Shown here: positions 1 through 64,000 of the stretch, in pieces
How the letters are laid out: each line of letters starts with the position of its first letter
How positions within the stretch are numbered: position 1 is the first letter of the stretch
Origin: Clostridia bacterium
GTDB lineage: Bacteria > Bacillota > Clostridia > Monoglobales > Monoglobaceae
Length of the DNA: 64,000 nt
NCBI GenBank assembly: GCA_045587485.1
Contig: JAZNCI010000080.1
Coordinates: 18,336 to 82,335 of the forward strand
Reading direction: 5' to 3'
Notes under the pieces: generated by a model
Told to the model about the DNA's origin: nothing
Databases searched by the model: none
Seen by the model: only the letters and a program-made list of their open reading frames with translations
Program-made: the position numbers and the translations under genes

Positions 1-3000
1 CGAATCTCTGACCGCCGAACTGAGCTTTACCGCCCAGAGGCTGCTGAGTAACAAGTGAGTAAGGACCTGTTGAACGGGCGTGAATTTTATCATCAACCAA
101 GTGAGCAAGTTTAAGCATATGCATATAACCAACTGTTACGCGGTTGTCAAATGGCTCACCTGTACGACCGTCATAAAGTATAGTTTTACCGTCGCGTGAG
201 TAGCCCGCTTGTTCCAAAGCGTCCATAATATCTTCTTCGTTCGCACCGTCAAAAACAGGTGTTGCAACCTTCCATCCAAGTGCTTTTGCTGCATAGCCAA
301 GATGAACTTCAAGTACCTGACCGATGTTCATACGTGAAGGTACGCCCAGAGGGTTGAGAACAATCTGCAACGGTGTTCCATCAGGGAGGAAGGGCATATC
401 TTCTTCGGGAAGAATTCTTGAAATAACACCCTTATTACCATGGCGACCTGCCATTTTATCGCCGACAGAAATTTTTCTCTTCTGTGCGATATAGCAGCGG
501 ACTATCTGGGATACACCGGGAGGAAGCTCGTCGCTGTTTTCACGGGTAAATACTTTAACATCAACAATAATACCATATTCGCCGTGTGGTACACGGAGAG
601 ATGTGTCGCGAACCTCACGTGCTTTTTCTCCAAAAATTGCACGGAGCAGACGTTCTTCGGCTGACAACTCGGTTTCGCCTTTTGGAGTAACCTTACCAAC
701 CAGAATGTCGCCGCTTGAAACCTCGGCACCGATGCGTATAATTCCGCGTTCGTCAAGATCTTTCAATGCGTCTTCACCCACATTTGGAATATCACGGGTA
801 ATTTCTTCAGGACCAAGCTTGGTATCACGTGATTCAATTTCGTATTCTTCGATGTGGATTGATGTGAGAATATCATCCTTAACAAGCTGTTCACTGATAA
901 GCATAGCATCCTCGTAGTTATAGCCTTCCCAAGTCATAAAACCGATAAGGATATTTCTTCCGAGACCGATTTCACCGTTCTTTGTTGAGGGACCATCTGC
1001 AATAATGTCGCCAGCTTCAACCCTTTCACCCTCTGTTACGATAGGTCTTTGGTTGATGCACATACCCTGGTTTGAACGCATAAACTTGATGAGCTTATAG
1101 TTGTCTGAATCACCGTCATCCGTTGCAATCTCGATCTGGCGGGCAGAAACTTTTTTAACAACACCGCTACGCTTTGCAAGGATACAAACGCCGGAGTCTT
1201 TAGCTGTTTTAAATTCCATACCCGTGCCGATAATTGGCGACTCGGGACAGAGAAGGGGAACGGCCTGACGCTGCATGTTAGAACCCATCAGTGCGCGGTT
1301 AGCATCGTCGTTTTCAAGGAAGGGAATCATTGCTGTAGCAATGGATGTTACCTGACGTGGCGAAACATCCATATAGTCAACTTGGCACTTGCCGGGCTCA
1401 GCAGAGATTTCAAGAAATTCATCCCTATATCTTGTAACTACCTTTTTTGCAATAAACTTTCCGTTTTCGTCGAGAGGCTCATTTGCCTGTGCAATATAGT
1501 ATCCGTCCTCAGTGTCGGCTGTCATATATTCAACCACATCGGTTACACAGCCTGTTTCCTTGTCGACCTTGCGGTAGGGGGCTTCAATGAAACCGTATTC
1601 GTTTACCTTTGCAAAGCCTGAAAGCGAGTTGATAAGACCGATGTTGGGACCTTCAGGTGTTTCGATTGGACACATACGTCCGTAATGTGAATGGTGAACG
1701 TCACGAACTTCAAAACCGGCTCTTTCTCTTGAAAGACCACCGGGACCAAGTGCCGAGAGTCTTCTCTTGTGGGTAAGCTCACCAAGGGGGTTGATCTGGT
1801 CCATAAACTGTGAAAGCTGTGATGAACCAAAGAATTCCTTAACTGCTGATGTTACGGGACGAATGTTTATGAGGGTCTGGGGAGTAACAACATCCAAATC
1901 TTGTGTGGACATTCTTTCGCGAACAACTCTTTCCATTCTTGAAAGACCAATTCTGAATTGATTCTGGAGAAGCTCGCCAACGCTGCGAAGACGACGGTTG
2001 CCCAGATGGTCAATATCATCAACGTTGCCTATACCTGCTGCCAGGTTTCCGACGTAAGAAATAGAGGCAAGAATGTCGTCAACAAGAATGTGTTTGGGGA
2101 TAAGTTCGTCACGGCGTTCGCGAAGAGCATTCTTGAATTCGTCGGAGTTGACGTCAGGAAACTCGTCCATAATCTGTTTAAGAACCGAGTAACGAACGTT
2201 TTCATTTATTTCGTAATCTCTTGGGTTGTAGTCAACAAGGTCGCGAAGGTCAACCATACCGTTAGAGATAACATTTGTTGTGTGCTCGTTGTCTACTTTA
2301 ATAACAACTTTATTGATGTTTGCAATTTCAAGGGCATGAGCCATTTCCTTGGTGATTTTTTCACCTGCAGAAACTATAAGCTCGCCGGTTTCCTTGTCAA
2401 CAATGTTTTCAGCCGAAATCTGACCGACAATACGTGCAGCCATACGAAGTTTTTTGTTGAATTTATATCTGCCTACACGGGCAAGGTCATAACGCTTGGG
2501 GTCAAAGAAGAGATTTGTGATAAGAGACTGTGCGCTTTCTACCGTGGGGGGTTCGCCCGGGCGAAGCTTGCGGTAAATCTCAAGCAGACCCTCTTCGACT
2601 GTCTTGGTTGTGTCCTTTTCCATTGTGCGCATAATACGGTCATCTTCGCCGAAAAGTTCGGTAATTTCCGCATCTGTACCAACGCCTAGAGCACGAATAA
2701 GAACAGTAATGGGAGTTTTTCTCATTTTGTCAATCTTAACGTGGAAAAGGTCGTTGCTGTCGGTTTCGTATTCGAGCCAGGCTCCTCGGTTGGGAATAAC
2801 CTGAGATGAAAATAGCTTTTTGCCGATTTTGTCGTATTTCTCAGCGAAATATACACTTGGGGCACGGACAAGCTGGCTGACGATAACACGCTCAGCACCG
2901 TTTATAATAAAGGTACCTGACGGAGTCATAATCGGGAAATCGCCCATAAAGATTTCCTGCTCCTTAACCTCACCGGTTTCCTTATTAATAAGACGAACCT

Positions 3001-3280
3001 TTACTCTGAGTGGCGCCGCATATGTAGCGTCACGCTCTTTACACTCTTCAATGTCATATTTGGGGTTCATATCTATTCTGTAATCAATAAATTCCAGAAT
3101 AAGATTGCCGGTGTAGTCAGTGATAGGTGACACATCGTGGAAGACTTCCTTTAAGCCTTCGCTTAAAAACCAGTCATAAGAATTTTTCTGGATTTCGATA
3201 AGGTTTGGCATTTCAACAACTTCCCTTATCTTACCATAGCTCATTCGGGTGTTTTTGCCAAGTTTCACCGGATGTACCAT
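1..3280 (-). CDS. rpoB: DNA-directed RNA polymerase beta subunit, N-terminal ~1093 codons (3' end lies beyond the window start)
   Basis: It is absent from the ORF track because it is open at the window edge. Read on the reverse strand, it starts [38 protein letters not shown] from the ATG at 3280-3278. Bases ~131-1 read [43 protein letters not shown]. Both are canonical RpoB blocks. Confidence 0.95.
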
Positions 3281-3639
3281 AAAATAATCACCTCTTCGTT
3301 AGATTTGCAGATGGGGCAAAATGTCATCTGCATTGTGTATTAAGCACGTATAGCAACACAATATATTGTAATAATTTTCGTAATATGGTAAAATTTTCAC
3401 AAAAATATTTTAAACAACTATTGCTTTTTTCATACATATGTGATATACTGCAAATACAGTAAAAAATATGGGTGAAATTTAAAAATACGCAAAAGTACGC
3501 ACTATAATAGGTAACTATTATATCACAAGGTTTTGCCTTTGTCAATGTGTTTTTGTAAATTTTGGTGAAAATATTTTTGGATAAGGCATTAAGCTTATTT
3601 ATAGCTTGATGCCTTACGTTTAATGAGAGGGACAAATAT

Positions 3640-4491
3640 ATGAAGCTTTATAATCCTTCAGAGCTTAAAGGCATTATTGAAAACCACGGGTTTTCCTTTT
3701 CGAAATCTCTGGGACAGAATTTCCTTATAGATAAAGGTGTTCTCGATAAAATCGTTTTTAGTTCGGGAGTGGATAAAAATTCGTGTGCATTAGAAATTGG
3801 GCCTGGTGCCGGAGTTCTTACGAGAGAGTTGGCACAGACGGCAGGTTGGGTTGTGGCGATTGAAATTGACAAAAGTCTGATGCCGCTTCTTGATTATACT
3901 GTTGGCGAGTTTGATAATGTATCAATTGTTAACGAAGACGTACTTAAAGTGGATTTAAAACGACTGATTGAAGAAAAATTTGGAGAAAGACCTGTCCATG
4001 TTGTGGCAAACCTTCCTTATTATATAACAACACCTATAATAATGAAATTTCTTGAGGAAGGAATTCCGGTTAAATCATTAACAGTAATGGTGCAGAAGGA
4101 GGTTGCTGACCGTATGGCAGCCTCTCCGGGGGGCAAGGATTATGGGGCGCTTTCTGCGGCGGTACAGTTCTATACCGTGCCAAAGATAATAACAAAAGCC
4201 GAACCCCACTGCTTTATGCCCCAGCCCAAGGTTGCGTCGGTGGTCATACATCTGGAGGTTCAGGATAAACCCACCGTTGAGGTTAAGGATAAGGAAAAGA
4301 TGTTTGCCATTATTAAATCTGCGTTTGGACAAAGAAGAAAAACACTTATTAACGCACTTTCAAAAAGTCCATATATTAATATAGGAAAGAACTCTGTTCA
4401 AAACGCACTTGAAGAAATGGGCGTTGATATAAACATAAGAGGAGAAAAATTGAGTCTTGAGCAGTTTGCAAGGCTTTCGGATTTATTGTAA
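3640..4491 (+). CDS. rsmA: 16S rRNA (adenine1518/1519-N6)-dimethyltransferase
   Basis: 283 aa. The N-terminus KSLGQNFLID and the SAM-binding block LEIGPGAGVLT are typical of KsgA/RsmA. Confidence 0.93.
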   Translation: MKLYNPSELKGIIENHGFSFSKSLGQNFLIDKGVLDKIVFSSGVDKNSCALEIGPGAGVLTRELAQTAGWVVAIEIDKSLMPLLDYTVGEFDNVSIVNEDVLKVDLKRLIEEKFGERPVHVVANLPYYITTPIIMKFLEEGIPVKSLTVMVQKEVADRMAASPGGKDYGALSAAVQFYTVPKIITKAEPHCFMPQPKVASVVIHLEVQDKPTVEVKDKEKMFAIIKSAFGQRRKTLINALSKSPYINIGKNSVQNALEEMGVDINIRGEKLSLEQFARLSDLL

Positions 4492-4509
4492 AAAGAAGGA
4501 GAAAAAAGA

Positions 4510-4791
4510 ATGACAAGTAAAGAAAGAGCATATCTCAAAAGGCTGGCTGCCAATGTGCCGGCACTCTATCAAATAGGAAAGGACGGAATTTCGCAGAACG
4601 TAATAAAATCTACCGACGCAGCTCTTGCGGCACGTGAGCTTATTAAGGTTCACGTTCTTGAAAACTCTATGCTTGATATACGTGAGGCAGCAGACGAACT
4701 GGCAAAGCAAACGGCGGCGCAGGTCGTAATTGTTATGGGCAACAAGTTTGTGCTTTACAGACGCAGCGAGAAAAATATTTGCGAGATGTAA
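4510..4791 (+). CDS. yhbY: YhbY-like CRM-domain RNA-binding protein
   Basis: 93 aa. The pattern LTSKERAYLKRLA...IGKDGIS...ELIKVHVL matches the YhbY/CRS1 family. Confidence 0.8.
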   Translation: MTSKERAYLKRLAANVPALYQIGKDGISQNVIKSTDAALAARELIKVHVLENSMLDIREAADELAKQTAAQVVIVMGNKFVLYRRSEKNICEM

Positions 4792-4894
4792 GTTTTTAGT
4801 TGGAACAATTGACACGATTGTAATTTTGGTGATATAATCAATAAAGATTTAACCTATTGGGTTATTTGGTTCAGAGAAAGGCAAATGATTTAAA

Positions 4895-5872
4895 TTGAGC
4901 ATGTTTAGTAAAAAAGGAATAATAATATTATCTGTGGTATGCGTCTTTTGTGTCGTTTTTGCTACATTTGGCGGAGTATTGTCGGCAAAACTTCTGTCGG
5001 GCTTGTATCTTGGCGAAGAAATTACTCTTGCGACACTTGACAAGCAAACTGCAGATGTTGGAGTTGTAAATATTCTGTTTCTTGGTACGGATGAGGGCGG
5101 AATGCGTAGTGATACTATAATGTTGGCAAGTCTTAACGGGCGCACCGGCAAGGTGAATATTCTTTCCATTCCCCGTGATACCCGTGTGCGTATGGGCAGA
5201 GGACATCAAAAGATAAATGCAGCATTGGGAATTGGTGTAAATGAGGTGGCAAGAGGAAATATTCAGGAGCCAGAGGAACTGTGCGTGGAAAAAGTAAAGC
5301 TCCTGACGGGATTGCCTGTTCATTATTTTATGACCATTAATTTTGATGGTTTTAAGGAGATTATTGATGCACTGGGCGGTGTTGACTTTGAAGTTCCGTT
5401 TCATATGAAATATGACGACCCTGTTCAAAACCTGCACATTGATATTCCGGCGGGCATGCAGCATCTTGACGGTAAGGCGGCCCATGACTTCGTTCGTTTC
5501 AGACAGGGTAATCCCGGCTATAAGGGGTATGCTATGGGAGATTTGGGCAGAATTGAAGCCCAACAGGCATTTCTCAAGGCGTTGGTTGACCAGAAGCTTA
5601 AGCCAAAATACCTGCTTAAAGCTGGGGAGCTGTTTGATGTTGTGCGTGATAATGTAAGAACAAATTACACAGCAAAGGACTTGCTAAGACATATTGCTAC
5701 AATCAGCAAAATAAGCTCTGAAAATATTAATATGATGCAGTTGCCCGGCGCACCACAGACAATCGGCGGCGTATCTTACTATCTGTGTAGCGATGCAAAG
5801 ATGAGAGAGCTGTCAAATACGGTATTCAGCCCCAAACCGACAGAATATGCTGCCGAAATGGAAAATAAATAA
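4895..5872 (+). CDS. LytR-CpsA-Psr (LCP) family cell-wall polymer ligase
   Basis: It has an N-terminal TM anchor and the LCP core LGTDEGGMRSDTIMLASL...ILSIPRDT. The start is either TTG 4895 or ATG 4901. Confidence 0.88.
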   Translation: MSMFSKKGIIILSVVCVFCVVFATFGGVLSAKLLSGLYLGEEITLATLDKQTADVGVVNILFLGTDEGGMRSDTIMLASLNGRTGKVNILSIPRDTRVRMGRGHQKINAALGIGVNEVARGNIQEPEELCVEKVKLLTGLPVHYFMTINFDGFKEIIDALGGVDFEVPFHMKYDDPVQNLHIDIPAGMQHLDGKAAHDFVRFRQGNPGYKGYAMGDLGRIEAQQAFLKALVDQKLKPKYLLKAGELFDVVRDNVRTNYTAKDLLRHIATISKISSENINMMQLPGAPQTIGGVSYYLCSDAKMRELSNTVFSPKPTEYAAEMENK

Positions 5873-5887
5873 AAAAGGAATGTGTTT

Positions 5888-8170
5888 ATGAGAGTTTTAA
5901 TGGCGACAATGCAGTTGGATATAGGCGGAGCGGAAACTCACATTGTTGAGCTTTCCAAGGCCTTGGTGCGATGCGGTATAGAGGTGTATGTTGCCTCAAA
6001 GGGCGGCGCATATGTAAAGGAGCTTGAGGCGTCGGGGATAACGCATTTTGAAGTTCCTCTTCACAACAAACGAATAGGCTCGCTTATAAGCGCCTACAAA
6101 AAACTTGAACAAATTATACTCGAATATAAGATTGATGTTGTACACTCGCATGCCAGAATTCCCGGATTTTTGTGTGGGCTTTTGCAAAAAAAATATGGGT
6201 TTCGATTTGTAACAACTGCGCATTGGGTGTTTGATACAAGATTTCCGTTTAATTTACTTAGCAACTGGGGCGACCGTTCCTTAGCGGTAAGTGACGATAT
6301 AAAACAGTATCTTGTAGACAATTATGGTTGCGATTCAGAAAACATAAGAGTGACAATCAATGGCGTTGATATGGAAAAGTTCTCAGAAAATGTGGATTTT
6401 TCTGATATTGCAAAGGAATTTGACTTTGGCGAAGACAAGACAAGAATTGTATATGTAAGCCGAATGGATGTTGACCGCAGTTATGCCGCACACAAATTAA
6501 TCGAGGCGGTTCCTGATTTATATGCAGAAATTCCAAACCTTGAGGTGGTCATTGTTGGCGGCGGAAATGATTTTGAAAAGATAAGAAAAGAAGCCGAGAA
6601 AATGAACGAAGAAACCGGTTCGAGAATTATAATTACAACCGGCGCCCGTACAGATATAAACAAATTTGTAGCATCGGGCGACGTGTTTGTGGGTGTCAGC
6701 CGTGCGGCATTGGAGGCAATGGCGTGTCACAAGCCTGCAATAATTGCAGGCAATGAAGGTTATATTGGTATTTTTGACGAGGACAAGCTTCAAATCTCAA
6801 TTGATACAAATTTTTGTTGTCGCGGCTGTGAAATGACAACCACCAGGCAGCTCAAGGATGATTTGCTCAAAATTCTTGAGCCTGAAAAAGCAGAATACAG
6901 AAAGCATCTTGGCGATATGTCGATTAATACGGTCAAAAAGTATTATTCGGTTGAGACAATGGCAAACGATGCTGTTAAGATGTATATATCAATTATTAAA
7001 AACTCAAAGATAAACGAGGTTGATGTTTCAGAGCTTGAGGATATTGAAAAATATCTGCCCCATGGCAACAGCAAACGGAACATAGATGTTATGATTTCGG
7101 GGTACTATGGTTTTCACAACAGCGGTGACGACTCCATTTTGTCTGCAATTATCAGCAATCTCCGCAAAAAATGCCCCAATATAAGCATAACAGTTCTTTC
7201 AAAAAATCCCCATGAAACCGCAAGGATACATGGGGTAAGTGCGATTGACAGATTTAATATCCGCAAGATTACAGCAGCTCTCAAACGCACAAAGCTGCTC
7301 ATCAGTGGTGGTGGAAGCTTGCTTCAGGACGTCACCAGTTCGGCATCCCTTTATTATTATCTTACGGTTATGCATTTGGCAAAGCTCTGCGGCGCCAAGG
7401 TTATGCTGTATGCTAATGGTATAGGACCAATTTCAAAAAAAAGAAACATAAGATATGTTAAAAAGACCGTGAACAAAACTGACCTTGTAACCCTTCGTGA
7501 AAAGAATTCCCGTGTGGAGCTCCAGGGAATTTTAGAGGAGAGCGTACCTGTTTTTGTAACAGCTGACCCCGTATATGCCTTGGAGAATGGCGACAGTGTA
7601 TTGGTTGACGAGGCGCTAATGCGTGCGGGAATTTCGGACGAAACCGACTTTTTTATAATTGCTTTAAGGGAATGGAAATACAGCGATAAAGAAATTGAAA
7701 CAAAAATTGCTGAGTTTGCAGATGTGATTTCCCGAAAGTATGGAATAGTTCCTCTTGTGGTGCCTATGCAGGGTATTTATGACAAAGAGATTTCCCAAAG
7801 AATTGCGGATAAAATTAATAGCAGATGTGTTTTGCTTGAAAGCGGTTTGCCCCCCAAAACCATGATAGGCATTGTGGGAAAAGCAAGGTTTGTTGTGGGG
7901 ATGCGCCTGCATACATTAATTTATGCGGTAAAAAATGCAGTTCCTGCCATTGCTCTTGATTATGACCCGAAGGTGGATGCTGTTATGGAATCTGCAGGTC
8001 AAAGGTTTTCTATGAAGGTAGAGCAGATTGATGTTGAAAGACTGTGCTCTCTTGCGGATGAGATAATTGAAACACGTGAAGAGATTTCCCGCCAGTTATT
8101 TGAAAAAAGTCAACAGTATAATGTGCTTGCAGAAAAGAATGTTCAGATGGCAATAGACCTTCTTAAATAA
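5888..8170 (+). CDS. Fusion protein: GT4-type glycosyltransferase (N-terminal) plus polysaccharide pyruvyl transferase CsaB (C-terminal)
   Basis: The N-terminus MRVLMATMQLDIGGAETHIVEL is typical of group-1 glycosyltransferases. The C-terminal half, with GYYGFHNSGDDSIL and LISGGGSLLQDVTS, is the CsaB/pyruvyl-transferase signature. I place the start at ATG 5888, 8 nt after AAGGAA. The track begins at GTG 5882. Confidence 0.8.
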   Translation: MRVLMATMQLDIGGAETHIVELSKALVRCGIEVYVASKGGAYVKELEASGITHFEVPLHNKRIGSLISAYKKLEQIILEYKIDVVHSHARIPGFLCGLLQKKYGFRFVTTAHWVFDTRFPFNLLSNWGDRSLAVSDDIKQYLVDNYGCDSENIRVTINGVDMEKFSENVDFSDIAKEFDFGEDKTRIVYVSRMDVDRSYAAHKLIEAVPDLYAEIPNLEVVIVGGGNDFEKIRKEAEKMNEETGSRIIITTGARTDINKFVASGDVFVGVSRAALEAMACHKPAIIAGNEGYIGIFDEDKLQISIDTNFCCRGCEMTTTRQLKDDLLKILEPEKAEYRKHLGDMSINTVKKYYSVETMANDAVKMYISIIKNSKINEVDVSELEDIEKYLPHGNSKRNIDVMISGYYGFHNSGDDSILSAIISNLRKKCPNISITVLSKNPHETARIHGVSAIDRFNIRKITAALKRTKLLISGGGSLLQDVTSSASLYYYLTVMHLAKLCGAKVMLYANGIGPISKKRNIRYVKKTVNKTDLVTLREKNSRVELQGILEESVPVFVTADPVYALENGDSVLVDEALMRAGISDETDFFIIALREWKYSDKEIETKIAEFADVISRKYGIVPLVVPMQGIYDKEISQRIADKINSRCVLLESGLPPKTMIGIVGKARFVVGMRLHTLIYAVKNAVPAIALDYDPKVDAVMESAGQRFSMKVEQIDVERLCSLADEIIETREEISRQLFEKSQQYNVLAEKNVQMAIDLLK

Positions 8171-8203
8171 ACATAGAGGATATTAAAATAGTCTGTACGG
8201 GGG

Positions 8204-9874
8204 ATGCAAATGAAAGATAAAGACACATTAAAATGGATATATTCTCACTCTAAATCTCAGCTGGTGTTGATTGTGATACTTGCGGTTATGCGATGCTCGC
8301 TGACAGTTCTGGGGGTTGTGTTTGCTTTGACCTCAAGATTGGTAATTGATGCAGCGGTAGCAAAGGACGTAAACGGCCTTATATCTGCTGCTGTGAAGCT
8401 TTTGGTAATTATACTGTCACAGATTATAATCAGGCTGGCAGGGCAGGCAACCGAGGCACACGTTGGGGCAAGGCTCAGATTAAGGATGAGAAACAAGCTT
8501 TTTACAGCAATATTAAAAAAAGATTATCACTCAGTCACGGCGTATCATTCGGGCGACCTTCTTGCAAGGCTAAATGATGATATTTCGGTGGTATCCGGCG
8601 GAATCCTTTCGCTTATCCCCAGTGTTCTTGCCCTTTTGGTGGGACTTGTCTACGCACTTTATTCTTTAACTCGTCTTGACAGAAATTTTGCGTTTATCTT
8701 TTTCTTTGGCGGGATTTTGTTGTTGATTGTAATAACTGCATTTCGCAAAGTGCTTAAGGGCACACATAAGCGTGTTCAGGAAACCGAGGCAAAAGTTCGT
8801 TCTTTTTTGCAGGAATCCCTTGGCAGTCTGCTTATGATAAAGGTATTCGGCATTGAGAACAGAATTTCGCAAAATGCGGCAGAACTTCAGGAAGAAAATT
8901 ATAAGGCACAGATGGTTCGTCGCAACTTGACGATTTTTTCCACATCGGGGCTTAGTATGATTTTCAGCCTTGGCTCACTTTATGCATTGGTATGGAGCTC
9001 TTACCGTTTGTTTTTGGGCAGCATAACATTTGGTACATTGACGGCTATACTCCAGCTTGTAAGTCAAATTCAGGCGCCTTTCGCAAGTCTTTCAGGGGTT
9101 GTTCCGCAGTACTACTCGATTATTGCGTCATCGGAGCGAATTATTGAAATCGATAATTTGCCCAATGAAAAAGAGGAGCACAAGCTGCTTGACCCCCAAA
9201 AGGCATATGAATCGCTGCAGTCAATGTGCTTTGATAGAATTTCGTTCGGGTATGGCAGAGATGTCATTTTTGAAAATGCAAGCCTCAGCATAGACAGGGG
9301 CGACTTTGCTGTTATTGCGGGTATATCAGGCATAGGTAAAAGCACGCTTATTAAATTGCTTTTGGGTGTTTTTGTGCCGCAAAAGGGCGAAATTTTCCTC
9401 AAAATGTCCCATGAAAATCTAAATGTGGGAAAGTTCTCCCGACCATTGTTCTCTTATGTTCCACAGGGAAATTTGTTGCTTTCTGGCACAATTCGTGATG
9501 CAGTATCAATGGTAAAACCCGATGCGTCGGATGAAGAGATTATGCAGGCAGCAAGGATAAGCTGTGCGGCTGATTTCATTAACAAACTGCCTAAAGGTCT
9601 TGATACCGAAATAGGCGAAAAAGGAATGGGATTATCCGAGGGTCAGGTTCAGCGCCTTGCGGTATGTCGTGCAATACTTTCAGATGCACCGGTAATTCTT
9701 CTTGACGAGGCAACCTCTGCGTTGGATGAAGAAACCGAAGAAAAGATGCTACAGAATATCAAGGGCCTTAAAAATAAGACCTGTATAATAATTTCACATA
9801 AACGGGCGGCGTTTAATATATGTAACAAGCATATTTATATTGAAAACAAGAAGATAAGGACAGAAGAAAAATAG
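8204..9874 (+). CDS. ABC exporter, fused permease/ATPase (MsbA-like half transporter)
   Basis: Six-TM N-terminal domain. Walker A GISGIGKST, signature LSEGQVQRLAVCRA, Walker B ILLDEATSALD. Confidence 0.88.
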   Translation: MQMKDKDTLKWIYSHSKSQLVLIVILAVMRCSLTVLGVVFALTSRLVIDAAVAKDVNGLISAAVKLLVIILSQIIIRLAGQATEAHVGARLRLRMRNKLFTAILKKDYHSVTAYHSGDLLARLNDDISVVSGGILSLIPSVLALLVGLVYALYSLTRLDRNFAFIFFFGGILLLIVITAFRKVLKGTHKRVQETEAKVRSFLQESLGSLLMIKVFGIENRISQNAAELQEENYKAQMVRRNLTIFSTSGLSMIFSLGSLYALVWSSYRLFLGSITFGTLTAILQLVSQIQAPFASLSGVVPQYYSIIASSERIIEIDNLPNEKEEHKLLDPQKAYESLQSMCFDRISFGYGRDVIFENASLSIDRGDFAVIAGISGIGKSTLIKLLLGVFVPQKGEIFLKMSHENLNVGKFSRPLFSYVPQGNLLLSGTIRDAVSMVKPDASDEEIMQAARISCAADFINKLPKGLDTEIGEKGMGLSEGQVQRLAVCRAILSDAPVILLDEATSALDEETEEKMLQNIKGLKNKTCIIISHKRAAFNICNKHIYIENKKIRTEEK

Positions 9875-9883
9875 TAATAACAA

Positions 9884-9915
9884 AATGGTGCAGTTCATAT
9901 GAACTGCACCATTTT
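9884..9915. terminator. Bidirectional hairpin terminator between the ABC exporter (+) and murC (-)
   Basis: AATGGTGCAGTTC-ATAT-GAACTGCACCATT is a perfect 13-bp stem with a T-run on + and an A-run upstream. Confidence 0.75.
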
Positions 9916-9932
9916 TAAGTTTTGGAATATAT

Positions 9933-11318
9933 CTATTTTCCTCCCAGCTTATAGCCCAGCTTAAAGATATCGCCGGCTCCCATTGTTATTACAACATCTC
10001 CCGGCTTGGCATTTTTGAGGATATACCGTTCGATTGCTCCAAAATCATTCATATATATTCCGTTTTCCATAAGTTGCACCACATCGCATGAATGAATAGT
10101 TCCGTCATATTCTTCACGAGCGGGATAAACATCGGTTACAATTGACTTATCCGCAAGCTCCAATGCCTTGGCAAATGCCTGAGTAAAGGCTTTGGTCCTT
10201 GAATAGGTATGTGGTTGAAAAATACACCACACATCACCTTCCGCGACTGTCCGTGCCGCTTTAAGACAGCTTTCTATTTCGGTTGGATGATGGGCATAAT
10301 CGTCCAGAATTTTTATTCCCTGAACCTCGCCGATGTTTTCAAATCTGCGTTTTGTGCCCATATAACTTTCCAGACCACGCTTGATGGTGTCGGGGTCAAT
10401 TCCCAGTTCCCATCCTGCGGCAAAGGCACCCAATGCATTTTTGACATTGTGTTCTCCTGGAATGAACAGTGCAATTTGCACAGTTTTTTTACCATATGCG
10501 TATACGTCAAATACGGTGCGCCCATGATTGTCTGTATGGATGTTATCGGCGTAAAAATCGGTATTTTTACTAATTATGCCGTATTTCAAGACTTTTTTAT
10601 CGCTATTTTGCACAACAGAAAGACAGTTTTTATCGTCAGAACAAACAATAATGCACCCATCAGGTGAATTTAGTCTTGTAAATTTTTCAAAAGCTGATAT
10701 AATATGATTAATATCAGTAAAATAGTCAAGGTGGTCTTCTTCTACATTGGTGATTATTGAAATAAAGGGATTAAAGTGGAGAAAGCTTTCTACATATTCA
10801 CAGGCTTCAAAAACAAGATAATCTTCTTTTCCGAGTTTGTAATTGCCGCCGATTTGTGAGAGTTCTCCGCCTACCAATATTGTGGGATCAAGTCCGGCTT
10901 CAAGAAGAACCAACGACAACATTGATGTTGTTGTGGTTTTTCCGTGCGTTCCGGCAACAGCCACCGGAAATTTATATTTTTTCATAAGCTGGCCCAGCAG
11001 CTCGGCACGTTCCATAATGGGTATGTCGAGTGAACGAGCCTTAACAAGCTCAGGATTATCCTGAGCAATTGCCGCAGTGTAGCAAACTAAATCTGGGTCT
11101 GATACAGCGGATGTATCGTGACCTATGGTAATCTTAAAGCCGGCATTTGCCAGTTGTTTTGTTATTTTTGTTTCGGTTCTGTCCGAGCCGGATACATGGT
11201 ATCCGAAATATTTCAGCATATGCGCCAAAGCGCTCATGCTTATTCCGCCGATACCGACCATATGTATATATGCATTTTTCGGAAGATTTGAAAGCTGAAC
11301 GGTTTTCATATGTTCCAT
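9933..11318 (-). CDS. murC: UDP-N-acetylmuramate--L-alanine ligase
   Basis: 461 aa. HMVGIGGISMSALA and AVAGTHGKTTTTSM (Mur ligase P-loop) are present. Confidence 0.93.
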   Translation of the reverse strand: MEHMKTVQLSNLPKNAYIHMVGIGGISMSALAHMLKYFGYHVSGSDRTETKITKQLANAGFKITIGHDTSAVSDPDLVCYTAAIAQDNPELVKARSLDIPIMERAELLGQLMKKYKFPVAVAGTHGKTTTTSMLSLVLLEAGLDPTILVGGELSQIGGNYKLGKEDYLVFEACEYVESFLHFNPFISIITNVEEDHLDYFTDINHIISAFEKFTRLNSPDGCIIVCSDDKNCLSVVQNSDKKVLKYGIISKNTDFYADNIHTDNHGRTVFDVYAYGKKTVQIALFIPGEHNVKNALGAFAAGWELGIDPDTIKRGLESYMGTKRRFENIGEVQGIKILDDYAHHPTEIESCLKAARTVAEGDVWCIFQPHTYSRTKAFTQAFAKALELADKSIVTDVYPAREEYDGTIHSCDVVQLMENGIYMNDFGAIERYILKNAKPGDVVITMGAGDIFKLGYKLGGK

Positions 11319-11451
11319 CTCCTTAAAGAGGTTATGTTAACGGGATGCTTCCCAGGAATATTTTATCACAAATTGAAAAATATATCAATATGTTAATTAT
11401 ATGTAAAAAATAAATTTTATATACACATTTTTACAAAGGTGGGTGCATTTT

Positions 11452-11730
11452 ATGCAAATTACTGACATCAAGGTCAGAAAAATCAATGCGGAGGGAAGAA
11501 TGAAAGCGGTTGTTTCCGTTACATTCGACGATGCTTTTGTTGTGCACGACATCAAGGTTATTGCAGGTCAGGAAAAACTCTTTATCGCTATGCCCAGCAG
11601 AAAAACTCCGGACGGCGAGTTTAAGGATATTGCACATCCCATTAACGCCGAGATGAGAGAACTTCTTCAGAATATGATTCTTGCAAAATATGAAGAATCA
11701 TTGGCTGAGTATACAGAGGAAGAAAATTAA
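11452..11730 (+). CDS. spoVG: Septation/sporulation regulator SpoVG
   Basis: [37 protein letters not shown] is near-invariant SpoVG sequence. The ATG at 11452 follows AAAGGTGGGTG. The track start at 11443 is an upstream GTG. Confidence 0.93.
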
Positions 11731-11754
11731 ATTTAATTAATCTCATACAAAAAA

Positions 11755-11800
11755 AGCGATACAGCTTTACCGAAAATGGTCAAGCAGTATCGCTTTTTTT
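11755..11800. terminator. Hairpin terminator shared by convergent spoVG (+) and nrdG (-)
   Basis: AGCGATAC...GTATCGCT stem flanked by AAAAAAA and TTTTTTT. Confidence 0.65.
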
Positions 11801-11826
11801 GGTGTTTAAAACATCCGTAAAAACTG

Positions 11827-12348
11827 TCAGCATTCCCACATAACAGGCGTGCCGCACATCAGCGTTTTGCGAAGATTAAGAATTCTTTGGTTTTCCGAGC
11901 CACGAAAGCGGAGGCAAATATTTTTTTTATCAATTTCAAACCTTCCGTCAACCAGAATATCAATAAAGCTAAGCAATTTATCGGTAATCTCGCATCTGGG
12001 GTGTGGAGAACAAGATAAAAGCTGCTCAATTGTAAAGCCTGTAAATGCCCAGATATTTTTATTTGGATATGTGTTCTTAACTTTTTTCACAAAGGGCAAA
12101 AGTGCACGCTGATTATCCGGTTCAAAGGGCTCGCCTCCAAGAAGTGTAAGACCGTTTATATAGTCAGGCGCGAGCATTTTAATTATTTCATCTTCGGTTT
12201 CTTTAGTGAAAGGCTGTCCGTAATTAAAGTTCCACGTTTCGGGCTGAAAGCAGCCCTCGCAACAATTTGTGCAACCTGAAACGAAAAGGGTGACACGCAC
12301 CCCCTCGCCATTTGCAATATCACAGTTTTTAATTTGTCCGTAATGCAT
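11827..12348 (-). CDS. nrdG: Anaerobic ribonucleoside-triphosphate reductase activating protein (radical SAM)
   Basis: 173 aa with the cluster CTNCCEGCFQPETW. It lies immediately downstream of nrdD, with a 1-nt overlap. Confidence 0.9.
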   Translation of the reverse strand: MHYGQIKNCDIANGEGVRVTLFVSGCTNCCEGCFQPETWNFNYGQPFTKETEDEIIKMLAPDYINGLTLLGGEPFEPDNQRALLPFVKKVKNTYPNKNIWAFTGFTIEQLLSCSPHPRCEITDKLLSFIDILVDGRFEIDKKNICLRFRGSENQRILNLRKTLMCGTPVMWEC

Positions 12349-14522
12349 TATAAGTGAAGCACCCTTTCTTTAATTTCCTGAGTACGTCCCTGATTCCAGT
12401 ACTGTGTGCCGATGTACCCACAGGTGCGTCGTGCTACATTCATTTTGTCTTGATCAGTATTATCACAGTTAGGGCATTTCCATATAAGCTTGCCATCTTC
12501 TTCAACAATTTCAATTTCACCGTCAAAGCCACATTCCTGACAGTAGTCTGATTTGGTGTTAAGCTCGGCATAAATGATGTTGTCGTAGATGAATTTCATA
12601 ACCTGCAGCACTGCTTCGAGATTATGCTGCATATTGGGAACCTCAACATAGCTGATTGCTCCGCCAGGAGATAAATGCTGAAATTGTGCCTCAAAGCGTA
12701 ATTTTTCAAACGCATCAATTTCTTCGCTGACGTGAACGTGATAGCTGTTGGTGATGTACCCTTTATCTGTAACGCCCGGTATAACGCCAAACCTCTTTTG
12801 GAGGCATTTTGCAAATTTGTAGGTTGTGGATTCAAGCGGTGTTCCGTACAGACTGAAATCAATATTATGTTTAGCCTTCCAACCGCGGCACGCAGCATTC
12901 ATTTTTTCCATAACATCAAGGGCAAAAGGCGTTGCTTCGGGGTCGGTATGGCTTTTGCCGGTCATATATTTTACACATTCATAAAGACCTGCGTAGCCAA
13001 GAGAAATGGTTGAGTAACCGCCAAAAAGCAGTTTGTCAATTGATTCGCCTTTTTTAAGACGAGCCAAAGCTCCGTGCTGCCAAAGAATGGGTGCAGCGTC
13101 TGAAAGAGTTCCTTTAAGTCTTTCGTGGCGGCAGAGGAGTGCTCTGTGGCAAAGCTCAAGCCTTTCGTCAAATATCTTCCAGAAATTTTCCTTGTCACCG
13201 CCTGATGAGAGAGCGATATCAACAAGATTGATGGTCACAACACCCTGATTAAATCTGCCGTAATATTTTGGCTTTCCGTTTTCATCAACATAAGGGGTAA
13301 GAAAACTGCGGCAACCCATACAGGTATAGCAATGGCCTTCGCCGTTTTTATCCACTTTCAGCTCCAGCATCTTCTTTTCTGAGATATAATCAGGAACCAT
13401 TCTTTTTGCGGTGCATTTTGCTGCAAGCTCGGTAAGATAACGGTATTTGGAATTTTCGTGGATGTTGTTTTCCTCGAGCACATAAATCAGCTTGGGAAAT
13501 GCCGGGGTAACCCAAATACCTTTTTCGTTCTTTACGCCTTCATAGCGTTGCAGAAGAACCTCTTCAATAATTAAAGCAAGGTCGTGTCTGGTCTGTTCGT
13601 CCTCTGCTTCGCCAAGATACATAAATACCGTAACAAACGGAGCCTGGCCGTTTGTGGTGAGCAGTGTCACAACCTGATACTGAATGGTCTGAACACCACG
13701 TCGGATTTCTTCGCGAACACGCTTTTCAGCCATTTCAGCGAGCTGAGCATCGGTAATTTCAATCCCTAATGCATCCATTTCTGCCTTAACCTGCTTTAAG
13801 AATTTTTGACGGGATACCTGAACAAATGGTGCAAGATGTGTCAGCGAGATTGACTGGCCGCCATATTGGTTTGATGCAACCTGTGCTATAATTTGGGTTG
13901 CAATGTTACAAGCGGTTGAAAAACTGTGAGGACGTTCGATGAGTGTTCCTGTAATAACTGTTCCGTTTTGGAGCATATCCTCAAGGTTTACAAGGTCACA
14001 GTTGTGCATATGCTGTGCAAAATAGTCAGAGTCGTGAAAATGGATAAGACCCTCGTTATGAGCCGCTACAATATCCGGCGGCAAAAGAATTCGGTTGGTA
14101 ATATCCTTCGAAACCTCACCTGCCATATAGTCACGCTGAGTAGAGTTAACTACAGGGTTTTTGTTGGAATTTTCTTGTTTCGCCTCTTCGTTATTGCACT
14201 CGATAAGAGAAAGAATTTTATTGTCGGTTGTATTACTCCTACGCACCAACGAACGGGTGTAGCGGTATGTAATATAATTTTTTGCTACCTCAAAAGCGCC
14301 GTGTGCCATAATCTTTTTTTCCACAAGGTCCTGAATTTCTTCAACCGAGGGAGCTCGACCCAAAGTCTCGCAGGAAATAACAACAGCCTCGGTAATGCGC
14401 TTGATTTGCAGGTCGGTCATACGGACATCCTCGGGTACAGACTCGTTTGCCTTGGTAATGGCAACAAGTATTTTTTCTTCATTAAAATTTTCTTCAGCGC
14501 CGTTTCTTTTAATAATTTTCAT
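12348..14522 (-). CDS. nrdD: Anaerobic ribonucleoside-triphosphate reductase (class III)
   Basis: 724 aa with an N-terminal ATP-cone, a C-terminal Zn-ribbon CQECGFDGE...CPNCDN, and the glycyl-radical tail RTCGYIG. Confidence 0.95.
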   Translation of the reverse strand: MKIIKRNGAEENFNEEKILVAITKANESVPEDVRMTDLQIKRITEAVVISCETLGRAPSVEEIQDLVEKKIMAHGAFEVAKNYITYRYTRSLVRRSNTTDNKILSLIECNNEEAKQENSNKNPVVNSTQRDYMAGEVSKDITNRILLPPDIVAAHNEGLIHFHDSDYFAQHMHNCDLVNLEDMLQNGTVITGTLIERPHSFSTACNIATQIIAQVASNQYGGQSISLTHLAPFVQVSRQKFLKQVKAEMDALGIEITDAQLAEMAEKRVREEIRRGVQTIQYQVVTLLTTNGQAPFVTVFMYLGEAEDEQTRHDLALIIEEVLLQRYEGVKNEKGIWVTPAFPKLIYVLEENNIHENSKYRYLTELAAKCTAKRMVPDYISEKKMLELKVDKNGEGHCYTCMGCRSFLTPYVDENGKPKYYGRFNQGVVTINLVDIALSSGGDKENFWKIFDERLELCHRALLCRHERLKGTLSDAAPILWQHGALARLKKGESIDKLLFGGYSTISLGYAGLYECVKYMTGKSHTDPEATPFALDVMEKMNAACRGWKAKHNIDFSLYGTPLESTTYKFAKCLQKRFGVIPGVTDKGYITNSYHVHVSEEIDAFEKLRFEAQFQHLSPGGAISYVEVPNMQHNLEAVLQVMKFIYDNIIYAELNTKSDYCQECGFDGEIEIVEEDGKLIWKCPNCDNTDQDKMNVARRTCGYIGTQYWNQGRTQEIKERVLHL

Positions 14523-14555
14523 GGGTATACCCCCTTATATGTAAAAAATATAAAA

Positions 14556-14604
14556 CCACAATATATTGTGTTATCAATGTGGTGCAAGAAACATTATATA
14601 GTAA
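14556..14604. promoter_or_regulatory. Two NrdR boxes in the nrdD promoter/leader
   Basis: CCACAATATATTGTGT (14556-14571) and AAACATTATATAGTAA (14589-14604) resemble the 16-bp palindromic NrdR operator acaCwAtATaTwGtgt. Their centres are 33 bp apart, and the second box overlaps the nrdD -10. Confidence 0.65.
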
Positions 14605-14621
14605 AATTGGGGGTATGTCAA
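14593..14621 (-). promoter_or_regulatory. nrdD sigma-A promoter
   Basis: The reverse strand reads TTGACA (14621-14616), a 17-nt spacer, then TATAAT (14598-14593). Confidence 0.65.
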
Positions 14622-14685
14622 TAGAAAAATCAATTATTTTAAAAATATATTGTAATTCTTTCTGCTTTGTGGTATAATAACAAAT

Positions 14686-14838
14686 GCCAAATCAAAATTT
14701 TATAACTACCGAGAATGTTTTTGTCTTTAGGTAAAAACGTACTGCTATACTTTTATGCATTCTTGGTGTTATTTAAGTTTTGGTTTGGCGACTAAGCGGT
14801 GCGTTTTTCGGTGTGCACCCTGTGCGCACCTTTTTTTT
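14686..14838 (+). ncRNA. Candidate structured small RNA, copy A (paralog of 47771-47924)
   Basis: Promoter TTGTAA (14650-14655), 17 nt, TGTGG-TATAAT (14673-14678). Stem P1 is 14686-14698/14777-14789 and P2 is 14707-14717/14758-14768. The terminator is GGTGTGCAC-CCT-GTGCGCACC (14810-14830) plus T8. It aligns along its whole length with the minus-strand unit near 47.8 kb, with compensatory changes in the stems. There is no RBS or conserved ORF. Confidence 0.55.
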
Positions 14839-14919
14839 GCACCGTTACATACTCCATGTTTGCGAGGCAAATTAAACAAGAAACCCCACCTTACGGTGGG
14901 GTTTCGCCTTTTTAAATTG

Positions 14920-15268
14920 TTACGGCAGATCTGTAAGCCGAGTTCTGTCATTTAAGACGGTCATCTATCTAAGCCGGGCATCACTGCCGGGCTTCAGCCA
15001 CCTACCCGAAAGTCGCCGGGCCAGCTTAATCTTTCCTATAAGGTGTTGCTCCAGGTGGGGTTTACAGCACGCTTCCGTCGCCGGAGCGTGGGTGAGCTCT
15101 TACCTCGCCTTTCCACCCTTACCCGAAAAAACGGGCGGTATATTTCTGTTGCACTTTCCTTAAAGTTGCCTTCACAAGGGGTTACCTTGCACCCTGCCCT
15201 GTGGAGCTCGGACTTTCCTCACGCACAGGATTTCTCCTTTGTGCCCGCGACCGTCCAATCTGCCGATG
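14920..15268 (-). ncRNA. rnpB: RNase P RNA, bacterial type A
   Basis: The reverse strand contains GAGGAAAGTCCGAGCTCCACAGGGCAGGGTGC, AGTGCAACAGAAA, GGTAAGAGCTCACC and ACAGAACTCGGCTTACAG. P1 is formed by CGGCAGAT (5') and ATCTGCCG (3'). The ends are approximate to within a few nt. Confidence 0.9.
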
Positions 15269-15274
15269 TAGCCT

Positions 15275-15303
15275 ATTATACTACAACTATTTCTGAATGT
15301 AAA
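15275..15303 (-). promoter_or_regulatory. rnpB promoter, overlapping the last codons of serA
   Basis: The reverse strand reads TTTACA (15303-15298), 17 nt, TATAAT (15280-15275), about 7-10 nt upstream of the P1 5' strand. Confidence 0.6.
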
Positions 15304-16456
15304 GACTAACTTTAATTACACCATCAATTGTTTTAATACCATCAAGCATTGCTGTTGTAATTTCTGTGTGGGTGTCAAGCATGGTGTATGCATAGTCGCC
15401 CTTACTTTTATTAATCATATTTTCTATATTAATGTTGTTCTTTGTAAATACATCGGTAATCTGGTTAAGCATTGTTGGAATATTTTTGTGAGCAATTGTC
15501 ATACGCGAGCCGCAGACCTTACCCATATCGCAGTTGGGGAAGTTTACCGAGTTCTTGATGTTGCCGTTTTCCAAAAAGTCTTTAAGCTCCTGAGCTGCCA
15601 TAACAGCACAGTTATCTTCACTTTCGGGTGTTGATGCACCAAGGTGTGGCATACATACTACCTTGTCTGACTTGAGAAGTTCTTCTGTTGCAAAGTCGGT
15701 AACGTATGCTGCAACGGTCTCGTCTTCAAGAGCGCTGAGAATAGCAGCGGTGTCAACAAGTTCGGCTCTTGAGAAGTTAAGAAGTCTAACGCCCTTTTTA
15801 ACCTTTTTGAAGAGGTCTGCATTAAACATACCCTTTGTATCTGCTGTTGCAGGAACATGAATTGAAATGTAATCACTCTGTGCAAGAACTGTGTCAACGT
15901 CATTTGCCTTAACAGCGGCACGGGTCATATTCCAAGCGGCATCAACCGAAAGATAGGGGTCATAGCCAATTACGTTCATACCAAGTGCGTGTGCCGCATT
16001 TGCAACACGGACACCGATAGCACCCAAACCGATAATACCAAGAGTTTTGCCCGTGATTTCGGGGCCAACAAAGTTTGATTTACCCTTTTCAACAAGCTTG
16101 CTTACCTGGTCGCCTTCGCCGATAAGAGTTTTTGCCCAGTTGATACCCTGAACAACCTTTCTTGATGCAAGTAAAAGACCTGCAATAACAAGCTCCTTAA
16201 CTGCGTTTGCGTTTGCGCCGGGAGTGTTGAAAACAACAATACCCTTTTCACTGCACTTGTCAATGGGAATGTTGTTTGTACCTGCGCCTGCACGGGCAAC
16301 AGCAGCTAAAGATTCGGGGAGCTCCATATCGTGCATATTAAAGCTTCTCAGAATGATACCGTCGGGATTTTCAACTTCATCTCCAAAGGTATATTTATCA
16401 TCAAATACATTAAGACCGATTTTTGCGATCTTGTTTAAAGTTTGAACTTTATACAT
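15287..16456 (-). CDS. serA: D-3-phosphoglycerate dehydrogenase
   Basis: 389 aa. It has the 2-hydroxyacid dehydrogenase NAD fold (GIIGLGAIGVRVA) and a C-terminal ACT-like domain, and it is adjacent to serC. Confidence 0.9.
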   Translation of the reverse strand: MYKVQTLNKIAKIGLNVFDDKYTFGDEVENPDGIILRSFNMHDMELPESLAAVARAGAGTNNIPIDKCSEKGIVVFNTPGANANAVKELVIAGLLLASRKVVQGINWAKTLIGEGDQVSKLVEKGKSNFVGPEITGKTLGIIGLGAIGVRVANAAHALGMNVIGYDPYLSVDAAWNMTRAAVKANDVDTVLAQSDYISIHVPATADTKGMFNADLFKKVKKGVRLLNFSRAELVDTAAILSALEDETVAAYVTDFATEELLKSDKVVCMPHLGASTPESEDNCAVMAAQELKDFLENGNIKNSVNFPNCDMGKVCGSRMTIAHKNIPTMLNQITDVFTKNNINIENMINKSKGDYAYTMLDTHTEITTAMLDGIKTIDGVIKVSLYIQK

Positions 16457-16470
16457 TTCTATAATCTCCT

Positions 16471-17550
16471 TTAGGCATTTTCTGCTTCAAATTTCTTCAT
16501 AAACTCAACAAGAGCCTCAACACCTTCATAGGGCATTGCGTTATAAATGCTTGCGCGCATACCACCAACGCTGCGGTGTCCTTTAAGGTTTTCGAAGCCT
16601 GCTGCAGATGCTTCCTTACAGAATTTCTTGTCAAGGTCTGCATCGCCTGTAACAAAGCAAACGTTCATCATTGAACGGTACTTCTTTTCAGCGGTAGCCT
16701 TGAAGAGCTTTGATTGGTCGAGGAAATCATAAAGAAGAGCAGCCTTCTTTTCGTTTCTTTCCTTCATAGCTGTCAAACCGCCGTTTTTGAGTGCCCACTT
16801 ATAAACCAGACCTGCAACATAAATTGCATAGCAAGGAGGTGTGTTATACATAGAGTCGTTATCTGCCATTGTCTTATAGTCAAGCATTGTGGGAATATCC
16901 TCACGAGCGGTGCCCATAAGGTCTTCACGGATGATAACAACTGTAAGACCTGCAGGCGCCATATTCTTCTGTGCCCCTGCATAGATTACGCCAAACTTTG
17001 TAACGTCAACAGGTTCGCTTGTGATGCATGATGACATATCAGCAACCAGAACCTTGTCGCCAACATTGGGGATTTCAGGATATTTTGTGCCAAAGATGGT
17101 GTTGTTATAGCAAACGTGAACATAGTCGGCGTCTTCGCGTACCATATCGGGCGTGATTTCAGGTATGTAGCTGAAGGTTTTGTCTTCAGATGTTGCAATA
17201 CATTTTGCATCGCCGTATTTTTTAGCTTCTTTATAAGCCTTGCCTGAGAACTGACCTGATACGATATAGTCAGCCTTACCTGTTTTCATAAGGTTGAGGG
17301 GGATTGCCGCAAACTGAGTTGATGCACCGCCCTGAAGAAAGAGCACCTTGTAGTTATCGGGAATGTTCATAAGCTTTCTGAAATCAGCTTCTGTTTCCTT
17401 AATGATTGCATCATAAACAGGAGAACGGTGGCTCATTTCCATAACCGACATGCCAGAACCCTTATAGTTGGTCATCTCTGCCGCACACTGTTCAAGAACT
17501 TCAAGAGGCAACATTGAAGGACCTGCTGAAAAATTATAAATTCTATCCAC
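16471..17550 (-). CDS. serC: Phosphoserine aminotransferase
   Basis: RIYNFSAGPSMLP is the canonical SerC N-terminus. I prefer the GTG at 17550, 8 nt after GGAG. The track's ATG at 17568 adds 6 unlikely residues. Confidence 0.92.
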   Translation of the reverse strand: MDRIYNFSAGPSMLPLEVLEQCAAEMTNYKGSGMSVMEMSHRSPVYDAIIKETEADFRKLMNIPDNYKVLFLQGGASTQFAAIPLNLMKTGKADYIVSGQFSGKAYKEAKKYGDAKCIATSEDKTFSYIPEITPDMVREDADYVHVCYNNTIFGTKYPEIPNVGDKVLVADMSSCITSEPVDVTKFGVIYAGAQKNMAPAGLTVVIIREDLMGTAREDIPTMLDYKTMADNDSMYNTPPCYAIYVAGLVYKWALKNGGLTAMKERNEKKAALLYDFLDQSKLFKATAEKKYRSMMNVCFVTGDADLDKKFCKEASAAGFENLKGHRSVGGMRASIYNAMPYEGVEALVEFMKKFEAENA

Positions 17551-17659
17551 AAAAAACACTCCAATCATAAATTTATAATAAATTTAAATATTTCAAATTA
17601 TAGTATATAACTTTTTTTCTTGTCCGTCAATATAAAATTGATTATTTTTTAACAAAAAT

Positions 17660-18022
17660 CTACCAATAGTTGGTGCGAAACCCCCTGTATATTTCATACA
17701 ATCCAACCAAAAGTAGGAAAAAGCCAAATAATCTTTGTAATAAATCGCCATTTAACGTGGTGGCAAGCCATGCGCCTGAAGCTGCACCAATTATACCAGA
17801 GCAACCTATAATAGCAGCGGTTTTGAATTCAACATTTTTATTTTTTATATGGACAATCAATGAAATAACTGCTGTGGGTATAAAGTAGGTTAGATTTATG
17901 CCCTGCGCCATTTGTTGATTTATACCTTCAATTAAAATGAGTGCAGGAATTAAAATTGCTCCGCCGCCAATACCCATCCCACTGATTATGCCACTCAAAA
18001 AGCCGGTGATGATATTAAGCAT
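17660..18022 (-). CDS. Half-size TauE/SafE (TSUP) family membrane protein, second of a pair
   Basis: 120 aa and about 4 TM. The GIGGGAILIPAL motif is typical of TSUP repeats. Confidence 0.8.
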   Translation of the reverse strand: MLNIITGFLSGIISGMGIGGGAILIPALILIEGINQQMAQGINLTYFIPTAVISLIVHIKNKNVEFKTAAIIGCSGIIGAASGAWLATTLNGDLLQRLFGFFLLLVGLYEIYRGFRTNYW

Positions 18023-18031
18023 AACTACCTC

Positions 18032-18400
18032 CTAAAAAATCATTTTTACGGCGGTTATACAAATGACGCCGCCAAAGAGTATCTTCAGCCATTTTTTAGG
18101 AATCTTCCCAAGAAGCTTTGCTCCTACAAAACCGCCAGCAATTCCCCCAATCGAAACCAAAGCCCATAGCTTAATATTAAAAAACCCTTTATTAATATAT
18201 GTTACAGAGCTTACAAGAGACATCATTAATATTATGGCAATAGCAGTAGAATGAGCCTTCTTTTCATCAATATTTAGAAATTTTTCCATAGCCGGAACTA
18301 CCACCGAACCGCCTCCGGCCCCAAAGAGCCCGTTAAGAATGCCCGTCAGCGCACCAATTATGATTTCTTTATGGTATTTTTTCAACAAAAAAACCTCCAA
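18032..18400 (-). CDS. Half-size TauE/SafE (TSUP) family membrane protein, first of a pair
   Basis: 122 aa and about 4 TM, with the GAGGGSVVVPAM motif. It ends 9 nt upstream of its partner. Confidence 0.8.
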   Translation of the reverse strand: MEVFLLKKYHKEIIIGALTGILNGLFGAGGGSVVVPAMEKFLNIDEKKAHSTAIAIILMMSLVSSVTYINKGFFNIKLWALVSIGGIAGGFVGAKLLGKIPKKWLKILFGGVICITAVKMIF

Positions 18401-18436
18401 AAACTTTTTTAGTAGTTTTTGAAGGTTTATGGTTAA

Positions 18437-19360
18437 TTATTCTGTTCTATGCAAATTTTTTATATAATCAAAAAGAATTCCCTCACGCACACCAACATCT
18501 GCCACAAGGAGGTTTGGCGAGGAAAGTCTTTTTTTCAACTCCATTAAAGGCAGCAAACCGGCTAGGATAATATCTGCCCGTTCTTCGCCTATTCCGGGCA
18601 AAAATTTGCGGTCATGTGGGGGAGTGTTTGCAATAGAGTTAAAGAGAGTGTCGATTTCCCGACCTGAGATTTTGTGATGTGAAATAGTTGTTTTTGAAAA
18701 ATCCTTCATATGATATTTTGCTAAAGAACGTAAAGTTCCGCCAATTCCCACAATTTGTGCACCCTTCATTTTATCAAGCCATGGCAGCTTTGAAATTTGT
18801 GTGGAAATATAATTTATGGCATCGGTAATTTCCCGAGAACTTTCTCCTTTTGAGAAAAACGTTTCGGTAATCCAGCGGGAACCCATGGGGATGCTTATGG
18901 CGGGTTTTTGCATATTGCCGCTTTGTATTGCAATAAACTCCGTGCTGCCGCCGCCTATATCGCAGATAACACCCTCTTTGCAGCCAAAAGTTTCTGAAAT
19001 TGCCAGACAATCAAGTTCAGCCTCGGTTTCGCCGTCTATTACTTCAATAGTAATGCCAGTTGCGTTTTTAACAGTATTAATAAAGTCTTTGCTGTTTTGG
19101 GCTTTACGTACGGCAGCGGTTGCAACTGTTCGAAGGTCGGTAACGCCAAATCTTTGCATAATGTGCTTATATTCCAGTAAAGAGTTAACTGCACGAAGTT
19201 GTGCCTCGGGCTTAAGACACATATCTTCAGTCATACCTTCACTTAGCTTTATCATACTGCGATAGTTTCCTGTTTGACGAAAGGTTTTGTCGGCATTAAT
19301 TTCAAAAATGCTCATTCTGATGGAATTTGAGCCTAAATCTATAACTGCAAGTTTTTTCAT
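18437..19360 (-). CDS. Ppx/GppA-family phosphatase (exopolyphosphatase-like, no HD domain)
   Basis: 307 aa. It starts AVIDLGSNSIRMSIFE and has DIGGGSTEF, the ASKHA-fold motifs of Ppx/GppA. Confidence 0.88.
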   Translation of the reverse strand: MKKLAVIDLGSNSIRMSIFEINADKTFRQTGNYRSMIKLSEGMTEDMCLKPEAQLRAVNSLLEYKHIMQRFGVTDLRTVATAAVRKAQNSKDFINTVKNATGITIEVIDGETEAELDCLAISETFGCKEGVICDIGGGSTEFIAIQSGNMQKPAISIPMGSRWITETFFSKGESSREITDAINYISTQISKLPWLDKMKGAQIVGIGGTLRSLAKYHMKDFSKTTISHHKISGREIDTLFNSIANTPPHDRKFLPGIGEERADIILAGLLPLMELKKRLSSPNLLVADVGVREGILFDYIKNLHRTE

Positions 19361-19407
19361 AAGTAAAAATTCCTTCCAATATAAAGGGCTGCAAGGTTAA
19401 TAAAATC

Positions 19408-19436
19408 TTGACAAAAGCACTTAAATATAGTATACT
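19408..19436 (+). promoter_or_regulatory. Promoter of tRNA-Thr(CGU)
   Basis: TTGACA (19408-19413), 17 nt, TATACT (19431-19436). Confidence 0.6.
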
Positions 19437-19452
19437 CATTAAAGTTGAATAT

Positions 19453-19528
19453 GCTTGTGTAGCACAGTTGGTAGTGCAGCGCATTCGTAATGCGCAGGTC
19501 GCAGGTTCGAGTCCCGTCACAAGCTCCA
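19453..19528 (+). tRNA. tRNA-Thr (anticodon CGT), CCA encoded
   Basis: Manual cloverleaf: acceptor GCTTGTG/CACAAGC, anticodon arm GCGCA-TTCGTAA-TGCGC, T-loop GGTTCGAGTCC. The T-stem has one A.C mismatch. Confidence 0.9.
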
Positions 19529-19622
19529 AGGACGTTTGGTTTTTACCAGATGTCCTTTTTGAATTTTATCATAAAACTTTAATTTTTGTCAACGGCCAGA
19601 CAAAGCATCAAAACAACTCCGA
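19505..19622 (+). repeat. 118-bp direct repeat, copy 1 (tRNA-Thr T-arm and 3' end, terminator, downstream spacer)
   Basis: Matches 24742-24859 at 114 of 118 positions by my count. The offset is 5237 bp. Confidence 0.85.
19529..19560 (+). terminator. tRNA-Thr terminator
   Basis: AGGACGTTTGG...CCAGATGTCCT stem (includes G.U pairs) followed by TTTTT. Confidence 0.7.
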
Positions 19623-19940
19623 TGACGCAAGAGCAGTCGCTTGAAGCATGCAGTGATTACTATGAAAAGAGAGATTTGAAGGACAAAGAATTACACGGTT
19701 AATACTTATAATACAAAAGTCAATGCTTTGAATTTAACATAATGGGCATTGACCTTTAATATTATTTTTGATATAATTTTCGGCAGAGAAAACGCTTGAT
19801 GGCAAGTAACGTAATTTTTGCCAAAAAGCAGTGAGTTTGGTGCAAAAAGATGGGCAACGAATGGCATCGTGGCATCAGAAAAATTGCCAAAACCCTTGAT
19901 TTACAAGGGTTTGTAAGATGTCGTACGGCTTTCGTAATGC

Positions 19941-19985
19941 GTAGGTCGCGGGTTCGAGTCCCATTACCAGCTCCAATAAGAAGCC
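19941..19985 (+). other. Orphan 3' half of a tRNA-Thr(CGU)-like gene (att-type remnant) with its own terminator at 19988-20026
   Basis: TTCGTAATGCGTAGGTCGCGGGTTCGAGTCCCATTACCAGCTCCA starts in the anticodon loop. No matching 5' acceptor strand or D-arm lies upstream. Confidence 0.75.
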
Positions 19986-20026
19986 TCAAACTTTTTGGTT
20001 TGAGGCTTCTTGTTTTCATAATTAAT

Positions 20027-20893
20027 TTACTTGAACTTATTGCACTGTTGTTTGAATTCCGTCGGAGTTATTCCCATATATTTTTTGTACAATCTGAAAA
20101 AATTAGAATAATTATGAAAGCCGACGCTGTATGCAGTTTCTTCTATCGAACTGTCGTCGTTAAGCAAGCTGTTGAATTTATAAATGCGCCTGAGAATTAT
20201 ATACTTCCGCAAGGATGTTCCGATATACTTGTGGAATTTTGCCGAGAGGTGTGTGCGGTGAACTCCAAAACGATCCGCGATCTCTTGTACGGTAATATCT
20301 TCGGTATAGTTTTTTTCGACATATCGCAGGACTTTTTCTGCAAGCGTGCTGACAGTAGCTTTTTCAGCATTCATTATCGTTGTATTTTCAAGCAGCTCCA
20401 CTATTTTACACATAGTTTCTATTATCTTGCACATTACAAGCGGTTCTTTTGTCAGAGAGTCTCCCTTTTTTATTTCAAGAATCTCATTAAACATATTATC
20501 AATGCCGTGTTTTTTCACAATGTCAGCAGGAATAATATTACCCTTCCCCTCTTCTCTTTTATAAAACATTGAAAAAGCAGGAAAGCATCCGAGGGGAAAT
20601 GAGTCAAGAGCGTTGCGGCACACATAGAAAATAATTCGTTCGTGGAAAGTGTTGTTATCTACATTATGTAGGAAAAATTCCGACGGATTGAACATTATTA
20701 CATCACCTTCATTGATTGCGTAAGATGTGCCTTCAATGTCTAACGTCCCTTTTCCTCTTTTATAAAAAATAAAAATCAAAGTCTCGTTACGATGGTATCC
20801 TTGCCCCGTTGTTTCCGCGGCATTCATACCTGTAATATGTCTCACGCCGTACAAATAAGGAGTTCTGAAATTTTTAATCACATAATCTTTCAT
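20027..20893 (-). CDS. AraC-family transcriptional regulator (N-terminal cupin sensor, C-terminal HTH)
   Basis: 288 aa. The C-terminus (IADRFGVHRTHLSAKFHKYIGTSLRKYI...GFHNYSNFFRLYKKYMGITPTEF) is a classic AraC HTH pair. It is divergent from the 925-aa gene. Confidence 0.88.
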   Translation of the reverse strand: MKDYVIKNFRTPYLYGVRHITGMNAAETTGQGYHRNETLIFIFYKRGKGTLDIEGTSYAINEGDVIMFNPSEFFLHNVDNNTFHERIIFYVCRNALDSFPLGCFPAFSMFYKREEGKGNIIPADIVKKHGIDNMFNEILEIKKGDSLTKEPLVMCKIIETMCKIVELLENTTIMNAEKATVSTLAEKVLRYVEKNYTEDITVQEIADRFGVHRTHLSAKFHKYIGTSLRKYIILRRIYKFNSLLNDDSSIEETAYSVGFHNYSNFFRLYKKYMGITPTEFKQQCNKFK

Positions 20894-21010
20894 GATTTCC
20901 CCCTCGCTTTAAATACAATTATACATATAATAGGGGCAAATGTCAATAGTATTTATAATTGCATTTTGTTATCATATATATAATAACTATTTATCAAGGA
21001 GGAATTAATA

Positions 21011-23788
21011 ATGAAGAGAATTGCAACACTTATGCTTGTTCTCTGTATGCTTTTTAGCTTCATCCCGTCAGCACTTGCTTTCTCGGATATTTCTGATGCC
21101 ACCGAAAAAGCATACATTTCTACACTTGCAGAGAAAGGAATCGTAAAAGGCTATAATGCGGATATCTTCGCACCGAATAAGCTCTGTACGAGAGAAGAGT
21201 TCATCACCTTCCTCTACCGTGCAACTGGCGAGCCTGCGGTTGAAAAGGCTGCTACATTTGCAGATGTTCCTGCTAATGCTTATTACGCTGATGCAGTTTC
21301 GTGGGCGTATGCAAACGGCATCACAAACGGTGCTGGCGACGGTAATTTTGGTGTCGGTAAGACTATCGACCGCAACCTTGCATCATTCTATCTCTACAAG
21401 TGGGCAGACTTAACCGACACTGGCTATATGACCGATAGCTGTTATCTTGCTGACTACAAGGACGGCGCAGATGTCGAGCTTTATGCAAGAACTTCTTTTG
21501 CCTGGGCTATCGGCAGCGGCGCGTTTGCTTTAAAGGGCGACAAACTCTTCCCCGCTACCGAGATCACACGCAGTTTTGCTACTTCTGCAATCGCAAGACT
21601 TCTTGAAAAGCACTACCACACATGGAGCGAATACAAAGACAACGGTGACGGCACACATACACGCGTCTGCAAAAAAGACGGAAGCCACACCGAAACAGAA
21701 GCACATACCTTCAACAACGGTGAACTTACAAGCCCCGTTTCTGAGCACTTCGACGGCACAATTACATACACCTGCACAAAGTGTATGAAGACCAAAACAG
21801 AAAAGGTCAAAAAGGGAACCGAAATCGTAACCCGCTCTGACCTTGAAGAAGCTATCACCGCTACCGCTTGGGCGTATTATTCAAAGGGCGTTAAGGTTCA
21901 GTATGACTCATGGCACTTCTCAAAAATGCACGGCTTCCTCGGCGGCATCTGCCGAATGAGCTGTCGCTCGGCTCCTGAATTTGCGACCAAGGATATGACC
22001 TTCTATTCCGTATGTAACGACTATGTATTCCAGACATATTATGAAGGTCTTAATATGTTCCCGCTCGGAAAAGTCACCAATCAGGACGGAATGAGCACAA
22101 CCGCTACCTTCCGCTACTCCGATAACCAGCGCCACACATACGATGGTGAAGAAACACTCAACGATCCCATCACAGAAGATGATGTTGATGCCGCACTCAT
22201 CCGTTGGGTCAACTACGACAAATACTCAAAGACAAAGCGCGATGGACTCTACGTAGAAAACGTTCTTGAGTCAGATAGTTTCACAGAAGCATTCCCGGGT
22301 CTTGTCTTTAAAAATGACGCTCCTGACGGTGAAAGCCACTATGGATATTACGACGAGAACGGAAACGCTTTTACTCCCGACGAAGCAAAAGAGAAGTACA
22401 TTCTCCCCTACCTCGCAGATTGCGATAAGAACTTCCGCCACGGCGATGTTGCTATGTACGGCACACACACTATGCTTTACATCGGCAACAACACTTTCCT
22501 CCATTGCACAGGCTATAAAATCAACCCATCAAAACAAGAAGATGTCCTTGAGGAGGTTGGCGCAATCCAAGTAGCTTGCGAAGCGAAGGCGGGAACCTCT
22601 ATTTCAACAAGAGTATCAAAAGCAGACAACTTTGTTGTTGCTCGTCCGCTTGACTTTGTTGCAACAGGCTTTGACAACGACCCGGGTAACGATATCGTAG
22701 CTGATGTCAAGATTCCGAAGGAAACAAAAAGCCGTATCAAGTATCCGAATATGGATATCGACAGAACTGTTGATATAACCCACTTCGGAACAGCAGTTCA
22801 GAGTGAAAATCTCACATACGAAATTGAGATTTCAAACCTCACAGATGACCAGTTATATCTTGACTGGTATGCACTTGAAAACCACGGCAACTCAGGTAAG
22901 GTTACTTACAAGGGCATCACGGTAACAGAAACCATCCCCGAGGGATGCGAGTTCGTAGAGGCAAGCAGCGGCGGAAAATTCGAGAATAACATAATCACAT
23001 GGAACCTCAGCGATATCAAGCCTGGCGAAAAGGTTTCCCTTTCTTACACCGTTAAGGTTACGGCCTCAGTCGGCGAAACAATCGTAAACAGTGGCGGTAT
23101 GGTAGCAGATATTCCGTCCAATGTTATTGAGAACACCGTCGGTAGTGCAAAGCTTTCCGATAGCGAAAAGAGCGCTCTTACAGAAATTGATAAACTCGAA
23201 GCCTTCGGCGGAGATACTGACTTTGCAGAAGGCATCTACCGCCAACTCGGAAAAACTCTCGAACTTCCGAAGACATGCGATATCATCGATAATCTCTTCA
23301 CTTATTCATCACACTTCCAGGGTGATAACAGAGAAGTCGGCGGCTTATATGCAAACAACACATCGGTAAATCTCTTTATCCGCCAGACAGAGGCATCAGA
23401 AGAATACAACACAGTAAAAAACATGCTCATCGACCGCTACTGGGGCGGTGCAAGCTTCTATGTCGGCGAAAATCTCAAATGGGATATGGCTACCAATGCA
23501 ATCAAGGAAACTCGCACAGAATTCCTTGAGGCAGGCGACATTCTTGTCTATGCAGACTTAGAAGAAGCGACAGACGGAACAGTTACCTACTCCCCCAACC
23601 ATATCGTTGTTATGGTTTATGACGGTGAGAAGCTCCTCGCTTCTGACAAATCAGCAGATAGTGTCGAGTATTCCATTTACGAAGGTGATGCTATGGACCT
23701 CCAGCTTTTGAAAGCACTTTTCAGCGAATACGGAAAAGGCGGAAAATATGAAGTCTTCTTCGCACTTCGCCCGTCACAGGTAAAGTAA
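21011..23788 (+). CDS. Secreted SLH-anchored multidomain protein (3 SLH repeats, Cys-rich HT-repeat, NlpC/P60-like papain-fold domain, DUF11-type Ig-like repeat, second P60-like module)
   Basis: It has a signal peptide ending ALA-FS and SLH motifs (FSDISD..., FADVPANAYYADAVSWA...). Candidate catalytic Cys (YSVCNDY) and His (HGDVAMYGTHTMLYIG) are present. TYEIEISN...KPGEKVSLSYTVKV resembles a DUF11 repeat. Confidence 0.75.
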   Translation: MKRIATLMLVLCMLFSFIPSALAFSDISDATEKAYISTLAEKGIVKGYNADIFAPNKLCTREEFITFLYRATGEPAVEKAATFADVPANAYYADAVSWAYANGITNGAGDGNFGVGKTIDRNLASFYLYKWADLTDTGYMTDSCYLADYKDGADVELYARTSFAWAIGSGAFALKGDKLFPATEITRSFATSAIARLLEKHYHTWSEYKDNGDGTHTRVCKKDGSHTETEAHTFNNGELTSPVSEHFDGTITYTCTKCMKTKTEKVKKGTEIVTRSDLEEAITATAWAYYSKGVKVQYDSWHFSKMHGFLGGICRMSCRSAPEFATKDMTFYSVCNDYVFQTYYEGLNMFPLGKVTNQDGMSTTATFRYSDNQRHTYDGEETLNDPITEDDVDAALIRWVNYDKYSKTKRDGLYVENVLESDSFTEAFPGLVFKNDAPDGESHYGYYDENGNAFTPDEAKEKYILPYLADCDKNFRHGDVAMYGTHTMLYIGNNTFLHCTGYKINPSKQEDVLEEVGAIQVACEAKAGTSISTRVSKADNFVVARPLDFVATGFDNDPGNDIVADVKIPKETKSRIKYPNMDIDRTVDITHFGTAVQSENLTYEIEISNLTDDQLYLDWYALENHGNSGKVTYKGITVTETIPEGCEFVEASSGGKFENNIITWNLSDIKPGEKVSLSYTVKVTASVGETIVNSGGMVADIPSNVIENTVGSAKLSDSEKSALTEIDKLEAFGGDTDFAEGIYRQLGKTLELPKTCDIIDNLFTYSSHFQGDNREVGGLYANNTSVNLFIRQTEASEEYNTVKNMLIDRYWGGASFYVGENLKWDMATNAIKETRTEFLEAGDILVYADLEEATDGTVTYSPNHIVVMVYDGEKLLASDKSADSVEYSIYEGDAMDLQLLKALFSEYGKGGKYEVFFALRPSQVK

Positions 23789-23817
23789 ACACATTAAAAA
23801 AGGTGTGCACATTGATG

Positions 23818-24236
23818 TGACCCCAAAAAGTTAGACTTTTTATAGCGTAGCAGTTGTCAAAACTACTACGCTATTTTTATGCAGCCAAAGTGTTGAGTCG
23901 ATATTGTACTGGACTCATCCACCCAAGTTTCTCTTTGATTCTTTTTTCGTTGTAATATTTTATATATCTTTCGATAGCTTCTTTAAGCTCATTAAAACTG
24001 TAATATGTAGTTCCATAATACATTTCTTGCTTTAATAATCCAAAGAAATTTTCCATTACAGAGTTATCATAACAATTACCCTTTCGGAACATACTTTGAA
24101 ATATTCTGTTTTCTTTAAGAGCAGACGAATATGCACCCATTTGATATACCCAACCTCTGTCTGAATGAAAAGTTCTCCTATAGCTGCAATCAGAGGTTAT
24201 ATCTATTGCTTGTTGTTGTGCCGATAAAATGCTCAC
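23818..24236 (-). mobile_element. IS3-family insertion sequence remnant (3' part of the orfB transposase plus terminal inverted repeat)
   Basis: The 119-aa ORF carries HSDRGWVYQ...RKGNCYDNSVMENFFGLLKQE, the IS3/IS150 DDE-domain tail. The DIT motif is directly joined to HSDRG, which indicates an internal deletion. The end sequence TGACCCCAAAAAGTTAGAC at 23818 looks like an IS3-type IR (TG...CA termini). There is no orfA and no left end. Confidence 0.7.
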
Positions 24237-24239
24237 TGC

Positions 24240-24420
24240 TGATGTAGTTTTGCTTATACCATATGTTCATACAGATTGCCATAACCCGCAGATAGCTCCA
24301 GGCAACCTCTATTGCATCACGTGCACCCTCCATTGAGCCGTCGAGGGAAATTCCGCTAAGCTGTTTTCCGAAAACAAAAACAACTGCTCCAACAATACTC
24401 GCCGCCACAACGCATTCTAT
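24240..24420 (-). pseudogene. Probable fragment of a MATE-family efflux gene
   Basis: The translated stretch AASIVGAVVFVFGKQLSGISLDGSMEGARDAIEVAWSYLRVMAI resembles an internal MATE segment. It has no plausible start or continuation. Confidence 0.35.
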
Positions 24421-24528
24421 GGGTTAATGTAAAAAACAGCAAAAAAGTGGGCAACATTGGGCAACATGGCAACAGCAGAAAAAATCACTCTAACCCCCTA
24501 TTTCAAAAGGTTAGAGTGATTCATTCTA

Positions 24529-24576
24529 GCATTCGTAATGCGCAGGTCGCAGGTTCGAGTCCCGTCACAAGCTCCA
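24529..24576 (+). other. Orphan copy of the 3' 48 nt of tRNA-Thr(CGU) (att-type remnant), followed by a terminator at 24579-24611
   Basis: Identical to 19481-19528 (anticodon stem to CCA). The upstream sequence does not form the 5' half. Confidence 0.85.
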
Positions 24577-24720
24577 GAAACACTTGGTGTATTTTGTGCC
24601 AAGTGTTTTTAATTTGCCACCGTGCCGACCATCTTGGTTAAAACACTTGCGTGTTTTTTTCTATCAGAGAAATGCTCTCGCATTTCACAATCCTGCGCTA
24701 TCGATATGCCACCGGCATAT

Positions 24721-24765
24721 CGAATTAACGCTACGGCGTCCGTTCGAGTCGGATCACAAGCTCCA
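24721..24765 (+). other. Diverged orphan tRNA 3' half (att-type remnant) at the start of direct repeat copy 2
   Basis: GTCCG-TTCGAGT-CGGAT-CACAAGC-T-CCA has a fully paired T-stem that differs from the intact gene by covarying bases. No 5' half is present. Confidence 0.6.
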
Positions 24766-24859
24766 AGGACGTTTGGTTTTTACCAGATGTCCTTTTTGAA
24801 TTTTATCATAAAACTTTAATTTTTGTCAACGGCCAGACAAAGCGTCAAAACAACTCCGA
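24742..24859 (+). repeat. 118-bp direct repeat, copy 2
   Basis: See copy 1. Its far end covers the stop codon and the last five codons (SELF*) of the minus-strand gene 24845-26614. Confidence 0.85.
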
Positions 24860-26614
24860 AACTCTGTTTAAGAATACAGCGGTTTCGGCACGGGTAGCAA
24901 AGCCTTTAGGTTTGAATTCTCCGGTTTCATATCCTGATAAAAGTCCATTTTCAACCATTGCAGACACAGCGGTGACTGCATATTCGGAGATGCTTTGAGC
25001 ATCGTTGAACTTTGCGGATACATTTATGTTTTCATCAATGTTCAAGATACCTTCTTTTTCAAGAATACGATATACCATAACTGCCATATCTTCACGGGTT
25101 ATATTTCCTGTTGGGTCAAATGTTTGGCCGTCACGTCCGGAGGTTATTCCAAGGACTTTAGCAATACCTATTTCTTCGTAATAGTATCTATCAGGGGTTA
25201 CGTCAGTGAAATTTTCGACAAACTCTGCCTTTTTGCCAAGAAGACGAACAAGCATCAGTGTAAAATCTGCACGGTTTACCTGTCTTTCGCAGCCAAAGGT
25301 TCCGTCGCCCATACCTTTGACAATTCCTTTGTTGTGGAGAGCGGTTATGGCGTCAATTGCCCAGGGATATGCAGAAATATCTGTAAAGAGAGGTTGTTTT
25401 CCTGTGTTTGTATATATAGCAAAATCCTGAAGGAGCGGGGTGTGAAGAATGCTTCCCAATCGGTAGTGTGAATAGCCTGTGCAGCCTTCCAGCTTTTTAA
25501 GAAAATCTGTCTGGTGGGTGAGTTCGGCAATGCCGTTTTGTGAATACCATACCGATGCAGCACCGGTTTCTTCAGCCACCTTGTATGCCGCTTGACCGAT
25601 GCAAAGAGAAACCTCGGTGCCCTTAACGGTGTCGGCCCACCATTTTGCAACTGTTTCAAAGTCAGCAGCAGAGTGTCCTGTGTTCCAGTATACTTGAGGA
25701 ATTATCCAATCAACAAGATTTTCTTTTACCCAAAGTCGGGTGTCAGCATAGTAGTCATAATATGCCTGAATACCGTTTGTAGCACTGCCGTCGGGGTGTG
25801 AGCCTTTGTTAGCCCATATTCCGCATGGGCTGACGGAAAAGACCATATCGGGCTTTTCGGCTTTTATGGCTGTGTTTATACGTTTTATAAGTCCGGTAGT
25901 ATTGCTTCTGCGCCATTCTCCAATATCATTAAATTCTCCGCCGTATGTGGTAAAGGTTTCGGCATCAGGAAAGGAACTGTCCGGGTAAAAATAGTCGTCA
26001 ATGTGTATTCCGTCAATATCATAATTTTTTATAAGCTCAAGGATGCCGTCAACAACCAATCTGTTAGAATCCGGCTCACCCGGGTTCAGATACAGCTTGC
26101 CGTTGGTATGAGTTACGGCAAGATGGGGATACTTTTTTGAAATTGCATTTGGGGGGAGTGTCTCTGCATCACCAACAGAGGATGTGAGTCGGTAAGGGTT
26201 AATCCAGGCATGCAGAGCAATGCCTCGCTTGTGTGCTTCGCGGGTTAAATATTCCAAAGGGTCAAAGTTATCTGAAGGAGCAACTCCTGCTGTGCCGGTG
26301 AGATATTTAGACCAGGGGAAAATTTCAGATTTATATAGGGCGTCGCCCGTAGGACGCACCTGAAAAAATAGAGTGTTATACCCTAGTTTTTGAACATTGT
26401 TCAATAAAGCATCTGCGCTCTGACGTAAGGCATCGGCGGATGTGGTTGGCTTTGAGGGATAGTCCATAGAATATAAAGTTGCTGCCCAAACCCCGTGAAT
26501 TTCCTCGTTATTTGCAACGACATTGTTGTCACGGGGAGGAAAAATAGAGTTAAGGACACAGAAAAGCCCTGTCAGCACACACAACGCTTTAAAGGTTCTT
26601 GATATTTTTGACAT
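24845..26614 (-). CDS. Secreted glycoside-hydrolase-like family 10 (YngK-type) protein with three C-terminal SLH repeats
   Basis: I place the start at ATG 26614 (MSKISRTFKALCVLTGLFCVL signal peptide, AAGGAG upstream). The track's longer ORF runs to 26734 and overlaps sodC. The core HGVWAATLYSMDYP...LFFQVRP matches the GHL10 family. Confidence 0.8.
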   Translation of the reverse strand: MSKISRTFKALCVLTGLFCVLNSIFPPRDNNVVANNEEIHGVWAATLYSMDYPSKPTTSADALRQSADALLNNVQKLGYNTLFFQVRPTGDALYKSEIFPWSKYLTGTAGVAPSDNFDPLEYLTREAHKRGIALHAWINPYRLTSSVGDAETLPPNAISKKYPHLAVTHTNGKLYLNPGEPDSNRLVVDGILELIKNYDIDGIHIDDYFYPDSSFPDAETFTTYGGEFNDIGEWRRSNTTGLIKRINTAIKAEKPDMVFSVSPCGIWANKGSHPDGSATNGIQAYYDYYADTRLWVKENLVDWIIPQVYWNTGHSAADFETVAKWWADTVKGTEVSLCIGQAAYKVAEETGAASVWYSQNGIAELTHQTDFLKKLEGCTGYSHYRLGSILHTPLLQDFAIYTNTGKQPLFTDISAYPWAIDAITALHNKGIVKGMGDGTFGCERQVNRADFTLMLVRLLGKKAEFVENFTDVTPDRYYYEEIGIAKVLGITSGRDGQTFDPTGNITREDMAVMVYRILEKEGILNIDENINVSAKFNDAQSISEYAVTAVSAMVENGLLSGYETGEFKPKGFATRAETAVFLNRVSELF

Positions 26615-26712
26615 TGCAATGAAGCTCCTTTCCTTTTTCACGAAATAATTTTTTTGACATATTATATATTGCAGAATACCAAACTCAGCACAAGAGGAAG
26701 GAGTGTAACAGT

Positions 26713-27192
26713 ATGCTTGAGGTATATGATGCAATAGCTCAGATTCACGGCAGCGACCTTGCGCCTGATGTGCACGGAACGGTTAAATTTCTGGGGATTG
26801 CCGACGGAAGCTGGGTCGAAGCTGAGATTTTCGGTTTACCTGATTTTAAAGAGGCAATGAGCAACATGCCGCAAATTGGTCCATTTGGATTTCATATTCA
26901 CGATAGTGATACATGCGGAAGTATTCACACAGACACACCGTTTGAAGCGGCGGGTGGGCATTGGAATCCCGATGGCGAGCCTCACGGAAATCATGCCGGA
27001 GACTTTCCGGTATTATTTTCAAATGGAGGAACAGCCAAAATGTTGTTTTTTACCAACAGATTTTTTCCGCAAGATATTGTAGGGAGGTCGGTAGTAATTC
27101 ACCAATCGCCCGATGATTATGTAACTCAGCCCTCGGGCAGTGGGGGCAAGCGTATTGCCTGTGGTAGTATAGTTGCAGTAAAACCAACATAA
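26713..27192 (+). CDS. sodC: Cu/Zn superoxide dismutase family protein without a signal peptide
   Basis: FHIHDSDTCG, GGHWNPDGEPHGNHAGDFP and VVIHQSPDD carry the SodC metal ligands. The N-terminus is hydrophilic. Confidence 0.85.
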   Translation: MLEVYDAIAQIHGSDLAPDVHGTVKFLGIADGSWVEAEIFGLPDFKEAMSNMPQIGPFGFHIHDSDTCGSIHTDTPFEAAGGHWNPDGEPHGNHAGDFPVLFSNGGTAKMLFFTNRFFPQDIVGRSVVIHQSPDDYVTQPSGSGGKRIACGSIVAVKPT

Positions 27193-27221
27193 AAGGAAGA
27201 AACGATTAGTTTCTTCCTTTA
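27193..27221. terminator. Bidirectional terminator between sodC (+) and holA (-)
   Basis: AAAGGAAGAAAC-GATTA-GTTTCTTCCTTT. Confidence 0.7.
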
Positions 27222-27269
27222 TTGTATAAAATATTTTAAAGACGGTCAAGCGGAAAATGTCGGTTTAAG

Positions 27270-28280
27270 TTATTTCTTTAACAGTTCTGCCACATACATC
27301 TCAACTGCAATCCATTTATCCATCGTGCCTGAACGCACAGCAAAGATGTATTCACAACCTTTAAGAGACATTTTTTTCAAATACTCGGTTGAAAAACGAC
27401 GTGACTGCTCGGTAATTTTTTTAATGACAAAAGGGTGCTTACGAGGCTCAAAATACTCAGCAATGCTGTTAGAGGACATTCTGTCTTCAGCAAGTTGTTT
27501 AACCATAAGAAGCTCGCTTATGCGTGAAGAAATCAGTGAGAGCACAGTGGAGGAGTTTTCTCCGGCAAAACGTAGAGCGCTCAGCTCTTCAAAAACCGTT
27601 TTAGACTTGCCTTCGGCAATGTTATCGATAATATCAAAAATTCGTGCATCTGTGGTTTTGAATACTACAGCAGAGATATCTTGGGCGGTAATTCTTTCTC
27701 GGTCACCAACAAAGTTCAGCAGCTTGCAGAACTCCGCATATGCTGCCGACATTGACTGCCCGCAAAGAGCAACCATTTTTGCAAGGTCTGACGCCAGAAT
27801 GGTTTTACCTTTATCATCAAACATTTTTTCAAGCCATAGCTCAAGCTGTTTGGGGGATAAAAGGTCAAACTTTACGATTTCGCCGTGTTTTTTAAACACA
27901 TCAAGGTTTTTTTCTTTCTTTTTGTCAAACTCCCGTTCTGTAAAAATAACAGTCATATAATCAGGAATATCAGAAAGGCTTTCGCATAATGCGGAGAAAT
28001 CTTTTGACTTTGCGTTGCCAAATATACCACAGTTTGAAACAACAAGAAGTCTTCTGTCTGACATAATGGGCACAGACAGAAGTTGATTTTCGATGACCGC
28101 AGCTGTAATTTTCTTTCCATCCAGCTTGGCATAGTTAAATTCCTCAAAGTCTGTGTCAATAAGGTGCTTTTTAATAGTCTTTATTTTGTTTTCAAGAAGA
28201 AATTCTTCTTCTCCGTAAAAAAAGTAAAGATTGGCAATTTTACCGGAAGAAATTTGTTTATCAAGGTCTTTGGGTTCCAT
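27270..28280 (-). CDS. holA: DNA polymerase III delta subunit
   Basis: 336 aa. The N-terminus (LYFFYGEEEFL) is typical of HolA. The comEC-holA synteny matches Bacillus. Confidence 0.88.
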   Translation of the reverse strand: MEPKDLDKQISSGKIANLYFFYGEEEFLLENKIKTIKKHLIDTDFEEFNYAKLDGKKITAAVIENQLLSVPIMSDRRLLVVSNCGIFGNAKSKDFSALCESLSDIPDYMTVIFTEREFDKKKEKNLDVFKKHGEIVKFDLLSPKQLELWLEKMFDDKGKTILASDLAKMVALCGQSMSAAYAEFCKLLNFVGDRERITAQDISAVVFKTTDARIFDIIDNIAEGKSKTVFEELSALRFAGENSSTVLSLISSRISELLMVKQLAEDRMSSNSIAEYFEPRKHPFVIKKITEQSRRFSTEYLKKMSLKGCEYIFAVRSGTMDKWIAVEMYVAELLKK

Positions 28281-28293
28281 AGCTTAGGCTCCT

Positions 28294-29193
28294 TTAGGGT
28301 TTTGAGAAGGAAATTTCATTTATACCTTCGGCAGTTATGTCAAAGGTAATATTTCCATCTGTGTCGGTGCGGTATACTGTGATGTCTTCGTTGTTCAGAG
28401 TGTCAAGAGTTTCATAATGAGGATGTCCATATGAATTATCCTTGCCAACCGATATTATGGCATATGTGGGGTCCGCGGCTTGAAGAAATACCTTGGAGGA
28501 CGATGTGGATGAACCGTGATGAGAAACCTTCAAAACATCACATTCAATATCGAAGCCTTTGACCATCTCCTTTTCAACACGGGCTTCTATATCGCCAGTT
28601 ATAAGAAACGAGGTTGTTCCGTAGCTTATATGCAGAACAAGAGAGCTGTTGTTGTGAAAGTTATTACCCTTGCTACCGCCCGGAAATGGGTGAAGAACTT
28701 TAATTGAAAGACCTTCGCAATCGGTCTCTATGGCATCACCCGAGGAAACATACTGTATATTTGTGCCGTTATTATTGGCGGCGCGTTCAAGATGTTTCTT
28801 TGAAGTATCGGTGTCGTCGTAATCAGGCAAAATAAGAGTTTTTACACCGCCGTCTTCGGTAAGTGACTGTATGCCGCCCATATGGTCGCTGTGATAGTGT
28901 GTGACAATGGCTGCATCAACTGACTTGATACCTTGCTTGTGAAGAAAAGGAGCAAGGTGGGTTTCATAGGTATCATATTCGCCGCCGTCAATCAGCAGAT
29001 TTTCGCCATTTGGTGTGTGGATAAGGGTAGCATCACCTTGTTCAACATCAATAAAAACAACTTGAAGGTTTTCTGTGGCGGTTGTAGTGCTTTCTGGAAA
29101 AGTTGTAGTGGCAAAAGCTGCGAGGATAAGCGCAATAACAGAAAGAATATAAAATTGAAGTTTCTTTTTTGAGAACATAAGAATATTCTTCAT
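28294..29193 (-). CDS. ComEC/Rec2-related metallo-beta-lactamase domain protein (MBL domain only, N-terminal membrane anchor)
   Basis: VVFIDVEQGDATLI and THYHSDHMGG motifs are present. At 299 aa it lacks the competence-channel domain. Confidence 0.8.
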   Translation of the reverse strand: MKNILMFSKKKLQFYILSVIALILAAFATTTFPESTTTATENLQVVFIDVEQGDATLIHTPNGENLLIDGGEYDTYETHLAPFLHKQGIKSVDAAIVTHYHSDHMGGIQSLTEDGGVKTLILPDYDDTDTSKKHLERAANNNGTNIQYVSSGDAIETDCEGLSIKVLHPFPGGSKGNNFHNNSSLVLHISYGTTSFLITGDIEARVEKEMVKGFDIECDVLKVSHHGSSTSSSKVFLQAADPTYAIISVGKDNSYGHPHYETLDTLNNEDITVYRTDTDGNITFDITAEGINEISFSKP

Positions 29194-29273
29194 TATTTAT
29201 GCCTCCATAGAAGTATTTGAATAGATATATAAGATAAAAGGACTGCCGTATAAGCAGCCCTTATGTTTTTACA

Positions 29274-29954
29274 TCAGAAAATTCGTCTGCCGCATACAAG
29301 GCGGAGTGAATAATTTCCGTTTACTATACTTTCGTATTTTACAACATCACCTGTCTGTGGTGAGTGAATCATCATACCGTTGCCGGCGTATATGCCAACG
29401 TGATTAACATAACCGCTGCGGTTAGTAAAGCCAACTATGTCACCGGGCTGAAGATTGTTTGATGCAACCCAGGTGCCGTTTGTCATCTGGTCGGCAGCAA
29501 CACGATTAAGGGTGACACCCAACTGTTTATATATGAAATATACAAAACCGCTGCAGTCAAAGCCGCTGGGCCCTGAACCGCCGTATACATAAGGTGTGCC
29601 AAGGTACTTTTTTGCCAGCTCTACAACAGCCTGTCCCTTTGAAGAAACAGCGTCGGAGCGGCTGGGCATCTGACCTTGCATAATATTGATATATTGCGTC
29701 GAAACATAACCCGTTATGCCGTTATATGTAACATTAGCCCAGCCAGTGCTGATGCTTTTTATTGACACTGTGTGTCCGTTTGGAATTTGTGCCAGAACAG
29801 AAGAAGATGTGGTGGCCGACTTGCGAAGATTAAGCAAAGATGCCGTCACTATTCCGTATGATGGGCCGTCTGCCGCAAATGCGGTAAAGGATGCCGCTGA
29901 TATAAGTATAACAAAAGCGAGTGTAATCGCCAAAAGTCTTTTTAAATTTAACAA
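29274..29954 (-). CDS. Secreted SH3b + NlpC/P60 (C40) peptidoglycan endopeptidase
   Basis: Signal peptide, then an SH3b region (GIVTASLLNLRKSATTSS...), then the C40 core YVYGGSGPSGFDCSGFV...HVGIY. TTG start 8 nt after GGAGGT. Confidence 0.88.
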   Translation of the reverse strand: MLNLKRLLAITLAFVILISAASFTAFAADGPSYGIVTASLLNLRKSATTSSSVLAQIPNGHTVSIKSISTGWANVTYNGITGYVSTQYINIMQGQMPSRSDAVSSKGQAVVELAKKYLGTPYVYGGSGPSGFDCSGFVYFIYKQLGVTLNRVAADQMTNGTWVASNNLQPGDIVGFTNRSGYVNHVGIYAGNGMMIHSPQTGDVVKYESIVNGNYSLRLVCGRRIF

Positions 29955-30223
29955 AATATTACCTCCAGATTAATTGCAAAAAACTGCGTTATTCCTTTCT
30001 GTCTCTCCCTTCATAGTAGATTTTTGGTTGTTGCAAATGAGCAACAAAAACATAAATACATACTTAGTATACATTAAAAATGTATTTTTGTCAACCGCAT
30101 TAACAAAATTGTTTCAATTATATTACAATTTAATTACAAAAATCTGGTAAAAGTAAAAATATACGATTAAAGTATTGACAAAAGAAGACTTTTATGTTAT
30201 TTTAGCAGTAATTAAATAAAAAT

Positions 30224-30500
30224 GCGTTGAAGGAGAGTGCCCCAAGGGTAGGCTTTAGAGAGAAACGGCGGTTGGTGCAAGCCGTAAAAGCTGAATTTGT
30301 GAGCTGTAGCTCCCGAGCAGGAAGGAAGAACACCGGATTATTCGGCAAGTAGAACCTTTCCGTGTCTGCTACGTTAGTGCATAGGGTCTGATTTTGGGAC
30401 CTGAAGGGGCGTTATTGTAAAGGATAACGCAATTTGAGTGGTACCGCGGGTAAATTACTCGTCTCAAAGAATTTCAAATCTTTGAGACTTTTTTATTTTC
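30224..30500 (+). promoter_or_regulatory. T-box riboswitch leader (tRNA-sensing transcription attenuator)
   Basis: Stem I elements: K-turn GA motifs, AG bulge AGAGAGA (30257-30263), distal loop GGTTGGTGCAA (30270-30280). There is a stem II/IIA-B-like GGCAAGTAGAAC. The T-box sequence is AATTTGAGTGGTACCGCGGG (30431-30450). The terminator is GTCTCAAAGA...TCTTTGAGAC (30461-30488) plus a T-run. A possible promoter is TTGACA 30175-30180. Confidence 0.85.
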
Positions 30501-30526
30501 TCAAAGATAAATTTGGAGGGAAAAAT

Positions 30527-32809
30527 ATGAATGAAGAAACAATGACAGGTCTTGATTTTAAAATCAGCGAGGTTGCAACCAGAATCAAGGAACTCCGTCA
30601 CATTAGCGGAATTTCAAAAGAAACTATGGCAAAGCTTACGGGCGTATCCCGCGAAGAATATGCTGCCTGCGAAGAAGGCAAGCACGATTTGAGCTTTGCT
30701 TTTATTTATCGATGTGCGCTTGCCTTTAAGGTGGGAGTAACAGATATCATTGAAGGTGTCAGCTCTACCCTTAAATCTCACGTTGTTACAAGGTGCGGGG
30801 AGGGGACAAAGATTGACGAGGCTCACGGAATGACATATTACAATTTGGCATCGGCTTTTAAGGGAAGAGTTTCAGAGCCTTTGTATGTCGAATGTAAGTA
30901 TGACCCTGAGGCAGAGCAAAATGACATTGATCTTGCAACTCATACGGGTCAGGAACTTGACATTGTGCTGAGTGGTGTGCTGAAGGTTCAAATTGGTTCT
31001 CACACCGAAATCCTCCGTCAGGGCGACACAATATATTACGACAGTTCAACTCCTCATGGTATGATTGCCATTGAAGGACAGGACGCTGTGTTTTATGCAA
31101 TCGTTCTCAAGGGGACAGAACTTGAAAAGACTGAAAAATCGGTTCTGAAATCTAATTATAAGCCACACAGAGAATATAAGAGAGTATACCACGACTTTAT
31201 TGATACAGTTGAAGACGAAAACGGTTCACTTGTTTCAATTAGCTTCAAAAACGAGGATAAATTCAATTTTGCCTTTGATGTTGTTGACGAAATAGCACGT
31301 CGCAAGCCTGAGAAACTGGCAATGCTTTATGTTTCAAAGAACCATGAAGAAAAGCGCTTTACATTTACAGACTTTATGAAGGAATCTGCACGTTGCGCAA
31401 ATTATTTTGAGTCTTTGGGTATCAAAAAAGGCGATAAGGTTATGATGGTTCTCAAGCGTCACTATCAGTTCTGGATTGCAACACTTGCACTTCAGAAAAT
31501 TGGCGCAGTTTCAATTCCTGCAAGCTTTTTACTTCAGGAGCACGACTATGAATACCGCTATGAAGCTGCAGGTGTTTCGGCAATTTTGTGTACAGCAGAC
31601 GATGACATTGCTGACCGTGCTGAAGCGGGTTCAAAAAATGCAACAACCCTGAGAGAAAAGATTATTGTGGGTGGTTCAAAGGACGGGTGGCGTAACTTTG
31701 ACGAGGAATATAAGACCTTCCCCGACGTATACGAACGCAAAACGGATTTACCCTGCGGTGATGATGATATGCTTCTTTATTTCACATCAGGAACAACAGG
31801 CAACCCCAAAATGGCTCTTCACAGCTTCAAATATCCTCTGGGACACTTCCACACAGCAAACTACTGGCATTGTGTTGACCCCGAGGGTCTGCACTTGACA
31901 ATTTCGGATACAGGCTGGGCAAAAGCTGCGTGGGGCAAGATTTACGGACAATGGCTTTGCGAGGCAGCACTCTTTGTTTATGATTTTGACAAATTTGATG
32001 CGGCAGATATATTGCCTATGTTTGAGAAATACAAAATTACAACCTTCTGTGCTCCCCCTACGATGTACAGAATGCTGATGAAAGAGGATATTTCAAAATA
32101 CGATATGTCATCTGTCCAGCACGCAACAACTGCCGGTGAAGCCCTGAACCCTGAAGTGTTCAAGCAGATTGAAAAGCTGACAGGTCTCAAGATTATGGAA
32201 GGCTTTGGTCAGACCGAAACCACCTGCCTTATCGGTAATCTCTATGGCAAAGAATACAAAATGGGTGCAATGGGTAAGCCCGTTCCTCTTTATGACGTGG
32301 ACATTGTTGACCCTGATGGCAACAGCGTTGGTGTTGGTGAAAATGGTGAAATCGTTATCAGAACTTCGGAGCGTGTACCGTGCGGGTTGTTCAAAGGCTA
32401 TTACCGCGACGAAGAAAAGACCGCAGAGGTATGGCACGACGGAATTTATCACACAGGCGACGTTGCTTATAAAGACGAAGACGGTTTCTATTTCTATGTA
32501 AGCCGAATTGACGACGTTATCAAGTCTTCGGGCTACCGTATCGGACCTTTCGAGATTGAAAGCGTTATTATGGAGCTGCCCTACGTTGTGGAATGCGGTG
32601 TATCAGCCGCTCCTGATGAAATACGCGGGCAGGTTGTCAAGGCAAGCATTGTTCTTACAAAGGATACTGTTCCCAGCGAAGAGCTAAAAAAGGAAATCCA
32701 GAGCTATGTAAAAGAGCATACTGCACCTTACAAGTATCCAAGAATTGTGGAATTCAGGGACGAGCTCCCAAAGACCACAAGCGGTAAGATAATAAGAGCA
32801 AAACTCTAA
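30527..32809 (+). CDS. Fusion protein: XRE-type HTH + cupin domain + AMP-forming acyl-CoA synthetase (medium-chain ACS-like)
   Basis: ATG 30527 follows GGAGGG. The track start at 30434 lies inside the T-box terminator region. The HTH is ISKETMAKLTGVSREEYAACEEGK. The cupin is ATHTGQELDIVLSGVLKV...TPHGM. Adenylation motifs are FTSGTTGNPKMA, YHTGDVAYKDEDGFYFYVSRIDDVIKSSGYRIGPFEIES and PKTTSGKIIR. Confidence 0.85.
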   Translation: MNEETMTGLDFKISEVATRIKELRHISGISKETMAKLTGVSREEYAACEEGKHDLSFAFIYRCALAFKVGVTDIIEGVSSTLKSHVVTRCGEGTKIDEAHGMTYYNLASAFKGRVSEPLYVECKYDPEAEQNDIDLATHTGQELDIVLSGVLKVQIGSHTEILRQGDTIYYDSSTPHGMIAIEGQDAVFYAIVLKGTELEKTEKSVLKSNYKPHREYKRVYHDFIDTVEDENGSLVSISFKNEDKFNFAFDVVDEIARRKPEKLAMLYVSKNHEEKRFTFTDFMKESARCANYFESLGIKKGDKVMMVLKRHYQFWIATLALQKIGAVSIPASFLLQEHDYEYRYEAAGVSAILCTADDDIADRAEAGSKNATTLREKIIVGGSKDGWRNFDEEYKTFPDVYERKTDLPCGDDDMLLYFTSGTTGNPKMALHSFKYPLGHFHTANYWHCVDPEGLHLTISDTGWAKAAWGKIYGQWLCEAALFVYDFDKFDAADILPMFEKYKITTFCAPPTMYRMLMKEDISKYDMSSVQHATTAGEALNPEVFKQIEKLTGLKIMEGFGQTETTCLIGNLYGKEYKMGAMGKPVPLYDVDIVDPDGNSVGVGENGEIVIRTSERVPCGLFKGYYRDEEKTAEVWHDGIYHTGDVAYKDEDGFYFYVSRIDDVIKSSGYRIGPFEIESVIMELPYVVECGVSAAPDEIRGQVVKASIVLTKDTVPSEELKKEIQSYVKEHTAPYKYPRIVEFRDELPKTTSGKIIRAKL

Positions 32810-32821
32810 TAGTTATATACA

Positions 32822-32855
32822 AAAGCCGGCACAGATTTTTCTGTGCCGGCTTTTG
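32822..32855. terminator. Bidirectional terminator after the acyl-CoA ligase fusion gene
   Basis: AAAAGCCGGCACAG-ATTTTT-CTGTGCCGGCTTTT. Confidence 0.8.
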
Positions 32856-32902
32856 CTCATTTTGTAAAATAGTTTAAAGGTACGATTGTGCAATTTTAGG
32901 CA

Positions 32903-32960
32903 CGTCCCTAGTTCTTTAGTTCTTAATTTTCGTCCCTAGTTCTTACGTCCCTAGTTCTTA
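32903..32960. repeat. Short direct repeats: three copies of CGTCCCTAGTTCTT(A), plus an extra TAGTTCTTA
   Basis: Copies lie at 32903-32916, 32931-32945 and 32946-32960. The last one contains the trx stop codon (32958-32960). Confidence 0.8.
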
Positions 32961-33275
32961 GTTATTTTGCAACAAATTTAAAACCTCGCCTGCGGACATT
33001 GCTCCAACATGGCGTTCTGTCTCAGCTCCGTTCTTAAAAAGAATTATGGTGGGAATTGAGGCGACGTGATATTCCATAGCAACAGCTTCTGCCTCGTCAA
33101 CGTTTAGCTTGGCAATTATTGCGGCGTCACCAATTTTTTCAGCAACCTTATCAAGAATAGAAGCAAACATCTTGCATGGCATACACCACTCTGCAAAAAA
33201 GTCTACAAGAACAGGCTTGTCGGTGTTTTCAATGGTTGATTTAAAATTTTCAGCGGTCAAATGTAAGATACTCAT
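32958..33275 (-). CDS. trxA: Thioredoxin with a WCMPC active site
   Basis: 105 aa. VLVDFFAEWCMPCKM is a thioredoxin fold in which Met replaces the canonical Gly of WCGPC. Confidence 0.85.
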   Translation of the reverse strand: MSILHLTAENFKSTIENTDKPVLVDFFAEWCMPCKMFASILDKVAEKIGDAAIIAKLNVDEAEAVAMEYHVASIPTIILFKNGAETERHVGAMSAGEVLNLLQNN

Positions 33276-33324
33276 TGTTACATCTCCTTTTCGTTAGTGT
33301 TTTCTTTTTTAAAGAATATATTCG

Positions 33325-34080
33325 TTAAATTTCTATTTCAAGTGATACGGGGCAATGGTCAGAGCCCAAAATATTTGTGTGGATGTCGGCGACTTTGATG
33401 CTGTCCTTAATAGTATCAGATGTCAGAAAATAGTCAATACGCCATCCTGCATTCTTTTCACGGGCTTTAAAACGGTAACTCCACCATGAATAAACATCTG
33501 TTCTGTCGGGATAAAGATAACGAAAGCTGTCACAAAATCCGTTTTCTAACAGCTGGGTCATTTTTTCCCGTTCTTCATCCGTAAAGCCTGCATTACGCCG
33601 GTTGGTTTTTGGGTTTTTAAGGTCAATTTCTTTATGTGCAACATTTAAATCGCCACAAAGAATAACAGGTTTTTTCTTGTCAAGTGAAATAAGATAGTTT
33701 CGAAAGGCATCCTCCCATTCAATACGATAGTCAAGCCGTGCAAGCTCGTTTTGAGAGTTGGGGGTATAGCAGGTGACAAAACAGAATTTATCAAATTCTA
33801 GTGTGATAACCCTGCCCTCGTGGTCGTGTTTGTCGATGCCAATGCCATAACAGACCGAGGTGGGTTTGATGCGCGTAAAAACAGCTGTGCCCGAATAACC
33901 TTTTTTGTCTGCGCTGTTCCAATACTGATAATATCCGTCGGTGAGGACTTCTGCCTGTCCTTGCTGCATTTTGGTCTCCTGCAGAGCAAAAATGTCTGCA
34001 TCGAAATTTTTAAATATATCAACAAAGCCTTTTTCAAGACAGGCACGCAAGCCGTTTACGTTCCAGGAAACAAATTTCAT
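33325..34080 (-). CDS. xth: Exodeoxyribonuclease III
   Basis: MKFVSWNVNGLRA...LQETK...GSDHCPV is the typical ExoIII/AP endonuclease pattern. Confidence 0.92.
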   Translation of the reverse strand: MKFVSWNVNGLRACLEKGFVDIFKNFDADIFALQETKMQQGQAEVLTDGYYQYWNSADKKGYSGTAVFTRIKPTSVCYGIGIDKHDHEGRVITLEFDKFCFVTCYTPNSQNELARLDYRIEWEDAFRNYLISLDKKKPVILCGDLNVAHKEIDLKNPKTNRRNAGFTDEEREKMTQLLENGFCDSFRYLYPDRTDVYSWWSYRFKAREKNAGWRIDYFLTSDTIKDSIKVADIHTNILGSDHCPVSLEIEI

Positions 34081-34242
34081 AGTTATTCTCCTTTTGTTGT
34101 TAAATATAAATTTAATATATATTATTTATTTGTAAAAGTCAATTAAAAAAGACAGAACGGAAAATTTGATGTGAATTCCAGAAGTTAGACACTTTTGGAG
34201 GTGCATATCAATTATCCATCCTGTCTTTTTAATAAGCAGATA

Positions 34243-36453
34243 CTAAGCTGCATTTTCGTTATGAGTGGGGTCTTCAGGGGCATTTTGTGGAGTGACAGGC
34301 TCCTGAAAAGTATTGGGGTCAGGAACAGCAATTTCTTCAATGTGCTCGCCTTCAGCGGTTTCGCCTGTATTTTCTTCCTCAATGCCTTCGGGGAGATGCT
34401 TGGACTTACAGGGTTCCTTCGGTGTATTGCCGGATACAAACCAGAATCCCGTTACGGCCTCACCGCAGTGCTCGCCCGGGAGCAGGCCTGTTTCGCTGCA
34501 ATAGCTTACATATTTCACACCCGACGGTGCAGATGGCGTTATTGGCTTTTTGTCCTTGTTGATTTCGGTCATAATTTTGTTCCAAACCATAACGCTGGGG
34601 CTTGAAGGGGTAGGCTTGGGATTGTCATAGCCATACCATACAGCACCAACATAATACGGGGTGAAACCTACAAACCAACGGTCGTGGTAATCTGAACTGG
34701 TACCGGTTTTACCTGCGGTATACATTCCTGAGCTTAGACGGGCACCGGCACCTGTGCCTGAGGTTGCAACCTCGTTAAGCATACGACTCATAACATAAGC
34801 AGCCTCTTCACTCATAGCGATGCTTTGTTGCGGTTTGTTTGAAAGCAAAATGTTGCCGCTTGAGTCTGTAACTGACGTAAAGGTATACGGCTTTGAATAT
34901 ATACCCCGGTTAACAAAGGGGGTGTATGCAGCCGTCATTTCAACGACAGAGATGCCGTGAGTAAGACCACCCAAAGCTAACTGTGAGTAACCTATATCAT
35001 CTTTGACAAGAGATGTAATACCAAGCCGTTTTGTCAGGAAACTATAAGAGGTATCTGCCCCAAGCTTGTCCAGAACCTGGACGGGTATGGTGTTATATGA
35101 CCTTCTGACTGCTTCACGCATTGAGACATTACCGCGGAACTTGTTGTCAATGTTGTGGGGAGTCCATCCGCCATATGAAATAGCCTTGTCATTGTAAATA
35201 TCTGCCGGAGTGATAATTCCGTTTTCGAGTGCCGGAGCATAAACCGAAATAGGTTTGATTGATGAACCGGGCTGACGCAAGGTTTGTGTAGCGCGGTTAA
35301 GAACAAGATTTCCGCTCTTTTTACCTACACCGCCTATAAGACCTTTAACCTCGCCTGTGGATGGGTCAATGACAGCCATTGCAGCCTGAGCAGGGTCTTC
35401 GCCCGTTGAATTTGGGAAATTATCTGTATTTTCAAATACCTTCTGCATTGCAGCCTGAACATTGGGGTCAATGGTTGCAACAATTTTGAGTCCGCCGGAA
35501 TATAACATTTTTTTTGCAATATTTTCAGAATATCCAAGCCCCTCAAGAGAGTCAAGAACATCATATACAATCTGGTCTACAAAATATGAATGAATTGTTC
35601 CTGTTGAAAGAGTACTTTCATCAAATTCGGCAAACGCAAGCTCGTATGCTACAGCATCGTCGTGTTCATCTTGCGTGATATATCCAAGCTCAAGCATTTT
35701 GCCAAGAACAAGCTCCTGCTTTTCTTTGTTGTTTTCAGGATTAAGCAAAGGGTCATAAAGGCTGGGATATTGAGTTATACCAGCTATAGATGCACACTCT
35801 GCCAGATTGAGCTCGCTGACGGGTTTGCCGAAAAATTTCTGCGAAGCAGACTGAACGCCGTTGCAGCCTTGTGACAGGTATATGGAGTTTAGATAAAGCT
35901 CAAGAATTTCGTCTTTTGAAATTTGTTTTTCGAGATTGACAGCGCGTGAGATTTCCTGAATTTTGCGTGCAGCCGTGCGGTCGGTATTTCGGGTAATGTT
36001 TTTTACAAGCTGCTGTGTTATTGTGCTACCGCCGAAGGTGGTGGGCTGACCGGTAAACTTGTTTTTTATAAACACAAATAATGCCTTGGTGGTTCGCTTG
36101 ATGTCAAAGCCGCTGTGAGAATAAAAACGCTCGTCTTCGATGGATACAATAGCATCTTTCATATCCTGAGGAATATCCTTGAAATCCACCCAAACACGGT
36201 TCTGTTCGGCAGAAAGGGTTGTCAGTGGACGTTCTTTGCCTTCGCTGTCAATGTAAACGACCTGGGTAGAGCTGTTATTGATAATCGTTTCTATATCCAA
36301 GCTCTCCATCCCACCAAAGAAACCAAGAATTGTCCCGAGCATAATAAGGATTGCAAAAAACAATCCTGCGGCTACAGTGATTGAAAAGACCTTAAGGAAT
36401 ACCTTTTTATAGGGACTCGCCTGAGGTGTTTTTTTTCGTGAAACTTTTTTCAA
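34243..36453 (-). CDS. Class A penicillin-binding protein (PBP1A-type transglycosylase/transpeptidase)
   Basis: The GT51 motif is IVSIEDERFYSHSGFD. The TPase motifs are SSIKP, SYN and KTGT. The probable start is TTG 36453, 8 nt after AAAGGAG. The track's ATG at 36531 has no RBS. Confidence 0.88.
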   Translation of the reverse strand: MKKVSRKKTPQASPYKKVFLKVFSITVAAGLFFAILIMLGTILGFFGGMESLDIETIINNSSTQVVYIDSEGKERPLTTLSAEQNRVWVDFKDIPQDMKDAIVSIEDERFYSHSGFDIKRTTKALFVFIKNKFTGQPTTFGGSTITQQLVKNITRNTDRTAARKIQEISRAVNLEKQISKDEILELYLNSIYLSQGCNGVQSASQKFFGKPVSELNLAECASIAGITQYPSLYDPLLNPENNKEKQELVLGKMLELGYITQDEHDDAVAYELAFAEFDESTLSTGTIHSYFVDQIVYDVLDSLEGLGYSENIAKKMLYSGGLKIVATIDPNVQAAMQKVFENTDNFPNSTGEDPAQAAMAVIDPSTGEVKGLIGGVGKKSGNLVLNRATQTLRQPGSSIKPISVYAPALENGIITPADIYNDKAISYGGWTPHNIDNKFRGNVSMREAVRRSYNTIPVQVLDKLGADTSYSFLTKRLGITSLVKDDIGYSQLALGGLTHGISVVEMTAAYTPFVNRGIYSKPYTFTSVTDSSGNILLSNKPQQSIAMSEEAAYVMSRMLNEVATSGTGAGARLSSGMYTAGKTGTSSDYHDRWFVGFTPYYVGAVWYGYDNPKPTPSSPSVMVWNKIMTEINKDKKPITPSAPSGVKYVSYCSETGLLPGEHCGEAVTGFWFVSGNTPKEPCKSKHLPEGIEEENTGETAEGEHIEEIAVPDPNTFQEPVTPQNAPEDPTHNENAA

Positions 36454-36558
36454 ACAAAACACTCCTTTTTGTCTTGGTATAAAGACAGTAATGCTGAAGT
36501 ACAGGTATAAAAATTTTGTAAATGTAAACAATCAACAAAAACGTATGTTGCACAGGGG

Positions 36559-37005
36559 TTGTCCTGCACATACAGAGAAAGGTTGATAAAAGATATGCTC
36601 AAAACAACATTCAAAGTTATAATGCTGTTTGTTCTCCTCGCGTTTGTGGCGGTTGCTTCGGGACTTGCCACATATACTGTCACCAGAAATATGGTGGAAG
36701 AACAGCTTGCTCAGGCTCACGAAACCTCTTCGCCTCAACAAATAACAGAAATACAGCAAGCGGAAACGGCAAGTCATTCACAAAGCAAAGATGCACGGGC
36801 CCAGCAAGACGAATACTATTTTGTTCGTCTGGAAGGTGACACCTTAGAGGTTTATATTGCACATTCAGGCAAGGAAGAGTTTTTATATAATCGCAAGGTT
36901 TATAAAAACGACCTGTCCGAGAGTGATTTGGAAATGCTCCATAGTGGGGTAATGCTGGAGAGCGCCTCCGAGCTTACGGCGTTTATAGAGAATTTTACCA
37001 GTTAG
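36559..37005 (+). CDS. Hypothetical membrane-anchored protein
   Basis: It has a single N-terminal TM (VIMLFVLLAFVAVASGLA) and a C-terminal globular part. I recognise no family. The start may be the internal ATG at 36595. Confidence 0.5.
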   Translation: MSCTYRERLIKDMLKTTFKVIMLFVLLAFVAVASGLATYTVTRNMVEEQLAQAHETSSPQQITEIQQAETASHSQSKDARAQQDEYYFVRLEGDTLEVYIAHSGKEEFLYNRKVYKNDLSESDLEMLHSGVMLESASELTAFIENFTS

Positions 37006-37007
37006 AC

Positions 37008-37346
37008 TCAGAATTTAAGAGGTGTGCCTGATGCGTCGCAGTTGATAGAGCCGGTAAGGATAAGAATACCTTCAACAATCCCCCACACCGATGATATAGC
37101 AGCCAGAGCACCGCAGGAAAGAAGAGATATAAGCAACTGTGCAACAGCCTTTGATGTGTAGCCAAGGTAGAAATTATGTGCACCCAAACCGCCAAGCAAA
37201 ATCCCTAAAATTCCGGCTGCAATTCTGGACTTGCCGGGTTTTTGAACATAACCCTGATATGTGGGAACAGAATCAATTTTAGCACCGCACTTTCCACAGA
37301 ATTCGGCATTGGGCTCTATTTCATTTCCACAATTTTTACAAAACAT
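37008..37346 (-). CDS. Zinc-ribbon + TM2-domain membrane protein
   Basis: MFCKNCGNEIEPNAEFCGKCGAKI is followed by GAHNFYLG (TM2 motif). ATG 37346 follows AAAGGAA. The track ORF is over-extended to 37616. Confidence 0.75.
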   Translation of the reverse strand: MFCKNCGNEIEPNAEFCGKCGAKIDSVPTYQGYVQKPGKSRIAAGILGILLGGLGAHNFYLGYTSKAVAQLLISLLSCGALAAISSVWGIVEGILILTGSINCDASGTPLKF

Positions 37347-37372
37347 AATAAAATTCCTTTCATAAATAGGAT

Positions 37373-37708
37373 TTATATCAATCTTATTAAATACAAAGTA
37401 AAGTATGCTGCACCTGAAAGGGTTATAATACACCAGTCTGCTTTTTTGTTTATTATTGGGTTTTCGAGACAACAGTAAAGAAGTGCTGCAGGCGGGAACC
37501 AAAACATAGGATGCAGCCTGAAAGCAGAGTTCAGTTGCCCGTGAAAAAGCTTCAGCCATGCCCGTGAAATCCCACAGGAGGGGCATATTACTCCAAAAAC
37601 ATTTCTGAATACACAACCAGATTGTATTCCTGCGTAAAAGCCAAGGGCAAGGAGCAGAAGTATAAACAGTGCAAGTTTTTTATTCACGTTTGGGCAATCC
37701 TTTACCAA
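37373..37708 (-). CDS. DUF2752-family membrane protein
   Basis: The CPSCGISRA motif and hydrophobic profile are typical of DUF2752. Confidence 0.7.
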   Translation of the reverse strand: MVKDCPNVNKKLALFILLLLALGFYAGIQSGCVFRNVFGVICPSCGISRAWLKLFHGQLNSAFRLHPMFWFPPAALLYCCLENPIINKKADWCIITLSGAAYFTLYLIRLI

Positions 37709-37777
37709 TTATAATATATTCACATTTTACCATAAAGTACTTTTGGTGTCAAGAAGGAAGAGAAAGGGGAGATAAGA

Positions 37778-38758
37778 GTGTATAACGCACGCACAGACCT
37801 TGCCGTAGAGGCAAAAGAAATGTATATGGAAAACGGAGCAATTATTGAGGAAATTAAAGGAGTTGAGGCGGAGGATGAGGTCTTTGACTGTGGTATCAGT
37901 GTAACAAGGGTAATGATTACAGATGAAAACGGAGAAAAGATATTAGGAAAGCCCGAGGGCCGATATATAACGGTTGAGCTACCTGATAATGGGCAGGTCC
38001 GGCAGGAAACATATGAAGAGGCTTGCCGCATATGCGCAAAAGAACTTTGCACTCTTTTGAAAAAAAGCGTTGATGACACGGCGCTTGTGGTTGGCCTTGG
38101 AAACCGAAATATAACAGCGGATGCCGTTGGCCCTAAGTGCGTGGATTCGGTGTTGGTTACAAGGCATCTTTTAGAATATATGCCCGAGGAAATAGATAGC
38201 AGACTAAGGTCGGTATGTGCAGTATCCCCCGGGGTTCTGGGGATTACAGGTATAGAAACGGGGGAAATGGTTAAAGGGCTGGTTGAGAAGGTAAAGCCGT
38301 CGGTTGTAATTGCGGTTGATGCCCTTTGTTCAAGGAGAATGGACAGGGTAAACAGCACCATACAGATGAGTGATACAGGAATTACTCCTGGAGCGGGGAT
38401 AGGCAACAAACGTATGGCAATTGATGAAAAGACTCTTGGGGTTCCGGTGATTGCCATTGGGGTGCCTACGGTTATTGATGCCGCAACCATTGCAGGCGAT
38501 ACTATTGATGTGCTGCTTGAGGATTTGCGGAATAACGCAAAAGAAAATGAACCATTGTATAAAATGTTGTCAATTGTTGCCAATGAAGACAAGTATATAC
38601 TGATAAAACAGGTGCTAAAGGAGGGTTACGGAGATTTTGTCGTAACACCCAAGGAGGTGGATACTTTGGTAGGGCGTGTCGCAGATATAATTGCAAACGG
38701 TATAAATATTGCTCTGCATAAGGGGATTACGCTTGATGATATTGATAAATATAAGTAG
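37778..38758 (+). CDS. gpr: Germination protease (spore endopeptidase)
   Basis: 326 aa. RTDLAVEA is near the N-terminus and the length matches the GPR family. Confidence 0.88.
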   Translation: MYNARTDLAVEAKEMYMENGAIIEEIKGVEAEDEVFDCGISVTRVMITDENGEKILGKPEGRYITVELPDNGQVRQETYEEACRICAKELCTLLKKSVDDTALVVGLGNRNITADAVGPKCVDSVLVTRHLLEYMPEEIDSRLRSVCAVSPGVLGITGIETGEMVKGLVEKVKPSVVIAVDALCSRRMDRVNSTIQMSDTGITPGAGIGNKRMAIDEKTLGVPVIAIGVPTVIDAATIAGDTIDVLLEDLRNNAKENEPLYKMLSIVANEDKYILIKQVLKEGYGDFVVTPKEVDTLVGRVADIIANGINIALHKGITLDDIDKYK

Positions 38759-38890
38759 CCACAAACAAGGGAGCGTCAAGGCTCCCTTTTAAAACATATA
38801 CAAAATCTTAAAAATTTTAGTGTTGTATATTTGATTGGAATATGCTATACTTTAAAAAGGAAAGCATACTTTCCTGAAGGAGTGATTAAA

Positions 38891-39850
38891 ATGAAAAAGA
38901 ATAAAGATATAATACATAAAACATCCATAGGCGGACAGGCGGTTATTGAAGGCGTTATGATGCGTGGGCCTCAGAAAATTGCAACAGCGGTGCGAAAGCC
39001 CGACGGAGAAATTGAACTTGAGGAAAAACCCATAGGCAAGGTCAGAAAGAATAAAATTCTTAAGCTGCCCATAATCAGGGGCTGCATTAATTTTTTTGAT
39101 TCAATGATTTTAGGAATACAGGCGCTTATGTATTCGGCAAAATTTTTTGAACTTGATGAAGAAGGAAATCAGGTTCAGGAGGAGCCGGGGAAATTTGAAA
39201 AATGGCTCAATGAAAAGCTGGGCAGTGAAAAGGCGACAAATGCGGTTATATATGTTTCTGTTTGCATATCGCTGGTGTTCAGTGTGGGATTGTTTATTAT
39301 GTTGCCGGCGGTAATTGTAGGATTTCTTAAAAGTTTAATTAATAATGATATTTTGCTGACTGCCGCAGAGGGTGTTGTGAGGATTAGCATATTCATCGTA
39401 TATATGGCTCTGGTTTCCCAGATGAATGATATAAAGCGTGTTTTTATGTATCACGGAGCAGAACACAAAACTATAAATTGTTATGAACACGGCGAAGAAC
39501 TGACTGTTGAAAATGTAAAAAAGCACACAAGACTTCATCCAAGATGCGGCACAAGCTTTCTTTTGATTGTTATGGTAATAAGTATAGTGGTGTTTTCGTT
39601 TATTTCGTGGGAAAATCCCATTACTCGACTGCTACTTCGTCTTGCACTTATGCCTGTTGTTGCGGGAATTTCATATGAGATAATCAAATTTGCAGGACGT
39701 CACGACAATTGGTTCACGTCAGCAATCAGCGCTCCTGGAAAGTGGTTTCAGCATATTACCACAAAAGAGCCCGACGACAGCCAGATAGAGGTTGCGATTA
39801 TTGCATTCAATGCGGTTAAGGCTGAGGTAAAGGACGACGATAAATGGTAA
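38891..39850 (+). CDS. DUF1385 (YqhQ-like) membrane protein
   Basis: IGGQAVIEGVMMRGP and YHGAEHKTI motifs are present. ATG 38891 follows GAAGGAG. It sits upstream of prmC, as is common in Firmicutes. Confidence 0.8.
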   Translation: MKKNKDIIHKTSIGGQAVIEGVMMRGPQKIATAVRKPDGEIELEEKPIGKVRKNKILKLPIIRGCINFFDSMILGIQALMYSAKFFELDEEGNQVQEEPGKFEKWLNEKLGSEKATNAVIYVSVCISLVFSVGLFIMLPAVIVGFLKSLINNDILLTAAEGVVRISIFIVYMALVSQMNDIKRVFMYHGAEHKTINCYEHGEELTVENVKKHTRLHPRCGTSFLLIVMVISIVVFSFISWENPITRLLLRLALMPVVAGISYEIIKFAGRHDNWFTSAISAPGKWFQHITTKEPDDSQIEVAIIAFNAVKAEVKDDDKW

Positions 39851-40701
39851 ATCTTAAAAATCTTCGCAAAGCGGCTGTTGCAGAGCTTGAAAAATGCGGA
39901 AACGACAGCCCTCTTGCAGATGTGGACTACATACTTGCTCATCTGTTGGGGTTTGAGAAAAGCGATATTGTTCTTGGCGACAAAGCCATTGATGACCGGC
40001 AAAAGACGATTTTTGATAATGCTCTTGCACGACTTAAATCAGGTGAGCCGGTGCAGTATGTTGCCGGCGGATGTGAATTTATGTCACTGTGGTTTCAGGT
40101 AAATCAGGCGACTCTTATTCCAAGAGCTGATACCGAGATACTGGTGGAATCAATACTGGATATCTGCAAAGAGCGGAAGAACGTAAATATTTTCGAAATC
40201 GGCACAGGCTCGGGGTGTATTGCCATAAGTCTGGCGCATTATTTGCCACAGGCAAAGGTTTTGTCGGCTGATATTTCTAAAGAGGCGCTTGAAATAGCCG
40301 CCTTAAACTCGGAACGGTTGGGCGTGAAGGGCAGATGTGACTTTTTAGAATGTAATATAATGAAAGAATTTCCTTTGTTTGATGTTTTGCCCGATATTGT
40401 TGTTTCAAACCCGCCGTATATTCCGTGTAAAGATATTGATGGGCTTGAAAATAGGGTTAAGCTGCACGAGCCACGTTCTGCTTTGGATGGTGGTTGTGAC
40501 GGGCTGGATTTTTATCGCAGGATTGCAGAGAGTGTTCCCATAATCAGCAAGGGTATCCTTGCTTTTGAGGTGGGAATCGGTCAGGCACAGCATGTCGCAC
40601 GGATTATGTCGGGAAGATTTACAGACATAGAAATACGCCGTGATATTGCGGGGATTGAACGTGTAGTTATGGGCAGACTTAAAAAAGATGCAATTCATTA
40701 A
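39844..40701 (+). CDS. prmC: Release-factor glutamine N5-methyltransferase
   Basis: 285 aa with EIGTGSGCIAISLA and the NPPY motif. Confidence 0.9.
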   Translation: MVNLKNLRKAAVAELEKCGNDSPLADVDYILAHLLGFEKSDIVLGDKAIDDRQKTIFDNALARLKSGEPVQYVAGGCEFMSLWFQVNQATLIPRADTEILVESILDICKERKNVNIFEIGTGSGCIAISLAHYLPQAKVLSADISKEALEIAALNSERLGVKGRCDFLECNIMKEFPLFDVLPDIVVSNPPYIPCKDIDGLENRVKLHEPRSALDGGCDGLDFYRRIAESVPIISKGILAFEVGIGQAQHVARIMSGRFTDIEIRRDIAGIERVVMGRLKKDAIH

Positions 40702-40798
40702 ATTAGGACTTGAAATTTTTATTCTTATATGATAAAATAACAAGGTATTGTAAAAAATTTTTTGCAGCATGAAAAATTCCGTAGAAAGGATGTTGCGT

Positions 40799-41545
40799 AT
40801 GCGCAGGTTTTTCACGGAGCCTCAGAATATTTCGGGAGACCTGGTAGAAATATTTGAGGATAGCAAACATATTGAAAAGGTGCTCAGGATGAGCTGCGGT
40901 GACCGTATTATTGTGTTTGACGGTTCGGGAATGGAGTATGTTGCAGAGCTTATTTCTATAGAAAAGAATTTTTGCACAGCTAAAATCCTTGAGGTGAGCA
41001 AATCGCTTTCGGAGCCCGAAACACAAATTACATTGTTTCAGGGTATTCCCAAATCGGGCAAGATGGAAACTATAATTCAAAAATCAGTGGAATTGGGAGT
41101 TTACAAGATTGTGCCCGTAATGATGGAACGATGCGTTACAAAGATTGCAAACCAAGAGGCGGGTATTGAAAAGTCAAAGCGATGGAATAAGATTTCTGTT
41201 GAAGCGGCAAAGCAATGTGGAAGAGGGTTAATCCCTGAGGTTCTGGCTCCGGTTTCCTTTGATGAGGCAGTAGAAATGCTAAGAAATATTCAAGTTCCGC
41301 TAATGCCCTACGAGGCATTGGGCCACGAAGGGCAGAGGGGGTTAAAGGATATTTTGGCAAGCAATCCGCAAGCGGCCGAATTTGGCATTTTGGTTGGTCC
41401 GGAGGGCGGCTTTTCAGACAGTGAGGCGGAATATGCAATTCAAAAAGGAATAAAGGCAATAGGGCTGGGACACAGAATATTGCGTACCGAGACAGTGGCG
41501 AGTGCGGTTATTCCTATAATAATGTTTGACAGAAACGAGATATAA
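40799..41545 (+). CDS. rsmE: 16S rRNA (uracil1498-N3)-methyltransferase
   Basis: MRRFF N-terminus and the C-terminal SPOUT block GPEGGFSDSE...LGHRILRTETA. Confidence 0.88.
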   Translation: MRRFFTEPQNISGDLVEIFEDSKHIEKVLRMSCGDRIIVFDGSGMEYVAELISIEKNFCTAKILEVSKSLSEPETQITLFQGIPKSGKMETIIQKSVELGVYKIVPVMMERCVTKIANQEAGIEKSKRWNKISVEAAKQCGRGLIPEVLAPVSFDEAVEMLRNIQVPLMPYEALGHEGQRGLKDILASNPQAAEFGILVGPEGGFSDSEAEYAIQKGIKAIGLGHRILRTETVASAVIPIIMFDRNEI

Positions 41546-41547
41546 GA

Positions 41548-42057
41548 TTGAATAAAAAGTTTGCATTTATGCAAAAGAAAGGTATTGTGCTTGATATGGC
41601 GACAACAAAAACAAATCAGGAATTAAAAAAAGAAAAGAAATTGGCGAAAAGAGCAAAGATAGACAAGGCAACCAACCGGTTTATGGTGAATCTGGTGTGG
41701 GGAATTGTTTTGATTATTGCTTTGCTTTATATGCAAAATATGCTTCTTATAAACCCTGGTGCTATGAAGGCTCCTGCAATAATATTTGCAGTGGCAGCAG
41801 TAGTTCTGTTTGTGTGCGGCAAAATAGGAGTGATTAAAAACAAAGGCAGAGCATATGACTATTCTGTTTTTACGGCAGTGTTGACCGTAGGCAGTTTGAT
41901 TATTGCATATTACACCAAAATCCGTCTTGTCGTGGGTACAAGCCTTGATTCAAGGTGGTGGATTACCTGGGCTCCTGTTTCTTTAATCATCGCGTATCTT
42001 GTGTTTGCGTTTATCTGGACGGCAATCATCGTTGCAAGAGTTGAAAAAAATAAATAA
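41548..42057 (+). CDS. Hypothetical membrane protein (about 4 TM, Lys-rich N-terminus)
   Basis: The call rests on hydrophobicity only. The start is ambiguous. Confidence 0.45.
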   Translation: MNKKFAFMQKKGIVLDMATTKTNQELKKEKKLAKRAKIDKATNRFMVNLVWGIVLIIALLYMQNMLLINPGAMKAPAIIFAVAAVVLFVCGKIGVIKNKGRAYDYSVFTAVLTVGSLIIAYYTKIRLVVGTSLDSRWWITWAPVSLIIAYLVFAFIWTAIIVARVEKNK

Positions 42058-42211
42058 AAGGTATGCTTATTTACATCTCCAAGACCGTTGGTTTTGGAGA
42101 TGTTTTTTTCAATAGAAAATTTTTTTATTTTAATGCAACCTTTTGATGTGCTGAAAAGTATTATGTATGTAAAGCAAAAAACACTTTGAAAGAAGAAAGG
42201 AAAAAACATTT

Positions 42212-43417
42212 ATGAAAAACATTTTTAAAAGCACTAAAAGAGTTGCTGCAGGTCTTCTTGCGGTAGCAGTAATGATGACAGGTGTAGTTTTTGCAACAGA
42301 TAATTCAGTTCTTGTTATAAACGGCGAGACGATTGAAGATGCAAAGCTGCTTACAAAGGATGAAATGATTTTTGTTCCTGTTCGTGCTCTCTGCGAAGCA
42401 TTGGGTATGGAGGTTATGTGGGATAACGATGCGGAATTGGTTACTATTGTAAAGATGCCCATGTATGTGACATTCTCACCCACAGAAGACGCTTACACCT
42501 TTGCAAAGACAGCTCCTATGCAGCTTGGTTCAGCTCCCTTTATGAAGAATGACAGAACTTATGTTCCTGCAATTTTTATCAGCGAAATTCTTAAGCAGGA
42601 ATTTACAGTTGCTGAAAATGGCGATGTAAATGTAACAGCGGTTGTTGACAACAGCATTGGTGCAATTATCGTTGAAACATCCAATGAAAACGGAAATCTG
42701 ACCATCACAGTTGACGACAGCAAACGCGGTGAGGAGGTTGTTGTTAACATAACCGAAGAAACTGTTATTGTTGATGAAAACGGAGCAGAATTGACACCCG
42801 ATGCACTTGTAAAGGATGCATCAATCAAAATTGAATATGCAGACTTTATGACAATGAGCATTCCTCCCATTACAAATGCAGTAAAAATTCAGGTTATGGG
42901 CACTGTGGTTGAAACCGAAAAACCTGAGGTTGTTTACACAATTATTGAAAAGGATTACGAGAACGGAACAATTACAATCTTTGACGGCGTAATGAACTCC
43001 AAGGTTGTTCTTAATGTATCTGATGAGACAATTATCACAGATAAGGATGGCAATGCAGCAGGTGCTGATGCTCTTGCGATTGGTACAGATATAACCGTTG
43101 AACGTGCTGAGTTTATGACAATGAGCATCCCTCCTATTACAAATGCATTAAAAATTCAGCTTGCTGAAAAGGAAACGATTACAGTTATTGAAAAAGACAC
43201 TGAGGACAACACGATTACAATTTTTGACAAAGAAATGAATTCTTTACTTATTCTTAATATCTCCAATACGACAATTATTAAGGATGCAGAGGGTAATTCA
43301 GTAAAGTTTGAGGATGTAAGTGTGGGAACAGAGCTTGCAACCGTTGAACACGCAGAGGCAATGACAAGAAGCATTCCACCTATTACAAATGCAACATCAA
43401 TTGTTGTGTCAAAATAA
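42212..43417 (+). CDS. Secreted protein: copper-amine-oxidase-N-like 'stalk' domain plus three tandem ~78-aa repeats
   Basis: Signal peptide, then VLVINGETIEDA...FVPVRALCEALG. The repeats each end in FMTMSIPPITNA(V/L)KIQ or AMTRSIPPITNATSIVV (aa 151-228, 241-316, 322-399). Confidence 0.7.
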   Translation: MKNIFKSTKRVAAGLLAVAVMMTGVVFATDNSVLVINGETIEDAKLLTKDEMIFVPVRALCEALGMEVMWDNDAELVTIVKMPMYVTFSPTEDAYTFAKTAPMQLGSAPFMKNDRTYVPAIFISEILKQEFTVAENGDVNVTAVVDNSIGAIIVETSNENGNLTITVDDSKRGEEVVVNITEETVIVDENGAELTPDALVKDASIKIEYADFMTMSIPPITNAVKIQVMGTVVETEKPEVVYTIIEKDYENGTITIFDGVMNSKVVLNVSDETIITDKDGNAAGADALAIGTDITVERAEFMTMSIPPITNALKIQLAEKETITVIEKDTEDNTITIFDKEMNSLLILNISNTTIIKDAEGNSVKFEDVSVGTELATVEHAEAMTRSIPPITNATSIVVSK

Positions 43418-43445
43418 TTTGAAGACTAATCACAAATGCAGGCAG

Positions 43446-44531
43446 TCAACTGCCTGCATTTTCTTTATATGAAATATAAAGATTAACGGCAAGAAGGGTA
43501 ATTATAGGGGCAAGGATAACTCCCATAATGCCAAAAAACTTTAACCCTACATATATGCTGACCAGGGTAAGAATGGGATGAATACCAATTTGTCGACTGA
43601 TAACTTTTGGCTCGGCAAGCTGACGGACAACAAAGACCAGTGCTTGTATTATGATAAGTGATACAAATGAATACATATCCCCATAAACAAGTGCAATCAA
43701 TGCCCAGGGAACAAGAACGGCTGCAGTACCCAAAACCGGCAGAACATCCACAAGCCCGCATACAATCCCCCACAACAATGGATACTCTTTGCCTACAATC
43801 CATAATCCTATCGTTACTAAGAATGCGGTAAGAAGCATTAATATAAGCTGTGCTTTAATATATGATGAAAATGCGTGCAAAATAATATTTTTAATTCTTG
43901 CGGCAAGGCTGATAGCCTTGGGTGGGAAAATCTCCTTCAAAAAATTTATAACTAAAAGATAATCCTTTGTAAAGAAAAATGTACCAAGAATAAACATTAC
44001 AAGGAAGACAAGGATACCAGGAAGGGCTGTTGCAAGATTTTTTGCGGCATCAATCGCTAAAGCGGTTGCCTTGCCAGAAAGCGTGGAGGTATATTCCCAT
44101 AGCTGCGCCAGAACTGAATCAATAATCTGAGAGGTTTCAGGGGAAAGCGACAGCTTAAATCCGTTAAAGCGTTGAATCATATTGTTGAGGTGAAGTCTGA
44201 ACGTAAAGATTGTATCAGGAAGGTTCACAACAAGGTTTTTTGCCTGAGAAAAAAGCTGGAACATAGCAATTCCTATAAGTCCTACTACTGATGCAACAAT
44301 AAGAGTAACCAAAACGGCAGAGCTCACCCCTCGGCTGATTTTTAGTTTACTTTCAAGAAATTTCACAATACTCTGACAAATTGCAGCAATAAAAAAGGCT
44401 AGTAAAAATGGTGCAAATATCTTAATAAATAGAGGTAGCAGGAATAACGTTGCCGCTATTCCTGCCGTAATAAGTATATATCTGAGTGTTTTTTCAAAAG
44501 TCACCGCAAATGCTCCTTTTACGGCAATCAA
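43446..44531 (-). CDS. ytvI: AI-2E-family transporter / sporulation membrane protein YtvI-like
   Basis: 361 aa, polytopic, resembling the YtvI/PerM family. Confidence 0.75.
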   Translation of the reverse strand: MIAVKGAFAVTFEKTLRYILITAGIAATLFLLPLFIKIFAPFLLAFFIAAICQSIVKFLESKLKISRGVSSAVLVTLIVASVVGLIGIAMFQLFSQAKNLVVNLPDTIFTFRLHLNNMIQRFNGFKLSLSPETSQIIDSVLAQLWEYTSTLSGKATALAIDAAKNLATALPGILVFLVMFILGTFFFTKDYLLVINFLKEIFPPKAISLAARIKNIILHAFSSYIKAQLILMLLTAFLVTIGLWIVGKEYPLLWGIVCGLVDVLPVLGTAAVLVPWALIALVYGDMYSFVSLIIIQALVFVVRQLAEPKVISRQIGIHPILTLVSIYVGLKFFGIMGVILAPIITLLAVNLYISYKENAGS

Positions 44532-44534
44532 AAT

Positions 44535-45737
44535 CTATTTTGAAGTAAGTCGTTCAATGAGGGTATATCCGTGTTCAACCACAACCCCTGTCTTTCGAGC
44601 CTCTGCTTCGGTATACATAATATCCGTGGGCTCGGTGTGATTACCGCTTTTGTATATTATATACGGTACAGGGTCGGATGTATGCGTTCTTATTGCCAAA
44701 GGTGTGGGATGGTCGGGCATAATAAGCATTGCAAATTCTTCGCCGTCTGCTTCAAGAGCAGCAACAATAGGTGCAACAATTTTTTCGTCAATCAGCTCAA
44801 TAGCCTTAACCTTATTTTCGATTTCATGTCTGTGCCCTGCTTCGTCAGGTGCTTCGAGATGAACATACAGAAAATCCGAACCGCTGTGCAGAGCCTTGAT
44901 TGCGGCTTCTGCCTTGCCGTCAAAATTAGTATGCACATTTCCGGTTGCTCCTATAACATCAACATTTTCAAGACCGGCACAAACACCTATACCCTTAATA
45001 AGGTCAACAGCCGAAACAACTGTGCCCTTAAGACCAAATTTTTCCTTATATGTATCAAGGGCGGGTTTTGTTCCATTTCCCCAAATCCAGATGGAATTTG
45101 CCGGATTAAGTCCCCTGTTAATTCTGTCAAGGTTTACTGGATGATTTTTAAGAATTTCGTAGCTCTTTTTCATAAGGGCAAGAATGGTTTCATCTTTGGG
45201 GAGATAGTCTTTGATGCATCTTCCTGAAATATCATGAGGCGGAGTAAGTGAGAAATTATTCTCCTTATTATGCCATACCATAAGATGACGATAGCTGATA
45301 CCGCTGAAAAATTCATATTCTTCGGTACGCAGGGCTTCATTTACTGCCGCAATAAGCTGTGATGACTCCTCGGTTGTAATTTCGTCAGAGCTATAATCCA
45401 CCATAGTTTTTTCTTCGTAGCTGTCCTCGTTTGATAGTGTTACTACGTTGGTTCTGAATGTGGTATCCGTAAGCTCAAGATGAACATTCATTGACATTGC
45501 CTCAAGGGGTGAACGTCCCGTGTAATATTTTTGCGGGTCATACCCAAATACCGCAAGGTTGGCAACATCGCTACCGGGGGGCAGATTTGCGGGGACAGTA
45601 GTTACCATTCCTACCTCGCCCATGGATGCCAGACGGTCGATATTGGGCTTGTGAGCCACCTCTAAGGGAGTTTTGTTACCAAGCTCTGCTACGGGGGTAT
45701 CGGCCGCACCATCGCACAGAATAACTATATATTTCAT
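44535..45737 (-). CDS. apgM: Cofactor-independent phosphoglycerate mutase, archaeal ApgM type (alkaline-phosphatase superfamily)
   Basis: MKYIVILCDGAADTP...HLEAPDEAGH...MPDHPTP. ATG 45737 follows AAAGGTG. Confidence 0.85.
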   Translation of the reverse strand: MKYIVILCDGAADTPVAELGNKTPLEVAHKPNIDRLASMGEVGMVTTVPANLPPGSDVANLAVFGYDPQKYYTGRSPLEAMSMNVHLELTDTTFRTNVVTLSNEDSYEEKTMVDYSSDEITTEESSQLIAAVNEALRTEEYEFFSGISYRHLMVWHNKENNFSLTPPHDISGRCIKDYLPKDETILALMKKSYEILKNHPVNLDRINRGLNPANSIWIWGNGTKPALDTYKEKFGLKGTVVSAVDLIKGIGVCAGLENVDVIGATGNVHTNFDGKAEAAIKALHSGSDFLYVHLEAPDEAGHRHEIENKVKAIELIDEKIVAPIVAALEADGEEFAMLIMPDHPTPLAIRTHTSDPVPYIIYKSGNHTEPTDIMYTEAEARKTGVVVEHGYTLIERLTSK

Positions 45738-45777
45738 ATTTAAATCACACCTTTCGTGAAAAATATTTTTACATATT

Positions 45778-47601
45778 TTAGTTTTTCTCTCTAGCCTTTG
45801 CTTTAAGACGCAGTTGGGTATCAAGAATGCGTTTTCTCAGTCGCAGACTCTGGGGTGTTACCTCCAAAAGTTCGTCATCGGCAAGGAATTCAATGCACAT
45901 CTCTAGGCTCAGTCTTATTGGCGGAACAAGCTTTAATGCCTCATCACTGCCTGATGCACGGGTATTTGTCAACTGCTTTTTCTTACAAACGTTAACTGCC
46001 ATATCCTCAAGCTTGGGGTTCATACCAACAATCATACCCTCGTAAACGGGAGTTCCGGGGTCGATGAATAACGAGCCTCTGTCCTGAATTTTAAACAATC
46101 CATAGCCCACAGCCTCTCCTGTGTCAAATGAAACAAGTGAACCTGTGTATCTTCGGGTTATATCACCTTTATAGGGCTGGTATTCGTAAAATACCGAGTT
46201 GAGTATACCCTCGCCCTTGGTGTCAGTAAGAAATTCGTTTCTGTAACCAAGCAGACCTCTTGATGGTATAAGATACTCAAGCCTCATTCTGTCGCCCTGA
46301 GGGGACATATGTGTGAGCTCGCCTTTGCGGGAGCCCATTTTTTCCATAACCGCACCCATAGATGTTTCGGGCACATCAATAAGAAGCCTTTCGATTGGCT
46401 CATATTGCTGACCGTTTATTGTTTTGTAAAGCACCTTGGGTGTGCTTACCGAAAATTCATAGCCCTCTCGCCGCATTGTTTCGATAAGAATGGATATATG
46501 CATTTCGCCTCTGCCTGCAACACGAAAGCTGTCGGTGGTTTCGCCGTCAATCACACGCAGCGAGACATCTTTCAAAAGCTCCTTGTGAAGCCTTTCACGC
46601 AACTGACGTGAGGTCACAAACTTACCTTCTCTGCCAGCAAAGGGACTGTCATTTACCGAAAAAGTCATTTCAATTGTGGGTTCGCCTATTTTCACAAAAG
46701 GCAGTGGCTCGGGTGAAGCAACAGATGTCACGGTGTCGCCGATTGAAATATCGGTTATGCCCGAAAAACACACAATATCACCTACATTAGCGCTTTCAAC
46801 CGCTGTTCTGCCAAGACCATCAATCTGATAAATGTTTGTAATTTTTGCTTTGTATGGCTCGTGCTTTTCGTGATAATCGCAAACCATAACCTCCTGATTG
46901 TGCTTGATGGAGCCTCTTTCAACTCTGCCAATGGCAATTCTGCCTACATAATCATTATAGTCAATTGATGAAACAAGCATCTGCAGTTCGCCCGTTTCGT
47001 CACCCTCGGGTGCTGGGATATAGTTCTTGATTGTTTCAAAAAGAACGGTCAGGTCTTCGCCCTGCTTATTTGGGCTGAGCGATGCTGTCCCTGCTCTGCC
47101 CGAGCAATAGATGATGGGGCTGTCAAGCTGTTCGTCATTGGCATTAAGGTCAAGGAGCAGTTCTAAAACCTCGTCGCCAATTTCGTTAAGACGGGAATCG
47201 GGTCTGTCAATTTTATTAACTACGATAATAATGCGGTGTTGCATCTCAAGAGCCTTCTGCAGCACAAATCTTGTCTGTGGCATAGGACCTTCTGCTGCAT
47301 CAACAAGCAAAATTACACCGTTAACCATTTTAAGAATACGTTCAACCTCACCGCTGAAATCTGCGTGTCCGGGGGTGTCGATTATGTTCATTTTAATATC
47401 TTTATAGTGTACCGACGTGTTTTTTGCAAGGATGGTAATACCTCGCTCTCTCTCTAGGTCGCCGTTGTCCATAACACGTTCTTCAACAACCTGATTTTCA
47501 CGGTACACACCGCCCTGTTTCAGCATTTCGTCAACCAAGGTGGTTTTGCCGTGGTCAACGTGGGCGATGATTGCAATATTTCTCAAATCTTCTCTTTTCA
47601 T
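45778..47601 (-). CDS. typA: Translational GTPase TypA/BipA
   Basis: The sequence RNIAIIAHVDHGKTTLVD...DTPGHADF is present. ATG 47601 gives 607 aa, and the gene's own promoter is TAGACA-17-TATAAT at ~47645-47673. Confidence 0.93.
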   Translation of the reverse strand: MKREDLRNIAIIAHVDHGKTTLVDEMLKQGGVYRENQVVEERVMDNGDLERERGITILAKNTSVHYKDIKMNIIDTPGHADFSGEVERILKMVNGVILLVDAAEGPMPQTRFVLQKALEMQHRIIIVVNKIDRPDSRLNEIGDEVLELLLDLNANDEQLDSPIIYCSGRAGTASLSPNKQGEDLTVLFETIKNYIPAPEGDETGELQMLVSSIDYNDYVGRIAIGRVERGSIKHNQEVMVCDYHEKHEPYKAKITNIYQIDGLGRTAVESANVGDIVCFSGITDISIGDTVTSVASPEPLPFVKIGEPTIEMTFSVNDSPFAGREGKFVTSRQLRERLHKELLKDVSLRVIDGETTDSFRVAGRGEMHISILIETMRREGYEFSVSTPKVLYKTINGQQYEPIERLLIDVPETSMGAVMEKMGSRKGELTHMSPQGDRMRLEYLIPSRGLLGYRNEFLTDTKGEGILNSVFYEYQPYKGDITRRYTGSLVSFDTGEAVGYGLFKIQDRGSLFIDPGTPVYEGMIVGMNPKLEDMAVNVCKKKQLTNTRASGSDEALKLVPPIRLSLEMCIEFLADDELLEVTPQSLRLRKRILDTQLRLKAKAREKN

Positions 47602-47770
47602 AAAATCATTCCTTATCCTTCTAATCAACACAATATTATACAACTTTTTTTAATGTTTGTCTATGGTTATATGCGTATTTTTTTCAAAAACAAAAACTCC
47701 GCCTGCAACAGGCGGAATTTTTGTATGTAGTGTTTGCTTCGCGACTATCGGAGATGCACGTTTTTCTTAA

Positions 47771-47924
47771 AATAAAAAAGGTGTACGGCAATGCCGTACA
47801 CCGAAAAACGCACTGCCAAGTCGCCAGACAAAATTTAATACATTCAAGCATGCATAAATAAGCAGTACATTTTTGCCTAAAAAGCAAAAAGGCATACTTG
47901 AAAATAATATAAATTTTATCTGGC
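47771..47924 (-). ncRNA. Candidate structured small RNA, copy B (paralog of 14686-14838)
   Basis: Promoter TTTACA (47960-47955), 17 nt, TGTGG-TACAAT (47937-47932). P1 is 47924-47910/47837-47823. The terminator is GGTGTACGGCA-T-TGCCGTACACC (47802-47780) plus a T-run. A second terminator lies at 47716-47698. Confidence 0.55.
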
Positions 47925-47990
47925 AAAAAGTATTGTACCACAATTTGTCACATTTGTAAATAGTAAATTCCCCCTATTATTCTACATTTC

Positions 47991-48019
47991 TTGACAAAAT
48001 ATTGCTTTGCTGATATACT
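47991..48019 (+). promoter_or_regulatory. mscL promoter
   Basis: TTGACA (47991-47996), 17 nt, TATACT (48014-48019). Confidence 0.6.
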
Positions 48020-48052
48020 GATTACAAATTCAAAACGAAGGGTTGTATAAAT

Positions 48053-48481
48053 ATGTGGAAAGAATTTAAAAAGTTTGCTTTTAAGGGCAACGTAATTGAC
48101 ATGGCAGTCGGCGTTATGGTTGGCGGTGCCTTCAGCACAATTGTAAATTCATTGGTTAACGATATGGTTATGCCCGTATTCGGTGCACTTACAGCAGGGA
48201 TGGATTTTAAATCTCTCAAGGTTGTTCTCAGCGAAGCGACCGAGGTTAAGCCCGAGGCAGCAGTTATGTACGGTAACTTTATTCAGAATGTAATAAACTT
48301 TTTAATTATCGCATTTTCAATCTTTATGGTTATTAACACTCTGAACAGATTGAAGAAGAAGGAAGAAACACCTGCTCCCGAGCTACCCAAGGGCCCAACA
48401 CAGGAAGAACTTCTTGCTGAAATTCGTGACCTTTTAAAAGAGTCTGCAACTGTTCCTGCACTTGAGGAAGCAAAAGAGTAA
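48053..48481 (+). CDS. mscL: Large-conductance mechanosensitive channel
   Basis: [27 protein letters not shown] is the canonical MscL N-terminus. Confidence 0.93.
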
Positions 48482-48496
48482 AAATGAGATAACTAA

Positions 48497-48535
48497 AGAG
48501 AATGTACAAAATCAACTGTACATTCTCTTTTTTTG
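48497..48535 (+). terminator. mscL terminator
   Basis: AGAGAATGTACA...TGTACATTCTCT stem followed by a T-run. Confidence 0.8.
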
Positions 48536-48597
48536 CATTGGTGACAACTCCTGCGAATATAAATTTCATATATAGGTTTTGAAAGCAGGTTGATAAA

Positions 48598-49185
48598 GTG
48601 CTGAATTATATATGGAGTGGAATGATATTAATATCATTCTTTGTGGCAATTTTTACCGGAAGAATTGATGAAACCACTGCCGCAGCGATGGAGGGCGCAG
48701 GAAATGCAATACAGACGTGCATAGGCTTGCTTGGAGTTATGTGCCTGTGGTCGGGACTAGCAAAGATAGCCGAAAATTCAGGGCTGACATCAGTCTTTGC
48801 AAAACTTTTAGGGCCTGTTACCAAGGTTATTTTTCCAAAATTAAAAAAAGACTCAGCGGCATTAAATGCAATTGTATTAAATATGGTGGCAAATTTGCTT
48901 GGTATGGGCAATGCAGCAACTCCATTGGGGATTGCTGCTATGAAAGAGCTTGACAAAGAAAACCGCCACAGAGGCATGGCAAGCGACGAGATGTGTATGT
49001 TTGTGGTGATAAACACCGCATCAATTCAGATTATTCCCTCGACAGTGATTTCTTTGCGGCAGATGTTCGGGTCAGAAAATCCGTCGGACATTGTGGTTCC
49101 TGTATGGATTTGCAGTATATGTGGTGTAATTATGGGTGTTTTAGCGGCAAAACTTTTTGAGAAAAGAGGTAAAACCCGACTATGA
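48598..49185 (+). CDS. spmA: Spore maturation protein A (nucleoside-recognition/Gate domain)
   Basis: 195 aa, polytopic. MLNYIWSGMI is a SpmA-type N-terminus, and the gene is paired with spmB. Confidence 0.82.
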   Translation: MLNYIWSGMILISFFVAIFTGRIDETTAAAMEGAGNAIQTCIGLLGVMCLWSGLAKIAENSGLTSVFAKLLGPVTKVIFPKLKKDSAALNAIVLNMVANLLGMGNAATPLGIAAMKELDKENRHRGMASDEMCMFVVINTASIQIIPSTVISLRQMFGSENPSDIVVPVWICSICGVIMGVLAAKLFEKRGKTRL

Positions 49186-49706
49186 TGAATATTATTTCTT
49201 CTTTAGCGATACCCATAATGATAGTTGGGATTATAGTATTTGGGTTGGCAAAACGCACAAATGTTTATGACAGCTTTATTGAGGGAGCAAAGTCAGGACT
49301 TGAGAGCACAATTCAAATTGCTGCTCCTCTTGTTGGATTGCTTGTTGGAATTTCTGCACTTCGTGGTTCAGGAGCAATGGAAATTCTGGCAAAATTGCTT
49401 GCCCCTGTGACAAATTCCTTGGGAGTGCCGTCTGAAATACTGCCTCTTGCATTACTACGCCCTGTATCGGGGAGCGGTTCTGTTGCCATAGTAAACGATA
49501 TATTTAAAAACTGCGGTGCAGATTCCTTAGCCGGCAAGATTGCCTCGGTGATGATGGGCTCAACAGAAACCACCTTTTATACTGTTGCGGTATATTTCGG
49601 AGCAGTGGGGATAAAGAATGTGCGACATACTGTCAAGTCGGCATTAATTGCGGATTTAACAGGAATGGTGATGGCGGTTGTTACAGTCAGAATGTTAATG
49701 ACGTAG
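49182..49706 (+). CDS. spmB: Spore maturation protein B
   Basis: 174 aa. It overlaps spmA by 4 nt and resembles the SpmB family. Confidence 0.82.
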   Translation: MMNIISSLAIPIMIVGIIVFGLAKRTNVYDSFIEGAKSGLESTIQIAAPLVGLLVGISALRGSGAMEILAKLLAPVTNSLGVPSEILPLALLRPVSGSGSVAIVNDIFKNCGADSLAGKIASVMMGSTETTFYTVAVYFGAVGIKNVRHTVKSALIADLTGMVMAVVTVRMLMT

Positions 49707-49780
49707 CAAAAAAATGTTGCACAGGGACATATTATATGATAAAATAAAAAGCATTACAAAAGAAAGGCGGTAATTGTGCA

Positions 49781-50398
49781 ATGAAGGAAAGCTACAAAAC
49801 GGTCAGCCATATAGCAACTGATGAGATAGTTGAAAAGCGGTCAAGATTTATTGCCGATGTAAAGCCGGTTGAAACCGAGGAAGAGGCGGTTGCCTTTCTT
49901 GAAGAAATAAAGAAAAAATACTGGGATGCAAGGCATCATGTTTATGCATATGTGTTGGAAGAAAACAATATTCAGCGTTACAGCGATGATGGCGAGCCGG
50001 CAGGTACGGCAGGTGTTCCTGTTTTGGATATGATAAAAAAAGAAGGATTAAGCAATATTATTGTGGTTGTGACAAGATATTTTGGCGGGATTCTGCTTGG
50101 AACAGGCGGTCTTGTTCACGCGTATTCAAAGTCTGCAAAGGTGGGCGTCGAAGCGGCACAGCCCGTAACAAAAACTCTTTGTTGCGAAATAACGATAGAG
50201 TGTGATTATTCTCTTCTTGGCAAAATTCAAAGCGAGGTTTGTGCAAAGGGCTATGAAATCTGCGGCACCGATTATGCCGAAAATGTTAAAATCTCAGCAC
50301 ACGTAGCAGTTTCGGAGGTTTCGGGGTTTGAGGAAGATATAATTGACAAAACAAACGGACGCATCAGTATTAAACGGGGGAAAATCGGGTACTACTAA
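49781..50398 (+). CDS. yigZ: IMPACT/YigZ family protein
   Basis: EKRSRFIA...ARHHVYAY...DDGEPAGTAG motifs. Confidence 0.85.
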   Translation: MKESYKTVSHIATDEIVEKRSRFIADVKPVETEEEAVAFLEEIKKKYWDARHHVYAYVLEENNIQRYSDDGEPAGTAGVPVLDMIKKEGLSNIIVVVTRYFGGILLGTGGLVHAYSKSAKVGVEAAQPVTKTLCCEITIECDYSLLGKIQSEVCAKGYEICGTDYAENVKISAHVAVSEVSGFEEDIIDKTNGRISIKRGKIGYY

Positions 50399-50595
50399 AT
50401 ATAGTGGTGTAAAACTTGACAAAACGGAAAATGTTTGAAAAAATCTCTTTCAGGGATTGATTTTATTTAAATTTTGTGGTAGAATATTAAATTGGAAGAA
50501 AATAAAAATTCTTTTGACCGAGATTACATCTTTTTAGGCGATTTCGGATAACTACGGTCAGGCTAACTAAAGAAAAGTCTTTGGGTGGGTGAAAA

Positions 50596-51885
50596 ATGGA
50601 GAAATATGTTATACTCGGCGGTGCAAGGCTTGAGGGCGAGGTTGAAATCAGCGGTGCAAAAAATTCTGCAGTTGCACTGATTGTGGCGGCGCTTATGGTT
50701 AAGGATGTATGTGTTATTGAAAATGTTCCGTCGGTAAGTGATATATATGTTCTTATAAATATAATAAACCAGCTTGGTGGTCATGCTGAGTTTATCGATA
50801 AGGGTGTTCTCAAGATTGACAGCAAAAATCTTGATTGCTATGAGGCGCCTTATGAAATGGTCAGTAAAATAAGGGCGTCATCATATCTTATGGGTGCTCT
50901 TTTGGGCAGATTTGGCAAAGCAAGGGTTGCTATGCCCGGTGGCTGTGATTTTGGCGTAAGACCCATTGACCTTCACCTTAAGGGTTTTGTGGCTCTTGGT
51001 GCTGAATGCTCGGTTGAGGCAGGCGGAATTGTGGATATTCGCTCCGAAGGTCTCAGTGGCGCAAGTATTTATATGGATAAGGTGTCCGTTGGAGCTACTA
51101 TAAACGTTATGCTGGCGGCGTCTATGGCTGATGGGCAGACTATAATTGAAAATGCGGCAAAAGAGCCTCACATAGTTGATGTTGCTAACTTTCTTAACAG
51201 TATGGGTGCCAACATTAAGGGTGCGGGTACTGATGTAATTAAAATCAAGGGTGTTGCTGAGCTTCACGGCGGTACTTATACCGTAATTCCCGATCAGATT
51301 GAAGCAGGAACCTTTATGATAGCGGCTGCTGCTACAGGTGGCGATGTTATTATCAAGAATATAATCCCCAAGCATCTCGATTCTATTTCGGCAAAGCTTC
51401 TTGAAATGGGCGTTGAGATTGAGGAATATGATGACAGTTTAAGGGTCAGAGCTGCGGCAAAGCTCAAAAAAGCGAATATTACAACAATGCCACATCCCGG
51501 ATTTCCTACGGATATTCAGCCACAGATGCTTATACTGCTTACCGGAGCAGAGGGTACGAGTATTGTTACTGAAAATGTATGGGATAACAGATTTAAATAT
51601 GTTGAAGAACTACGCAGAATGGGCGCAAATGTGTCGGTTGACGGCAGAATTGCGGTTGTCGAGGGCGGCGGAAGACTCACAGGCTCGCCAGTTTCTTCAA
51701 CAGACTTAAGAGCAGGTGCGGCGTTGGTTATTGCGGGTCTTATGGCTGATGGTGTAACCGAGGTGTATAATTTAAAATACATTGACCGTGGCTATGAAGA
51801 GTTTGAGAAGAAGCTTCGTGGCTTGGGGGCACAGATAACACGACGTGTTGACGGAGAAAAGGGCAAAGCCGACATTATTGCGTAA
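50596..51885 (+). CDS. murA: UDP-N-acetylglucosamine 1-carboxyvinyltransferase
   Basis: 429 aa. ISGAKNSAVAL...PGGCDFGVRPIDLH includes the catalytic Cys. Confidence 0.93.
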   Translation: MEKYVILGGARLEGEVEISGAKNSAVALIVAALMVKDVCVIENVPSVSDIYVLINIINQLGGHAEFIDKGVLKIDSKNLDCYEAPYEMVSKIRASSYLMGALLGRFGKARVAMPGGCDFGVRPIDLHLKGFVALGAECSVEAGGIVDIRSEGLSGASIYMDKVSVGATINVMLAASMADGQTIIENAAKEPHIVDVANFLNSMGANIKGAGTDVIKIKGVAELHGGTYTVIPDQIEAGTFMIAAAATGGDVIIKNIIPKHLDSISAKLLEMGVEIEEYDDSLRVRAAAKLKKANITTMPHPGFPTDIQPQMLILLTGAEGTSIVTENVWDNRFKYVEELRRMGANVSVDGRIAVVEGGGRLTGSPVSSTDLRAGAALVIAGLMADGVTEVYNLKYIDRGYEEFEKKLRGLGAQITRRVDGEKGKADIIA

Positions 51886-51955
51886 ATAAAAGAGATCCGC
51901 ATCAAAGAAATTTGGTGCGGTTTTTACATATGAAATTGAACATGGAGGATATTTT

Positions 51956-52759
51956 GTGGCAGAAATAAAGATGTGCTCCTTAAGGAGCAGCAGTAAGGGA
52001 AATGCAACAATTGTATACAGTGATACCACCAAAATTCTGGTTGATTGCGGAATAAGCGGAAAAGTTTTGTGTGATGCAATGTGTCAGGCAGGGCTGCCTC
52101 CTGAAGAGATTGACGCAATGCTTATAACCCATGAGCACAGCGACCACACAAAAGGAGTGGGTGTTGTTGCAAGGAAATATAATATTCCCGTTTTTGCTAC
52201 CTATGGTACGTGGTCTGCCATGCAAAAGTTAGTGGGGGAAATTCCCCGCGGTTGCCGACGGGTTTTTGACAGAAAAATATCTTTTAAAATAGGTGATATA
52301 ACAGTTAATGCCTTTGAGATTCCTCATGATGCCGCCGAGCCAGTAGGATATAGCTTTGAATGTGATGGTTATAAGGCTGCGGTTGCAACAGATATTGGTT
52401 TTATGTCGGATGAACTCTTTGAAAAAATCAAAGGTAGCCATACAGTCCTGCTTGAATCAAACTATGATTTGTTTATGCTGGATGCAGGTACATATCCATA
52501 CGAGCTTAAATTCCGAATAAAAAGCGACAAGGGTCATCTTTGCAACGACGATGCCGCGCTAACTGCACGGGATTTGGTAAAGACCGGAACAAAAAAGATA
52601 ATTTTGGGACACATAAGCCCTGAGAATAATTATCCTGATTTGGCATTTGAAACTACCAGACTGTGCCTTGCAGGCAACGGAATTACGGTTGGCAAGGATG
52701 TGGAGCTTTATGTGGCAAAAAAGGATGACGTGGTTATGCCTGAAGAGATATATAAATAA
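51956..52759 (+). CDS. MBL-fold metallo-hydrolase (YycJ/WalJ-like)
   Basis: ITHEHSDHTKG motif. GTG start 7 nt after GGAGGA. Confidence 0.8.
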   Translation: MAEIKMCSLRSSSKGNATIVYSDTTKILVDCGISGKVLCDAMCQAGLPPEEIDAMLITHEHSDHTKGVGVVARKYNIPVFATYGTWSAMQKLVGEIPRGCRRVFDRKISFKIGDITVNAFEIPHDAAEPVGYSFECDGYKAAVATDIGFMSDELFEKIKGSHTVLLESNYDLFMLDAGTYPYELKFRIKSDKGHLCNDDAALTARDLVKTGTKKIILGHISPENNYPDLAFETTRLCLAGNGITVGKDVELYVAKKDDVVMPEEIYK

Positions 52760-52825
52760 AGGAATGTAAAAAAGCAACATTCAACGGTTTTGATACCGCA
52801 AAAACTTTTTTACATTCCTATTTTA

Positions 52826-54379
52826 TTATTTGAAAATATAAATTCTGTTTCCGGGCTTTATACATTCAGCTTCGTTGCCGTTAGCTGCCAGAATAGCTTT
52901 GGGCGTGGTGCGGTATCGCTTGGCAATATTCCAAAGCGTATCGCCCCGCTGTACAAAATATACAACCATAGAGGGTACGCATGGTGCAGGGGCATCCTTG
53001 TCATAATCAATCGCCGACACATATTTGCAGTTATCTGAATTAACTGCTTTAAGACTCAGGGCAATAACCGAACGTATTTCAATATTGCGGGCATCTGATA
53101 TTGTATAACTAAGATGTTCAAGCTCTGCTTTGGCATCACAGATTGATGTTTCGCGGATATCCGCAATTTCAAAGGTGTGGCTGAAAGGCAAAACGTGGCT
53201 GAAGCCGGACAAAGGAGTATCCTTATCGGTTGTCAGAAAAACAGGATTACAGGTCATAAATCCGGAAACAGTTACGGCGCCTTTTTCTGCCACAACATTT
53301 TCGATGCTGGGAATACCGCTGCAATCGCATATCTGGTGTATATCGGGCAGATAGTCGGGCACACAGATAGTTTCTCTTTGTGAAACGTTGGTTTGAGTGG
53401 CTTCGATTAGCTGTTCCATAGGGCATTCGTCAGTTTCAATGGCAAGCTCACATTTAAGCCCGTATGCATCGCATATTGCATCACACTCTACAATTTCAGT
53501 GGCTTTAAGACAGGCTCCAACGGTTATCTCTGCGTTTAATATACGTTTGTCACCGTCGCCGTCACGACCGATTTCGCTGTTAATATTTTTGATAACATAA
53601 TCAATCTCGCCGGACATATTTTCGCCAACACCGTCAACCTCAAGAATTTCAGTAAAGGGGACACAGTGTTCCATACACTGTATTGTGCTATCCTCTGCGT
53701 TGTCGCAGTACATAGTGCATACTTTTAATTCACCTTTGACGATTGTCTTGCCTTCAAGCAGCTTAATTTCAACAGGAGTTGGCTTGGCAGAAATTTTAAG
53801 AATTTCGCCTATGTCGGGTTTTCCTGCCGGAACCTCAAGACGTTCACGAATTATAATATCGCGTTCTGCATCACAGCACGAATTGCATATTTTGAGATGC
53901 TGCAAATTGGTTTGCACACTTTCATCGCCTTCAATGGCGGTTGCAATGTCAACTTCAGATGCGGTTGACACTTTGATATTAATACCGATTTTGTTACGAA
54001 TGTTCAGCTTGCGGCTGTTCACAAGTGTAAATTCCGGAGTATCACATTCTGCTTCGGCAACAAGACTCATACCGGGTTTTACTCCCTTAACGTCGATTGT
54101 GTGGTTAAAGTCATGAGTACAGCTTATAGACTTTACCGAGCCCAGAACATTGCCATCAGGAATATAAATAATATCCAACCTGATTATACCCTGAATAAAA
54201 ACCTTGTCTGTCTGCAGGGTTTTTTGGGTAATAAATGCGTCAGAACTCACCCGAAGAACCTTGAGCACATCGGGCTTAACATCAGGAACAATGATATCGC
54301 ATTCTGCGGTGGTCTGACAGTATCGGGAGCAAACAACCCGTGTAAGGCACAGATGCTCCTTTTTCAGCTTAACAGACAT
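52826..54379 (-). CDS. SPOCS (DUF3794) repeat protein with C-terminal LysM, SpoVID-like
   Basis: It starts MSVKLKKEHL at ATG 54379, after GAGGT. IVPDVKPDVLKVL is typical of DUF3794. The C-terminal YFVQRGDTLWNIAKRY...KPGNRIYI is a LysM domain. Confidence 0.75.
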   Translation of the reverse strand: MSVKLKKEHLCLTRVVCSRYCQTTAECDIIVPDVKPDVLKVLRVSSDAFITQKTLQTDKVFIQGIIRLDIIYIPDGNVLGSVKSISCTHDFNHTIDVKGVKPGMSLVAEAECDTPEFTLVNSRKLNIRNKIGINIKVSTASEVDIATAIEGDESVQTNLQHLKICNSCCDAERDIIIRERLEVPAGKPDIGEILKISAKPTPVEIKLLEGKTIVKGELKVCTMYCDNAEDSTIQCMEHCVPFTEILEVDGVGENMSGEIDYVIKNINSEIGRDGDGDKRILNAEITVGACLKATEIVECDAICDAYGLKCELAIETDECPMEQLIEATQTNVSQRETICVPDYLPDIHQICDCSGIPSIENVVAEKGAVTVSGFMTCNPVFLTTDKDTPLSGFSHVLPFSHTFEIADIRETSICDAKAELEHLSYTISDARNIEIRSVIALSLKAVNSDNCKYVSAIDYDKDAPAPCVPSMVVYFVQRGDTLWNIAKRYRTTPKAILAANGNEAECIKPGNRIYIFK

Positions 54380-54444
54380 TTTTCTATACCTCATTTCACA
54401 AAAAGTTTTTGTATATTACTATGTGAGTTTTAGCTAAGATATGC

Positions 54445-54894
54445 CTAAAATGCAAAATCACCAAAGTCAATATATTCTCCAAGCAGAACATAAATCAGAG
54501 CCAAAACCATCAAGGGATTGTCCTCCTCGCTGCTTTCAAGAAACAAAAAAATCAGAGCAATAAGAAGCAAATCCTCAGATGACAAAAAACCCAGAATTTT
54601 TTTTGTTTCAGGATTATAGATGTGTTGGGGTATCATCCCTAACAGGGGACCATAGGGTGGCTTGTTGGTGCTCTTTTGCGATTTTTTAATCGGGGTAAAG
54701 ACAGAAGATGCACTTGCTGTATGTTCAGGCAGCTGAACCGGCGTATTTTGCTGTGGCCGAGCTTGTGCTTTAGGTGCAGAAGGAGCTCTTTTCTGTGTGT
54801 CAGGGAAAGTGTTGGCTGATTTTTGCACCGAATCATGGGGCTTTTGCGGCTGGGTATGGTGAGCGGTATTGTAACGTCTGTATATTTTACACAC
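54445..54894 (-). CDS. Hypothetical protein (Pro/Gln-rich N-terminus, hydrophobic acidic C-terminus)
   Basis: It is in an operon with neighbouring minus-strand genes and overlaps the upstream gene by 8 nt. I recognise no family. Confidence 0.5.
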   Translation of the reverse strand: MCKIYRRYNTAHHTQPQKPHDSVQKSANTFPDTQKRAPSAPKAQARPQQNTPVQLPEHTASASSVFTPIKKSQKSTNKPPYGPLLGMIPQHIYNPETKKILGFLSSEDLLLIALIFLFLESSEEDNPLMVLALIYVLLGEYIDFGDFAF

Positions 54895-55270
54895 CTCCCT
54901 TTTCTTTGGCTTTAAAGGCTTTCAAAATAGAGGTCAGTTTAATTAGCTTTGATGCCTGTTCAAGTTTTTTCTGACGGCTTTTGGTAAGAAACGGTTTAAG
55001 AGAGAGAAGGAAGGCGGTTTTTGAATTATCCTCTTCTGAATTAAGAGCCCGCATAATGCCCGATATTTTTGAAAGAGTTTCAAAATCAAAACCATTTCCG
55101 AAGGTTGATAGTGATTCAGGCAAAGCACTGCCGTGGTTTACACTATCGGTTTCCTCTGTGGAGGTAGAGAGCATGCCAAGAAGATTTTGTATCTGATTTT
55201 GTCCGTCATCGGATGCAAGCATTTCCTGAATCTTTTCAAATGCTGCTGAGAAATCGGGAGTTTCGTCCAT
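54887..55270 (-). CDS. Hypothetical protein
   Basis: 127 aa. It appears translationally coupled to the downstream ORF. I recognise no family. Confidence 0.5.
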   Translation of the reverse strand: MDETPDFSAAFEKIQEMLASDDGQNQIQNLLGMLSTSTEETDSVNHGSALPESLSTFGNGFDFETLSKISGIMRALNSEEDNSKTAFLLSLKPFLTKSRQKKLEQASKLIKLTSILKAFKAKEKGGV

Positions 55271-55292
55271 TTTGCCGTTCCTCCTTCAAAAA

Positions 55293-55562
55293 TTATTTTT
55301 TTCTGACTATTTGACTAAGCTTTTCCATCAGCAGTGGATTTTGCGAAAGCTGTTTTGCTAATGCTGGATTATTTTGCAATTCCTTGCTAAGCTGGTCGGC
55401 ATTAAGACCTTTCAATTGTTCAGCGACATTTCCCAAGCTCATTGATTTAATAGCGGTTTCGGCCTGTTTAAGCTGTTCGGGCGAGAGTGTTCCGCTAAGC
55501 TGTTTAAGCCCCTGTGCAAGCATCTGGGGTGACATTTTTGAAATCATATCCTGAATATTCAT
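55293..55562 (-). CDS. Hypothetical helical protein
   Basis: It starts MNIQDMISKM at ATG 55562, after AAAGGAG. It is Gln/Leu/Lys-rich with an internal repetitive pattern. Confidence 0.5.
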   Translation of the reverse strand: MNIQDMISKMSPQMLAQGLKQLSGTLSPEQLKQAETAIKSMSLGNVAEQLKGLNADQLSKELQNNPALAKQLSQNPLLMEKLSQIVRKK

Positions 55563-55684
55563 AAAGGTTTGTGCTCCTTTCAAAAAATCTTTTATTCCAT
55601 TAAACAGTATATGTCAATAAAACAAAATAGTGACAAAAACTTTTATTTATGATAAGATACATTTATGAAAGGCTGTGAAATATT

Positions 55685-56143
55685 ATGAAAGCAATTATAT
55701 TCAGTGATTCTCACCGCAGCTTTAATCCTATGGTGAAGGCAATAGAGAAGGAAGGCAAGGTTGATTTGATTATTCACGCAGGCGATGTTGTGGGTGATGC
55801 TGAGGATTTGCATATAATGCATCCAAGACAGGCGGTTGCTTATGTTAAAGGCAATAATGACTGGTGGGACAATTCTGCGCCTGAGGATAGATTTTTTGAA
55901 TTTGACGGAGTGAAAATATTCTTGACTCACGGACATAATTACGGTGTGAAATACTCTCTTTCAAAGTTGATTCAAAAGGGCAAAAAAATGGGCGCGGATA
56001 TTTGCATCTTCGGACACACACATATATCACACAATGAAATGCACGAAGGAATTACGTTATTTAATCCAGGGAGTGCAACCAAGAATTATGGTGTTCTTGA
56101 TACAGATAAAGGGAGTTTTATCTTAAAAATCTGCGATATATAA
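55685..56143 (+). CDS. YfcE/MJ0936-family metallophosphoesterase
   Basis: Motifs: IIFSDSH, HAGD, GNND, LTHGH, GHTH. Confidence 0.85.
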   Translation: MKAIIFSDSHRSFNPMVKAIEKEGKVDLIIHAGDVVGDAEDLHIMHPRQAVAYVKGNNDWWDNSAPEDRFFEFDGVKIFLTHGHNYGVKYSLSKLIQKGKKMGADICIFGHTHISHNEMHEGITLFNPGSATKNYGVLDTDKGSFILKICDI

Positions 56144-56242
56144 TCATTATAAAAAATATTTTAAAAAAAGTGTTGACAAGCTACTGTATTTATGGTATCA
56201 TAGTTTTTGCTGGTCGCAAGAACAGCAAATTATATATGGTAA

Positions 56243-56318
56243 GCTGGTGTAGCTCAATTGGCAGAGCAGCTGATTTGTAATCAGCAGGTTGCGGGTTCGA
56301 GTCCCATCACCAGCTCCA
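56243..56318 (+). tRNA. tRNA-Thr (anticodon TGT)
   Basis: Acceptor GCTGGTG/CACCAGC, anticodon arm GCTGA-TTTGTAA-TCAGC, CCA encoded. Promoter TTGACA-17-TATCAT at 56173-56201. Confidence 0.9.
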
Positions 56319-56325
56319 GTTATTT

Positions 56326-56410
56326 GGAGGGGTTCCCGAGTGGCCAAAGGGGGCAGACTGTAAATCTGTTGCGTCTCGCTTCGATGGTTCGAATCCATCT
56401 CCCTCCACCA
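56326..56410 (+). tRNA. tRNA-Tyr (anticodon GTA), class II with a long variable arm
   Basis: GGAGGGG...CCCTCC acceptor, anticodon loop CTGTAAA, T-loop GGTTCGAATCC, CCA encoded. A terminator lies at 56411-56441. Confidence 0.9.
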
Positions 56411-56578
56411 GAAAAAAGCACTTCTTCGGAAGTGCTTTTTTCAATGAAATTTGTCTTCGGCAAGTGAAATACACTACGTGGATGAAATATTGCTTCGAAA
56501 TATGAAATATGCCTTGCAGCAACGAAATTTATATCATTAGTTCAAGGTAGACACAGATAAATACGTCGCAACAAGCTG

Positions 56579-57517
56579 CTATTGTTCCATTGTATTAAGT
56601 TCAATAAACTTCTGGCATGCTGTTGATAGATAGTGGTTACTCTTTCGATAGAAAAAAATTTTTCTTGTTACTTCTTTGTCAGCGAGCTTATAATAATATA
56701 GCTGTTTTTCAGTGTCCGTGTATTTTATTAAAGTATCGCTTACAAAGGATACGCCTGCACCTGTACGGGAAATGTTGTATGCGGTAACTTGTTGATCAAG
56801 AAAAAATATGGTCTTTGGTCTTAGGTTATGTTTTTTGAAAAGGATATTTGCACGCTTGCCGGTATCATTTTCCGGATTAAGTAAAATAAAAGAGCAGTCG
56901 CAAAATTGCTTAAGGTCTACGTTGTATTTATCTGACAGATGTTTTTCTGATTTAATATCTTTTGCACTTAAACGATATTTTGCCAATTTGTCATTGATGG
57001 GTAAATCACGAGGAACAGCCAAAATAAGATTTTCTGTTTTATATACAGTTGATTTTATTGCAGCATTATCTATGACAGCGTTGTCAATTATTATATCAAT
57101 GGTGCCAAGACTGAGTTTTTCCATAAGGTTTTTTGTACTATCTTCGACAATTTCAAAAGTGACATCAGGGTAAATACTATTAAAGTTAGATATCATAAAG
57201 GGGAGCAGAAAAGATGCAAACAGACTGCTGCCACCTATTTTGACAGAACCACAAACCCTATTGGTGAAATCTGATATATATCTTTCAAAACTATATTCTT
57301 TTTCTTTGATTTCAAGAGCATAGCGTATATATTCCCGACCTGCTTCAGTCAAAGAAATGGGAGAAGTCGAACGATCAAATAGAGGCAAGGAAATTCGGTC
57401 TTCTATTCTTTTGACAGAAGCGCTAAGTGATGGTTGGGAAACATAGAGTCGTTGTGCCGCTTTGGAAAAACTACCTTCTTCATAGATAGCAATGATATAA
57501 TGCTTATTAGTAAACAT
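56579..57517 (-). CDS. LysR-family transcriptional regulator
   Basis: FSKAAQRLYVSQPSLSASVKRIE is the HTH. ATG 57517 follows GAGGTGG. It is divergent from aspA. Confidence 0.88.
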   Translation of the reverse strand: MFTNKHYIIAIYEEGSFSKAAQRLYVSQPSLSASVKRIEDRISLPLFDRSTSPISLTEAGREYIRYALEIKEKEYSFERYISDFTNRVCGSVKIGGSSLFASFLLPFMISNFNSIYPDVTFEIVEDSTKNLMEKLSLGTIDIIIDNAVIDNAAIKSTVYKTENLILAVPRDLPINDKLAKYRLSAKDIKSEKHLSDKYNVDLKQFCDCSFILLNPENDTGKRANILFKKHNLRPKTIFFLDQQVTAYNISRTGAGVSFVSDTLIKYTDTEKQLYYYKLADKEVTRKIFFYRKSNHYLSTACQKFIELNTMEQ

Positions 57518-57637
57518 AAAGCCCACCTCATATAACTTTCGAATTATATATAATATATTTTAATATGTATTTGATTATATAACAAAATTGGTATAAAATC
57601 AAGAGCAGAAAAAATAATTTTAGGTGAGGTAATTACA

Positions 57638-59017
57638 ATGATGCAATTTAGAAATGAATATGATTCAATTGGAATGAAAGAGGTACCGATTGATGCTTAT
57701 TACGGAGTACAATCACTGCGTGCAGCAGAAAATTTTAGAATTACAGGCACAAAGGTGCATCCAGAGATGATAAAAGCCATAGCTGAGATTAAAAAAGCAG
57801 CAGCGATTGCTAACGAAAAGGCAGGAGTTATAGAAAAAAAGATTGCAGATGCAATAACTAAAGCCTGTGAGGAAATACTTGAAGGAAAATTTGTCGAATA
57901 TTTTATTGTGGATTCAATACAGGGCGGTGCGGGAACATCTCTGAATATGAACGCAAACGAGGTTATTGCAAATCGTGCTATTGAAATTTTGGGCGGTAAT
58001 AAGGGTGACTATAAGATTGTTCATCCTAATGATCATGTAAACTGCGCTCAATCTACCAATGATGCATATCCTAGTGCAGGCAGAATTACAACTATAAGAC
58101 TTTTAAAGAAGGTTATTAAACAGCTTGACACACTTTATAATACATTTATGGAAAAAGCTGTCGATTACAGGGATGTTATTAAAATGGGACGCACTGAAAT
58201 GCAGGATGCGGTTCCGATTAGCTTTGGACAAGTTTTTCATGCATATGCATCTGCGATTAAGAGGGATAAGGAACGATTTGCACTTGCTTTAGGTGAAATG
58301 GCAAAGCTTAATATGGGTGGTACAGCGGTAGGTACAGGCATCAATGCTGATCAGAAGTATATAGAAACTATAGTGCCTATTCTGGCTGAAATTACAAACC
58401 TTCCTTTGGTCCAGGCAGATGACCTTGTCGATGCAACACAAAACCTTGATTCTTTTGTATATGTATCTGGTATTATCAAATCATGTGCGACCACACTTTC
58501 CAAGATTTCAAATGATTTAAGACTGATGTCTTCGGGACCACGAACGGGTTTTGCAGAAATTAATCTTACTCCTAAACAGAATGGCTCGTCTATTATGCCC
58601 GGCAAAATTAATCCGGTTATTCCTGAAGTTATGAATCAAATATGCTTTAATGTAATAGGAAATGATACCACTATTACGTATGCATCAGAAGCAGGGCAGC
58701 TGGAATTGAATGCGTTTGAACCAATTATCTTTCGATGCCTTTTTGAATCTCTTGATACATTGTGCAACGGTGTGGAGATTTTTGTTAAAGAGTGCGTAAG
58801 TGAACTGACAGTTAATCCCATACAGTGCAAGTCGAACCTTGACAGAAGTATAAGCATCATTACAGCGCTTTGTCCATATATTGGTTACACCAAAGCATCT
58901 TCTCTGGCTAAGCAAGCACTTAATAAAAACAAAAACATTCGTGATATAGTAATTGAAGAGAATATTATGACAGAGGAAGAAATAGACAAGCTGTTAGAAC
59001 CTGACAACATGATATAA
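57638..59017 (+). CDS. aspA: Aspartate ammonia-lyase
   Basis: Fumarate-lyase signature GSSIMPGKINPVIPE. The NPV-PE variant is typical of aspartases, not fumarases. Confidence 0.85.
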   Translation: MMQFRNEYDSIGMKEVPIDAYYGVQSLRAAENFRITGTKVHPEMIKAIAEIKKAAAIANEKAGVIEKKIADAITKACEEILEGKFVEYFIVDSIQGGAGTSLNMNANEVIANRAIEILGGNKGDYKIVHPNDHVNCAQSTNDAYPSAGRITTIRLLKKVIKQLDTLYNTFMEKAVDYRDVIKMGRTEMQDAVPISFGQVFHAYASAIKRDKERFALALGEMAKLNMGGTAVGTGINADQKYIETIVPILAEITNLPLVQADDLVDATQNLDSFVYVSGIIKSCATTLSKISNDLRLMSSGPRTGFAEINLTPKQNGSSIMPGKINPVIPEVMNQICFNVIGNDTTITYASEAGQLELNAFEPIIFRCLFESLDTLCNGVEIFVKECVSELTVNPIQCKSNLDRSISIITALCPYIGYTKASSLAKQALNKNKNIRDIVIEENIMTEEEIDKLLEPDNMI

Positions 59018-59167
59018 TATATAATTTTAAATAAGTGTTTGAAAATGATTTACATACCAAATGAATTGAAATAATTTCGCTTTGCACAAATGTGCAAAAT
59101 TCAGATAAAAAAATACAATAACCCTGCTTTCCAAAACAAAAAATCCTATCGTATGATAGGATTTTTT

Positions 59168-59259
59168 TGGAGGAGAGGATGGGATTCGAACCCACGGTGC
59201 GCTATAAACGCACACAGCATTTCCAATGCTGCGCCTTAAACCATCTCGACCACCTCTCC
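59168..59259 (-). tRNA. tRNA-Ser (anticodon GGA), class II
   Basis: The reverse strand reads GGAGAGG...CCTCTCC-T-CCA with anticodon loop TTGGAAA and a long variable arm. A terminator hairpin lies at ~59138-59167. Confidence 0.9.
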
Positions 59260-59367
59260 AAGACCATCATATTATACTACGATTTTCTGAAAAAATCAAT
59301 AGTTTGAATAAAATTTTTTCGGATATACTATACAGGATAATATATTTTGAAAAGAGGTTAAGGGATA

Positions 59368-59625
59368 ATGAAGCAAATTACTTATAAAATTAAAGATGAA
59401 GTAGGAATTCACGCAAGGCCGGCAGGGCTTTTGGTAAAAAAAGCGTCCGAGTTTTCATCTGAAATATTAATAGAAAAGGGAGATAAATCGGTTGATGCAA
59501 AAAAGATATTTGGTGTTATGTCCATAGGTGCCAAATGCGGAGATGAGATAAGACTAAATATAAATGGTGCCGACGAGGAGCAAGCAGCTCAGGAACTTTC
59601 AAGGTTTCTTGCGGAAAATTTATAG
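59368..59625 (+). CDS. ptsH: Phosphocarrier protein HPr
   Basis: 85 aa with GIHARPA (His15) and the SIGAKCGD region. Confidence 0.9.
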   Translation: MKQITYKIKDEVGIHARPAGLLVKKASEFSSEILIEKGDKSVDAKKIFGVMSIGAKCGDEIRLNINGADEEQAAQELSRFLAENL

Positions 59626-59636
59626 GGGTGGTTATG

Positions 59637-59673
59637 CGGATATGCTATTTGGGCATATCCGTTTTGTGTTTTT
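59637..59673 (+). terminator. ptsH terminator
   Basis: CGGATATGC...GCATATCCG stem followed by TTTTGTGTTTTT. Confidence 0.75.
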
Positions 59674-59760
59674 CAAACCAAAAGCTTCCTTATTTTATAT
59701 AATGCATCTTGGACTGAAAAAAATAATGTTAAAAAAATTAAGAAAAATTTAAAAAAGTAC

Positions 59761-60093
59761 TTGACTTTTATTGAAAAGTTATAGTATAATAGTTGAGCGT
59801 GACAAAGACATACGATGATTCCGGAGGTAGCAGACCTTGATTTATCAGGGTGCTGGAAATTTCGGAGGAGATTGTCCGGTTTTCAAAACAGGGCGGAAGG
59901 TCACACTTTCAATTGAATACAGCAAGATTTACGGGCTCAGTATGCTGGTGGGCTCGGATTGTGTTGTGTTTATGCCCCGAAACCGCATCTTTGTGAAAGC
60001 AAAAGTAAAGGTTCGGGTTTTATTATTTAGCTGTGCGAAACGCCCGGCACAGCGGAAGAAAATCAAAAGTAATTTTTGAAGGAGGGTACAACA
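59761..60093 (+). promoter_or_regulatory. S10-operon promoter and ~300-nt structured leader
   Basis: TTGACT (59761-59766), 18 nt, TATAAT (59785-59790). The leader is more GC-rich than other intergenic DNA here. It has hairpins at 59836-59853 and 60030-60053 and a terminator-like stem CCCCGAAACC/GGTTCGGG (59975-60017) followed by TTTTATTATTT. Confidence 0.55.
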
Positions 60094-60402
60094 ATGGCAG
60101 CTGAGAAGATCAGAATCAGACTTAAGGCTTATGACCACAATCTTATCGACCAGAGTGCTGAAAAGATTGTTGAAACAGCCAAGAGAACAGGAGCTAAGGT
60201 TTCAGGACCTATCCCGCTCCCCACAAAGAAGGAAGTCGTTACAATCCTCAGAGCGGTTCACAAGTATAAAGACAGTCGTGAGCAGTTCGAGCTGAGAACT
60301 CACAAGAGATTGATCGACGTTTTGGCACCCAACGCCAAGACAATTGACGCACTTAAGCACCTTGATTTGCCGGCAGGTGTAGACATCGAGCTCAAGATAT
60401 AG
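60094..60402 (+). CDS. rpsJ: 30S ribosomal protein S10
   Basis: [18 protein letters not shown] 60094 follows GAAGGAGGG. Confidence 0.95.
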
Positions 60403-60511
60403 TTTTGGGTATTTTCGGTAAAAAATATGGTCATGTTGGCGGAATACGTCAACCAATAACCCGCATGTATGTTTGATTTCAAACCGATGCGTGTGAATAG
60501 GAGGAAAAATT

Positions 60512-61147
60512 ATGAAAAAAGCAATCTTAGGCAAAAAACTTGGTATGACACAGATTTTTGCAGAAGACGGTGCACTCATCCCTGTTACAGTAATTGAAGC
60601 AGGTCCCTGCAGTGTAGTTCAGAAGAAGACAGCTGAAGTTGACGGTTATGTTGCAGTTCAGGTTGGCTTCGAGGACAAGAGAGAAAAGTTAGTAAACAAG
60701 CCTATGAAGGGTCACTTTGCAAAAGCAGGTGTTGCTCCCAAGAGATATCTCAAAGAGCTTAAGCTTGACAATGCAGCTGAAATGAATGTTGGCGACGAAA
60801 TCAAGGTTGATATTTTTGAAGCAGGCGACATTCTTGATGTAACCGGCATCAGCAAAGGTCATGGATATGCAGGCACAATCAAGAGATGGGGAACTCACAG
60901 AGGTCCTATGACTCACGGTAGCCATTATCACAGAGGCCCTGGTTCATTGGGTGCTTGTTCTTCACCCTCGCGTGTGTTCAAGGGCAAAAAGCTCCCCGGA
61001 CATTATGGTGTAGACAAGGTTACAATCCAGAACCTCAGTCTTGTTAAGGTAGATACAGAACGCAACCTTCTTTTGGTTAAGGGATCAGTTCCCGGCCCCA
61101 AGGGTGGATTGTTGGTAGTTAAGAACGCAGTTAAGGCTAATGCCTAA
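60512..61147 (+). CDS. rplC: 50S ribosomal protein L3
   Basis: [13 protein letters not shown]-terminus. Confidence 0.95.
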
Positions 61148-61172
61148 GCTGAGAGAGAGGAGGATATAAGAT

Positions 61173-61796
61173 ATGCCTACAGTAGCTTTATATAACACAA
61201 CCGGTGCTAAGGTTGGTGATATAGAATTAAATGATAGCGTGTTTGGCGTAGAGGTGAGAACCGACGTTATGCACGAAGTAGTAGTAAACTACTTAGCAAA
61301 TCAAAGACAGGGCACACAGAGCACAAAGACTCGTACAGAAGTCAGCGGCGGTGGCATTAAGCCCTGGAGACAGAAAGGCACAGGTCGTGCAAGACAGGGT
61401 AGTATCCGTGCTCCACAGTGGGTTGGTGGCGGTGTAGCGCTTGGTCCCAAGCCCAGAGATTACAGATACTCAGTAAACAAGAAGGTTAGAAGACTTGCTC
61501 TTAAGTCAGCTCTTTCTTCAAAGGTAATTGACGGCGACATCATCGTTCTTGAAGATCTTAAACTTGATGAAATCAAGACAAGCCGTATGGCTGAAATCCT
61601 TAAGAACCTTGGCGTTACTGAAAAAGCCCTCATTGTACTTCCTGAGAACGACAAGAACGTTGTTTTTTCAGCAAGAAACATTGAAGGTGTTGACACAACA
61701 TTTGTTGGAGCAATCAACACATACGAGGTGCTGAAGTCTACAAAGTGCATTATTGTTAAGGATGCAGTTGCAAAACTCGAGGAGGTGTACGCATAA
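61173..61796 (+). CDS. rplD: 50S ribosomal protein L4
   Basis: [15 protein letters not shown] motif. Confidence 0.95.
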
Positions 61797-62086
61797 TGAA
61801 AATGACATCTCATGATATTATAAAAAGACCTATCATTACAGAGCAGAGTATGGAAGGCGTTGCAGATAAGAAGTACACTTTCGAGGTTGCCTCAGCTGCT
61901 AACAAGATCCAGATTAAGAAGGCTGTTGAAGAAATCTTCAAAGTAAAAGTTCAGAAGGTAACAACAATCAACTATATGGGCAAAACCAAGAGAATGGGCG
62001 TTCATATAGGTAAGAGAGCTGACTGGAAAAAGGCAATCGTTAAGCTTACAGCAGACAGCAAGACAATCGAGTTGTTCGAGAACTAA
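61796..62086 (+). CDS. rplW: 50S ribosomal protein L23
   Basis: [11 protein letters not shown]-terminus, in the expected operon order. Confidence 0.93.
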
Positions 62087-62123
62087 TAAGCCACGAAAAA
62101 TCGTAGATTAAGGAGATGTAAAA

Positions 62124-62957
62124 ATGGGAATTAGAAAATATAATCCTACAACACCTTCGCTGCGTCAGATGACTGTTTCTACATTCGAGGAAATCGACAA
62201 GAAGGAACCCGAAAGAGCGCTTCTTCGTCCCCTCAAGAGCAAAGCTGGTCGTAACTCATACGGCAGAATAACAGTTAGACACCGCGGCGGCGGTACAAAG
62301 AGAAAATACAGAGTAATCGATTTCAAGAGAAACAAAGACGGTATGCCCGCAACAGTTATCGCAATCGAGTACGATCCTAACCGCAGTGCAAACATTGCAC
62401 TTCTTCAGTACGAAGACGGAGTTAGGACATATATCATTGCTCCTGTTTCTTTGAAGAAGGGTGACATAGTTGTATCAGGCAAGGGCGCGGATATCAAGCC
62501 CGGTAACACACTTGAGATTGCTGATATCCCTGTTGGTACACTTGTTTACAACATTGAACTTTATCCCGGCAAGGGCGGACAGCTCGTTCGCAGCGCAGGC
62601 GTTTTTGCACAGCTGATGGCTAAGGAAAACGGCTATGCTCAGGTAAGACTTCCATCCGGTGAAGTTAGACTTGTTCGTCTTGACTGTCGTGCTAGCATAG
62701 GTCAGGTTGGCAACACAGATTATGAAAATATCAACCTTGGTAAAGCCGGCAGAAAGCGTCATATGGGCTTCAGACCCACAGTTCGTGGTGTTGTTATGAA
62801 CCCGAATGACCATCCTCACGGTGGTGGTGAAGGTAAGTCACCTATCGGTAGACCCTCACCTGTTACTCCCTGGGGTAAACCTGCTCTCGGTTACAAAACC
62901 AGAGACAAGAAGAATAAGACAGATAAGTTTATCGTTAAGCGTCGTAACGCGAAATAA
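62124..62957 (+). CDS. rplB: 50S ribosomal protein L2
   Basis: [16 protein letters not shown] and [13 protein letters not shown] motifs. Confidence 0.95.
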
Positions 62958-62975
62958 TTTTAAGGAGGTCACTTC

Positions 62976-63248
62976 ATGGGTCGTAGTATTAAAAAAGGAC
63001 CTTTCGTTGATGCGAAGTTGATTGCAAAGATTGAAGCAATGAACGAGAAGAACGAAAAAGTCGTTATTAAAACTTGGTCAAGAGCATCTACTATATTCCC
63101 TGAAATGGTTGGTCACACAATTGCAGTTTATGACGGAAGAAAGCATGTTCCCGTATATGTTACAGAGGATATGGTAGGTCATAAGCTCGGAGAATTTGCT
63201 CCAACCAGAACTTACAAAGGTCATGCAGGTGCTAAAACTTCTAAGTAA
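62976..63248 (+). CDS. rpsS: 30S ribosomal protein S19
   Basis: [12 protein letters not shown]-terminus. Confidence 0.95.
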
Positions 63249-63300
63249 TCGCAAGATTCTTAAGTTTTCTGTTAATTAATAGGAAAGGAGCTGCAGAGCA

Positions 63301-63636
63301 ATGGAAGCAGTAGCAAAGGTTACTCACGTACGCATCGCTCCAAGAAAGGTGCGTATAGTTATAGACTTAATAAGAAACAAGCCAGTTGGCGTTGCCCTTG
63401 GTATTCTTAGAAATACACCCAAGGCTGCAAGCCCGGTTGTTGAAAAGTTGTTGAGGTCTGCTATGGCAAATGCTGAAAACAACTGCAATATGAACGTTGA
63501 AAATCTTTATGTTTCAGAAGTATTCGCTGATCAGGGCCCCACACTCAAGAGAGTACAGGCCAGAGCACAGGGACGCGCCTTCAGAATCAACAAGAAGACA
63601 AGTCACATCACTTTGAAACTTAAAGAAATGGAATAA
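63301..63636 (+). CDS. rplV: 50S ribosomal protein L22
   Basis: The sequence [17 protein letters not shown] is present, in the expected operon order. Confidence 0.95.
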
Positions 63637-63660
63637 TATTGAAAAAGGAGGTAATTTAGC

Positions 63661-64000
63661 ATGGGTCAGAAGGTTAATCCCCACGGTATCCGAGTTGGCG
63701 TTATCAAAGACTGGGATTCACGTTGGTACGCTGACAAGAAGAACTACGGCGATAATCTGGTAGAAGATTATAACCTCAGAGTTTTCCTTAAGAAAAAGCT
63801 CTATCTCGCCGGAGTTGATAAAATCGAAATTGAAAAATTTGCAAATAAGATTCGTCTTTCTATCCACGCTGCAAAGCCTGGTATTGTTATCGGTAAAGGC
63901 GGTAGCGAAATCGAAAAGCTTAAGAAGGACGTTGAGGCACTGACAGGTAAGTCTGTTATCCTTAATGTAATTGAGGTAAAGACTCCCGATCTGTGTGCTC
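63661..64000 (+). CDS. rpsC: 30S ribosomal protein S3, N-terminal part (runs off the window end)
   Basis: My reading from ATG 63661 is [24 protein letters not shown]. It is not in the track because the ORF is open-ended. Confidence 0.93.

Follow-up and report, generated by a model that had tools for sequence, protein, structure and literature searches.

Paralogous base-pairing sRNAs that keep an invariant seed are known from Qrr1-5, OmrA/B and GlmY/Z, and a C-rich loop is typical of the base-pairing sRNAs of Gram-positive bacteria. Paralogs also occur for 6S RNA, which is roughly 180 to 200 nt long with a large central bubble; Bacillus carries the pair 6S-1/6S-2. Pseudoknots serve in transcription-terminating riboswitches of the SAM-II/preQ1 type, and riboswitches can also control sRNAs, as with EutX and Rli55. 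Orphan motifs such as Clostridiales-1 (RF01699) and Gut-1 (RF01706) are short intergenic RNAs of uncultured or gut Firmicutes, recognized by covariation.

The RNA described here, present twice in a 64-kb window (the whole stretch of DNA analyzed), shares features with each of these. Like Clostridiales-1 and Gut-1, it is short, intergenic, recognized by covariation and found in uncultured gut Firmicutes, and like them it is a free-standing orphan with its own terminator. Unlike the orphan motifs of Rfam 15, it has a two-part rod, a P3 hairpin, a putative loop-tail pseudoknot, a duplicated anti-tail and two syntenic paralogs. It resembles 6S RNA (RF00013) in being rod-like, mostly double-stranded and, by prediction, probably abundant, with freely covarying helices, conserved unpaired parts and two paralogs; unlike 6S RNA, it measures about 150 nt, has no two-sided central bubble, has a tail and terminator that lie beyond the closing stem and is narrowly and patchily distributed. 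Duplicated genes, a short invariant segment and scaffold helices that drift by compensation recall Qrr1-5, OmrA/B and GlmY/Z, but here the invariant segment is apparently masked by an internal complement, the host belongs to the Gram-positive-type Clostridia and there is no C-rich seed loop. As in the SAM-II/preQ1-type riboswitches and EutX/Rli55, an intrinsic terminator follows the 3′ strand of the putative pseudoknot after a few nucleotides, and the RNA could exist as a short and a long isoform that pair differently. Unlike in those systems, we found no conserved antiterminator and no regulated downstream gene, the element that could re-pair the tail sits after the terminator, and no known aptamer matched.

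Searching the whole window against Rfam 15 at the gathering thresholds gave no match at either copy, and at E<=10 the two copies drew only terminator look-alikes and miRNA-hairpin noise. The best sub-threshold scores were 30 bits for rnk_pseudo (threshold 55) and 21.5 bits for DUF3800-I (threshold 44). A first-pass annotation of this DNA could not place the RNA in 6S, SRP, tmRNA or any riboswitch class, and the Rfam 15 search likewise found no family; the annotation's suggestion of Clostridiales-1 is unsupported, since that family gives no match in the same search. Gut-1 does occur elsewhere in the window. An exact-sequence and keyword search of the literature, including a microbiome structured-RNA preprint, turned up no description of this RNA.

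A duplicated promoter-to-terminator module

Copy A lies at 14685-14838 on the plus strand and copy B at 47925-47772 on the minus strand, each with a core of about 154 nt; for copy A, the predicted start is at the base of P1 and the predicted end in the U-tract of the first terminator (T1), as judged from promoter and terminator. Mean column identity between the copies is 79% over about 280 nt, and the 16-mer GTGCGTTTTTCGGTGT occurs twice in the window, once in each copy. The first-pass annotation had recognized 14650-14913 (+) and the reverse strand of 47685-47960 as paralogs, and the sequences read as it described; the unit it delimited was too small, however, as the likeness continues past T1 as far as a second hairpin, so that the duplicated unit also takes in a spacer and a second terminator (T2).

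Each copy is preceded by its own strong promoter of the sigma-A type. For copy A (14650-14678, +) this comprises a −35 element TTGTAA at 14650-14655, a 17-nt spacer and the extended −10 TGTGGTATAAT at 14668-14678; the hexamer is TATAAT, and the promoter scan gives 10/12 matches plus the upstream TG. The promoter of copy B (47932-47960, −) has TTTACA at 47960-47955, again a 17-nt spacer, and TGTGGTACAAT at 47942-47932, with hexamer TACAAT and the same score of 10/12 plus TG. These are the extended −10 promoters first picked out by eye, now recovered by a scan, and the −35, TG and −10 are kept in the alignment of all A-type and B-type homologs.

At the 3′ end stands T1, a strong intrinsic terminator formed by the GC hairpin and U-run that had also been noted in both copies. 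In copy A (14810-14838, +), the terminator scan finds a 9-bp GC-rich stem at 14810-14830 followed by U8; in copy B (47771-47802, −), scan and covariation agree on a 10-bp stem at 47802-47780, followed by a U-tract (T6 in the DNA). In the 22-sequence alignment described below, the T1 stem is 99.5% paired, with three pairs changed on both sides. An upstream promoter and an intrinsic 3′ terminator of its own are kept in both copies and in all homologs. Expression is judged here by these consensus promoter and terminator signals only.

Beyond T1, copy A has T2 at 14880-14913, with an 11-bp stem (14880-14905) that scores on both strands. No co-oriented gene follows, as noted before; instead, the RNase P RNA lies on the opposite strand at 14918-15266 (284 bits). 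Since T2 adjoins the 3′ end of this convergent gene at 14918, it could also terminate rnpB. T2 of copy B (47686-47716, −) has its stem at 47716-47698 followed by a U-run, directly upstream of the typA promoter (TAGACA-17-TATAAT, 47663-47635); the scan found this hairpin on the plus strand, and the minus-strand hairpin and U-run were read from the sequence. The most likely role of T2, in our view, would be to insulate typA and rnpB.

Promoter, RNA, T1, spacer and T2 together make each gene a self-contained unit of roughly 290 to 300 nt. In carriers of copy B, this module fits precisely into the interval between the promoters of typA and mscL, which in module-free relatives are about 30 nt apart; the typA promoter is kept in the relatives that lack the RNA. 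One homolog, L018, lacks spacer and T2 but retains the RNA and T1, which marks the stretch from the transcription start to T1 as the conserved core.

A fold kept by compensatory changes

Single-sequence folding gave minimum free energies (MFEs) of −56.7 kcal/mol for copy A and −57.7 kcal/mol for copy B, against about −31 for shuffled sequences (z of −6.6 and −7.9); none of 200 shuffles did as well. The MFE folds contain P1 and P2 as proposed in the first-pass annotation in both copies, and P3 in copy B. P1 (about 16 bp) and P2 (about 17 bp) form a long two-part stem, with the presumed transcript start at the base of P1.

By column mapping, P1 of copy A pairs 14685-14700 with 14775-14790 and P2 pairs 14703-14717 with 14756-14771, all on the plus strand; the P3 hairpin at 14718-14737 consists of UUUUUGUC, the loop UUUA and GGUAAAAA. 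On the minus strand, the helices of copy B are P1 at 47925-47910/47837-47822, P2 at 47907-47891/47854-47840 and P3 at 47890-47883/47877-47870.

Twenty further homologs were collected from metagenome-assembled genomes (MAGs) and metagenome assemblies of uncultured Clostridia, giving 22 sequences with copies A and B. Fifteen of these loci came from a genome motif scan; L053, L057, L062, L063 and L065 were reached only through synteny with MscL. Aligning all of them with MAFFT and RNAalifold misaligned P2 and lost the fold, so a covariance model was built from a B-type seed and the sequences were realigned to it. Copy A matches this model with 92.5 bits (E of 2e-18) and copy B with 142.8 bits.

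Over the 22 sequences, 97.4% of the cells in fold and terminator are paired, against 36 to 51% in slid controls. Twenty-seven pairs are changed on both sides, where shuffles average 17.5 and none of 500 reaches as many, and the covariation score is 0.401 versus 0.200; these pair counts are somewhat inflated, because the covariance model itself aligned the nested part of each sequence to the structure; the model does not include the pseudoknot. P2 carries the most change, with 16/17 pairs altered on both sides, compared to 7/16 in P1 (97% of cells paired). In P3, five U-A pairs are invariant in 21/21 distinct sequences, and one pair is changed on both sides. The three-stem fold first drawn for two sequences is in this way strongly supported, and the homologs confirm the compensatory changes seen between A and B and add many more. 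An "extended P3" proposed by RNAalifold (GUGUA with UGCAC) was set aside; it suits part of the B types only, and not copy A.

The changes also indicate a direction. G.U accounts for 165 of 1,099 paired cells (15%), and pairing on the opposite strand would drop to 82%; thus, the RNA strand is the one read here. Judged from the aligned sequences, compensatory evolution has kept the helices, and has done so on this strand only.

An invariant tail with two internal complements

The first-pass annotation described two conserved segments, GUACUGCU and the 3′ tail, as unpaired. They are in fact complementary to each other, at 14/14 positions in all 22 sequences. In copy A, a first anti-tail (14733-14746, +) is made up of the five A's of the P3 3′ strand and the loop CGUACUGCU; the tail, AGCGGUGCGUUUUUC (14795-14809, +), would be the 3′ strand of the pseudoknot and is followed by U5C. 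In copy B, the five A's and the loop UGUACUGCU (47861-47874, −) likewise pair at 14/14 positions with the tail GGCAGUGCGUUUUUC (47803-47817, −). The tail is invariant in both.

This complementarity is hard to reach by chance; at most 1 in 5,000 shuffled tails of copies A and B attains a 14-nt helix, and 100% of the cells in the pseudoknot columns are paired versus 20 to 56% when slid. All of the variable positions (7/7) fall where a transition preserves the pair (p of about 0.02), and the changes are one-sided and wobble compatible, no pair being changed on both sides. The pattern points to a loop-tail pseudoknot that would compete with P3, with some residual chance that the segments are conserved for another reason. 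Nor does the conservation of the tail reflect the way in which homologs were sought. In L057, GGCGAC has become GGUUAC and a P1 base pair is compensated, and the tail is intact, which argues against a search artifact; the tail is also unchanged in the homologs found by synteny alone.

Geometry limits how the pseudoknot could form. Just 3 to 7 nt link P1 to the tail, which makes the pseudoknot impossible if P1 and P2 stack as one rod of about 33 bp; the RNA would have to bend sharply at an internal loop whose sequence is not conserved. Modeling gave two junction states of nearly equal energy, with P3 kept in 15/22 sequences and invaded by the tail in 7/22. We also considered a U.A-U triplex between the U5 of the tail and P3. 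We regard such a triplex as unlikely, since pyrimidine-motif triplexes usually require the third strand to be parallel, and the tail is antiparallel to the A5 strand.

A second complement of the tail lies in the spacer after T1. Because of indels, the region from tail to T2 was assessed by duplex tests on each sequence. In copy A, this anti-tail 2 is UGCACCG (14838-14844, +), complementary to CGGUGCG of the tail, and the two are paired in the MFE structure of the read-through RNA. In copy B, the spacer (47741-47766, −) holds anti-tail 2, GAAAAACGUGC, at 47766-47756 and GUCGC at 47745-47741, complementary to the tail and to GCGAC, respectively; in the MFE structure of the long form, these complements prolong T1 into a long hairpin. 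The tail-spacer duplex of copy B reaches −23.2 kcal/mol (z of −4.8; 0/300 shuffles). Most B types have a tail-spacer helix with z between −3 and −6.5, whereas the helix is weak in A types (z of −1.2), and in L018 and L029 spacer and anti-tail 2 are gone and the RNA is retained.

Distribution and origin

Within the genomes sampled (about 15, all uncultured MAGs, a narrow sample), only a narrow set of uncultured Clostridia from the gut carries the family, and its presence is patchy: close relatives with a short gap at the locus lack the module. No MAG has more than two matches, and every match lies at one of two syntenic loci; as none of the genomes is complete, this copy number is a lower bound. 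The A-type duplicate is restricted to the close clade of the window. Copy B, at the mscL/typA locus, is the older, ancestral gene, and copy A, at the nrdD/rnpB locus, the younger duplicate.

Searches outside this group returned little. A motif for the 5′ half gave four matches in metagenomes, all to one unrelated repeat element without tail or terminator; as far as that exact pattern goes, this clade seems to be missing from the JGI collection. The single motif match among viral contigs was not confirmed by the covariance model, a phage collection gave only a 30-nt chance match to a transposase region of a Staphylococcus phage, and a plasmid collection gave no match to the RNA. In public assemblies, open reading frames (ORFs) of 121, 94 and 49 amino acids have been called over the RNA as hypothetical proteins.

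Mode of action

Taken as a whole, it is somewhat probable that these genes form a new family of noncoding, independently transcribed, highly structured sRNAs of about 150 nt, with a masked tail and loop, that act in trans. The existence of an orphan sRNA family is sound; action in trans is probably correct. Genomic context likewise favors the earlier suggestion of a trans-acting or protein-binding RNA over a cis leader, given that typA has its own ancestral promoter behind two terminators. We imagine that most transcripts would end at T1 and that this short RNA would act in trans, its tail paired with the loop in a long-range pseudoknot that needs P2 folded back along P1. One state would have a loop-tail helix of 9 to 11 bp stacked on an intact P3; in the other, the tail would displace the 5′ strand of P3 to give a helix of 14 to 15 bp. 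In RNA that reads through T1, the tail would be trapped locally by anti-tail 2 of the spacer and the loop freed. The tail stays invariant even where pairing would tolerate change, and for this reason we take the tail/loop pair as the working surface, which might recognize RNA targets as a masked seed or else bind a protein or ligand. The RNA lacks a C-rich loop, and a target scan of tail and loop against the 60 gene starts in the window gave a best z of −3, at chance level.

A riboswitch-like sensor with no assigned class, in which binding of a metabolite, ion or protein by the pseudoknotted 5′ domain shifts the balance between pseudoknot and P3 and so alters stopping at T1 versus read-through to T2, is unlikely but has to be taken seriously; such a sensor would report through the proportion of two RNA isoforms and not through the expression of a gene downstream. 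The compact pseudoknotted fold with its invariant junction nucleotides directly adjoining a terminator would suit it, as would the two nearly isoenergetic junction states, the placement of anti-tail 2 such that read-through RNA folds differently, and the keeping of tandem terminators in both paralogs. However, anti-tail 2 is transcribed after T1 and so cannot influence it, L018 and L029 keep the RNA despite having lost spacer and anti-tail 2, and no conserved antiterminator against T1 was found; the candidates seen by eye suit some sequences only, as the 3′ strand of P2 is variable, and inspection of the homolog alignments showed no conserved alternative pairing with either arm of T1. Riboswitches are expected to have a regulated gene in the same transcription unit, and neither copy has one: copy A has no downstream gene, and typA at copy B has its own ancestral promoter. 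One can also envision, with rather less conviction, a self-gated riboregulator that sets the ratio of isoforms without any downstream gene. Its invariant tail would choose among three partners, namely, the loop with P3 intact, the loop together with the A5 of P3 (freeing the U-rich strand of P3) or the anti-tail after the terminator. Which conserved surface is exposed would then depend on how efficiently T1 terminates, or on whether a ligand or protein is bound, all of it carried on a module of roughly 290 nt able to insert between promoters.

The remaining readings are all improbable, though not equally so. An RNA like 6S or Ms1 that sequesters a protein or binds polymerase, with the P1-P2 rod and apical region holding an abundant protein, is doubtful. 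A near-consensus promoter suggesting high expression, a long double-stranded rod free to covary beside invariant loops and tail, and two paralogs per genome as with 6S-1/6S-2 speak for it; yet RF00013 gives no match even at E<=10, the length and the missing two-sided bubble do not fit, the RNA's own terminator lies outside the closing stem, and the narrow, patchy distribution among close relatives is unlike that of a housekeeping RNA. Copy B is co-oriented with and upstream of typA in every genome, as a leader or attenuator of typA would be, copy A then being a nonfunctional duplicate. However, the RNA is cut off from typA by two strong terminators, the typA promoter lies downstream of T2 and is conserved at the same place in relatives without the RNA, and copy A, which faces the RNase P RNA and has no gene to regulate, has nonetheless retained promoter and terminator, fold and tail with compensatory changes; this cis-leader reading is already largely refuted and has very little probability. 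Poorer still are the prospects of a mobile or repeat DNA element, such as a MITE- or REP-like palindrome without RNA function. The module is indeed a discrete insertion of about 290 to 300 nt between two promoters, was duplicated to a second locus and is present or absent among close relatives, and in L049, which lacks the RNA, the same gap holds a gene with a faint Pfam match to Y1 transposases. Such repeats are expected in many dispersed copies with terminal repeats or target duplications, however, and here each genome has just one or two copies, which occupy the same pair of syntenic loci throughout; none occurs in the phage and plasmid collections. Compensatory change in the helices, with 15% G.U that works on one strand only, and the conserved promoter and terminator likewise speak against this reading. 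A gene for a small hydrophobic peptide, similar to a type I toxin, is scarcely credible. Copy A does have an ATG ORF of 26 codons (14715-14795, encoding MFLSLGKNVLLYFYAFLVLFKFWFGD), and the first two A/B indels are multiples of three, but the third breaks the frame and the ORF has no ribosome-binding site. It is specific to copy A: no ORF is conserved across 19 homologs, 10 of which have none of at least 14 codons, the rest differing in frame and position. The first-pass annotation had likewise seen no ribosome-binding site and no shared ORF, and as far as the sequences go the lack of ORF conservation already refutes this peptide.

Our findings add a well-supported structured RNA family of uncultured gut- or rumen-type Clostridia that is missing from current RNA libraries and that gene callers misannotate as hypothetical proteins. 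Its design is unusual, with an invariant tail, two internal complements and tandem terminators, and offers a concrete, testable model for how the active surface of an sRNA may be masked and exposed by alternative pairing. With close relatives that carry the module or lack it, and a recent duplication, the family is also a good case for studying how sRNA genes originate and spread as promoter-to-terminator modules.

Two copies of the RNA and their surroundings

Reading of the sequence at both sites agreed with the first-pass annotation of a duplicated small RNA. The RNA core of copy A (14685-14838, + strand) has nrdD on one side (12348-14522, − strand, divergent; Pfam NRDD, E = 5e-199) and the bacterial class A RNase P RNA, rnpB, on the other (14918-15266, − strand, convergent; 284 bits). 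The core of copy B (47925-47772, − strand) lies between mscL (48053-48481, + strand, divergent) and typA/bipA (45778-47643, − strand, co-oriented). In a pairwise alignment, the copies have a mean column identity of 79% across ~280 nt, and a conserved 16-mer, GTGCGTTTTTCGGTGT, occurs twice in the window, in copies A and B only. Both promoters carry TG before the −10 element, TTGTAA-17-TATAAT in copy A (14650-14678, +) and TTTACA-17-TACAAT in copy B (47960-47932, −). The first terminator, T1, is a 9-bp stem followed by T8 in copy A (14810-14830, +) and a 10-bp stem followed by T6 in copy B (47802-47780, −).

Several neighboring signals were also seen. A hairpin at 14880-14905, ~13 nt from the end of the RNase P RNA, has a terminator score on each strand; copy A and rnpB could share it. 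Upstream of nrdD (14547-14621, −) is a perfect TTGACA-17-TATAAT promoter, back to back with that of copy A (~29 nt from −35 to −35), and a palindrome, CCACAATATATTGTGT, at ~14556-14572, which we take to resemble an NrdR box. The longest typA ORF begins with TTG; since homologs align only from residue 11 on, the true start is probably an internal ATG (MKREDLRN...), which increases its distance from the typA promoter by ~40 nt. Elsewhere in the window are a T-box leader barely above its gathering score (30218-30469, +; 96.5 versus 93 bits) and, within 56243-56513 (+), two tRNA genes followed directly by a match to Gut-1 RNA (56442-56513, +; 53.7 versus 50 bits), a second orphan gut metagenome RNA motif.

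Known families and coding potential

No Rfam 15 family reached its gathering score at either copy, and permissive filters at E ≤ 10 returned only terminator look-alikes and hairpin noise. The RNA matched neither 6S, SRP, tmRNA nor any riboswitch, as anticipated, nor Clostridiales-1, which had been suggested as a possible home. Literature searches by exact sequence and keyword returned nothing on it. The expectation of no shared ORF held as well: 10 of 19 homologs lack any ORF of at least 14 codons within the RNA, and in the rest the ORFs vary in frame and position; a hydrophobic 26-codon ORF (14715-14795) is confined to copy A. With ORFs absent or inconsistent across the 19 homologs, a coding role is out. 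Mechanical or public gene calling nevertheless places spurious ORFs over the RNA and its flanking signals, none with a Pfam match: 85 aa in the window (47684-47941, −), 121 aa in homologous locus L057 (2055-2420), 94 aa in L062 (1556-1840), and 49 aa in L063 (1727-1876). The RNA is probably misannotated as hypothetical proteins in public assemblies.

Homologs and the insertion site

We searched one genome per species for GGCGAC-N5-7-GTGCGTTTTTCGG and obtained 41 matches. The whole unit was common to 15, all MAGs labeled Clostridia bacterium; the others are chance matches, and those read sit in GC-rich, apparently coding sequence. Chance matches to the 5′ motif in four JGI metagenome contigs from separate samples (L042-L045) belong to a different conserved element of ~300 nt, near identical between contigs and beginning TTTTCCTAATAAAACC...GGGGGGTGCCAGATAAAAC. 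Copies of the A type invariably occupy the nrdD-rnpB interval and are restricted to genomes with an NrdD ~96% identical to that of the window. Those of the B type are invariably in the mscL-typA interval and extend to a wider group, with TypA ~88% identical. Both paralogs were seen in three MAGs. The wider distribution of the B type marks copy B as ancestral and copy A as a younger duplicate.

Because the scan fixes part of the tail, the conserved 3′ segment between stem P1 and T1, a second set of loci was collected through relatives of the neighboring MscL protein, with the RNA sequence unused. A covariance model found the RNA in L053/54, L057/58, L062, L063/64/66/67, and L065. L057 was beyond the reach of the scan since its GGCGAC is changed to GGUUAC; a P1 base pair there goes from G-C to A-U, and the tail GGCAGUGCGUUUUUCGGUG is intact. 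There was no match in L046-L051 and L059-L061, where the RNA is absent and the gap upstream of mscL is 164 to 195 nt, versus 410 nt in the window (this gap is the typA-mscL interval in all but L049 and L061, in which mscL has a different neighboring gene), nor in L055/56, with a 320-nt gap. The RNA has a narrow distribution, being confined to a small number of uncultured clostridial genera in samples of gut or rumen type.

Alignment of the typA-mscL gap between carriers and noncarriers revealed the limits of the unit. Both have the typA (TAGACA...TATAAT) and mscL (TTGACA...TATACT) promoters, with −35 elements ~30 nt apart in noncarriers; carriers have a block of ~290 to 300 nt placed exactly between them, containing the RNA promoter, the RNA, T1, a ~55-nt spacer, and a second terminator, T2. 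The similarity between copies A and B covers this same block, so T2 belongs to the unit, and typA, downstream of two terminators, would be an independent transcription unit. In L018 the RNA and T1 are intact and are followed at once by a different insertion, which takes the place of the spacer and T2; the downstream region of L029 differs too. This points to the stretch from the transcription start to T1 as the conserved functional core.

Three A-type loci (L033, 2500-2919; L018, 6984-7414; L031, 2982-3418) separate the RNA from rnpB by an extra ~400 nt, 88 to 89% identical among the three; this stretch has hairpins of its own and, read by eye, what appears to be a small ORF of HTH/XRE-like type on the opposite strand. 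In L018 it is what replaces the spacer and T2. In L049, which lacks the RNA, the typA-mscL gap (2387-3885) holds a radical-SAM/SPASM gene and a 155-aa gene with a faint Pfam match to Y1 transposase (IS200/IS605 type). The typA-mscL site seems to accept insertions repeatedly.

Secondary structure and covariation

Both cores are predicted to fold stably, with minimum free energies (MFEs) of −56.7 kcal/mol for copy A (z −6.6) and −57.7 kcal/mol for copy B (z −7.9), equaled by none of 200 dinucleotide shuffles in either case. The initially proposed P1 and P2, the two parts of the long stem, are present in both MFE folds; P3, the small hairpin at its cap, appears in that of copy B.

Because MAFFT misaligned the highly variable P2, we used nine B-type sequences and the proposed P1, P2, and P3, plus the terminator, to build a covariance model, and realigned all homologs to it (22 sequences, 21 distinct). 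The claim that compensatory change preserves the three-stem fold was borne out: in 27 pairs both bases have changed, against a mean of 17.5 in 500 shuffles, none of which reached 27. Paired cells made up 97.4% (86.5% in shuffles, 36 to 51% when slid), and the covariation score was 0.401 (0.200 and 0.043 to 0.070, respectively); a nested alignment fitted to the model somewhat favors the fold in such figures. Changes on both sides affect 16 of 17 pairs in P2, where a position may show as many as six pair types, 7 of 16 in P1, 3 of 10 in T1, and 1 of 8 in P3, where five U-A pairs are invariant. The variety in P2 is visible in the raw sequences and cannot be produced by fitting, and single-sequence folds of both copies accord with the model. 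G·U pairs fill 165 of 1,099 cells, which puts pairing on the opposite strand at just 82%, so the structure is that of the strand bearing the promoter and terminator.

Alternative pairing of the tail

The conserved segments had been described as unpaired. Instead, the loop immediately 3′ of P3, UGCACUGCU, and the tail, GGCAGUGCG, are complementary to each other. Their nine pairs can form in 100% of cells, versus 20 to 56% when slid; none is changed on both sides, and the seven that vary do so by one-sided, wobble-compatible transitions (p ~0.02 for all seven lying at transition-tolerant sites, leaving out tail positions fixed by the search pattern). Complementarity runs on into the A5 strand of P3: tail GGCAGUGCGUUUUU pairs with AAAAAUGCACUGCU over its full 14 positions in every one of the 22 homologs, a length reached by at most 1 of 5,000 shuffled tails. 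The U5 of the tail and the 5′ U5 of P3 would thus compete for one A5 tract. In two-fragment cofolds, 15 of 22 sequences keep P3 beside a loop-tail helix of 10 to 12 bp, and 7, including copy A, prefer a 14- to 15-bp helix with P3 opened; the energies of the two states differ little. With a linker of only 3 to 7 nt between P1 and the tail, a pseudoknot needs P2 (~17 bp) folded back along P1 (~16 bp); the internal loop where they would bend is not conserved in sequence.

Most copies have a second complement of the tail (anti-tail) after the T1 U tract: AAACGCACUG in the L019 group, GAAAAACGUGC in copy B of the window, and AUGCACCG in A types. An A/G difference between the B and A tails is mirrored by U/C in the spacer, and several B types continue with GUCGC, complementary to GCGAC. 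The MFE fold of the read-through form is a long hairpin capped by T1 in 15 of 17 sequences. Tests of each sequence for a tail-spacer duplex gave z −3 to −6.5, a nonrandom result, for most B types; A types gave weak duplexes (z −0.9 to −2.6), and L018 and L029 have none.

Discussion

The structural evidence for this RNA is strong. The analysis shows a family of noncoding, strand-specific, structurally constrained RNA genes, predicted to have their own promoter and terminator and carried as a discrete module, that is absent from RNA libraries.

The main product is most likely an RNA of ~150 nt that ends at T1 and acts in trans. The invariant tail and the loop would mask each other by pairing, with the junction flipping between two states. 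A minor isoform would read through T1 and end at T2; in it, the second anti-tail would re-pair the tail and so free and expose the loop. T2 may shield typA, and rnpB at copy A, from the strong RNA promoter. The tail is invariant even at positions where pairing alone permits change, suggesting that it has more than one partner, be it the loop, the spacer, a trans target, or a protein. A target search over 60 gene starts in the window identified none (best z −3).

The main rival explanation is a riboswitch-like sensor that sets the ratio of these two isoforms. The second anti-tail cannot control T1, since it is transcribed after T1, and no conserved antiterminator was found when looked for; for the latter reason, we consider a trans-acting RNA more likely than a classical riboswitch.

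The RNA adds a new family to a recognized kind, the orphan structured bacterial sRNAs. Its design of tail, anti-tail, and second anti-tail, together with its clean insertion as a module and its duplication, takes it beyond a routine orphan motif.

Follow-up and report, generated by a model that had tools for sequence, protein, structure and literature searches.

A probable tRNA-Val-specific T-box riboswitch in front of a gene for a putative isobutyrate-CoA ligase with an N-terminal HTH/cupin module

Known T-box riboswitches are found upstream of genes for aminoacyl-tRNA synthetases, de novo amino acid biosynthesis and transporters. In the 64,000-nt stretch of DNA analysed here (the window), a leader with the appearance of a T-box precedes one single gene, which the preliminary description had read as an HTH-cupin-acyl-CoA ligase fusion lying outside these classes. 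The locus thus raises the question of which tRNA such a leader would sense, and what an acid-activating enzyme would do under its control. Comparisons of the leader, the gene and their relatives confirm the leader as a T-box; we consider it likely that this class I riboswitch acts by transcription attenuation and responds to tRNA-Val, and that the gene product is most likely an isobutyrate-CoA ligase feeding valine resynthesis. The regulatory mechanism itself is ordinary and not new; the class of target appears to be undescribed so far. Coordinates of all features are collected in Table 1.

Table 1. Features of the T-box locus, in positions of the window
Feature	Position	Strand	Details and basis
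Sigma-70-type promoter	30175..30203	+	TTGACA, 17 nt, TG-n-TATTTT; 10/12 consensus matches plus extended TG (consensus scan)
T-box leader RNA	30218..30469	+	Full RF00230 match
Stem I	30224..30318	+	73-leader alignment and pair counts
K-turn in stem I	within 30224..30318	+	GCG-UUGA / GAGC
Stem I closing helix	30232-30235 with 30310-30313	+	GGAG with CUCC; 73-leader alignment
AG bulge	30257-30263	+	AGAGAGA; sequence
Distal loop	30270-30280	+	GGTTGGTGCAA; sequence
Specifier (predicted)	30306..30308	+	GUA, codon for valine (matching anticodon UAC); next base a purine, G 30309
Stem II	30320-30326 with 30355-30361	+	GGAAGGA with CCUUUCC; Rfam model alignment only
Stem II and stem IIA/B region	30320..30376	+	Ends ACGUUA; Rfam model alignment only
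Stem III	30409..30430	+	GCGUUAU ... AUAACGC; Rfam model alignment and sequence
T-box sequence	30431-30450	+	AATTTGAGTGGTACCGCGGG; sequence
T-box sequence and antiterminator	30431..30468	+	RNA fold
Antiterminator helix A1	30433-30438 with 30463-30468	+	UUUGAG with CUCAAA; RNA fold
Antiterminator 7-nt bulge	30439-30445	+	UGGUACC; RNA fold
Antiterminator helix A2	30446-30462	+	RNA fold
Intrinsic terminator	30461..30494	+	Hairpin 30461-30488 plus U-run; 10-bp stem, 8-nt loop; terminator scan
Ribosome-binding site	30515..30519	+	GGAGG, 7 nt 5' of ATG; sequence
Regulated gene, 760 aa	30527..32809	+	Start ATG; HTH-like aa 16-78, cupin aa 124-192, disordered linker aa 196-230, ligase aa 243-760
Strong intrinsic terminator after the gene	32820..32855	+	16-bp stem, 9 GC pairs; terminator scan

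The identity of the leader, which the preliminary description had called a T-box riboswitch on sight, was examined with cmscan against Rfam, as that description had proposed. The leader matches model RF00230 over its full length (model positions 1-219) with E 6.2e-20 and a score of 96.5 bits, only 3.5 bits over the gathering score of 93. The K-turn, AG bulge, distal loop, T-box sequence and overlapping terminator listed beforehand were all found where they had been placed. Upstream, TTGACA and the extended -10 element recur at equal distance to stem I in essentially all orthologous leaders.

Folded as a single sequence, stem I does not give the canonical structure (z = +0.17), which agrees with the earlier remark that its lower part folds poorly by hand; the structure of stem I is hence fixed by comparative data only. 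For this purpose 73 orthologous leaders were aligned. In this alignment the helix between AG bulge and distal loop is 98.9% paired with covariation in 5/5 pairs, and the closing helix at the base of the stem pairs in 100% of cases, two of its four pairs showing compensatory changes (AU 39 / GC 34 and GC 68 / AU 5). The C-stem pair of the K-turn varies as well (GC 44 / AU 26), with UGA ... GAGC motifs present. As a control, the structure was slid by 1-3 columns along the same alignment, upon which pairing dropped to 25-53%. AGAGA and GGUUGGUG-like distal loops are conserved among the leaders; in T-boxes, the platform formed by these two elements contacts the tRNA elbow.

At the 3' end of the leader, the region 30428-30470 folds at -9.7 kcal/mol into exactly the A1/bulge/A2 structure of an antiterminator, and in the 75 leaders parsed for this part the T-box and antiterminator sequence is identical in 75/75 (AGTGGTACCGCGG; AGUGGUACCGCGG, with the UGGN bulge). 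The terminator, folded from 30455 to 30500, reaches -13.7 kcal/mol with z -5.38, and 0/200 shuffled sequences were as stable. The CUCAAA that forms the 3' strand of antiterminator helix A1 also belongs to the terminator, and the two structures are mutually exclusive.

Which tRNA the leader would read was decided from the specifier. The triplet GUA (alignment columns G83 T84 A85) is invariant in 73/73 aligned orthologous leaders and sits immediately 5' of the covarying 4-bp closing helix. The base that follows it is always a purine (G 66 times and A 9 times among the parsed leaders), and its register coincides both with the place given to the codon in the Rfam consensus and with the AUC specifier of a paralogous family of leaders. 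Because the triplet is invariant, followed by a purine and flanked by a covarying helix, the sensor is predicted to read tRNA-Val. The same specifier, GUA, is used by the Val-specific T-box of the Bacillus subtilis valS leader. The preliminary description had advised looking for an invariant triplet among orthologous leaders; the one that emerged was its fallback, GTA at 30306-30308, in place of its preferred UUU (Phe) in GAATTTG at 30293-30299, both strings being present as it had given them. No tRNA-Val gene was found within the 64-kb window.

One feature of the specifier loop counts against this explanation. A canonical S-turn (loop E) combines AGUA on the 5' side with GAA on the 3' side. 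Here the 5' side is AGUG/AGGG/AGUA-like, and GAA 5' of the specifier occurs in 0/73 leaders, where GCU, UUU and others stand instead. The loop is therefore atypical, but as the S-turn GAA is a frequent and not a universal feature, its absence is not taken as excluding membership among T-boxes. The leader has the full class I architecture of known T-boxes such as that of B. subtilis valS, with K-turn, specifier loop, AG bulge/distal-loop platform, stem II with IIA/B, stem III, and a UGGN bulge in an antiterminator that competes with a terminator.

The leader is firmly linked to its gene. Of 80 loci compared, 77 have a T-box leader in front of the orthologous gene; at the three others (L034, L042 and L062) the available sequence breaks off ~100 nt or less before the gene begins, and L077 retains only the 3' part of its leader. 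Such an association is far beyond chance. The gene forms a monocistronic unit that is closed by the strong terminator behind it, and the next ORF (33325-34080), exonuclease III-like, lies on the opposite strand. A possible TTG start of the gene at 30434 was rejected since it would lie inside the T-box, and the ATG preceded by GGAGG was taken as the start.

The 760-aa protein carries the Pfam domains HTH_19, Cupin_2, AMP-binding (PF00501, 221.6 bits) and AMP-binding_C (PF13193, 76.6 bits), and these, together with the NCBIfam assignments, bear out both the fusion read for the sole downstream gene and its place outside the usual T-box targets. Family members are named in databases only as ‘AMP-binding protein’ or ‘cupin domain-containing protein’, and of the candidate matches from a one-genome-per-species collection, at least 526 could be confirmed as relatives. 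The best NCBIfam match is MbcS (NF047394); with 441.5 bits where an equivalog needs 850, the protein is a relative and not an equivalog. The best PDB match is 3ETC, MacsMa of Methanosarcina acetivorans (E 1.2e-178, aa 243-759 against 52-572, ~50% identity over 521 columns), also AMP-forming and alignable over the full ligase domain. MacsMa prefers 2-methylbutyrate, with Trp259 critical for the substrate (PMC10455477), and MbcS of Staphylococcus aureus is selective for 2-methylbutyrate and isobutyrate, acids that it activates after their uptake from outside the cell (PMC10026030). The window protein keeps, as W447, the Trp that stands at chain position 260 of 3ETC in the alignment, near Trp259. 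The gene would encode a short branched-chain acyl-CoA synthetase of the AMP-forming kind, and isobutyrate is its most likely substrate. Unlike MacsMa, which has no N-terminal HTH/cupin module, the window protein is a fusion; and MbcS, its best-scoring curated family, feeds fatty-acid priming without any reported T-box or HTH/cupin fusion.

A second HTH-cupin-ligase paralogue has a T-box with the specifier AUC (Ile) in 34 leaders, all labelled by script and 30 of them read individually. In a midpoint-rooted neighbour-joining tree the proteins split exactly by specifier, into a GUA clade of 77 including the window protein and an AUC clade of 34, and by these labels one paralogue would serve valine and the other isoleucine. 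The T-box specifiers can thereby be used as built-in functional labels for a large family of fusion proteins. Two positions of the ligase domain follow the split: residue 465 of the window protein is Ala in 77/77 of the Val clade and Gly in 34/34 of the Ile clade, and at residue 570 the Val clade has Gly where the Ile clade has Ala. A465 probably lies in the acyl pocket, judging by the positions of Val310/Thr311 in Acs. MacsMa, with its preference for 2-methylbutyrate, agrees with the Ile clade at both sites (G278 and A383). The Ala/Gly swap at 465 and 570 may set the preference between isobutyrate and 2-methylbutyrate, and offers a natural pair for studying or engineering the specificity of short-chain acyl-CoA ligases. 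No Ile paralogue was present in the 64-kb window or in the 4-kb flanks of relatives with at least 79% identity.

Gene order in a sister clade (66-68% identity) connects the ligase to a pathway. At 33 loci, a VOR operon stands directly behind the Val-leader gene, the gaps being 45 nt at most. It comprises a CbiA-like gene, a delta subunit with 2x[4Fe-4S] and the alpha, beta and gamma subunits of the oxidoreductase, of which alpha reaches 534 bits against NCBIfam VorB (cut-off 399). In this clade the Val-leader gene is itself preceded by an Ile-leader (AUC) paralogue. VOR lies under the Val leader only, which counts against the pathway as far as carboxylation of the Ile paralogue's product is concerned. 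A VOR gene was absent from the 64-kb window and from the 4-kb flanks of the close clade (at least 79% identity), and hence the pathway link of the window gene is transferred from the sister clade. Taken together, T-box and VOR operon make a concrete and testable set of genes.

The anatomy of the RNA, its specifier, its linkage to the gene, the Val/Ile split of the paralogues and the VOR genes next door in the sister clade are what the comparisons show. In the model that we infer from them, including tRNA binding, enzyme substrate and direction of flux, transcription would start at the extended -10 promoter, and stem I would bind the anticodon of tRNA-Val via the GUA, with the AG-bulge/distal-loop platform binding the tRNA elbow. 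The free NCCA end of an uncharged tRNA would pair with UGGU in the 7-nt bulge and stabilise the antiterminator, and RNA polymerase would read past the terminator into the single downstream gene. The ligase would then convert isobutyrate to isobutyryl-CoA, a VorB-type 2-oxoacid:ferredoxin oxidoreductase would reductively carboxylate this to 2-oxoisovalerate, and transamination would yield valine. Valine starvation would thus switch on isobutyrate salvage from the gut or rumen environment.

Such a route has classical precedent: synthesis of valine from isobutyrate and of isoleucine from 2-methylbutyrate by rumen anaerobes is credited in PMC7356843 to Allison & Peel 1971 and Robinson & Allison 1969. 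The rumen reductive carboxylation route of Allison and co-workers (1960s-1971) predicts an acid-activating enzyme together with a 2-oxoisovalerate:ferredoxin oxidoreductase, exactly as found in the sister clade, and it predicts that isobutyrate (for Val) and 2-methylbutyrate (for Ile) are dealt with separately, with which the paralogue split agrees. The classical work was physiological, whereas genes and control by tRNA charging were not found for it in the literature searched. Nor did that literature contain a prior description of a T-box tied to an acyl-CoA synthetase, a CoA ligase, isobutyrate or reductive carboxylation, and the T-box regulon tables of RegPrecise and Wels 2008 hold no such target. 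If true, our model would extend the known T-box regulon to enzymes that activate precursor acids, would show branched-acid salvage to be wired to tRNA charging, and would account for a requirement first observed 60 years ago, that of many fibre-degrading anaerobes of rumen and gut for isobutyrate and 2-methylbutyrate.

Isobutyryl-CoA could also have another fate. If it were the primer for iso-even branched-chain fatty acids, with no resynthesis of valine, the leader would still sense tRNA-Val, and a shortage of valine, by depleting the valine-derived primer, would call for isobutyrate salvage for membrane lipids. The documented role of MbcS, the top curated family, is indeed the priming of branched-chain fatty acids (PMC10026030; PMC11167679), and no VOR gene is adjacent in the window or the close clade. 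However, T-boxes monitor tRNA charging, that is, the supply of amino acids for translation, and the contiguity of the Val-leader gene with the VorB-type operon in the sister clade fits carboxylation to a 2-oxo acid. We regard priming as the sole purpose as unlikely, though not negligibly so; the two fates are not mutually exclusive, and isobutyryl-CoA could feed both.

Returning to salvage for valine synthesis, the N-terminal module of the enzyme may add a further layer. Both paralogue clades retain it, and 38 of its positions are invariant. In the cupin, H139, E143 and H177 do not vary and resemble the 2-His-1-Glu iron site of HppE. An AF2 model of the N-terminal 195 aa, run with database homologues, is of medium quality (pLDDT 68.5), and its fold matches are indicative only; with Foldseek it matches HppE and 1y9q in both domains at E ~3e-11. 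These matches suggest a like two-domain arrangement of HTH-like domain and cupin, at 18-22% identity and with TM-scores of 0.3 that reflect a different domain orientation or model uncertainty; in the window protein, the module is fused to a ligase. A wider proposal, which we put forward only tentatively and think rather less likely than not to hold as a whole, is that paired Val (GUA) and Ile (AUC) T-boxes control the paralogous ligases and the VOR operon, and that these are the long-missing genes, regulation included, with which Oscillospirales of rumen and gut turn branched-chain volatile fatty acids into branched-chain amino acids, the Gly/Ala swap setting the substrate. In this proposal, the invariant His/Glu/His cupin and the HTH-like domain might provide a second sensor, at the protein level and in addition to the RNA switch, either as a BirA-like bifunctional regulator or as a metal-dependent feedback module.

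Carried further, the protein might be mainly a transcription factor, combining as BirA does a DNA-binding domain with an adenylate-forming enzyme, so that the acid or its adenylate would be the signal perceived by ligase or cupin, further genes for branched-chain amino acids would be under the control of the HTH, and the T-box would do no more than adjust how much regulator is made. The HTH_19/XRE match, the sequence similarity of the module to the HTH_3 regulator 1y9q and its retention in both clades would suit this. But the HTH_19 match is marginal (30.9 against a cut-off of 30.2), and the structural matches are equally good to HppE, HEPD and MPnS, enzymes in which a non-DNA-binding HTH-like domain accompanies a metal-binding cupin; the cupin here keeps H139, E143 and H177 invariant. 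Moreover, conservation along the protein is highest in the ligase domain, and no operator shared across clades was seen upstream of the promoters, where only the promoter itself is common. We thus hold a primarily regulatory protein to be improbable, somewhat more so than the fatty-acid fate. In the close clade, a conserved block upstream looks like a second promoter.

Least of all can we credit a tRNA-Phe sensor with specifier UUU that governs phenylacetate activation for phenylalanine synthesis: the heptamer GAA-UUU-G is present and resembles the canonical GAA-NNN-purine context, but it is not conserved among orthologues, it lies in the upper helix region and not beside the covarying closing helix, Rfam puts the codon at the invariant GUA, and the nearest characterised enzymes take short alpha-branched acids and not aryl acids. 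With the Phe specifier falls the phenylacetate version of the pathway first suggested, from acid to CoA ester to reductive carboxylation; its branched-chain version gains strong comparative support from homologues that use 2-methylbutyrate or isobutyrate, from the VorB-type operon and from the paralogue behind an Ile-specific T-box. Among orthologous leaders, the place of the heptamer is taken by sequences such as GAGTTCTG, AAATTCGG and GAAACAGA.

The leader that the preliminary description took for a T-box lies complete within 30175-30526 and, in a cmscan search against Rfam 15, matched RF00230 over the full model (30218-30469, forward strand, E 6.2e-20), with 96.5 bits against a gathering score of 93; its AG bulge, distal loop and T-box sequence were confirmed from the sequence. 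Folding of 30428-30470 gave an antiterminator of textbook form, with helix A1 (UUUGAG/CUCAAA), a 7-nt bulge (UGGUACC) and then helix A2. The terminator fold of 30455-30500 (-13.7 kcal/mol, z -5.4) re-uses CUCAAA at 30463-30468, and since this strand takes part in both folds, antiterminator and terminator are mutually exclusive, as the overlap noticed earlier had suggested. All structural features of a T-box that could be tested were found except the S-turn consensus, and as an RNA it is an unremarkable T-box of class I whose specifier loop is slightly reduced. Because the fusion gene is followed by a terminator and an opposite-strand neighbour, its unit is monocistronic, and the single target gene first proposed stands. 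Upstream of the leader promoter, the closest relatives (loci L003, L004 and L006-L008) share a conserved block at 30088-30135 (TTAACAAAATTGTTTCAA..TTACAA..ATTACAAAAA), and the stretch that separates this block from the -35 is variable. The block is scored as a second promoter (TTAACA-18-TACAAT, 30100-30129), or could be a protein-binding site.

Features of the window's leader, gene and 760-aa fusion protein, and order of the sister-clade array
Feature	Position	Detail
Promoter	30175-30203	TTGACA-17-TG-n-TATTTT
AG bulge	30257-30263
Distal loop	30270-30280
T-box sequence	30431-30450
Intrinsic terminator	30461-30488	followed by T-run
Ribosome-binding site	30515-30519	GGAGG
Fusion gene	30527-32809	ATG start
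Downstream terminator	32820-32855	16 bp
HTH_19	aa 19-78	Pfam, marginal
Cupin_2	aa 136-192	Pfam
AMP-binding	aa 254-626	Pfam
AMP-binding_C	aa 676-754	Pfam
Array 1-2		T-box (Ile, AUC), first HTH-cupin-ligase paralogue
Array 3-4		second T-box (Val, GUA), second paralogue (window's orthologue group)
Array 5		CbiA/ParA-like P-loop gene, at most 45 nt after second paralogue
Array 6		73-aa 2x[4Fe-4S] protein
Array 7		2-oxoacid:ferredoxin oxidoreductase alpha, beta, gamma subunits
Array example	L046 1077-9539	same array in ~33 loci among L038-L080

Folding of the single window sequence gave no canonical stem I, just as the lower part had folded poorly by hand, and the specifier was therefore called from orthologues. 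When a collection with one genome per species was scanned, full-length orthologues (66-97% identity) of the fusion gene were found at 80 loci, all of them in MAGs of gut or rumen Clostridia, Oscillospiraceae or Acutalibacteraceae. The linkage is conserved: a T-box precedes the gene in 77 of these loci (one, L077, with the 3′ part of the leader only), and the other three (L034, L042, L062) end within ~100 nt of the gene start. In L016 (~2960-3320), an insertion of ~270 nt separates the T-box terminator from the ligase start codon.

The triplet GTA at window 30306-30308 does not vary among 73 distinct stem I sequences aligned with MAFFT, and a purine follows it in every leader. The four bases after that purine pair with the four bases 3′ of the K-turn in 100% of cells, with compensatory changes (AU 39/GC 34 at one pair, GC 68/AU 5 at another), and shifting the partner by 1-3 columns reduced pairing from 96% to 25-53%. 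The codon position of the Rfam alignment falls in the same register. The phenylalanine triplet first preferred, UUU in GAA-TTT-G (30293-30299), is not conserved, as orthologues have GAGTTCTG, AAATTCGG, GAAACAGA and others. Thus, invariance, covariation and register across the leaders identify GUA, a valine codon and the earlier fallback, as the specifier. UGGU in the bulge is the same in all 75 leaders read; it would pair with an A73-CCA end, which fits tRNA-Val but would fit tRNA-Ile and tRNA-Phe as well. The specifier loop (window 30300-30313) lacks the usual GAA ahead of the codon in all 73 Val leaders checked, which probably explains the modest Rfam score.

Gene context in relatives is the strongest functional evidence. 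One common array was found in 33 loci of the clade with 66-68% identity. The alpha subunit of its VorB-type oxidoreductase (VOR) reaches 534 bits, against a cut-off of 399, on the NCBIfam family 'VorB, 3-methyl-2-oxobutanoate dehydrogenase subunit'. The 220-aa P-loop protein encoded between the ligase and VOR genes has no NCBIfam match. In this clade VOR stands behind the Val leader only, leaving the Ile branch partly unexplained, and neither VOR nor the Ile paralogue was found in the available sequence of the window and its close clade (at least 79% identity).

Leaders of the first paralogue carry AUC in the register of GUA in 34/34 cases (30 read individually, all 34 assigned by script), and a midpoint-rooted NJ tree computed from 117 ligase proteins separates the two specifiers without exception, with 34 AUC-leader sequences in one clade and 77 labelled GUA-leader sequences, the window protein among them, in the other. 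By eye, the S-turn GAA is also missing from the Ile leaders and is present in a Leu leader of these loci; Val and Ile leaders hence look like duplicates of one atypical ancestor. The Leu leader, a third T-box with a canonical GAA-CUC-A specifier loop (L081 9525-14525; also L035, L082-L084), lies with its genes between the Val-leader and Ile-leader paralogues and precedes a divergent LeuA-like gene (well under equivalog cut-offs), an 819-aa fusion (AP_endonuc_2::AMP-binding) whose ligase belongs to another subfamily (PRK12583-like), and an Amidohydro_2 gene; the group may be a leucine-related counterpart.

The best curated family for the window protein is MbcS, the S. aureus methylbutyryl-CoA synthetase (441 bits, under the equivalog cut-off), and the best solved structure is 3ETC, MacsMa of M. 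acetivorans (E 1e-178, ~50% identity over 521 columns). MacsMa prefers 2-methylbutyrate (PMC10455477), and MbcS selectively activates 2-methylbutyrate and isobutyrate (PMC10026030); by these relatives, the ligase domain is classed in the short alpha-branched-acid branch of the superfamily. Only two columns of this domain discriminate the clades, namely A465 (Ala in 77/77 Val-clade, Gly in 34/34 Ile-clade sequences) and G570, where 100% of Val-clade sequences have Gly and 94% of Ile-clade sequences have Ala. MacsMa resembles the Ile clade at both (G278, A383), unlike the window protein. A465 follows the GW of SDTGW-AK, which we take to be the site of the acetyl-CoA synthetase pocket residues Val310 and Thr311.

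We infer that uncharged tRNA-Val would stabilise the antiterminator and switch on an isobutyrate-CoA ligase, that VOR would convert isobutyryl-CoA to 2-oxoisovalerate by reductive carboxylation, and that transamination would give valine; the sister paralogue would serve the same route from 2-methylbutyrate to isoleucine. Flux would be synthetic, since AMP-forming ligases act to activate their acids and a response to valine starvation would be of use only if valine is being made. An MbcS-like role in supplying fatty-acid primers could also apply and is compatible with valine synthesis. The proposed Val/Ile pair matches classical rumen physiology, in which isobutyrate is a source of valine (Allison & Peel 1971) and 2-methylbutyrate a source of isoleucine (Robinson & Allison 1969), both studies being cited after PMC7356843.

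The target is indeed outside the usual T-box classes: the regulons surveyed in RegPrecise and by Wels consist of aaRS, biosynthesis and transport genes, and no acyl-CoA ligase or VOR was found among T-box targets there or in the searchable literature. The novelty is the target class, not the RNA mechanism; T-box specifiers annotate a large uncharacterised protein family and make an old physiological pathway genetically testable, with no new mechanism revealed.

The N-terminal module (aa 1-195, window 30527-31111) is conserved in both paralogue clades, and 38 of its positions do not vary among 38 sequences. Among these are H139, E143 and H177, which may form a 2-His-1-carboxylate metal site; the organisms are strict anaerobes. 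Its AF2 model (pLDDT 68.5, higher inside the two domains) matches two-domain HTH-like and cupin proteins, equally well the V. cholerae HTH_3 regulator 1y9q and the iron enzyme HppE with its relatives HEPD and MPnS (E ~3e-11). Possible roles of the module are those of DNA-binding regulator, metal-dependent sensor and structural domain; the sequence upstream of the leader promoters showed no operator that recurs from clade to clade.

Elsewhere in the window, a Gut-1 RNA (RF01706, 56442-56513, forward strand, 53.7 bits) directly follows a tRNA-Thr(UGU) and tRNA-Tyr pair at 56243-56410, and a bacterial RNase P class A RNA (14918-15266, reverse strand, 284 bits, full model length) is an ordinary housekeeping gene.
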